A DNA stretch of 31,948 bases from a virus. Taxonomy: Duplodnaviria; Caudoviricetes. This document shows, one piece after another, positions 1-31,948 of the stretch; within the stretch, counting starts at the first letter, position 1, and each line of letters begins with the position of its first letter. The notes beneath the pieces are model-generated. The model did not search any database, had not been told where the DNA came from, and saw nothing but the letters and a program-made list of their open reading frames with translations. Where the stretch lies: positions 1-31,948 of IMG/VR virus record IMGVR_UViG_3300036832_000322; one strand, given 5' to 3'. The translations under genes were made by a program, and so were the position numbers.

Positions 1-293
1 ATCTCGAACTGTTGCACGACGGCGAACGGCGGATCACCGTGCGCGCCGTCCAGGGCGACCGGGTGAAAGATCTCGGCGTCGTCGTGTTCCCCTGTGAGAT
101 CTATCGCGACGTGTGGGCCGCGACCAAAACCTACGAGCGCGGCGACTGTGTCACGTACAGCGGATCGGAGTGGCACGCCAACACAACGACGACGGCGAAA
201 CCGGGCGACGGATCGGCCGCGTGGACGTTGAAAGTCAAACGCGGGCGCGACGGCAAGGACGCGACGACGAGCGCGATCGGAGCGCGCCACTAA
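1..293 (+). CDS. 3' end of a head-associated phage protein (family found between portal and head-tail connector genes)
   Basis: Open frame from the window edge. C-terminal motif YRDVW..KTYERGDCVTYSGSEW..TTAKPG..WTLKVKRGRDG. Its TAA overlaps the ATG of the connector gene. Confidence 0.6.
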   Translation, partial: LELLHDGERRITVRAVQGDRVKDLGVVVFPCEIYRDVWAATKTYERGDCVTYSGSEWHANTTTTAKPGDGSAAWTLKVKRGRDGKDATTSAIGARH

Positions 294-643
294 TGGCCAC
301 GCTCGTCACGCTCCCGCAAGTCAAGGATCATTTGTTGATCCCGATTGTCGCCAACGATCCCGGCGATCCCGATCTCCAACTCAAGCTCGACGCCGCGGAA
401 GCGGCGATCCTCGACTACGTCGGCGCGACGGTCTATTGGCGGCCGATCGTAGCGACATGGCTCGATGGGAGCGTGACGCCGCCGGGGTTTGTCCTGGCCG
501 CGATTCTGTTGCAGTGCGGCGAGCTCTGGCGGTTTCGCGGGGATGATCTGAACGTCGCCGGCCCGATGCGGACACCCGGCCAGGATTTTTCTGATGTCGT
601 CGTCAACTTGTTGCGGCGCACGCGCGATCCGGTGGTCGCATGA
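293..643 (+). CDS. head-tail connector (HK97 gp6 / SPP1 gp15-like)
   Basis: ATG at 293 (TAATG coupling). LVTLPQVKDHL..D..LQLKLDAAEAAILDY, AAILLQCGELWRFR and V.NLL.R.RDP are typical of this family. Confidence 0.85.
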   Translation: MATLVTLPQVKDHLLIPIVANDPGDPDLQLKLDAAEAAILDYVGATVYWRPIVATWLDGSVTPPGFVLAAILLQCGELWRFRGDDLNVAGPMRTPGQDFSDVVVNLLRRTRDPVVA

Positions 644-1020
644 GCCCGGCGCTCTCCCAAAACGCGCGGCTCGCGTTGCCCACGCCGGCGGGCCGGCGGA
701 TCCACTGGATCACATTACAGAACCCCGCGCCGCTCGTGCCCGACGGCGACGGCGGGTTTACCGGCGGCGGGTTGGCCCCGTGCGATCCGGCCGGCGTGCG
801 CGGCGAGATCCGCGAGCCGAAAGGGCGCGACGAGGAATATCTCGCGGCGGCGACGGTGGTCCCGATCGCGACGCGCCTGGTGACGATTCCCTATCACCCG
901 CAAGTCACGACGAAAACCGTCGTCACGTTCAACGGGCGGACGTTCAACGTCACCGGGATCGACAACCTCGACGAACGCAACATCGAGCTCCGGTTGTTTT
1001 GCGTGGAAGTGATCGCATGA
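640..1020 (+). CDS. head closure / head-tail adaptor (HK97 gp7 / SPP1 gp16-like)
   Basis: AGRRIHWITLQ..DGDGG..VTIPYHPQVTTKTVVTFNGRTFNVTGIDNLDERNIELRLFCVE. ATGA overlap and expected position. Confidence 0.85.
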   Translation: MSPALSQNARLALPTPAGRRIHWITLQNPAPLVPDGDGGFTGGGLAPCDPAGVRGEIREPKGRDEEYLAAATVVPIATRLVTIPYHPQVTTKTVVTFNGRTFNVTGIDNLDERNIELRLFCVEVIA

Positions 1021-1442
1021 ACCGCTTGTACTTTGAGGGGCTCGATCTCGACGAGTGGGCCGGGTGGCCGGATACCCTCATGCACGACGCCGAGGCGATC
1101 GTCACCGAGCACGTGGAAGGCGCCAAAGCCGCGATCGCCGCGGCGTATCCCCTCGAGGCGGCGGCCCTGGCGGCGCGGCTCGAGTCGACGATCCAGCCGG
1201 ACGGCTATCGGATTCTCGCGAAAGTCCGCAACGCGCACCCGCTCGCGTGGATTTACGACCACGGCACCATGGCGCGCCACGTCGAGACGGGCGCGAACCG
1301 CGGCGCCGAGCCCCCGAAACATATCTTTGTGCCGCTCGCGTACGACTGGGCGCGCCGACAGTACGACGCCTTGAAGGCGATGCTCCAGGGGATGGGGTTT
1401 ATCGTGTCCGGCGACATGGACGACGAGGATCGCATTGCCTGA
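1017..1442 (+). CDS. HK97 gp10-like neck protein
   Basis: ATG at 1017 (ATGA overlap). FEGLD start, AWIYDHGT..R..G..PPKHIFVP motif, position between closure and terminator genes. Confidence 0.7.
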   Translation: MNRLYFEGLDLDEWAGWPDTLMHDAEAIVTEHVEGAKAAIAAAYPLEAAALAARLESTIQPDGYRILAKVRNAHPLAWIYDHGTMARHVETGANRGAEPPKHIFVPLAYDWARRQYDALKAMLQGMGFIVSGDMDDEDRIA

Positions 1443-1884
1443 TTCAAGCGCGATCGATCGGGCCGTGATCGGGTACCTCGGCGCCGACGCGACGCTCGCG
1501 GGGCTCATGCCGGGCGGGGTGTGGTACCAAGTGGCGCCGCCGAACTCCCAACAATTCGTGATCGTCTCGCTCGTCGAGAGCGTCGAACAAATCATGTTTG
1601 GCGGCCGCGCCTGGGAATCGGCGCTCTATCTCGCGAAGGCCGTCGAGTTTTCGTCGCCGACGGTGCCCCATAGCAACGCGCGCGCGGCCGGCGATCGGAT
1701 CGATGCGTTGCTCGATCCGCAACCCCCGGCGCCGCCGGCGCCCCTGACGATTACCGGGTACGGGGTGATGAACCTGCAACGCGAGGGGCGGCGCGTCTAC
1801 GATCGCGAGCCCATGGCGAATGACGCGACGTTGATTTGGACGCATTGCGGCGCGATGTATCGCGTATGGGCCGAGCCGGCCTAG
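1435..1884 (+). CDS. tail completion/terminator protein (DUF3168-like)
   Basis: AIDRAVIGYLGADATLAGLMPGGVWYQVAP..FVIVS N-terminus and HCGAMYRV C-terminus. Lies just before the tail tube gene. Confidence 0.75.
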   Translation: MPDSSAIDRAVIGYLGADATLAGLMPGGVWYQVAPPNSQQFVIVSLVESVEQIMFGGRAWESALYLAKAVEFSSPTVPHSNARAAGDRIDALLDPQPPAPPAPLTITGYGVMNLQREGRRVYDREPMANDATLIWTHCGAMYRVWAEPA

Positions 1885-1896
1885 AAGGGGATCACG

Positions 1897-2313
1897 ATGG
1901 CAGCAACCGATCGGCACCATGGCAAAAGCGGGATCGTCGAGATGGATCCGACCGGGGGCGCGACGCCCGTCGCCGTCGCGTCGCTCGAGTACTGGGATCT
2001 CGACATGGCGACGCAAAAAGTGAAAGTCACGGCGTTTGAAGATCCCAACGAGATTTACGTGATCGGCCGGCCGGATATCAAAGGGACGTACAAAGGCTGG
2101 TACGATTCCGTCGACGGCCTCGTGATTTTCGACGCGATCCAAAGTGCGACGGCGCCGTCTCTGAAACTCTTACCCGTGGCGAGCGACACCACACACGCGT
2201 TTGCGGGGAAAGGGTGGATGGACGGAAAAATCACCGTCGACTCGAAAGGCGCCGTGGCGATCAATGGGACGTTTGTCGCCGCGGGCCCGTGGACGTTGCC
2301 GACGGGGCCGTGA
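1897..2313 (+). CDS. major tail tube protein
   Basis: RBS AAGGGG. HHGKSG..W.LD...KVKVTAFED....YVIGRPDIKGTYKGWYD..V.I.GTF...G is a lambda-V/TP901-type tube pattern. Confidence 0.8.
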   Translation: MAATDRHHGKSGIVEMDPTGGATPVAVASLEYWDLDMATQKVKVTAFEDPNEIYVIGRPDIKGTYKGWYDSVDGLVIFDAIQSATAPSLKLLPVASDTTHAFAGKGWMDGKITVDSKGAVAINGTFVAAGPWTLPTGP

Positions 2314-2316
2314 CGC

Positions 2317-2616
2317 GTGGCCGGCCAGGTGTTTCCGTCCGTCGTCGAGGGCGTCGTCGCCGAGCTCCGGTGGTCGTACTACACGGCCGCGGCGATCAAC
2401 GGCTACCGGCTCGCCTGGGATCGGGCCGCGCGCCGGTGGTCGCTTGCGGCCACGGTGGTACTTGCCGACGCCTTCAAAATCGCGCAACGGCCGCTCGTGT
2501 TCGTGGCGCTCGTGCGCGGCGCCGCGTGGGAATTTGACGTGCTGTCGTTTGAACTCCCCGGATTGCGCGGGCCCCTGACGGCCCGGCTCGGGTTGCCGCG
2601 GACGCAACGCCGATGA
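2317..2616 (+). CDS. hypothetical tail-module protein (tube-like beta fragment)
   Basis: GTG start 3 nt after the tube stop. TGA overlaps the next ATG. Codon usage fits the rest of the phage. Confidence 0.55.
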   Translation: MAGQVFPSVVEGVVAELRWSYYTAAAINGYRLAWDRAARRWSLAATVVLADAFKIAQRPLVFVALVRGAAWEFDVLSFELPGLRGPLTARLGLPRTQRR

Positions 2617-3107
2617 GGCCGGCCGGGTGGCGATTCGTCGACGGCGCGACGCGCCGGCTCGAGCTCGCCGAGGGGGATTGGATCCTCGTGAAACAACGCC
2701 TCACGGCCGGCGAGCGCAACAAGCATTACGAGCGCCAGTACACGATCACCGAGGCGGGCACCCTGGCGCCCAATGTCGCCATGCGCGCCGGCCTCTCGAT
2801 GATCCTCGCCTATCTCGTCGAGTGGAATCTCACCGACGCGACGAGCCGGATCGCCCCGTTGCGCGGGGTGCCCGGCGAGGATCCGATCCCGATCATGACG
2901 GCGGCGCTCGAGCAACTCGATCCCGAGAGTTATGACGAAGTGCTCCAAGCGATCAAACGCCACGAGCTCGACATGATCGCCACGCGCGAGGCCGAAAAAA
3001 AAACCCGCATTGGCGCGCCCGCGTCACCCGCGATCTCGCCATTGCCCGACGGTACCACTGGACGTACGAGTACGTCGGCACCCTCGATAGCGATGTCTAC
3101 ACCGTGA
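2613..3107 (+). CDS. tail assembly chaperone G (zero frame)
   Basis: Lies before the tape measure gene. YLVEWNLTD motif and an EAEKK slippery A-run at 2995-3003. Confidence 0.75.
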   Translation: MRPAGWRFVDGATRRLELAEGDWILVKQRLTAGERNKHYERQYTITEAGTLAPNVAMRAGLSMILAYLVEWNLTDATSRIAPLRGVPGEDPIPIMTAALEQLDPESYDEVLQAIKRHELDMIATREAEKKTRIGAPASPAISPLPDGTTGRTSTSAPSIAMSTP

Positions 3108-3142
3108 TCCTCGAGGAGATGGCGCGCGAGCTCGCCGAGTAA
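2613..3142 (+). CDS. tail assembly chaperone GT made by -1 programmed frameshift
   Basis: A AAA AAA at 2996-3002. The -1 frame reads NPHWRARVTRDLAIARRYHWTYEYVGTLDSDVYTVILEEMARELAE* and stops at 3140-3142, 6 nt before the tape measure ATG. Confidence 0.75.
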
Positions 3143-3148
3143 TCCACT

Positions 3149-4591
3149 ATGGCCGTCACCGGAAAATTCGACGCCGATTTTTCAGACTTCAAAAATGAAG
3201 TCGACGAATCGACGGTGAAACTCAAAGCGATGGAAACCGAGGCCGACGCCGTGGGCGCGGCCGTCGATAAGGCGCTCACGCCGAAAGGCGGCGCCGGCTC
3301 CGCGCTCGAGGGGATGACGGGGGCGCTCGGCAACCTGAATACGGCCGCGGCCTCGACAACGACGACGCTCGCGCAACTCGCGATGGAGAATGACGCCATT
3401 GCGGCGAGTAGCGTCGCCGTGGTGACGACGACGGAGATGGAAGCGGCCGGTTTTCTCACCGTGCAGAGCACGACGGCCGAAACGGTGGCCGGGCTGATGA
3501 GCGCGGCGGGCGCGGCCGAGATTTTCGGCTCGGCGATTATCGGGTGGAAGATCGGCCGGGCCGTGTCGGATTTTTTCGATCTCGATAAGGTGATCGGCAA
3601 CGCCACGGCGTCGTTACTCGGGCTCGGCAACGTGGCGGGCGAAACCGCGGGCGCCAAGCTCGATACGCTCGCGAAGGCCTCGCAAGAGGCCGGGTATCAG
3701 GTCACCAACTTATCCGAGGCGATCCAGATCCTCACCGACAAGAATCTCGAGCGGCTCAAGGCGACCATGCAAGGCCTGGCCGCCGGCGCCAGCGACAAGA
3801 TTTTTTACGAGTGGGCGAAACAGATCGAACAACTCACCCAAGCCGGGTTGATACCGCAACTCACGAAGGATCTCGACTCGCAAGCGTTCAGCGTCAAAGA
3901 GCTCTCGGACATGTACGGCGGCCCGGGCGGGGGATTAATCGGGGCGATCTCGGAATACCAACGCGAGCTCACCAAGCAACGCGCCGCCGAAAAAGACGCC
4001 GATCGGGAGCACGCCGATTTTTTAAAAGAAGTGCAAGGGATCCTCAAGGATCAAGACGCCGAGAAAAATAAACAAGAGACGCTCGACGCCAAGGTGCGCG
4101 AGCTCGAGCGGAATCACCTCGTCGAGATGGGCGGCGGGTTGCTCGGGTTGAGCCGGATCCAGCAAGAGAGCTCGCAAAAAGATTTTGAAAATACCGTCAA
4201 GCAAATCACCGCGCACGAGAAACTCGTCGCCACGCTCGCCCAAGAAGTCCAGGCGGCGACGGCGCTCAACTCGGCGCGCACGCTCGGGCCGACGACGCCC
4301 GACGCCGCGGGGGACGCCGCGAGCCGGCGCGACGCCGCGATCGACCGAGCCAACGCGCAACAGAAACTGACCGGGGTCGACATGTCGCAAGTGATCGTCG
4401 ACGCGTGGTTCAAGTTCGATGAACAAACCGGCGCGCGCAAGCCGCTCGCCGGCACGACGGGCACGGGCCCAACCGTCAATATGAACGTGAGCGGCGTGTT
4501 TGACATGACGACGGTGCGGCAAATGACCGACGCGATCTCCGCGGAATTGATGCGACGCACGGGCGCCGATCGGTATCTCCCGGCGCGGTAA
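3149..4591 (+). CDS. tape measure protein (short, 480 aa)
   Basis: MAVTGKFDADFSDF N-terminus, Ala/Gly-rich helical body, GWKIGRAVSDFF motif, C-terminal TVNMNVSG..ISAEL. Follows the chaperone. Confidence 0.8.
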   Translation: MAVTGKFDADFSDFKNEVDESTVKLKAMETEADAVGAAVDKALTPKGGAGSALEGMTGALGNLNTAAASTTTTLAQLAMENDAIAASSVAVVTTTEMEAAGFLTVQSTTAETVAGLMSAAGAAEIFGSAIIGWKIGRAVSDFFDLDKVIGNATASLLGLGNVAGETAGAKLDTLAKASQEAGYQVTNLSEAIQILTDKNLERLKATMQGLAAGASDKIFYEWAKQIEQLTQAGLIPQLTKDLDSQAFSVKELSDMYGGPGGGLIGAISEYQRELTKQRAAEKDADREHADFLKEVQGILKDQDAEKNKQETLDAKVRELERNHLVEMGGGLLGLSRIQQESSQKDFENTVKQITAHEKLVATLAQEVQAATALNSARTLGPTTPDAAGDAASRRDAAIDRANAQQKLTGVDMSQVIVDAWFKFDEQTGARKPLAGTTGTGPTVNMNVSGVFDMTTVRQMTDAISAELMRRTGADRYLPAR

Positions 4592-4613
4592 AACGAGGAA
4601 AGGGATCACACAC

Positions 4614-5054
4614 ATGGGCGCCGCACAAGCGACGGATTACCTCGAGAATCTGTTCATTGATCATTTGTTCCGCACGCGCACGTGGGCGAAACCGACGGCG
4701 TTGTGGATGGCGCTCTTTACCGCGGCGCCGACGGACGCCGGGGGCGGGACGGAAGTCGCCGGCGGGGGGTACGCGCGCGTGAGCTTACCCCCGCTCGATG
4801 CCAACTGGAACGCCACGCAAGGCGGGACGTCGGGCAACAGTAGCGGATCGGGCGGCGCCACGGCGAACGCCGTCGCGATCGTGTTTCCGGCGCCGTCGGC
4901 CAATTGGGGCACGGTGAGCCATTTCGCGGTGATGGACGCGGCGACGGGCGGCAATATGTTGATCTGGGACGTGCTGACGGTGCCCCGGACGATTATCAGC
5001 GGGGATCCGGCGCCGTCGTTTGCGATCGGGGCGCTCGCCGTCACGATCGGCTAA
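4614..5054 (+). CDS. virion structural / tail-associated protein
   Basis: TDYLEN..IDHLFR..ALFTAAPTDAGGGTEV.GGGYARV..ANWGTVSHFAVMDAATGGNML is a common phage tail-region family. Confidence 0.75.
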   Translation: MGAAQATDYLENLFIDHLFRTRTWAKPTALWMALFTAAPTDAGGGTEVAGGGYARVSLPPLDANWNATQGGTSGNSSGSGGATANAVAIVFPAPSANWGTVSHFAVMDAATGGNMLIWDVLTVPRTIISGDPAPSFAIGALAVTIG

Positions 5055-5065
5055 GGCGGCCACCC

Positions 5066-6127
5066 ATGGCGCAAGTACTCAAGCATCTCAAAAACAGCAC
5101 GATCGCCGACGGGCCCGATCCCAATCAGGTGAACCCGTCGGATTGGAATGCGGCGCACGTGTTTTCGGGCGGCGCGCTCGGCGGGTTGCTGATGCGTGAC
5201 ACGGGCGATCCGACGTACGGCGCGACCTGGCTCGCCAGTGTCGCCGCCGGGAGCGTCTTGATCTCGAATGGCGTCGGCGCCGCGCCGACGTGGGCCGCGT
5301 CGCTCACGCTCGGCGGGAATCTCACTGTCAATGGCGTGGTAACCGTCACCGTGCTGGGCGCGCATAACTTCATTTCGAGCGGCGCGGGGATCAACCGCAT
5401 TGCGATCTGCAATACGGCCGCGGGTACCGGAAACCTGAGCCAGCTCTTGATCGGCAACGATACAAGCCAGACGCTGTTACAGATCAATTCGCAGTCGTCG
5501 AATTATGCGTCGTCGGGTGTCGGGGATTACGCCGGGGGATCGATTCTCGCGCAATCCGGCGCCGGCGGCCTGACGCTCAACGCGAGCAACGCGGCGGGCA
5601 AGATCGAATTGTGGACGAACGGCGCGAAACGCTGGACGGTGAACAGTCTCGGGTATTTCGTCAATGGCAACCCCGCGTCCGCGGGCACCGTCTATACGAA
5701 CCTCACGCCGGGGTTACTCGTGCTCGGCAACCCGGCGGGCGGGCAACTAGCGGTATCGTTTCAGAATGACACGGGGCAGTGTGGATCGATCCAAACCAAC
5801 GCCAATACCACGGCGTATCTGCAAACGTCGGATGCGCGCCTGAAAACCGATCGCGGCCTCGCGCGCTCGACGACGATCCTCGAGCGAACCGAGATCCACG
5901 AGTACGACTGGCCCGACGGGACGCCCGGCCGCGGGGTGTTCTCGCAAGACGCGTATACGATCCTGCCGGTCGCCAACGCGCCCGGGACCGACGAGCGGGA
6001 CGCCGCGGGGCGCCTCGTCCGTCCGTGGTCAACGGATTACTCCAAGTACGTGCCGGATCTCATTGTCGGGTGGCAACAGCACGCCGCGCGGATTGCCGCG
6101 CTCGAGGCCGCCGTCGCGCGGGGGTGA
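5066..6127 (+). CDS. tail fibre/spike with C-terminal intramolecular chaperone (peptidase S74-like)
   Basis: ATG at 5066. Gly/Asn/Ser-rich beta body, then TSDARLKTD..EYDW..GVFSQD..DYSKYVPDLIVGWQQ..RIAALE. Confidence 0.85.
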   Translation: MAQVLKHLKNSTIADGPDPNQVNPSDWNAAHVFSGGALGGLLMRDTGDPTYGATWLASVAAGSVLISNGVGAAPTWAASLTLGGNLTVNGVVTVTVLGAHNFISSGAGINRIAICNTAAGTGNLSQLLIGNDTSQTLLQINSQSSNYASSGVGDYAGGSILAQSGAGGLTLNASNAAGKIELWTNGAKRWTVNSLGYFVNGNPASAGTVYTNLTPGLLVLGNPAGGQLAVSFQNDTGQCGSIQTNANTTAYLQTSDARLKTDRGLARSTTILERTEIHEYDWPDGTPGRGVFSQDAYTILPVANAPGTDERDAAGRLVRPWSTDYSKYVPDLIVGWQQHAARIAALEAAVARG

Positions 6128-6130
6128 TCG

Positions 6131-6490
6131 GTGGCGTTTGCGCGTGTCCTGACGTTTGACGCCAACGGCCGCGGCCAACGGCGGTTTGAGATCGTCTATG
6201 CGGCGATCCTGCTCGGCGCGCCCAAAGGCGCGCGCGGGCTCGAGACGATTCGCCGCGAGGCGCGGATCCTCGACGCGCTCGACGCGATCAGTACGGCCGA
6301 CGGCGCGGCCGGCCCCGGGCCGATCCCCGCGCGTCAGGTAACGCCAGGCGCCCGGCTCGTGCTCGCGCAACCCGAGTGCGAGCTCGTCGGCCGGTACCTC
6401 GAGGCCGTCGAGTGGGCGCCGGCGGCGTCGCGGGACGTGATCGACGCGGCCGATTGGGTGAGCGCGGCCGCGACGCACGAGGATCCCTAG
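6131..6490 (+). CDS. hypothetical protein following the fibre gene
   Basis: GTG start 3 nt after the fibre stop; ends 2 nt before the next ATG. Confidence 0.6.
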   Translation: MAFARVLTFDANGRGQRRFEIVYAAILLGAPKGARGLETIRREARILDALDAISTADGAAGPGPIPARQVTPGARLVLAQPECELVGRYLEAVEWAPAASRDVIDAADWVSAAATHEDP

Positions 6491-6492
6491 AC

Positions 6493-9400
6493 ATGGGCGG
6501 CGCGTTTTACGCGCGCGCATTTAACGGCGTCGGCTTTTTCGTCGGCGTGTTGCTCACGACGTCGGCGATCACCGTCGCCGCCTCGGGCACGTTGAGCGCG
6601 CCGGCGCCGCTCGAGAGCGACTCGACGATCGTCGTGAGCACGACGGCAGCGCTCCGGGCGCCCGTGGTCTTTGCGAGCGACACGCAGATCACGATCGCGA
6701 CGGCCGCCGATCTCCAAACCCTCACCGGGATCGCCGCGGCGTCGGGGATCGCGCTCAGCGTCACGCCGCCCCGTCTGACGGCCGTCGACAATCCCCTCAA
6801 CAGTGGCGCGGGCGCCTTCTACGGCGTCGCCTTCTATTACCCGGCGTTTGCGTACGGACAATCGTACGCGGGGATCCTCGTCGCGAGTCACGTCGAGCTC
6901 ACGGCGCCGATCGTGTTCCGCGAGAGCGCGGCGATCGCGATCAGTGCCGTCGGTCAAATCAGCCTCAAGCCCATCCTGGCCGGCTCGAGCCGGATCGCGA
7001 TCGGCGTCAATGCGACGTTGATCGTCGCCGGCGTCGCGGGCTCAACGCCCGTGCTCGTGATTGGCGGGCAACCCTGGACGGCGCGCGTCGGCTCGGTGGT
7101 GATCCGCGATGTCGTCAATGAACAAGTCAACACGCTCGAATGCGTGATCGATGCGCCCTGGGGCGCGCCGGCCCCCGGGTACGATCTCCGGCTCGGCCTC
7201 GGCTCCACCTTGCCCGATCGGTTGATTTTCGGCGGCGTGATCCAAAGCGTCGACTCGACGTTTACGCTGACGACAGAACACGCGGCGTGGATCGTGCGCG
7301 CCGTCGATTACGGCGTCTTGCTCAATCGGCGGCAAGTGCAATGCACCTATACCAACGTCCCCGCGACGACGGCCGCGCTCGAGCTCCTAGCGAAATTCTC
7401 CAGCGGGTTTACCGGCAACCATATCGCCGCGGGCTTGCCGGCGATCACACTTGCGATCACCGACGGCAATTTAAGCGCGGCCTTCACCGAGATCGCGAAT
7501 TTGATCGGCGGGTACTGGTACGTCGACTACAGCCGCGACGTGCATCTGTTCGTGAGTGAAACCGATCCCGCCACCGATCCGCACCCGCTCGACGGGACGC
7601 CGCCCGAGCCCCTCGCCGATCCGATCCTCACGATGCGGAGCGATAACAGCCAACGCCGCACGCGGATCCTCGTCGTCGGCGTCAGTGTCGGACTACTTGC
7701 GGCCGTGCGCGCGACGGATGGGCAACTCCCGATCGACACGGCGGCCCCCTTCGCGGGCGCGGGCGCCCTGGCGGAATTTGGGAGCGACGGCGTGCGCGTG
7801 GGCTATGCGAGCACGGCGCCCGGCGACGCGAGCGGGATCCTCACGGGCAACGTCGCGGCGCCGGGGACGGCGCCCGATCGCGATCTCGCCGTCGGCGTCG
7901 CCGGCCAACTCGCCGGGTGGTATCAATGGGCCGTCAGTTTCGGGACGGCGAACGGCGAGACGCCGATCGGGCCGCGCACGGCGTCGCTCTTTTGTCCGAC
8001 GTTCACGACGCCCGGCGCGGCGCCTGGCGTCGGTCCCGCGGGCACCGTCGGCCCCCTCGTCGGCGGGTACTGGTGGGCCGTGTCGTATGTGACGACGATC
8101 GGCGAGACACTCATCGGCGCGGGCGCGTTTCGCAACGCGATCGGGCTCACGGCCGGCGCGACGAATTTGCTCGTGGGCCCGGCGGCGATCTCGCGCCTCA
8201 AGGCCGGGGCGTACACGTGGGTAACGACGTACCTGACGGCGTACGGCGAAACCGTGGCCGGGCCCGGCGTGACGGCGACGCTCGGCGATCTCGCGACGCC
8301 AGGCGCGCCGAGTATCGGCACGGCCGCCGGCGCCGGCCCAATTCCGATCGGCGTGAGCACGTTTTACCGCTGTACGTTCGTATCGCAAGACGGCGAAACG
8401 GCCGGCGGCCCCCCCATCGGTTACGCGCCGCCAGCGTTTGCGGGGCCGTCGCTTGTCTATCAAGGCGCGTACGCGCATGGCGGGATTTACGGCGGCCCGT
8501 ACGCGTACGGCGTATCGATTGTCACGGCCGCCGGTGAGTCGGCGATCACGAGCTCGATCAACGTGGGATCAAATTTTTTCACGGCGGCGCCGCAAACGGC
8601 ACCCACGTGGACGGGATCCCAAGATACGCAGGGCCGGATCCAACCCGCGTTTACGTACCTCTACGCCGCGAGCTTTTTCAGCGACGCGTACGGCGAAACG
8701 GGGCTCAGTTATGCGTACTCGCTCAACGTCGGGGGCACGCTCACGATCCGCGTGCTGATGAGTGTCCCGGCGTTGCAAGGCGGTGCCGACGGGATCCGAA
8801 TTTACCGCGCGCAAGCCAACGGCCCGTTTACCCTCAACGCCGAATTTCGGCGGGCGAGCTATCCCTCGCAGTATTGGGACGTGTTGGCGCAAGGCGAGCA
8901 AGGCGGGACGTACCCGGCGCAATCGGTCAAGGCCGGCGTACAAATCGCGCTCACGCTCGGCGCGTCGCCCGAGGCCGGCGTCGTCGCGCGCCGGATCTAT
9001 CGCAACAAGGCCGGCGGCCCCGACTGGTTTCTCGTCGGCGAAGTGCAATCGAATACGGCCGTGACGTGGACCGACGTCGCGTTTGATCAAAATCTCACGA
9101 CGCGCAATCCCGTCACCGGCCTGGCCGGCCGCACGGCGTCGCTCACCGGGATCCCGATCGGGCCCGTCGGGACGATCGGCCGGCGGATCTATCGCTATCG
9201 CACGAGCGCGTACTATCTCGTCGGCGAGATCAAAGACAACTCGAGTAGCACGTGGATCGACGGCGCGGCGGATAGTGCGCTCACCGTCGTGTGTCCCGAG
9301 CTCAATACGGCCGGCGCGCGGTACGCAAGCGCCGGACAACCGATCGTGTCGATCCCCACGGGGCCGCCAGGCGTGACGGGCCGGCGCGTCTATCGGACGC

Positions 9401-10995
9401 CGGCCAACGGCGCGACGCCGCGCCTCGTCGCCGAGATCCCGAACAACACGGCGACGACGATCCTCGACGATGTGCCCGACGCGGCGCTCGGCGCCGCCAA
9501 CGTGCCGGCCGTCAGTACCGCCGGCGGCGAGCAAGTGCGGCTCACCTCGATCCCGACGGGCCCGACGGGGACGCTCGCGCGCCGGGTGTACCGCACGGTG
9601 GCGGGGGGATCGGATTTTCGCCTCGTGCAACAGATCAACGACAACAGCAATACCGTGATCGTCGATGCCGTGGCCGATCGCGATCTCGGGAACCCGTCGC
9701 CGTTGCAAGCGACGGCCGGCGCCTCGGCCGTGACGCTCTCCAATATTCCGATCGGGCCCGGCGACGTCTCGCGCCGGTTGTTGTACCGCACGGCGGCCGG
9801 CGCCAGCGATCTCCAATACGTCGCCACGATTAGCGACAACACAACGACGACGTACACCGACGCACGCGCCGATACCGGGCTCGGCAAAGCCCCCGAGCCC
9901 ACCTCGACGATCGGCGCCCTGGCCGGATCGACGACGCTCGCGCTCTCGAGCGTCGCCGGATTCCCGCCCGCGGGATGGGTGGACGTCGACGGGCAAGTGA
10001 TCCGCTATACGGGGATCAGCGGCACGACGCTTACCGGGATCCCGCCGCTCGTCTTTGCCACGATCACGCGCGTGGGCGCCGTCGCGACGATCACCGTCGG
10101 CGCCCACGGGTGGGCGACGGGGGACACGATCGTCGTCATCGGGGCCCAACAATCCGAGTACAACGGCGCGCATGTCGTGACGGTGATCGACGGCAACACG
10201 GCGACGTATGCCGTGAGCGGCACGCCGGTCACGCCGGCGACGTCCACCCCGATCACGGCCGGCCTGAGCTATGGATCCAAGATGCCCGCGACGATTACGC
10301 GCGCGGGCGCCGTGGCGACGATCGGCGTCGTCGGCGCGCATGGCTGGACGACGGGCGACACGGTGATCGTCGCGGGCGCGCAACAACCCGAGTACAACGG
10401 CGCGCATGTGGTGACGGTGACGGCCGCCAACGCCGCGACGTATGCCGTGACGGGCACGCCGGCCACGCCGGCCACGGGGGGCACGATCACGGCCGGGCTC
10501 GGGGGCGCGATCACGCGCGCGATCGACGGCGGCGTGACGGCGACGACGGTCCCACTGCTCTTCGGCGTGAGCGGCCTCACGACGGCGCGCCAGGCCGGCG
10601 ACACGGTGGCGCTCTTTGTGGTGTGTGACGATCTCGCCGCACAAGCCAACCTCGCCGCCGTCGAGGGCGGCGACGGGATCCACGAGGCGCCCGTGCGCGA
10701 CGACACGCTCACCACGATCGCCGCGTGTCAGGCGCGCGGGCTCGCCGAGCTCAAAATGTGGGCGTGGCCGCAAGTCGAGATCACGTATGCGACGCACGAT
10801 CCGAACACGCGATCGGGGCGCACGATCGTGGTGAACTTGCCCGATCTCGGCATGGTCGCGACGCTCAAAATTCTCGACGTGACGATCACCGAGATCGGCG
10901 TCGCGAATCGGTTGTACCCCCGGTGCACGGTGCGCGCGGCCTCGGCCAAATTCTCGCTCGAGGATCTGTTGCGCCATGCCGTCTTGGACGTGTAG
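6493..10995 (+). CDS. large tail tip / baseplate hub protein with inserted repeated beta-sandwich domains (1500 aa)
   Basis: ATG at 6493. Hub-like segments (LIFGGVI, GYWYVDYSRDVHLF, C-terminal GDGIHE..ITYAT.DP..RSG) enclose GET and RRIYR repeats and two AHGW.TGD repeats. Confidence 0.8.
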   Translation: MGGAFYARAFNGVGFFVGVLLTTSAITVAASGTLSAPAPLESDSTIVVSTTAALRAPVVFASDTQITIATAADLQTLTGIAAASGIALSVTPPRLTAVDNPLNSGAGAFYGVAFYYPAFAYGQSYAGILVASHVELTAPIVFRESAAIAISAVGQISLKPILAGSSRIAIGVNATLIVAGVAGSTPVLVIGGQPWTARVGSVVIRDVVNEQVNTLECVIDAPWGAPAPGYDLRLGLGSTLPDRLIFGGVIQSVDSTFTLTTEHAAWIVRAVDYGVLLNRRQVQCTYTNVPATTAALELLAKFSSGFTGNHIAAGLPAITLAITDGNLSAAFTEIANLIGGYWYVDYSRDVHLFVSETDPATDPHPLDGTPPEPLADPILTMRSDNSQRRTRILVVGVSVGLLAAVRATDGQLPIDTAAPFAGAGALAEFGSDGVRVGYASTAPGDASGILTGNVAAPGTAPDRDLAVGVAGQLAGWYQWAVSFGTANGETPIGPRTASLFCPTFTTPGAAPGVGPAGTVGPLVGGYWWAVSYVTTIGETLIGAGAFRNAIGLTAGATNLLVGPAAISRLKAGAYTWVTTYLTAYGETVAGPGVTATLGDLATPGAPSIGTAAGAGPIPIGVSTFYRCTFVSQDGETAGGPPIGYAPPAFAGPSLVYQGAYAHGGIYGGPYAYGVSIVTAAGESAITSSINVGSNFFTAAPQTAPTWTGSQDTQGRIQPAFTYLYAASFFSDAYGETGLSYAYSLNVGGTLTIRVLMSVPALQGGADGIRIYRAQANGPFTLNAEFRRASYPSQYWDVLAQGEQGGTYPAQSVKAGVQIALTLGASPEAGVVARRIYRNKAGGPDWFLVGEVQSNTAVTWTDVAFDQNLTTRNPVTGLAGRTASLTGIPIGPVGTIGRRIYRYRTSAYYLVGEIKDNSSSTWIDGAADSALTVVCPELNTAGARYASAGQPIVSIPTGPPGVTGRRVYRTPANGATPRLVAEIPNNTATTILDDVPDAALGAANVPAVSTAGGEQVRLTSIPTGPTGTLARRVYRTVAGGSDFRLVQQINDNSNTVIVDAVADRDLGNPSPLQATAGASAVTLSNIPIGPGDVSRRLLYRTAAGASDLQYVATISDNTTTTYTDARADTGLGKAPEPTSTIGALAGSTTLALSSVAGFPPAGWVDVDGQVIRYTGISGTTLTGIPPLVFATITRVGAVATITVGAHGWATGDTIVVIGAQQSEYNGAHVVTVIDGNTATYAVSGTPVTPATSTPITAGLSYGSKMPATITRAGAVATIGVVGAHGWTTGDTVIVAGAQQPEYNGAHVVTVTAANAATYAVTGTPATPATGGTITAGLGGAITRAIDGGVTATTVPLLFGVSGLTTARQAGDTVALFVVCDDLAAQANLAAVEGGDGIHEAPVRDDTLTTIAACQARGLAELKMWAWPQVEITYATHDPNTRSGRTIVVNLPDLGMVATLKILDVTITEIGVANRLYPRCTVRAASAKFSLEDLLRHAVLDV
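10057..10500 (+). repeat. tandem duplication of a ~70-aa domain (10057-10266 and 10288-10500)
   Basis: ATITRVGAVATI..AHGWATGDTIVVIGAQQSEYNGAHVVTV vs ATITRAGAVATI..AHGWTTGDTVIVAGAQQPEYNGAHVVTV. Shared DNA block GAGTACAACGGCGCGCATGT. Confidence 0.9.
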
Positions 10996-11200
10996 CGGCG
11001 TCGCGCTCGCGCTCGGGCTCGGCCTGGCCGGGTGTGCGCGGCCGCTCGTGTTGCGCGGGATGCCGGCGACGTGCGACGACGGGTTGCCGGTGCGGATCCT
11101 CGTCGGTGTCACCTGTCCGCGCGGGGTGTGCGGGTGGACGTGCGCGCCCGATCGGTGGCGCCTCAAGCTCGAGGCGATCAAGCGGCCGGCGGATCGGTGA
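10976..11200 (+). CDS. small Cys-rich putative lipoprotein
   Basis: Hydrophobic VALALGLG followed by a LAGC lipobox and four more Cys. Last gene of the late operon. Start codon uncertain. Confidence 0.45.
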   Translation: MPSWTCSGVALALGLGLAGCARPLVLRGMPATCDDGLPVRILVGVTCPRGVCGWTCAPDRWRLKLEAIKRPADR

Positions 11201-11276
11201 ACCTGGCGCCGGTTAGCACGGGACGATCACCCGTGGCCGGGATGGTAGCGGGCGCGCCGATCCGTCGCCGGTCTAG

Positions 11277-11651
11277 CTATAGCGGCCACTTGGCCGCGAC
11301 GGCCGTTTTCCAGTGCTCGGCATCTTCTGGGGATGCGTGGCCCGTCGTATGTTCGTAAACGTAATTGAACACAGCCCGACCGTCGTACCGCTCATGGTCG
11401 TCTTGCGCGCGATCAAATTCGAGACATAGGCGTTTGAGATCGTCTAAACCGATAGGCAATGCTTCCCCCTGTCGCCGGGGGAGCATCTTGGTGTATTTCC
11501 GGTGCGCGATTCGCCAGGCGATCCGCCACTCTTGCATTTCCCGATCGGGCGTGTTGCGCGGGAATTGCTTGTAGTAGAGCTTCCCATTGACGCGCACGTT
11601 GGCTTGCCAGTTGGGACCGTTCCGCCGAATCCCTGGACGTTTGGTTTTCAT
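11277..11651 (-). CDS. protein with an integrase arm-binding-like N-terminal domain (paralog of the Int N-terminus)
   Basis: GIRRNG..WQA.VRV.G.L..KQ.P..TP...M..WR.A is 23/39 identical to the integrase N-terminus. RBS GGAAAGGG upstream. Confidence 0.75.
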   Translation of the reverse strand: MKTKRPGIRRNGPNWQANVRVNGKLYYKQFPRNTPDREMQEWRIAWRIAHRKYTKMLPRRQGEALPIGLDDLKRLCLEFDRAQDDHERYDGRAVFNYVYEHTTGHASPEDAEHWKTAVAAKWPL

Positions 11652-11697
11652 CGACCCTTTCCAACTTGTACCAATGTACTAATACGCGGCTCAACCG

Positions 11698-11969
11698 TGG
11701 CAACATTTATAGCAACATCCTGCAAGCAAATCGAGCATTCCCCAGAGGGATTGAGAACCAACGAGACGCGGGCCGCGACGCGTACAAACGCCGTTTTATC
11801 TAGGGAAAATGCTTATTCTGGAAAGGTTTAGGGGTGGAGCGGGCTACGGGGATCGAACCCGTGTCCGAGGCTTGGGAAGCCTAGCCACCCATTGCTAACA
11901 ACGTGTAGTTTCAATCACTTACAGTCGTCTAGCAACTTTTTTGGCAACATTTTGCAAAACGCGTTGCTA
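11698..11969. repeat. integrase arm-type sites flanking the attP core
   Basis: TGGCAACATTT at 11698 and 11942, TAGCAACATCC at 11710, TAGCAACTTTT at 11930 (pairs 12 bp apart). Inverted GTTGCTA at 11963. Confidence 0.7.
11835..11882 (-). other. attP core: 3' half of tRNA-Gly(CCC)
   Basis: Minus strand AGGC-TTCCCAA-GCCT-CGGAC-ACGGG-TTCGATC-CCCGT-AGCCCGC-TCCA gives an anticodon arm (CCC), T arm and acceptor 3' strand with CCA. No D arm or 5' half. Lies downstream of the integrase. Confidence 0.9.
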
Positions 11970-12119
11970 AAAAGTGCCGCGCCCGAGCTCGAGGCCCGAG
12001 GCGCGTAGACGGGCTGTACGGGGCGAACGGGCGAGGGGGTGGGGGAAGGGGCGGGCGGCGTTCGATCGCGCACGTGGCGCCGCCCTGGCGAGCCGGGCGG
12101 GCCGTTTACGACTCGTCGA

Positions 12120-12377
12120 TCATTTGCCGGATAGTGAATGCGTAAAGGCAATCAGTCGCCGCAATTGCTCGGCGGGATTCACGGGTGACGGCGACGCGGG
12201 ATCGGTCGTGACGGCCTCAAGCGGCAGCATGCACGCCTGAACGATTTCGCGGTTGGCACGCGCGACAATCGCGGCGGCGTCGTCGCGCGAGAAGCGGCCG
12301 GCCTCGGCGACGGTCGCCACGCCGGGGCACCAACTTTGATATTCAATCGACCAGACGACAAAGCGATCAGTACTCAT
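12120..12377 (-). CDS. small hypothetical protein, paralog of 13906-14118
   Basis: FVVWSIE..W..AGRFSRDDAAAIVARAN..CMLP. Starts 3 nt after the integrase stop. Confidence 0.65.
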   Translation of the reverse strand: MSTDRFVVWSIEYQSWCPGVATVAEAGRFSRDDAAAIVARANREIVQACMLPLEAVTTDPASPSPVNPAEQLRRLIAFTHSLSGK

Positions 12378-12380
12378 GGA

Positions 12381-13514
12381 TTACCTCGCGGCCGCGCGGA
12401 TCGCGCGGGTGGTCTTGGCCGCGGCGCGCCCTTTCGCGGCCGCATTGGCGTCGGGGGTTTTCGGCCCACGTGGTGTCCGTTTCGCGTCGGCCGCGTTGAT
12501 CGCCGCGATCGCTTTACGGTTGACGGCCTCGTCGGCGCCCTGGGCGTACTGCGCCGTCGCGCGCGAGTTTTTCGCGTGGCCGAGCAACCGCCCGACGGTC
12601 GCGAGATCGCCCGTCTGCTCGTACAACGTTTTGCCCTGAGAGTGGCGGCCGCCGTACAGGTGGATCGGCGTCGTCTCGCCGTCGACGCGCCGTGCGGCGC
12701 GCTTGAACGATTTACTCACGGCGCGCGGGACAAATTTGCCGAACGCGTCGGCGGCGTCAAACGCGCGCAACGCGGCCTCGCCACGGGCCGTGAACGGGAT
12801 CCACCGGGCGGGCACCCCATGCCCCTTTTCACTGGCGGGCCATTGGAGATCGCCGGTACTCCACCGGATATCCGATCGGCGAATTTTGCGAAGATCGCCG
12901 GGCCGGATCCCGACGGTCGCGACGACGCGCGCGGCCAGGCGCGCGATTGACGGCGCCGTGATCCCTTTCTTGATAAACCGCGTGTCGGGCATCGTCTCGA
13001 GGATCGTCTCGAGCGTGTCGTGCGGGATCGAATGGTCGCGCGGGATCCAGTGTTTGGGGCACGTCGTCGCCTCGACCAGATTCACCGTCTCCGGGCCGTC
13101 GAGCACGTTGTACAGGCGCACGAGCGCCGCGCGGCGGTGGTACACGGTGGGCTCGGCCAGGCCGGCCGCGAGCCACCCCTGGATCACGGCCTCGAGCTCG
13201 TCGCGGGTGATCGTGGCGCGGGCGCGACTGCCGCCGAGCGCCTCGCACCATAGCCGGAGATAGCGCGCCGTTTGGTGCACGTACGTTTGCGCGGCGATCT
13301 CGGGTTTCGCGAGAAAGTCGGCGACGTCCGCGTTGAGCGAGCCCGAGCCCGCGTGCCCGGTCGCTTTCACCTTCTGCGCGGCGCGCCAGGTCCGCATCGT
13401 TTCGAGCGGCGTGTCATACGGATATTGCTTCACGAGCAATTCCCCGTCGACGCGGACGTACGCTTGCCACCCGGCGCCGTTGCGGCGGATCCCGGTTTCC
13501 TTACGCGCGATCAT
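12381..13514 (-). CDS. int: tyrosine integrase
   Basis: ATG at 13514 (ATGA overlap). GIRPGDL (R), SEKG (K), HLYGGRHS (Y in place of the HxxR His), LLGH and TAQY catalytic motifs. Adjacent to attP. Confidence 0.92.
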   Translation of the reverse strand: MIARKETGIRRNGAGWQAYVRVDGELLVKQYPYDTPLETMRTWRAAQKVKATGHAGSGSLNADVADFLAKPEIAAQTYVHQTARYLRLWCEALGGSRARATITRDELEAVIQGWLAAGLAEPTVYHRRAALVRLYNVLDGPETVNLVEATTCPKHWIPRDHSIPHDTLETILETMPDTRFIKKGITAPSIARLAARVVATVGIRPGDLRKIRRSDIRWSTGDLQWPASEKGHGVPARWIPFTARGEAALRAFDAADAFGKFVPRAVSKSFKRAARRVDGETTPIHLYGGRHSQGKTLYEQTGDLATVGRLLGHAKNSRATAQYAQGADEAVNRKAIAAINAADAKRTPRGPKTPDANAAAKGRAAAKTTRAIRAAAR

Positions 13515-13909
13515 GTGAGCTCGCTCAATTTGGCGGACCGCACAATCACGAGCGTTGTACGGCCCGGATACCACGGCGAATCAGACGAAATTTCCACGGT
13601 CACGAATACGCCCTCGCGCGCGGCGTCGGCCACGAGTTCGGCAACGCGGCCCGCGTTTGCATCGCCGTCGCCGTAGTCGTACGGTTCGCCTGTGACGACG
13701 TGTTGCCCGGTCGGATCAATCCACGTTCGGCCGTGATCGAACAATACGCGATGCCTTTCGCACAAGCATCGCGCGTGGCCGTGATGTGTCGGCCAGCGCC
13801 GCCCGACGTGACACCGTTTCCCAACGACGACCCGTGGGCAGTGGGGCGCGCCACTCGGCCGCAACTGATACCGGGCCAGCATGGCGGCGTCTTGATCGGC
13901 GTACGTCAT
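13511..13909 (-). CDS. hypothetical Cys/His-rich phage protein
   Basis: ATG at 13909 with RBS GGGGGCG, coupled on both sides. DHGRTW..VVTGEPY and SPWYPGRTTLV motifs. Confidence 0.65.
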   Translation of the reverse strand: MTYADQDAAMLARYQLRPSGAPHCPRVVVGKRCHVGRRWPTHHGHARCLCERHRVLFDHGRTWIDPTGQHVVTGEPYDYGDGDANAGRVAELVADAAREGVFVTVEISSDSPWYPGRTTLVIVRSAKLSELT

Positions 13910-14118
13910 CTCGCCCCCGATTCCGCGATCGCGCCCAACGCGCGCACGGGGATCATGCACTCGTTGAAACTGACGATGTTCGCGTCGGCAACAATCGCCT
14001 CGGCCTCGGTGCGCGTGTACCGTCCGGCATACTCGAGGCTCAGAGCGTAGCCCCACCGGCCCGGCCGCCACCATGCGGTGTGTTCGATCGACCAGATTAC
14101 GAACAACGGTTCGTCCAT
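13906..14118 (-). CDS. small hypothetical protein, paralog of 12120-12377
   Basis: MDEPLFVIWSIEHTAWW..GY......AGRYTRTEAEAIVADAN..ECMIP. RBS GAGG upstream. Confidence 0.7.
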   Translation of the reverse strand: MDEPLFVIWSIEHTAWWRPGRWGYALSLEYAGRYTRTEAEAIVADANIVSFNECMIPVRALGAIAESGAR

Positions 14119-14305
14119 CCTGGCCTCGCTCCGAGCTCGCGCGCGCGTTGCTGCCGCTGTTGACGCGCGCCATACTCGCGGATCACCGTGCGAAGAAACA
14201 GCACGCCGATTCCCACCCAAAACGGCAACATAATAAACACGGATCGAAACCTTTCGGAAACGGGCGGCCCATGGAGTGAACCGGCCGAGACACACGTCTC
14301 CCGCG

Positions 14306-14335
14306 ATAATATGCGTTAGAGCATTATGTCGTCAA
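14306..14335 (-). promoter_or_regulatory. putative leftward promoter with overlapping operator
   Basis: TTGACG (14335-14330), 18-nt spacer, TATTAT (14311-14306). The spacer holds the dyad TATGC-N6-GCATT. Confidence 0.55.
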
Positions 14336-14419
14336 GAATTGTAGAAACGGGTGATCGACTCGCGGAGCGCGTCCGCGTCGAGGGCGGCCAGGAGCGCGAC
14401 GCCTTGCGCGTAGAGCGCC

Positions 14420-14971
14420 TTAGCGGCGACGAGAAAGGTGTGACGTGTGTCGCGGCGGTTGCGGCGGCGTGGCTTGTGCGGGGGCGGCGCCTTCCAACAT
14501 GACGATAACGCTGTGGAGCGTGAGGAGGGATTCCCGGAGCGCCGTTCGAAACTCGGGTGAGTTAATAGGGGGTGGAGTCGTCGTCGCCGCCGAAACGTGA
14601 GGATCTTGCGATGAGGCATGCGACACGAAAACGTGTCTTGTATCACCGCTCGGCGCGGTTTTCAACTGTTCGATCTCCCGGAAGAAGTCCGACGCGTGCG
14701 TATAGCCGAGGCCGTAGATCGCGCCCAAGAGCGTCTTGGCGCTCGGCATGTACCCGGCGTCTTTTTCGATTTTCGAGATCGCGCCCTGGTCGACGTTCCC
14801 CGTGTACGCGATGTCTTTCTGCGTGAGACGGCGCCGCCGCCGTTCTTGCCGAAAATGTTGCCGCAGTTCCGCCCATTCGAGCATCGTGGGGCGAGTATAG
14901 CCAGCCAACACGGCACCTAAGTCATTTATGGTCTGCAACATCGGGGTAATCGCGGAATCGCCATCAGACAT
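14420..14971 (-). CDS. XRE-family HTH repressor (cI-like)
   Basis: RRRRRLTQKDIAYTGNVDQGAISKIEKD..PSAKTL..I..GLG. Divergent from the cro-like gene. The true start may be ATG 14941 or 14884. Confidence 0.8.
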   Translation of the reverse strand: MSDGDSAITPMLQTINDLGAVLAGYTRPTMLEWAELRQHFRQERRRRRLTQKDIAYTGNVDQGAISKIEKDAGYMPSAKTLLGAIYGLGYTHASDFFREIEQLKTAPSGDTRHVFVSHASSQDPHVSAATTTPPPINSPEFRTALRESLLTLHSVIVMLEGAAPAQATPPQPPRHTSHLSRRR

Positions 14972-15017
14972 AGGGTTCTAAAATATGTTGACACACGATG
15001 TAGCACTCCATTAACGT
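14925..15017. promoter_or_regulatory. divergent switch region: rightward promoter and inverted operator pair
   Basis: TTGACA 14988-14993 and TAACGT 15012-15017. CGATGTAGCACTCCATTAA (14996-15014) matches the reverse complement of 14925-14943 at 15/19. Confidence 0.55.
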
Positions 15018-15026
15018 GCCGCCGTT

Positions 15027-15266
15027 ATGGGACGAAAACGTACGCAGGTTTACGTCGATCCCCGGGAGGATCTCCGCACGGCGCGTCTCAAGCGCGAGTT
15101 GACCCAACAGAAGCTGGCCGCCTTGTCGGGCATCGATCAAGGGCGTATTTCGAAGATCGAGAATGGCGAGATCAAAGATCCGGCCTTCTCGACCGTGCGC
15201 CTCTTGGCGCGTGCACTCAACATGGACCCGCGCGACCTCCGCTTCGCCCGTGATGACGCCGCCTGA
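15027..15266 (+). CDS. Cro-like XRE HTH regulator
   Basis: LRTARLKRELTQQKLAALSGIDQGRISKIENG...DP.FSTV..LARAL. Confidence 0.85.
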   Translation: MGRKRTQVYVDPREDLRTARLKRELTQQKLAALSGIDQGRISKIENGEIKDPAFSTVRLLARALNMDPRDLRFARDDAA

Positions 15267-15361
15267 ATGGAACCGCGGCATGAAATCGGCCAGCCCCGAC
15301 CGTTCCCGGCACTATGCAGTAAAGCATATTGAGTTGTCAATTCGGAATATTCGCTGAGGGG

Positions 15362-15592
15362 ATGATGACGCCGCGGCCTCGTTGCTACACCGTCGCGCAA
15401 TTGCTCGAGCTCTTGCAGATGCCGGCGAGCACGTTCGCCAATCTCAAGCGCGCCGGAAAACTGCCGTTTCTTGACGAGCTCCAACCCCGGCTCGGGAAAC
15501 ATGCGCGGTACCGGGCCGAGCCGGTGGATCGGTATCTCGAGAATCAACACAACGCGCGCCGCTCGAGTTTCCGCCTGGCGGTGCAACGGTGA
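15362..15592 (+). CDS. excisionase-like HTH (MerR/HTH_17) protein
   Basis: RBS GAGGGG. YTVAQLLELLQMPASTF..L...GKLP..ARYRAE.VDRYL. Confidence 0.7.
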   Translation: MMTPRPRCYTVAQLLELLQMPASTFANLKRAGKLPFLDELQPRLGKHARYRAEPVDRYLENQHNARRSSFRLAVQR

Positions 15593-15729
15593 TCCTCGGG
15601 GCGATCGTGGGGCTCGTCGCCGCGATCGTGTTCGTGATCGGGTTTTGGCGGGGACACCCGGCGCCAGACGAGCGGTACGTGTCGGCCGCGTGGCGCGACG
15701 AGCATCTCCGGGGACGGCGCGATGGGTAA
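15589..15729 (+). CDS. small single-TM membrane protein
   Basis: GTG at 15589 (GTGA overlap). MILGAIVGLVAAIVFVIGFWRGHPAPDERYVSAAWRDEHLRGRRDG*; too short for the ORF track. Confidence 0.5.
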   Translation: MILGAIVGLVAAIVFVIGFWRGHPAPDERYVSAAWRDEHLRGRRDG

Positions 15730-15737
15730 CAGGAGCC

Positions 15738-16727
15738 ATGATGTCTGACACACTCACGCTGACCGCGCCGCCGGCCGTCACTGGCGACCAACTCGAACTC
15801 GTCAAACGCACCGTCGCCAACGGCGCGACCGACGCCGAGCTCAAATTATTTTTGTTCGATTGCGCGCGCCAGGGCGTGCACCCGCTCGACAAGCTGTTGC
15901 ACTTCACCAAGCGCGGCAGCAAGTACACGCCCGTGACGTCGATCGATCTGATGCGGACGCGCGCCGCCGATACCGGCGAGTACGCGGGCAGCGACGATGC
16001 GATGTTCGTGGGCGACGATCCGCCGTCGCACGCGACCGTGACGGTCTGGCGCCTCGTCCAAGGCGTGCGGTATCCGTTCACGGCCACGGCACGGTGGGCG
16101 GAGTACTACCCCGGCGATCAAAGCGGGCAGATGTGGCGCAAGATGCCGCACACGATGCTCGGCAAGTGCGCCGAGGCGCTCGCGCTCCGGAAGGGGTTTC
16201 CGCGGCAACTCGCCGGCCTGTACGCGGCCGAGGAATTGGATCAAGCGGGCGACGAGGCGCCGAGCGCGCCCGTCCCCGCTCGCTCACCTGAGAGGGCTGA
16301 TAGGACTGATAGGGCTGATAGAGCTGATAGGGCTGATACCTCTCAGTCGCCCCCGGCTGTGACCTCACCTGTCACACCGGCCACCTCGTCGCTCGAGCAC
16401 CTGGCCGACGGCGCCGTGTTGATCACGAAAGTCGAATTACCGTGGCACGGCCAGAAGGGCGGCGCGCAAGCGTTTCTCTTTCATAGCGGCCAACCCGTCG
16501 GGACCGACCGCGGCATCGCGATCTATCAGTCGGCGATCAAGGCGCTCGCGGAGGAATGCTGCCAGGCGCGGACGCCGGTCGTGCTCGCGATCGCCGCGTC
16601 CAAAGCGACGGGCAGTTTGTACGTCAAAAGCATTCGGCCGCTCGCCGACGTCGCCCGCGAGGCCGCGGCGCCGAGCGAGACGGGTGATCTGCCACCGATT
16701 GCGACGGCGGACGACGCCCCTTTTTAA
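15738..16727 (+). CDS. bet: RecT/Bet-family single-strand annealing protein
   Basis: RBS AGGAG. GATDAELKLFL..C...G.HPL.K, SID.MR.RA..TGEYAG, WRKMP.TML.KCAEALALRKGFP....GLY..EE, acidic DDAPF tail. Confidence 0.9.
   Translation: MMSDTLTLTAPPAVTGDQLELVKRTVANGATDAELKLFLFDCARQGVHPLDKLLHFTKRGSKYTPVTSIDLMRTRAADTGEYAGSDDAMFVGDDPPSHATVTVWRLVQGVRYPFTATARWAEYYPGDQSGQMWRKMPHTMLGKCAEALALRKGFPRQLAGLYAAEELDQAGDEAPSAPVPARSPERADRTDRADRADRADTSQSPPAVTSPVTPATSSLEHLADGAVLITKVELPWHGQKGGAQAFLFHSGQPVGTDRGIAIYQSAIKALAEECCQARTPVVLAIAASKATGSLYVKSIRPLADVAREAAAPSETGDLPPIATADDAPF
16288..16346 (+). repeat. 5 x 9-bp tandem repeat bracketed by an 8-bp inverted repeat inside bet
   Basis: AGGGCTGAT, AGGACTGAT, AGGGCTGAT, AGAGCTGAT, AGGGCTGAT at 16293-16337. 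CTGAGAGG at 16288 and CCTCTCAG at 16339. Confidence 0.9.
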
Positions 16728-16886
16728 CCCCGTCGCTGTGCTTCAAGCATTGGTGGTACTGGGCGACGTTCAACGTGCTCAAGTGCAAGCGGTGCGGGCG
16801 CGTGAAAATCGCAGACAGATAACTTTCGGACGGGGCGAGGCGACCGCGGCCCCTGCAACAGCGGTCAACACTTGGAGTATTCGAGC

Positions 16887-17552
16887 ATGGCAAAAACGGC
16901 ACCGAAAGACGACGGCGTCGCGATCATTCAAGCGGCGAACATTGTCACGACAACCCTACGGATCCGCTCACGCTCACCGTTCGTACAAAACAAATTCGGT
17001 CAAAAAGGGAAAGCGCAAATGATGGCGGCCATGTCGACGCCGAAAGCGGCGCGGCCGGCCAAATCGGCGCGCGCGCCGCGAGATTTCGATCAGGATTTTG
17101 AGCAGGCGCAGCATAAGGCCGTCGGCGGGTGGGTCGGGATCCCGTGCTCGGCGTTTCGCGCCGCGATGATCGCGGCCTGTCGAACGGTAAATGTCGTCAT
17201 GACCAAGGCCAAGATGGCGGTCTTTATCGTCGCCGACGGATTCGACGCCGACGACGGGACGCCGCTCGTGCGATTGCAGAGTGCGGCGCCGCCCGAACGC
17301 ACTGAGTTACCCGTACGCAACGACAACGGATCGGCCGACATCCGGGTGCGCCCGATGTGGCGTGAGTGGTGGGCCGACGTCACGATCGAATTTGACGCCG
17401 ACATGATCACGGCCGAGTCGGTGATCAATCTGCTCGATCGCGCGGGCCGTCAGGTCGGCGTCGGCGAGGGGCGCCCCTTCTCGAAAAATTCCGTCGGCAT
17501 GGGGTGGGGCACATTCACCGTAGAACCGACGGCAAAGGAGCACGCCGCATGA
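16887..17552 (+). CDS. stand-alone Cas7/RAMP-like protein (candidate effector of the pentamer-repeat array)
   Basis: RBS GGAG. RAMP-type motifs: LRIRSRSPFVQ (beta1), GIPCSAFRAAM (cf. IPGSSxKG), C-terminal Gly-rich loop GVGEGRP..SVGMGWGTF. No other cas genes nearby. Confidence 0.75.
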   Translation: MAKTAPKDDGVAIIQAANIVTTTLRIRSRSPFVQNKFGQKGKAQMMAAMSTPKAARPAKSARAPRDFDQDFEQAQHKAVGGWVGIPCSAFRAAMIAACRTVNVVMTKAKMAVFIVADGFDADDGTPLVRLQSAAPPERTELPVRNDNGSADIRVRPMWREWWADVTIEFDADMITAESVINLLDRAGRQVGVGEGRPFSKNSVGMGWGTFTVEPTAKEHAA

Positions 17553-18076
17553 AAGCGACCAATACCGATCTCGGGCGCGAGCATCTCCGCGCGGCCTTAC
17601 ACGCGATCGTCGAAGGCAATCACGGCGTGCTCGATCCGCGCCACGTGCTCGATCACGCGCGCGATCCCGAGCACGTGTTGCACGGCTATTTCGAATGGGA
17701 CGACACGGTAGCGGGTGAAGCGTACCGGCTCGCGCAAGTCGGCGCGCTCATTCGGCACGTGCGATACACCGTCGTGCGCGCCGATCCCGCGACGCGGGCG
17801 ATCGCGATCTCGACGACGCGCGCGTATCAGAGTCGGCCGAGTATGCGCGGGAAGGGCAAGGGCGGGTACGAGGATGTCGTCGCGATCCTCAGCGACGCCG
17901 CCAAACGCGCGGAATTGCTCGGACACGTCGTACGCGAGCTCTCGGCATATCGCAAGCGGTACGCCGAATTGTCGGAACTTGAAACGGTGTGGATCGCGGT
18001 CGACGAGGTACGCAGCGATCTCGAGATTCCGCCGTCCGCTCCAACGGCGGAACCACGGCACGGTGCGGCTGACTAG
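17549..18076 (+). CDS. phage protein coupled to the RAMP-like gene (accessory gene)
   Basis: RBS AAGGAG and ATGA overlap. VLDHARDPEHVLHGYFEWDD..AGEAYRL.Q...LIR motif. Its stop codon overlaps the first base of the array. Confidence 0.75.
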   Translation: MKATNTDLGREHLRAALHAIVEGNHGVLDPRHVLDHARDPEHVLHGYFEWDDTVAGEAYRLAQVGALIRHVRYTVVRADPATRAIAISTTRAYQSRPSMRGKGKGGYEDVVAILSDAAKRAELLGHVVRELSAYRKRYAELSELETVWIAVDEVRSDLEIPPSAPTAEPRHGAAD

Positions 18077-18566
18077 GCGCGGCGAGGTTGGGCGAGGGCT
18101 GGCGCGGCAGGTGTGGCTCGGGCTGGCATGGCAGGGCCCGGTGGGCGCGGTTAGGCGTCGCCCGGTGGGGTACGGCTAGGCGTGGCAGGCGGCGCGCGGC
18201 GTGCCGTGGTTAGGTATGGCGTCCGGCGGTGCGGCTAGGTTGGGCGCGGCAGGCGCGGCGCGGTTAGGTATGGCACGTCGGGGCGTGTCACGGGTTGGTT
18301 GGGCGCGGCAGGTGTGGTTTGGCACGGCACGGGCTGGCGCGGCGCCGTACGGTCGGGTGCGGCGCGGCAGGTGGCGCATGGTCAGGCAAGGCGGGGATTG
18401 GTCTGGCAGGGCCAGGTAAGGCGAGGCGCGGCAGGTAGGGCGCGGTCGGCACGCTCGGGCTCGGCGCGGCCAGGCTCGCGGTGGCGTGGCAGGCGTGACG
18501 AGGCGAGGTGCGGCATGGCGAGGCGCGGCATGGTGCGGCATAGCGAGGTATGGCGAGGCGCGGCGA
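18076..18566 (+). ncRNA. GGY-NN pentamer array (putative multi-guide RNA precursor)
   Basis: Hand parse gives 91 pentamers (74 start with GGY), seven GGCA 4-mers and two other 4-mers. GGCGYGGCAGGY recurs at 18101, 18179, 18243, 18302, 18361, 18425 and 18483. Confidence 0.8.
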
Positions 18567-18624
18567 CGCGGCCCAAGGATCAACCCGAGCTCGATCCCAT
18601 TTGAGACGGAAAGGCGGCGGACTA

Positions 18625-18846
18625 ATGAGTCGACGGACGACGAAACTCGAAGAAGCAATCACCGCGATCACGAAAGAAATTGACGCCGCGGTTTTCGAGC
18701 TCGCCGTGCTGCAAGGGACGCGCGAACGCTTGCGCGCCTTGCGCCGGCGCGAGCCCGACGAGGCGCGCGAGCTCGAACTCGAGGCCGACGACGCAGCGCC
18801 CGTCGTCGCGGCGATCGGGCCCAATGGACGCGAGCGCCAGGGGTAA
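18625..18846 (+). CDS. small coiled-coil hypothetical protein
   Basis: ATG at 18625 after GGAAAGG. MSRRTTKLEEAITAITKEIDAAVFELAVLQGTRERLRAL shows a heptad pattern. Confidence 0.65.
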   Translation: MSRRTTKLEEAITAITKEIDAAVFELAVLQGTRERLRALRRREPDEARELELEADDAAPVVAAIGPNGRERQG

Positions 18847-18850
18847 CCCC

Positions 18851-19228
18851 ATGTGGGCCCGGCTCGACGACGCGTTGATTGATCACGCCAAAATTTTCAC
18901 CGCGGGCGCGCACCTCGGCACGAACGGCGCGGCGATCGCGATCGGGATGTTCGCCGTCGGGTTGATTTGGTCGAATCGCCATTTGAGCGACGGGTTTTTA
19001 CCGGCCGCCGTTGTGAAACGGTTTCCGCACGTCGAACGCCCGCTAAAAGTCGCCGATGCCCTCGTGAAGGCGGGATTGTGGGAAACGACCGAGGGCGGGT
19101 TTCGCGTGCATGACTTTCACGAGTGGAACCTCGGCCATGCCGACGCGCGCGCGAAACGGGATCACGTCGCCGATGTGCGTTCGAAAGCGGGCACCAACGG
19201 CGCGCGCGTCCGATGGCAAAAGCGATAG
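18851..19228 (+). CDS. replication initiator N-terminal (RepA-like winged-helix) domain
   Basis: MWARLDD.LIDH.K, W.N...SDGFLP, LVKAGLWE...GGFRVHDF.EWN. Ends at a cluster of iteron-like repeats. Confidence 0.75.
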   Translation: MWARLDDALIDHAKIFTAGAHLGTNGAAIAIGMFAVGLIWSNRHLSDGFLPAAVVKRFPHVERPLKVADALVKAGLWETTEGGFRVHDFHEWNLGHADARAKRDHVADVRSKAGTNGARVRWQKR

Positions 19229-19376
19229 CAAACGTGATGGCAAACGACATGGCAAAACGCCGCATTTGTCACGATGGCAAATGGCAAAACCGATGGCAAA
19301 CCGATGGCCCCTATCCCTGTACGTACCTTTTTGCTATCGGAGGTACGGGCGAGCACGGAGTGCAGAGCCCCGTACC
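19212..19376. repeat. putative replication origin (iterons and hairpin)
   Basis: ATRGCAAA-core repeats at 19212, 19224, 19236, 19248, 19273, 19281 and 19292, partial at 19303, inverted at 19330-19339. GGTACGGG/CCCGTACC stem at 19342-19376. Confidence 0.7.
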
Positions 19377-19406
19377 GACGTACCAGATCCTTAGGAATTT
19401 GTACCA

Positions 19407-19991
19407 ATGACGGCTCCCGAGTACGCCACCTTCGACCGCGCCTTTGGGCGCGTTCTCGGCGCGTTTCGGGTGAAGTTGACCACGAACGACCGCGACGAGC
19501 TCGCGCGCACCTACTTCAGAATCCTGGAACCCTACGATCTGGGCGAGGTCGTCGAGGCCGGGCGTCGGTGTATCGAGCGATCGAAAAAGTTTCCCCTCGT
19601 GGCCGACTGGCTACTCGAGTTGGGCGGCCGCCCCAGCGCGGCGTTGTCGTTCGACGTCCGCGCCATGACGACGCTCGAGGCCGACGAGCTCGCGGACGCG
19701 GAGCGCGCGTTCTACACGGGTCCGGTCTGTACCTGGGCGTGCTGCGCCGGCGTCGATCGGCCGTTGCGGTTCGTCCCCACCCTGGCCGACAACGGCCTCG
19801 AGGATCGCGCCCTGCACCCGCGGCGGCAACGCGTCGAAGTCGTCGGCCACTGGGCGCACGGCGAGGAGTTGCGCCGGTGGTATGCGGCGCGTGAGGCGTG
19901 TTTCGCGTCGGCGCGCTCGTCTCCGCGCCTCGTGCGGCGCGTCCTGGCGCTCGTCGCTCGGGAACCGGGGTGCGACGATGAGGAAGGATGA
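19407..19991 (+). CDS. replication-module protein (helicase loader/inhibitor-like N-terminus)
   Basis: TYFRILEPYDLGEVVEAGRRCIERSKKFPLVADWL pattern is typical of the gene following a phage initiator. Confidence 0.6.
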   Translation: MTAPEYATFDRAFGRVLGAFRVKLTTNDRDELARTYFRILEPYDLGEVVEAGRRCIERSKKFPLVADWLLELGGRPSAALSFDVRAMTTLEADELADAERAFYTGPVCTWACCAGVDRPLRFVPTLADNGLEDRALHPRRQRVEVVGHWAHGEELRRWYAAREACFASARSSPRLVRRVLALVAREPGCDDEEG

Positions 19992-19995
19992 TCCC

Positions 19996-21384
19996 ATGCG
20001 ACACCGTGACACCGACGCGATCGGCGAGGCGCTCGATACCGTCGAATCAACCCTCGACGTGCATACGCGCGCCGTCGAGCGTTTGCGCGCCGCGTACGAC
20101 GCGACACAACCCGCGCCGCCCGTCGACGACGTGATCCACGTGCACGCCGGCGAGGATTTGCGATCGATCCTCGAGCGCGCCCCGGACGGCGCCGTCGTCG
20201 AGTGTGAGCCGGCGACGTTTCACGGCCCGTTTCTGCTCACGCGGCCGGTGACGCTGCGATCGTCGGTGGCGTGGGACGGCCGCGCGGGGCTCGACATGCC
20301 GGTGTGGTTGACGTCGGCGGCCGAGGATACCGTGAGCGTGCGCGGCCCCGACGTGCGCCTCGTGCGCGGCCTCGGGATCACCAACAGTAATCCGGATTAC
20401 CAATTGCTCGCGATCACGCGCGAGGCAACGCGGACGCTCGTCGATCAAGTCTCGTGCGTCGGCGATCCGCACTACGGGCAACGCCGCGGGATCCGGCCCG
20501 AGGGATCCGTCGTCGTGATCCGTCGGTGTTACGTCGATCACATCGGGCGGCCCGGGCTCGAGACGCAAGCCGTGTGCGGCGTCGTCGGCGGCCGCGAGAT
20601 TTTGATCGACGATTCGTATCTCTGCGGCGCGGCCGAGGCGGTCATGTTTGGGGGCGGCGACACGCCGAGTAGCGATCTCACGCCGACGAACATCCGGATC
20701 ACGCGCTCGACGCTCACCAAGCGCGTCGATTGGTACGGCGCCGGGTGGCAGATCAAAAACGCGCTCGAATTGAAAAACGCGCGCGGCGTCTACGTCGCCG
20801 ATACTGTCATGCAATACGCCGGCATGGCCGAGGGGCAAAGCGCATTCGTGGCCGTGTTTACGCCGCGCAACCAAGACGGCGGATCACCGTGGGCGTGCGT
20901 CGAAGACGTGCTCATCGAGCGGTGCCGGTGCGAGTACGGCGGCGCGTGCGCGTCGTTCATGGGGAGCGATTATCAATACCCGTCGGGCGTGCTGCGGAAC
21001 ATCACGATCCGTAACGTGCTCTTTGATCACATCGATCCGTGGGGGATCACGGGCGGATCGGGGAATTGTTTTCAGATCCAACGCGCGCCCGAGCACGTCA
21101 CGCTCGATCGCGTCACCGTCCGCGGGCAACATTTGAACGCGTGCTTGTACTTCGGGCCCGACATGGCGCCGCCCTGGCTCACCGTGCGCGACGTCGTGAT
21201 CCCGGCCGCGTTTACCGATCCGCACGAGAACGATCCGTATACGTGGAAAATCGACGGGGGCGGCCAGGGCGAGGCCGCGGCGCGCGCGTTCTGTACCTTC
21301 CCCGACGATGCGTCGAAAAACGCCGTGATCGAGCGCGTCGGCACCCCCGACGCCGCGGGGGCGTCCGGGTACCCGGAGGAATAA
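19996..21384 (+). CDS. right-handed beta-helix (pectin-lyase-like) protein
   Basis: RBS AGGAAGG. Repeated beta-coil pattern, KNALELKNARGV and FTPRNQDGGSPWACVEDVLIE motifs. Alternative ATG at 19978. Confidence 0.75.
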   Translation: MRHRDTDAIGEALDTVESTLDVHTRAVERLRAAYDATQPAPPVDDVIHVHAGEDLRSILERAPDGAVVECEPATFHGPFLLTRPVTLRSSVAWDGRAGLDMPVWLTSAAEDTVSVRGPDVRLVRGLGITNSNPDYQLLAITREATRTLVDQVSCVGDPHYGQRRGIRPEGSVVVIRRCYVDHIGRPGLETQAVCGVVGGREILIDDSYLCGAAEAVMFGGGDTPSSDLTPTNIRITRSTLTKRVDWYGAGWQIKNALELKNARGVYVADTVMQYAGMAEGQSAFVAVFTPRNQDGGSPWACVEDVLIERCRCEYGGACASFMGSDYQYPSGVLRNITIRNVLFDHIDPWGITGGSGNCFQIQRAPEHVTLDRVTVRGQHLNACLYFGPDMAPPWLTVRDVVIPAAFTDPHENDPYTWKIDGGGQGEAAARAFCTFPDDASKNAVIERVGTPDAAGASGYPEE

Positions 21385-21386
21385 TC

Positions 21387-21530
21387 ATGTTGACTGTTGC
21401 CTTGCTCTTGGCGCTCGTCGCGTTTCTCCTGACGCTCGGGGCCGCGCTCACTCCCCCGCGCGTCCCGCTGTGGGTGGCCGTGTTGCTGCTGTCCGTCGCG
21501 TTGCTGTTGCAATCGATCCCGATTCGGTGA
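21387..21530 (+). CDS. small two-TM membrane protein (holin-like candidate)
   Basis: RBS GGAGG. MLTVALLLALVAFLLTLGAALTPPRVPLWVAVLLLSVALLLQSIPIR. Confidence 0.6.
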   Translation: MLTVALLLALVAFLLTLGAALTPPRVPLWVAVLLLSVALLLQSIPIR

Positions 21531-21541
21531 AAGGGGGCCCG

Positions 21542-21787
21542 ATGCCGCGCTATCTCTCGATCTATGCCGACTCGCGCGCGCCAGGCACGTGCCGATCGTG
21601 CGGCGCGCCGATCGAGTGGGCCGAGCTCACCACGGGGCGCCGGATGCCATTCGATCGGATTGGCGCGGCGACGGAACAAACCGGGTTATTTATCGGCGAT
21701 CGCGTGGTGCATGTGCTCGACTCCGACTCTAGCCCCACGCATTTTCAAACCTGCCCCGACTCGAAGGCGTGGCGGCGCCGCGCGTGA
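21542..21787 (+). CDS. small zinc-binding phage protein
   Basis: RBS AGGGGG. CRSCGAPIEW..T.GR.MP.D..HFQTCP family motif. Confidence 0.75.
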   Translation: MPRYLSIYADSRAPGTCRSCGAPIEWAELTTGRRMPFDRIGAATEQTGLFIGDRVVHVLDSDSSPTHFQTCPDSKAWRRRA

Positions 21788-22272
21788 CGCTAAGTTTCAC
21801 AGTTTACGGCGTCGCCCTCACCAAGGGGAATCACCGGGCGATCCATCTGAAGGGCATGAAGTTTCCGATCGTGACGGAAAGCAATCGCAACGTCGCGTCG
21901 TGGCAACAACTCGTCGCCGCGGCCGCGAGCCAGGCGCTCGCCACGGCGCCGGCCAGCGATCGCGCGTTGCTCACGGGCGGCGTCCGTCTGACGGTGGCGT
22001 TTTATCTCCCGCGGCCGAAAAAATTTGGCAAGCGCGGCGTGTTCGTGCACCACACGATCAAGCCGGATCTCGATCGGCTCGAGCGCGCGATCCTCGACGC
22101 GCTCACGGGGATCGCGTATCGCGACGACAAACAAGTGACCGAGATCGTCACGGGGAAGTATTACGCCGGCGTCGACGAGCCGGCGCACGTCGAGATCCGC
22201 GCCGAGCCGGCGCCGCCCGGCCGGACGGGCGTGCACGCGATCACGCGTCCGCTCTTTGAGGCCGTCGGATGA
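21784..22272 (+). CDS. rusA: RusA-family Holliday junction resolvase
   Basis: LSFTVYG....KG, FYLPRPK, KPDLDRLERAILDALTGIAYRDDKQV, K.Y. Arg sits at the usual Lys position of DxDxxxK. Confidence 0.85.
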   Translation: MTLSFTVYGVALTKGNHRAIHLKGMKFPIVTESNRNVASWQQLVAAAASQALATAPASDRALLTGGVRLTVAFYLPRPKKFGKRGVFVHHTIKPDLDRLERAILDALTGIAYRDDKQVTEIVTGKYYAGVDEPAHVEIRAEPAPPGRTGVHAITRPLFEAVG

Positions 22273-22937
22273 CGGGCCGCTATCGCGACGGGATCGGCCT
22301 CGAGCGGTGCGTCGAGTGTTTACGGGTGATCGGGGATTGCGAGTGCGCGGTCTACGCCGGCCAGGTGTACGCCGCGAGAAAGGCGACGATGCGACTCTTT
22401 GATTGTGATCACGTGGGGTGCTATCTCGACTCGATCGGCCACCGTGTCGAAAAAGATTCCGACGGCCTCGAGCGGCGCATGGTGGATCTCACCTTGCGCG
22501 TGCAACCCTTCACCGTGGAACTCGCGCAAGCCTTGCACGGCGACGTGCGCGCGTTGCTCTTTACGATGAGCGACGCGACGCCAAAATCGATCGTCAAGGC
22601 CGCGGCCTTCGCGCTCAGTGTCCCGAATCAAACGATCACGGTCCGGCCGATCCCCGAGGCCGACGACGGCGCGCTCGTGTTTATGGACGTCGAGATCACC
22701 GATATTCGCGCGCGGACCGAGAAAGGCGTCGACGGGTACGCGTGCGTCTTTTATGCGAGTCTCGGGCCCGTGTCGCCGCGCGAGCTCGAGATGATCTGTG
22801 CCTGGCATACCGAGCAACGGTTTCTCACGGCGCACCCGCAGCAACCGCTACTCGATTTTGCCGGCGCGCCCGAGCCCGAGCCCCCGGGGCCGCGGCCGGC
22901 GCGCAACCGGCGCCAGGCGCGCGAGGCCTCGGCGTGA
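22269..22937 (+). CDS. hypothetical protein
   Basis: ATGA overlap with rusA and GTGA overlap with the methyltransferase. May start at the internal MRLFD. Confidence 0.6.
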   Translation: MTGRYRDGIGLERCVECLRVIGDCECAVYAGQVYAARKATMRLFDCDHVGCYLDSIGHRVEKDSDGLERRMVDLTLRVQPFTVELAQALHGDVRALLFTMSDATPKSIVKAAAFALSVPNQTITVRPIPEADDGALVFMDVEITDIRARTEKGVDGYACVFYASLGPVSPRELEMICAWHTEQRFLTAHPQQPLLDFAGAPEPEPPGPRPARNRRQAREASA

Positions 22938-23478
22938 GACGACTCACCGTGGGGAGTTTATTCAGCGGGATCGGCGGATTCGATCTCGGATTTGCGCGCG
23001 CCGGTTTCGAGATCGCGTGGCAAGTGGAGATCGATCCGTTTTGTCGGGCCGTGCTCGAGAAACATTGGCCGACTGTGAGGCGGTACGAGGATGTGCGAAC
23101 CGTGGGATCTGAACTCGAGCGCGTCGACGTGCTGTGCGGCGGATTCCCCTGCCAGGATATCAGCGTCGCCGGCCGCGGCGCCGGGATCGACGGCGCCCGA
23201 TCGGGCCTGTGGAGTCACTTCGCTCGACTCATTGGCGAGTTACGACCGGCGTACGTCGTCGTGGAAAATGTCACAGCGTTGCTTACTCGAGGATTGGGAC
23301 GAGTCCTTGGCGACCTGGCCGCGCGCGGGTATGACGCGGAATGGGACTGCTTACCAGCGTCAGCCTTTGGCGCCAATCACCGCCGCGACAGAATCGACGA
23401 TGACATCGACAATGACATTCGGTGCCTTCAGCGCCGCGCAGATGGCGTAGTACCGATCCAGATCCTGTTCAGCCGCGG

Positions 23479-23775
23479 TCATGACGCCGTCTCCTCGGGA
23501 TGTGCGCTGCCGAGCCGTCCGACCGTCGTGCGGTCGAGCACGCACACGACCGACGTCCACCGGGACGGCCTCAGGGTCGCTGCTGCGGTTTTAACCGCCC
23601 ATCGGTAACACTGGTCAACCGATGGCGCGCTTATCTCGCCTCGTAGGGTTTGGGGCGGCTCGCGCTCATACTCGAACGTGACCACGTACCGGACGCAGAG
23701 ACGGGCGGCCGGTCGAGGACGGGCCGCGGGGGCGACGACGGGGGAGACGTTTCGGATCTGTGTTAGTGTTTGCAT
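23479..23775 (-). CDS. hypothetical protein within the inserted segment
   Basis: RBS GAAAGGA. Coupled to a downstream truncated ORF (ATG 23482). Confidence 0.6.
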   Translation of the reverse strand: MQTLTQIRNVSPVVAPAARPRPAARLCVRYVVTFEYEREPPQTLRGEISAPSVDQCYRWAVKTAAATLRPSRWTSVVCVLDRTTVGRLGSAHPEETAS

Positions 23776-23858
23776 TGCGCTGTCCTTTCCGGGGATCTGA
23801 GCACGCGCAAACGTGCTCGACAGAGACGGGGCCGAGACATTCGGCCCCGTTTGCTGTT

Positions 23859-24128
23859 TCAGGGCTGTTCGTCAGCGGCACGCGCCGCCAGCAGCTTGCG
23901 GATGTCTGAAATTTTCCACGCGCTCACGCGCTCGGAAAGTTTCACGGGTTTCGGGTACAGCCCGGCCTGTACACCGCGATGCCACGAACTTTCCCCGATG
24001 GGAAACAATTCGAGAATGACGGGCAGCCGCACGTACCCGAGGTCATCGTCGGACAATGTCGCGGGCGTGTGATGTTTCTTGATAGCTTTTGGTGGCATGT
24101 GGGGCCTCATCGTTCGATGGGTCATCAT
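23859..24128 (-). CDS. alpA: AlpA-family transcriptional regulator
   Basis: GYVRLPVILELFPIGESSWHRGVQAGLYPKPVKLSERVSAWKISDIRKLL. Confidence 0.85.
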   Translation of the reverse strand: MMTHRTMRPHMPPKAIKKHHTPATLSDDDLGYVRLPVILELFPIGESSWHRGVQAGLYPKPVKLSERVSAWKISDIRKLLAARAADEQP

Positions 24129-24415
24129 GCCGAGGACGGATCAAGACTGTTGGGAGATTCCCGTTCCTCCCGATCTTCCCGATCTTTTTCGATCCGGGTT
24201 GCGATCAGTCGCGTGAACGGCGGATCTTCCCAATACGAGCGGAACTCGCTACCGCTCAAATGCCATGATTGGTGGCGCGTTGAACCCGACGTGGGTCGAG
24301 TGGCTCATGGGATACCCAACCGAGTGGACCGCCTTAAAGGATTGGGGAACGCGATCGTCCCGCAAATCGCGGAGTGGATCGCCCGTCGCATCCTCGAAGC
24401 GGAAACGGTGACGGC

Positions 24416-24637
24416 GTGAGACGCCGGCGCGCGTCGATCGGGCCCGCGTACGTGCGCGACGAGGCGATCCATATTCCGAAAGGCGACACGGTGTACACGA
24501 TCGATCTCGACGAGATCACCGTCGAGGCGCTCGAGCGCGGGATCTGTCCGGAGGAGCTCGCGCAACGCATGCACGATTTACTACGGTGGCGACGCGAGGC
24601 GATTCGCGCAACAACGCCGCCCATTGTGAGGGGGTGA
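24416..24637 (+). CDS. hypothetical protein
   Basis: GTGA overlap with the methyltransferase C-terminal frame; phage-like codon usage. Confidence 0.55.
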   Translation: MRRRRASIGPAYVRDEAIHIPKGDTVYTIDLDEITVEALERGICPEELAQRMHDLLRWRREAIRATTPPIVRG

Positions 24638-24641
24638 CAGT

Positions 24642-24935
24642 ATGGCCGCGTCCTACCGATTTTTGATCACCGACGAGATCCCCGTGCTCGTGGCGTGCAC
24701 GTATGAACCCTCGAGCGCGTCGCCGGGGAAAACGATTTGCTACAACGAGGATGGATCCGCGCTCGTCGTCGAGCCCGAGTCGGCCGGCGGCAAGATTCGC
24801 CCGACGCGGCCCGACGAGCACGCCGACACGCCGTGGTGTTGGGCCGACGCGTGCGGGGATCTGCTCGTCTACCGGCCCGATCCCGATCACGAGCCCGATC
24901 ATATCGTCGCGTTTCGCATAGTGGAGTCGTCGTGA
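24642..24935 (+). CDS. hypothetical protein
   Basis: RBS GAGGGGG; coupled to the next gene. Confidence 0.6.
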   Translation: MAASYRFLITDEIPVLVACTYEPSSASPGKTICYNEDGSALVVEPESAGGKIRPTRPDEHADTPWCWADACGDLLVYRPDPDHEPDHIVAFRIVESS

Positions 24936-25984
24936 GAGCGGGATCCGTCGTCTTGCTCGGGAGCGAGTACGGCGCGGCCTCGAGCGTCACGCCGATCGTG
25001 CGGCCGTTTCCGCCGGCGCCGCCCGGCGCATACGATTCCGTGTTGCCGTGGTCGCCGCCGGCGACGCGTGATTACTTGCGCGGGGATTTTTGGGCCGTGC
25101 CGTGCGCGGGATTGCCGGCCGTGCCCGGCGGCCCGTCGGGTGGCTCGTCGGAATTTCCAGAGCGGATCATTACCGGGCTCGACTACAAATACGATCGATC
25201 GAAGTACTGGCCGGCCATGGTCGATCGCCACCGTGAACGCGGATACACCCATTGGCTCCGATGGGCGAGTAATGCGCTGTACGACGGGCCCGAGTACGGC
25301 GGCAACCCCTCGATCGCAAAATTTGTGGATGACTGCGGGTTGCTCAAGCGGTTAGGCATGCGGTACGTGATCGTGAGTCTCTGGAGCAAGGTTTACGATC
25401 CGCGCGACATGACGCCGCAACAGTATCAGGATCGCGTCGGGCCGTTGCTCGAGGCGTTGCTCGCCGCGCGCGTCGTCGACGAAGTGATCCCGGGTTTCGA
25501 GTGGGATAGCGGCAACGTCCCCGGCGACACGACGATCCAGATTTTCAAGTGGGTAGGACAAACGGCGCACGCGCGCGGCGTCTCGTGTTGGGCGCATTTT
25601 TATCCGCACGTCACGGCGTGGTTTGCCGACGGCGATGAGCGCGGCCGGTTTGGCTTTTGGGAGGATCTCGGCGCCGACGTCGACGGGATCGACTATCAGG
25701 CCGACGCGTCGTGGGACGTGCCCGAGCTCCAAGCGCGGATCGTCGATTCGCTGTGGACGTTTGGCGAAAACGGCAATCTGCACAAATTCCGACTCTGTGA
25801 GGATCAAGCGATCAAGCAATTTACCGGCGATCCCTGGGGATCGGGATCGCTCCACCCCGACGAGATCGACGGATCCGCGCGCGGGTATTACGCCGCATGC
25901 ACGATCGACAACGTGAAAGGGACCGAGGCGAAAGTGTGGGGCTATGGTAACGGTGGCATGGGCGCCGACGGTGGGTGGTTGTGA
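24932..25984 (+). CDS. aromatic-rich enzyme-like protein, possibly a TIM-barrel glycoside hydrolase
   Basis: GTG at 24932. Alternating alpha/beta pattern, RERGYTHW, VIPGFEWD, DGIDYQ, many Trp and Asp. The function is an inference. Confidence 0.55.
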   Translation: MRAGSVVLLGSEYGAASSVTPIVRPFPPAPPGAYDSVLPWSPPATRDYLRGDFWAVPCAGLPAVPGGPSGGSSEFPERIITGLDYKYDRSKYWPAMVDRHRERGYTHWLRWASNALYDGPEYGGNPSIAKFVDDCGLLKRLGMRYVIVSLWSKVYDPRDMTPQQYQDRVGPLLEALLAARVVDEVIPGFEWDSGNVPGDTTIQIFKWVGQTAHARGVSCWAHFYPHVTAWFADGDERGRFGFWEDLGADVDGIDYQADASWDVPELQARIVDSLWTFGENGNLHKFRLCEDQAIKQFTGDPWGSGSLHPDEIDGSARGYYAACTIDNVKGTEAKVWGYGNGGMGADGGWL

Positions 25985-26391
25985 TGGCGTTTCATGTGCC
26001 CGAAGCGGCGCGCGATACGACGCACTACATTCTCGCGACGACGCCGAGCGACGGCAATAACGGCGCCTTTAACCTCGAGTCGCCCGAGCCCGGGTGGCGC
26101 CTGGCCGTCTTATGTAGCGACGGCACCGATCCCGACGTGCCCGACGCGGCCGGGTGGGAGCACGTCTCGATCCACGCGCATCGTGATCGCGGCCGACAAA
26201 TGCGTACGCCGACGTGGAAAGAAATGGCGTATGTCAAAGCGATCTGTTGGGACGACGAGGATCTCGTGATCCAGTATCACCCGCGCAAATCCGAGTATGT
26301 GAACAATCACCCGCACGTGTTGCACTTGTGGCGGTATACCCTGGGCGAGATCCCGACGCCGCCACCGCTGCTCGTCGGTGTGTTGCGATGA
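25984..26391 (+). CDS. conserved phage protein of unknown function
   Basis: GWEHVS..RTPTWKEM.YVK...W......IQYHP..SEYVN.HP.VLHLWR family motif. Confidence 0.8.
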   Translation: MAFHVPEAARDTTHYILATTPSDGNNGAFNLESPEPGWRLAVLCSDGTDPDVPDAAGWEHVSIHAHRDRGRQMRTPTWKEMAYVKAICWDDEDLVIQYHPRKSEYVNNHPHVLHLWRYTLGEIPTPPPLLVGVLR

Positions 26392-26579
26392 TCGCGCCGC
26401 TCACGCGCGCCATGCTCGAGGCCGTCACCGGCGATCCCGACGATAGCGATCTCATTTTGCGCGCGACGTGTCACCCGCTCGCCGGGTTGCGCGCGTCCTA
26501 CAATCCCAAGGCCGGCACCCTCGCGCTCACGTGCGACGCGTGTAACCGGCTCGTCGTCGCCGTGGTGGTGCAACGGTGA
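26388..26579 (+). CDS. small zinc-ribbon-like protein
   Basis: ATGA overlap; CHP..CDAC. Confidence 0.55.
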   Translation: MIAPLTRAMLEAVTGDPDDSDLILRATCHPLAGLRASYNPKAGTLALTCDACNRLVVAVVVQR

Positions 26580-26785
26580 CGCCCGACGACGAGGCGCTCA
26601 TCGCGCGGCACGTGCAATGGTTCTATCGCAACCGGATTAAGGATCCGCCCGATTCGCTGTTCGTGCTGGCTTTGGAGTTTTGCAAAACTGAAACGGCGAT
26701 CCTCGAGGGGATCGACGATGCGCGCACGCTATATGAGGCCGCGGATCAAGCGTTCGCCCGCGGCAAGCTCAAGGTGCGGCCGTGA
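26576..26785 (+). CDS. hypothetical protein
   Basis: GTGA overlaps on both sides. Confidence 0.55.
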   Translation: MTPDDEALIARHVQWFYRNRIKDPPDSLFVLALEFCKTETAILEGIDDARTLYEAADQAFARGKLKVRP

Positions 26786-26988
26786 CGTTGATCGAGTCGA
26801 CGACGCCGGTCCGCGTGAGCATGGGGTGCGCGTTCTGCGCGTGGCGGATCGTCATGTCGGGCCCGGCGCTCGAGGTCGCCCACTTCCTCCGCGCACGCGC
26901 ACAAGAGCATGTACGCGAGTTACACCCGGAGCAATCCCCGGCCGGGGATCTCAGCCTGACCCTCCTGGCGGAATTAGGGTTCCGGTAA
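26782..26988 (+). CDS. hypothetical protein (CxxC..H..H)
   Basis: GTGA overlap. CAFC..EHVRELH. Abuts the HNH ATG. Confidence 0.55.
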   Translation: MTLIESTTPVRVSMGCAFCAWRIVMSGPALEVAHFLRARAQEHVRELHPEQSPAGDLSLTLLAELGFR

Positions 26989-27351
26989 ATGCCACGGCAA
27001 CCGATCCGCGCGTGCGGTCACTGCGGGCGCCTCGGCTGTACCGTGCACGGTGGCCGCGGTGGATGGAATCGTCCCGACGCACCCGCCCGTATCCGTGGCC
27101 GCCGACTCCAAACGCTACGCCGCCGATTGTTCGCCGAGTCGCCGCTCTGTGTCCTGTGTGCCGCCATGGGCCGCGCCAGGCCGGCTACCGTGCGCGATCA
27201 CATCGTCCCTCTGGCCGAGGGCGGCCTCGACGACGATCGCAACGTACAAGCGATTTGTACGCCGTGCAGTGATGCCAAGACACAACGCGAGGCCGAGCGC
27301 GGTTTGGCTCGTGTCGGCGCGGGGGGGCGGATCAAAGACCGTGCCACGTGA
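26989..27351 (+). CDS. terminase-associated HNH endonuclease (HK97 gp74-like)
   Basis: PLCVLC..ATVRDHIVPLAEGG.DD..NVQAICTPC..KT..E, directly upstream of the terminase. Confidence 0.85.
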   Translation: MPRQPIRACGHCGRLGCTVHGGRGGWNRPDAPARIRGRRLQTLRRRLFAESPLCVLCAAMGRARPATVRDHIVPLAEGGLDDDRNVQAICTPCSDAKTQREAERGLARVGAGGRIKDRAT

Positions 27352-27505
27352 ACCCGGAAACCGGGGACCGTGCCGATTTCTACTTGTCCGTAAATCCGTT
27401 AGTGGCAAGGGGTTGCGGGTGCCACAAGGGCTAGTGCTGAAAATAGCGGGCGGGTGCTGAATATAAGGAATAAGGGGCCGCGCCAGGACAACGCGGCCCC
27501 GTTTG
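27320..27505. other. probable cos/packaging and late regulatory region
   Basis: GGGGGGGCGGATCAAA tract at the end of HNH, direct repeats GACCGTGCC and GTGCTGAA, hairpin GGGGCCGCG/CGCGGCCCC at 27474-27500. The position matches HK97-type phages. Confidence 0.45.
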
Positions 27506-27550
27506 GAGTTACCGCCACCGGCAAAAGTGGGGCGTTGGAGTATACGCCCC

Positions 27551-29410
27551 GTGCCCGAAAAAGATTGGACGCCGGCGCAAGTTTACGGCCATTTGCCCCC
27601 CAAACCGGGCAAGCGTCCCCGTGGCCGGCCACGCCTCGACGACGCCGAGAAGGCGCGCCGCGAGACGCTCAAACCCTGCCGCACGGGGCCCAAACCCGGC
27701 CCCGAGCCCCTCGAGACGCTTGTCGCACCCCGGGCGTACCTGGCGCTCGCCGCGGACTACGCGAGGCGCGTCGCGGACGGATCGATCGTCGCGTGTACGT
27801 GGGTGCGCCTGGCCGTCGCGCGGCAAGGCCGCGATCGGGCGCGCGCGGCCGCGGATCCCGCGTGGCCGTTTGTGTGGTCGGACGCCGAGGCGATCGCCGC
27901 GTGTACGTTTCTCGAGCGGTTGCCGCACACCGAGGGCACGTGGACGACGCCGTTAATCGAGCTCGCGCCGTGGCAAGTGTTCGTCGTGTCGACGTTGTTT
28001 GGGTGGCGCCGGCGTGACGATCCCGCGCGGCGCCGGTTTACGAGTCTGTATCTCGAGCTCGGGCGCAAGGGCGCGAAGTCGACGCTACTCGCGGGAATTT
28101 TGCTCTATCACGTCTGTTGCGAGCACGAGCCGGGCGCGATGGGCGTATGCGGCGCGACGACGGGGCAACAAGCGCGGATCGTGTTTTCGATCGCGCAACG
28201 CATGGTCCGGCGATCGGCCTGGCTCCGGGAGACGTACGGGCTCCAAGCGTTTGCCAACGCGATTATCAGCGACGAGGCGACGATCAAACCGATCAACGCG
28301 AAGGCCTCGACGCAAGACGGGCTCAACCCCTCGTGTATCGTGCTCGACGAGTCGCACGCGCAAAGTTTCGCGTTGCATGACGTGCTCAAGAGTAGCCAGG
28401 GCGCGCGCCGCAATCCGTTGATCGCGTGTCCGACGACGGCCGGGTACGATTTGCTGTCCGTCGGGTACGCGTTGCGGACGGCGGCGATCAAGATGCTCGA
28501 GGGGGTGCTCGAGGCCGATCACATGCTCGCGCTCGTCTACACGCTCGACGAGGGCGACGACTGGCGCGACGCGCGCACGTGGATCAAAGCCAATCCGATG
28601 ATCGGGATCACCCCGTCGTATGAGTGGGTGCGATCGTATTGCTTGGACGCGCAAGCGACGCCCGGGCTCGAGGCCGAGTTTCGCGTCAAGGTGTGCTCGG
28701 AGTGGGCCAACGCCGCGAGTACGTGGTTGTCGGTGGCGGCCTGGGATCGGTGCGCGGATCCGACGCTCACGCTCGAGGCCTTCGCGGGGCAACGGTGCTG
28801 GATCGGCGGCGACCTGGCGCAACTCGACGATCTCGCGGCGCTCGCGTGGGTGTTTGAGCGCGCCGGCTTGGTGCACGTGTTCGTGCGGTTTTACTGTCCG
28901 CGCGACGTGGTGGCCGCCCGCGCGCGCGCCGTCCCGCAGTATCGCGCGTGGGCCGACAGTGGCGAGCTCGTGCTCACCGACGGCGACATGATCGACTATC
29001 AGCGGATCGAGGCCGACGTGCGCGCCTCGTGTAAACGGTTCAACGTCGCCGCGTTGCGGTTTGATCAATTCGGCTCGGCCGGGATCGTGTCGGCGCTCGC
29101 CGGCGACGGTTTCCCCGCGGCAATCCTCGACAAAAACCGGAAAACCATGACGCCGCCGGCGCGCGAGCTCGAGACGCGCGTCCGACACGGCAAGATCCGC
29201 CACGATGGCTCGGCGTGCTTACGGTGGCAAATCTCTAATGCCGTCGTCACGCGCGGCGTCGACGATACGTTGTTGCCGAAAAAAGTCGATCCGCATTCGC
29301 CGCACAAAATCGACGGCGTCGACGCGATGCTCCAAGCGTTGTCGGCCCTGCTCACGCCGGCCGAGCGGCCGCGCGAGTATCAAATGCTCGTGTTAGGGGG
29401 GACGCGATGA
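27551..29410 (+). CDS. terL: terminase large subunit (HK97-type)
   Basis: L.PWQ.F, RRF...YLELGRKGAKS (Walker A), GLNPSCIVLDE (Walker B), TTAG, W.KANP, GGDLA..DD, KIDGVDA. GTG at 27551 follows GGAG. Confidence 0.95.
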   Translation: MPEKDWTPAQVYGHLPPKPGKRPRGRPRLDDAEKARRETLKPCRTGPKPGPEPLETLVAPRAYLALAADYARRVADGSIVACTWVRLAVARQGRDRARAAADPAWPFVWSDAEAIAACTFLERLPHTEGTWTTPLIELAPWQVFVVSTLFGWRRRDDPARRRFTSLYLELGRKGAKSTLLAGILLYHVCCEHEPGAMGVCGATTGQQARIVFSIAQRMVRRSAWLRETYGLQAFANAIISDEATIKPINAKASTQDGLNPSCIVLDESHAQSFALHDVLKSSQGARRNPLIACPTTAGYDLLSVGYALRTAAIKMLEGVLEADHMLALVYTLDEGDDWRDARTWIKANPMIGITPSYEWVRSYCLDAQATPGLEAEFRVKVCSEWANAASTWLSVAAWDRCADPTLTLEAFAGQRCWIGGDLAQLDDLAALAWVFERAGLVHVFVRFYCPRDVVAARARAVPQYRAWADSGELVLTDGDMIDYQRIEADVRASCKRFNVAALRFDQFGSAGIVSALAGDGFPAAILDKNRKTMTPPARELETRVRHGKIRHDGSACLRWQISNAVVTRGVDDTLLPKKVDPHSPHKIDGVDAMLQALSALLTPAERPREYQMLVLGGTR

Positions 29411-29595
29411 CGGATCCCAAACGCCCGCGCGGACGGCCGCCGCTGATGCCCGATGATCGCGTCGTGCCGGTGAGCATCGGATTACCCTCGAAACAGTATG
29501 CGGATCTCTGTAAAGAGGCGCAGCACGACGCGACGACGGTCCCGGAATTGATCCGGCGCGCGTTGCGCGACCGTCCCAAAGCCCCGACGTCCTAA
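29407..29595 (+). CDS. small ribbon-helix-helix DNA-binding protein with AT-hook-like N-terminus
   Basis: RBS AGGGGG and ATGA overlap. KRPRGRPP..VSIGLPSKQYADLCKEA....TTVPELIRRAL. Confidence 0.65.
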   Translation: MTDPKRPRGRPPLMPDDRVVPVSIGLPSKQYADLCKEAQHDATTVPELIRRALRDRPKAPTS

Positions 29596-29640
29596 ACGCG
29601 TTTTCTTATTAACAAATCGACAAAAGGCTGAGGTCGCCCC

Positions 29641-31548
29641 ATGCTGTCGGGCACCGTGTTCAATCGCGCGTACGCCGTGTTGCACGTCGCGGCCTTCAAC
29701 GACGACGCGCGTACGTTCACCGGGATCGCGACGACGCCGACGCCCGATCGGCGCGCCGACGTGCTCGAGCCCCTCGGCGCGACCTTCACCAATCCGATCC
29801 CGCTGCTTTTTCATCACGATCGCGAACAACCGATCGGCCTCGCGACGCTCGGCAAGCCGACGGCCGCGGGCGTGCCGTTTGAGGCCGCGATCCCGCGCGT
29901 CGACGAACCCGGCCGCCTCCGCGATCGGGTCGATGAGGCCTGGCAGTCGATCAAGGCCGGGATCATTCGCGGCGTGTCCGTCGGGTATCGCCCGCTGAAA
30001 AACGGGATCGAACCCATCAAAGACGGCGGGCTCCGGTTCACCAAAACCGAGCTCGTCGAGCTCTCGCTCGTCACCGTCCCGGCCAACGTCGAAGCAACGA
30101 TCCTCACGATCAAGTCACTCGACACGTCGGCCGCGTCAGGCCTTCACATATCCGGCGTTGCGGATAGGTTGCCCGTAGTCCGGGCCGTAAGGGGCGATAC
30201 GCCCATGACCATTACCGAGCAGATCACGCAGTTTGAAAGAACCCGCGGCACGAAGTCGGCGCGCATGTCCGAGCTCATGACGGCCGCCGCCGCCGAAAAC
30301 GTCACGCTCGACGCCACACAAACCGAGGAATACGACGGCCTGGCGCTCGAGGTGAAGTCGATCGACGCGCACCTCGTACGTTTGCGCGACCAGGAGAAAA
30401 CGAACGCCGCCGCCGCCGTCGCCGTCGCGCCGGTCCCGATCATCGCGGCCGCGGCGGCCGCGCGCAACGTGCCGATCGTGCAAGTCAAATCGCAGTTACC
30501 CAAAGGCACGGCGTTTGTGCGGTACTGCCAGGCCGTCGCGGCCTGTCACGGCGATCTCTTGCGCGCCGTCGAGTGGTCGAAACAATGGAAGGATTCGACG
30601 CCCGAAGTCGAGCTCGTGTTGAAAGCGGCCGTGGCGCCAGGCACGTCGACGGACGCGACATGGGCCGGCCCCCTCGCGCCGATCCAACCGCTCGCGACCG
30701 AGTTTCTCGAGCTCTTGCGCCCCTCGACGATTCTCGGCAAGGTCGACGGGTTTATCCGCGTCCCGTTCAACGTGTCGGTCCCCGCGCAAACGGGCGGCGG
30801 GACGTACGGGTGGGTGGGGCAAGGCGCGCCGAAACCCGTCACCAAGCTGACGTTTGGCACCGTCACGATCACGATCACCAAGTGCGCCGGCATCGTCGTG
30901 ATCACCGAGGAACTCGCGCGCAACTCCAACCCGTCGGCTGAGGCGATCATTCAAAAAGACATGATCAACGGGATCGCGCAATTCCTCGACGTGCAATTTA
31001 TCGATCCCACGGTCGCCGCGGTCGCGGGCGTGTCGCCGGGCAGTATCACGAATGGCGTCACGCCGATCACCTCGGCGGGCACGACGCCCGCCAACGCGCG
31101 GACCGACGTGATCGCGATGATGAACGCGTTTACGGCGGCGTTGATCCCGATCTCGGGGGCGACGTTGATCATGTCCGAGGCGAACGCGCTCGCGCTCTCG
31201 GCCGCGCTCAACCCCCTCGGACAGCCGTTGTGGCCGAATCTGATGATGACGGGCGGGACTGGCCCGCTCGGCCTCAAAGTAGTGACGAGTCAATCGGCGG
31301 GTAACAACGTCGTACTCGTCTCGCCGGGGTGCATCCTGTGGGCCGACGACGGCGGCGTCACGATCGACGTGTCGCGTGAGGCGTCGGTGCAGATGGATTC
31401 CGCGCCGGACAACCCCGCGCTCGCGACGACGGTCCTAACCTCGCTCTGGCAAAACAACCTCGTCGGGTTGCGTGCGGAGCGGTTTATCAATTGGAAAAAG
31501 GCGCGCACGGGATGCGTCGCCTACACCGTGCAGACGTACGCCGGATGA
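29641..31548 (+). CDS. prohead protease - HK97-fold major capsid protein fusion
   Basis: FTGIATTP..DR..D, PLLFHHD..PIG, GVSVGY and ELSLVTVPAN (protease), then a coiled-coil scaffold, WVGQG..KP and SLWQ.N.VGLRAERFINW (capsid). Confidence 0.93.
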   Translation: MLSGTVFNRAYAVLHVAAFNDDARTFTGIATTPTPDRRADVLEPLGATFTNPIPLLFHHDREQPIGLATLGKPTAAGVPFEAAIPRVDEPGRLRDRVDEAWQSIKAGIIRGVSVGYRPLKNGIEPIKDGGLRFTKTELVELSLVTVPANVEATILTIKSLDTSAASGLHISGVADRLPVVRAVRGDTPMTITEQITQFERTRGTKSARMSELMTAAAAENVTLDATQTEEYDGLALEVKSIDAHLVRLRDQEKTNAAAAVAVAPVPIIAAAAAARNVPIVQVKSQLPKGTAFVRYCQAVAACHGDLLRAVEWSKQWKDSTPEVELVLKAAVAPGTSTDATWAGPLAPIQPLATEFLELLRPSTILGKVDGFIRVPFNVSVPAQTGGGTYGWVGQGAPKPVTKLTFGTVTITITKCAGIVVITEELARNSNPSAEAIIQKDMINGIAQFLDVQFIDPTVAAVAGVSPGSITNGVTPITSAGTTPANARTDVIAMMNAFTAALIPISGATLIMSEANALALSAALNPLGQPLWPNLMMTGGTGPLGLKVVTSQSAGNNVVLVSPGCILWADDGGVTIDVSREASVQMDSAPDNPALATTVLTSLWQNNLVGLRAERFINWKKARTGCVAYTVQTYAG

Positions 31549-31745
31549 CACTGCTCGTGCTCGTTCGGCATACGTACGACGGTCGCACCTATGACGTCGG
31601 CGACACGTACGAGGTCGCCGACGATCTGTCGCTCGACGGGTCGCCGGTGACCGTCGCCGAGAGCATCATCGGCAACGGGATGGCGCGCCGCGCCGAGCGT
31701 CCCGCAGTCGCGCCGCCGGTGCACCTGAAACCTCGAAAGGCCTAA
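31545..31745 (+). CDS. small capsid-operon protein
   Basis: ATGA overlap. HTYDGRTYDVGDTYEV..I.NG.A. Confidence 0.65.
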   Translation: MTLLVLVRHTYDGRTYDVGDTYEVADDLSLDGSPVTVAESIIGNGMARRAERPAVAPPVHLKPRKA

Positions 31746-31749
31746 ACCG

Positions 31750-31938
31750 ATGGATCCGACTCCCACGATCGTCAACGGGCGCGCGGTCGTCTTTCCGGCG
31801 ACCGTGTGCGCGCTCGTGTATCACACGACGGACAGCGTCGATCCGCACGCCGAGGGCGACGAATACACCGTCTCGGATCCGGCGTTGTTCGAGACGTTGA
31901 TCGCGATCGGCTTTGTGCATTACGAACCGGCCCCGTGA
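31750..31938 (+). CDS. small capsid-operon protein, distantly similar to the previous gene
   Basis: HTTD....AEGDEYTV..LIAIGFV. RBS AAAGG. Confidence 0.6.
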   Translation: MDPTPTIVNGRAVVFPATVCALVYHTTDSVDPHAEGDEYTVSDPALFETLIAIGFVHYEPAP

Positions 31939-31948
31939 ACGTTTTCGG

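What the first reader, a model, noticed from the sequence alone, without database searches (positions are those of the whole stretch)
18492..18690. Last array segment spells a gapped match to the gene immediately downstream
Segment 7 NN string: GT GA GA GC AT GA GC AT GC AT GA AT GA GC GA. Skipping every third base, 18646-18690 (CTc GAa GAa GCa ATc ACc GCg ATc ACg AAa GAa ATt GAc GCc GCg) matches 10/15 dinucleotides and 24/30 nt, only 80 bp away. The skipped base is the codon wobble position. Inference: the guide either weakly autoregulates the downstream replication operon or targets the homologous gene in a rival related phage, with the mismatches sparing self. Skipping wobble positions would make the target hard to escape by synonymous mutation. 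Caveat: GA, GC and AT are common codon starts, so a null test is needed. I found no convincing self-match for the other segments by eye.
Basis: partly seen in the sequence, partly recalled or inferred. Interest (0 to 1): 0.85.

Follow-up and report, generated by a model that had tools for sequence, protein, structure and literature searches.

The report
VIPR guide aimed at sibling phage
The last repeat block of a soil phage's CRISPR-like VIPR array matches the phage's own next gene at 24 of 30 read letters and the same gene in close relatives, one type found in the same soil sample, at 27 of 30, so it is likely a guide RNA that would silence rival siblings while the carrier's own changed copy probably escapes.

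Summary
The locus is a VIPR system (RAMP-fold Vipr, Vap, staggered GGY/NN array; described in 2026 preprints) in a temperate soil phage. The last segment (18492-18566) matches 18646-18689 at 24/30 nt and 10/15 dinucleotides, only under the published 1-nt skip and in codon register; 7 of 15,000 permuted guides reach this.

Two sibling phages (83-91% DNA identity over long blocks, different repressor, no VIPR at this spot) carry the orthologue at 27/30; 0 of 15,000 permutations exceed 24 there. All three amino-acid-changing differences at read positions move the sibling toward the guide. One sequencing run holds both alleles.

Best reading (0.65): a kin-directed guide that would block the sibling's early replication operon, with self spared by mismatches.

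Against: siblings still mismatch three units; unrelated genes reach 24-28/30 in database-wide scans; 543 guide segments from 81 loci show no general self-match excess; no expression or binding data. The wobble skip is already published. Earlier scan notes report guide-beside-near-self-target in other phages.

The parts
16887..17552 (+). vipr gene, 221 aa, RAMP (Cas7/Csm3-like) fold with C-terminal glycine-rich loop
   Evidence: AlphaFold model pLDDT 80.4; Foldseek best hits are CRISPR Csm and type VII complex subunits, E 5e-5; no Pfam hit; phrog_4652, unknown function; 2,332 homologues at E<=0.001
17549..18076 (+). vap-like accessory gene, 175 aa
   Evidence: position between vipr and array; phrog_15946, unknown function; 73% identical gene in the same place in L010. 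The label Vap is by position only.
18057..18571 (+). staggered GGY/NN array; segments start at 18071, 18110, 18188, 18252, 18311, 18370, 18434, 18492; seven end in a GGCAG unit that overlaps the next by 1 nt; two have an internal 1-nt register shift
   Evidence: same architecture in most of the 80 vipr loci fetched; fig. S18 legend of 10.64898/2026.04.26.720920; no Rfam match at gathering score
18492..18566 (+). last array segment, 15 units, predicted vrRNA guide; units 9-10 are an exact 10-nt copy of units 4-5
18646..18689 (+). own near-target, codons 8-22 of the 73-aa ORF, 24/30 read bases; mismatched units 1, 6, 9, 10, 15 (siblings: 9, 10, 15 only)
18625..18846 (+). 73-aa ORF of unknown function, first gene of the backbone shared with siblings after the VIPR module (homology resumes at 18609)
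   Evidence: no Pfam or PHROG hit; Atlas hits all under 0.9
18851..19228 (+). replication initiator-like gene, starts 4 nt after the 73-aa ORF
   Evidence: phrog_2447 replication initiation protein, E 2e-19
14420..15266 (.). immunity region: repressor-like gene (14420-14971, -) and Cro-like gene (15027-15266, +), with no tblastn hit in the siblings

Best explanation
The last array segment matches the orthologue of the neighbouring gene in close sibling phages at 27 of 30 read bases and the phage's own copy at 24 of 30, and is likely a VIPR guide RNA that would load a Vipr filament onto the sibling's gene and probably block transcription into its replication genes, while the extra mismatches probably spare the carrier. 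Shown here: the RAMP fold of the protein model, the array architecture, both matches, codon register, siblings with an unrelated repressor, a shared integrase and no VIPR at this position, and both alleles in one sequencing run. Taken from the VIPR preprints: one Vipr per 5-nt unit, NN pairing with every third DNA base skipped, repression on binding either strand. Inferred: that this RNA is made and processed, that 27/30 binds and 24/30 does not, that the block is polar on the replication initiator gene, that the two phages share a host and attachment site, and that the carrier's Glu/Asp-to-Thr change was selected as escape.
For: Siblings G001 and G002 score 27/30 and 12/15, next-best site 19-20; 0 of 15,000 permutations exceed 24 on G002; other skips give <=20 and reversed guides <=22. 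This is the top cross-hit of the guides ranked (543 scanned, those with >=10 units ranked). In codons 1-43, four substitutions at codon positions 1-2 separate window and G002; the three that change amino acids all fall on guide mismatches and give the guide's base (rough post hoc P 2e-5). All four amino-acid differences in codons 1-43 lie inside the footprint. Four of four full-length close homologues fit the guide better than self at protein level (11, 12, 12, 12 of 15 vs 10), and they vary between Asp and Glu at unit 6, a skipped-base change. Acidic residue at unit 6 in all five other full-length homologues inspected, so Thr is derived. Siblings: integrase 81% identical, no hit for repressor or Cro, exonuclease VIII plus an unknown gene in place of RecT and VIPR. 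Run X1 holds a 2,013-nt contig with 0 differences to the window across array and target and a 398-nt contig with 0 differences to the G002 allele and its VIPR-less junction. Natural functional SUSP1 targets average 89.2% read bases (10.64898/2026.10.15.759431); the sibling site is 90%.
Against: No perfect target found: exact patterns gave 0 hits in viral contigs (13 units) and genome contigs (12 units). Every homologue keeps Lys where unit 10 asks for Ile/Met. Units 9-10 lie toward the 3' side, where the SUSP1 R-loop starts (10.64898/2026.04.26.720927), so the sibling site may bind poorly. The guide spells a generic acidic helix: a 12-unit pattern found an unrelated tail terminator at 28/30 (1 of 3 viral hits) and 11 of 11 metagenome hits were unrelated genes in 4 apparent families at 24-28/30. 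That pattern was built after seeing the siblings, so their recovery is not evidence. The distant homologue P0127 has Leu at unit 1 like the window, so only the unit-6 change is clearly derived. No self-match excess in 543 segments of 81 loci (4 at P<0.01, 17 at P<0.05). Units 1-3 recur in the last segment of the nearest VIPR relative L010, which showed no orthologue of the gene. Run X1 may be the source of these records, so it shows co-occurrence once, not independent replication. Host unknown.
Confidence: 0.65

Rival explanations
1. Relic guide: the segment was once written from this gene in an ancestor or relative, and guide (units 9-10 overwritten by a copy of units 4-5) and gene have since drifted so that neither allele is bound today.
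For: Three units mismatch even in siblings; units 9-10 exactly repeat units 4-5; 2 of 15 units have broken GGY; Lys at unit 10 is kept in all homologues seen.
Against: 27/30 equals the average match of functional SUSP1 targets; the carrier's changes cluster in the footprint; the sibling co-occurs.
Confidence: 0.14
2. Tuned autoregulation: the guide binds the phage's own 24/30 site weakly and damps the replication operon (for example in lysogeny); the better sibling match is a by-product of descent.
For: 24/30 is exactly the 80% cut-off used to call natural targets; the site sits at the head of the replication genes, 79 nt from the array; vipr lies upstream in the same direction.
Against: The self allele moved away from the guide at unit 6; no general self-match excess; the discovery paper found no self-targeting at >=80% in the P. 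fulva, type III and type V sets.
Confidence: 0.12
3. Coincidence: the guide is aimed at an unrelated gene with a similar acidic helix (such as a tail terminator of the L007 type), and the neighbour match is chance.
For: L007 scores 28/30 and an SNF2-like helicase family 28/30 in 8 of 11 metagenome hits (family label from my reading of the sequence); guide uses only four common codon starts.
Against: Those hits come from whole collections; a codon model gives 2e-11 per codon for >=27/30, about 2e-7 per 10,000 codons, so such hits are plausible in very large databases but not in a 28-kb sibling at the adjacent orthologue; the real guide never exceeds 22/30 in 2.19 million background positions.
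Confidence: 0.09

Closest known systems
VIPR systems (Vipr + Vap + GGY/NN vrRNAs), staggered-array architecture; bioRxiv 10.64898/2026.04.26.720920 (whole held text read, figures and data files not seen) and 10.64898/2026.04.26.720927 (parts 1-2 of 6 and a term search)
   Same: RAMP-fold protein, accessory gene, 5-nt GGY/NN units, 1-nt overlapped segments, 1-nt skip on the wobble base, phage location, predicted target in another phage.
   Different: Reported targets are satellites, resident prophage regulators and other VIPR loci, with no self-hit at >=80% in the sets tested. Here the target is the orthologue of the carrier's own adjacent gene in a sibling of 83-91% identity, and self scores exactly 80%. 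Type not assigned; no SUSP1-like structured tail seen.
vrRNA-targeting and vipr-targeting solo vrRNAs of SUSP1-family phages; bioRxiv 10.64898/2026.10.15.759431 (parts 1-3 of 8, section 17 and passages read; supplements not seen)
   Same: Guides aimed at relatives whose self-match scores are lower than their match to rivals; wobble-aligned reading.
   Different: There the targets are VIPR components or satellites; here a backbone gene ahead of the replication initiator in a sibling without VIPR at this locus.
Virus-borne mini-CRISPR arrays of SPV1/SPV2; PMC6858448 (passages read)
   Same: Spacers against closely related co-occurring viruses; orthologous loci in the carrier mutated so as to avoid self-targeting; targets lie close to the array; proposed heterotypic superinfection exclusion.
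   Different: Contiguous spacers that borrow host Cas proteins; here a phage-encoded effector with a gapped code and predicted repression rather than cleavage.

Membership tests
VIPR system | Vipr: single-RRM RAMP-fold protein with G-loop, outside a CRISPR locus | tested here: met
   model and Foldseek hits to Csm and type VII subunits; invariant glycine-rich C-terminal motif in 45 homologues. Not aligned directly to SUSP1 Vipr or X1U2U4.
VIPR system | accessory vap gene beside vipr | tested here: inconclusive
   175-aa gene in the expected place, conserved in L010; family and DNA-binding fold not established
VIPR system | tandem GGY/NN repeats with variable NN, 9-16 units per RNA | tested here: met
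   segments of 8-16 units
VIPR system | target read with a 1-nt skip, usually on the codon wobble base | tested here: met
   only skip 1 gives an outlier in window, G001 and G002; in codon register; shown for 1 of 8 segments
VIPR system | vrRNA expressed, processed and bound by Vipr; DNA binding and repression | not testable with these tools
   no RNA holder listed; needs bench work
VIPR, staggered-array form | successive vrRNAs overlap by 1 nt | tested here: met
   seven GGCAG junctions with a 4-nt step, matching the fig. S18 legend; processing sites not shown
VIPR type II (SUSP1 / P. fulva) | invariant structured 3' tail after each repeat tract | tested here: not met
   segments abut without tails; 18552-18630 folds worse than all 200 shuffles. 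Not filed as type II.
CRISPR mini-array | direct repeats separated by contiguous spacers | tested here: not met
   5-nt period, no long constant repeat; no Rfam CRISPR repeat

The most novel reading that the evidence does not exclude
VIPR works here as a programmable kin-exclusion system that replaces repressor immunity against heteroimmune siblings: the module wrote a guide from the first gene at its own insertion boundary, forced the carrier to change the protein under the footprint (because wobble changes cannot escape), and now silences the co-occurring sibling's replication operon. Guide and resistant allele would travel together as a 300-nt selfish 'poison and antidote' unit, and the position would point to local templating as the route of guide acquisition.
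Probability: 0.3. Interest if true: 0.78.

Novelty: new variant of a known kind. Interest (0 to 1): 0.55.

Why it matters
The system and its code are published, but how VIPR guides arise, how many mismatches they tolerate and how carriers avoid hitting themselves are open in the papers I read. This locus supplies a natural allele pair (24/30 self, 27/30 sibling) that differs at only two read units, with both phages present in one sample. That makes self versus non-self discrimination directly testable with a reporter. It extends the mini-CRISPR pattern (target beside the array, mutated in the carrier) to VIPR, and it suggests that the wobble-skipping code forces amino-acid change on the carrier itself.

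Tried and rejected
Exact gapped-pattern scans: last segment, 13 units, viral contigs, 0 hits; 12 units, genome contigs, 0; 10 units each of the 18370, 18252 and 18188 segments, viral contigs, 0 each. The other four segments were not scanned in collections. Orthologue searches: metagenome contigs 0 of 597 candidate stretches; genome contigs 0 of 62, so no host clue; a second viral scan added only a 28% hit (L103) that I did not pursue; GenBank phages gave one weak partial match. No RNA holder listed, which says nothing on expression. ESM Atlas gave no named family for the 73-aa protein. No sigma-70 promoter or + strand terminator was found between array and target by consensus scan. TIGR-Tas was my first literature lead and was dropped: period and protein fold fit VIPR. 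The P of 0.054 that one search prints for this guide is not used, because the two sibling sites were in its background. In one search minus-strand chains were dropped as probable coding noise, only segments of 8-20 units were used, near-identical loci were not merged, and each locus is at most about 20 kb, so the test is weak for targets far from the array. A claim that both self changes are derived was dropped. That kin-orthologue targeting is not in print for VIPR rests on two searches, which list only four VIPR papers, and on the parts read; their supplementary target tables were not seen and may hold such cases.

Full report
Setting. The window is a whole 31,948-nt virus record. It is a temperate phage: integrase 12381-13574, repressor-like 14420-14971, Cro-like 15027-15266, excisionase-like 15329-15592, RecT in 15471-16727, terminase and capsid genes at the right end. 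After RecT come a 221-aa gene (16887-17552), a 175-aa gene (17549-18076), a repeat array (18057-18571), a 73-aa ORF (18625-18846) and a replication initiator-like gene (18851-19228), all on the + strand.

The system. The 221-aa protein has no Pfam hit, but its model (pLDDT 80.4) matches CRISPR Csm and type VII backbone subunits. The array is made of 5-nt GGY/NN units in eight segments, seven ending in a GGCAG unit that shares its last base with the next segment. This is the VIPR system of bioRxiv 10.64898/2026.04.26.720920 (whole held text read), with the staggered array of its fig. S18 legend. The paper's rule replaces each GGY by one wildcard, so the NN string is read on the sense strand with every third base skipped, mostly the wobble base.

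Observation. The last segment's 15 dinucleotides match +18646 at 24/30 nt and 10/15 units; the next best site in the window is 20/30, and other skip lengths give no outlier. Permuted guides reach 24 in 4 of 3,000 and 7 of 15,000 trials. Dropping the last one or two units, which may be scaffold, leaves P at 0.0007-0.002. The real guide never exceeds 22/30 in 2,187,672 positions of 80 other vipr loci. With eight segments the self-match is significant at about 0.004-0.02 (my arithmetic), which a large scan would meet by chance now and then. No other segment has a convincing match.

Relatives. The 73-aa protein has few homologues. Two lie in phage records G001 and G002, which align with the window at 83-91% over their long blocks in the same order. 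Between the excisionase and the 73-aa gene they carry an exonuclease VIII and an unknown gene instead of RecT and VIPR; vipr is found in 0 of 2 (records 72% and 84% complete, but both flanks of this locus are covered). Homology resumes at 18609, just after the array. Their integrase is 81% identical, while the window's repressor and Cro have no tblastn hit in them, so they are probably heteroimmune competitors (inference).

The sibling allele fits better. In both siblings the site scores 27/30 and 12/15, next best 19-20. None of 15,000 permutations exceeds 24 on G002; other skips and reversed guides give at most 22. In codons 1-43, window and G002 differ at four first or second codon positions; one is silent and outside the site, and the other three fall on guide mismatches and give the guide's base (rough post hoc P 2e-5). 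At protein level four of four close full-length homologues fit better than self (11-12 versus 10 of 15). All five other full-length homologues inspected have Asp or Glu at unit 6 where the window has Thr, so that change is derived; the Leu at unit 1 is shared with the distant P0127, so its direction is unclear.

Co-occurrence. One soil run (X1) holds the locus (1 listed). Its contigs include a 2,013-nt piece with no difference from the window across vipr, array and target and a 398-nt piece with no difference from G002 across the VIPR-less junction and the whole orthologue. The run may be the source of these records, so this is one observation that the two phage types share a sample; it shows neither a shared host nor expression.

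Results against. Siblings still mismatch units 9, 10 and 15, and no perfect target was found. Units 9-10 repeat units 4-5 exactly, which suggests overwriting inside the array (inference), and every homologue keeps Lys where unit 10 asks for Ile/Met. In SUSP1 the R-loop grows from the 3' end (10.64898/2026.04.26.720927, parts 1-2 read), so these mismatches may matter; that paper has no passage on mismatch or seed. The guide spells a common acidic helix: a relaxed 12-unit pattern, built after seeing the siblings, also found an unrelated tail terminator at 28/30 (1 of 3 hits) and 11 unrelated metagenome genes at 24-28/30 (11 of 11). A codon model puts >=27/30 at 2e-11 per codon, so such hits are plausible in whole collections but not in a 28-kb sibling at the adjacent orthologue. 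Across 543 segments from 81 vipr loci there is no excess of self-matches (4 at P<0.01, 17 at P<0.05), so neighbour matching is not a rule of this array family within the stretches held. Units 1-3 recur in the last segment of L010, the nearest VIPR relative, which showed no orthologue of the gene; I did not test the match without them.

Mechanism. Most likely (0.65) the segment is a vrRNA; Vipr polymerises on it and binds the sibling's gene at codons 8-22, blocking transcription into the replication initiator 4-5 nt downstream of that ORF, during co-infection or superinfection that the carrier's repressor cannot stop. The carrier's extra mismatches at units 1 and 6 would spare it. Binding, repression, polarity and shared host are inferred. 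The sibling's 90% equals the 89.2% average of functional SUSP1 targets (10.64898/2026.10.15.759431); self sits at the 80% calling threshold. Rivals: relic guide (0.14), tuned autoregulation (0.12), coincidence (0.09).

Comparison and novelty. It meets the testable VIPR criteria and is not filed as type II (no tail). The discovery paper reports no self-hit at >=80% in three guide sets. Lower self than rival scores are reported for vrRNA-targeting guides. Mini-CRISPR arrays of SPV1/SPV2 show the same logic, with targets near the array and mutated orthologues in the carrier (PMC6858448, passages). The fourth VIPR paper (10.64898/2026.10.21.760802, passages) concerns array detection. I found no report of a VIPR guide against a sibling's orthologue of the adjacent backbone gene in the four papers that two searches list; their supplements were not seen. 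Earlier scan notes describe the same pattern in other phages; they are unchecked leads and were read after my own tests; a look-up for this genome gave none.

Verdict. Real feature, known system, a target class not reported in what I read, with an unusually complete natural test case. New variant of a known kind; interest 0.55.

Noticed in passing
window 19213-19301: Four short ATGGCAAA-type repeats, three at 12-nt spacing, at the end of the replication initiator gene (family D5); candidate origin iterons.
   Followed up: no
window 16288-16347: Five to six tandem 9-nt copies inside the RecT-containing ORF (family D4); by coordinates they read in frame as a tripeptide repeat.
   Followed up: no
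window 31822-31948 and G002 1-127: The last 127 nt of the window are identical to the first 127 nt of G002: the two phages share an identical stretch there.
   Followed up: no
L010 8572-9495: Nearest VIPR relative (Vipr 79% identical) sits in a similar recombination-to-replication position with a 920-nt, strongly degenerate array; its last segment shares a 17-nt run with the start of the window's last segment.
   Followed up: partly
L027 11395 and L028 3586 versus L010 7655: One guide matches the vipr gene of L010 in codon register at 17/20; possible anti-vipr guide, but at the level of other chance cross-hits.
   Followed up: no
window 15592-18609 versus G001/G002: The RecT plus VIPR block replaces an exonuclease VIII block in the siblings, so the VIPR system appears to move with the recombination module.
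   Followed up: partly
L007 1041-1085: Tail terminator gene of an unrelated phage matches the last segment at 28/30; treated as a database-scale chance hit but not excluded as a target.
   Followed up: partly
window 18110-18188 and 18434-18492: Two segments carry an internal 1-nt register shift, either a deletion or an extra non-GGCAG junction.
   Followed up: partly
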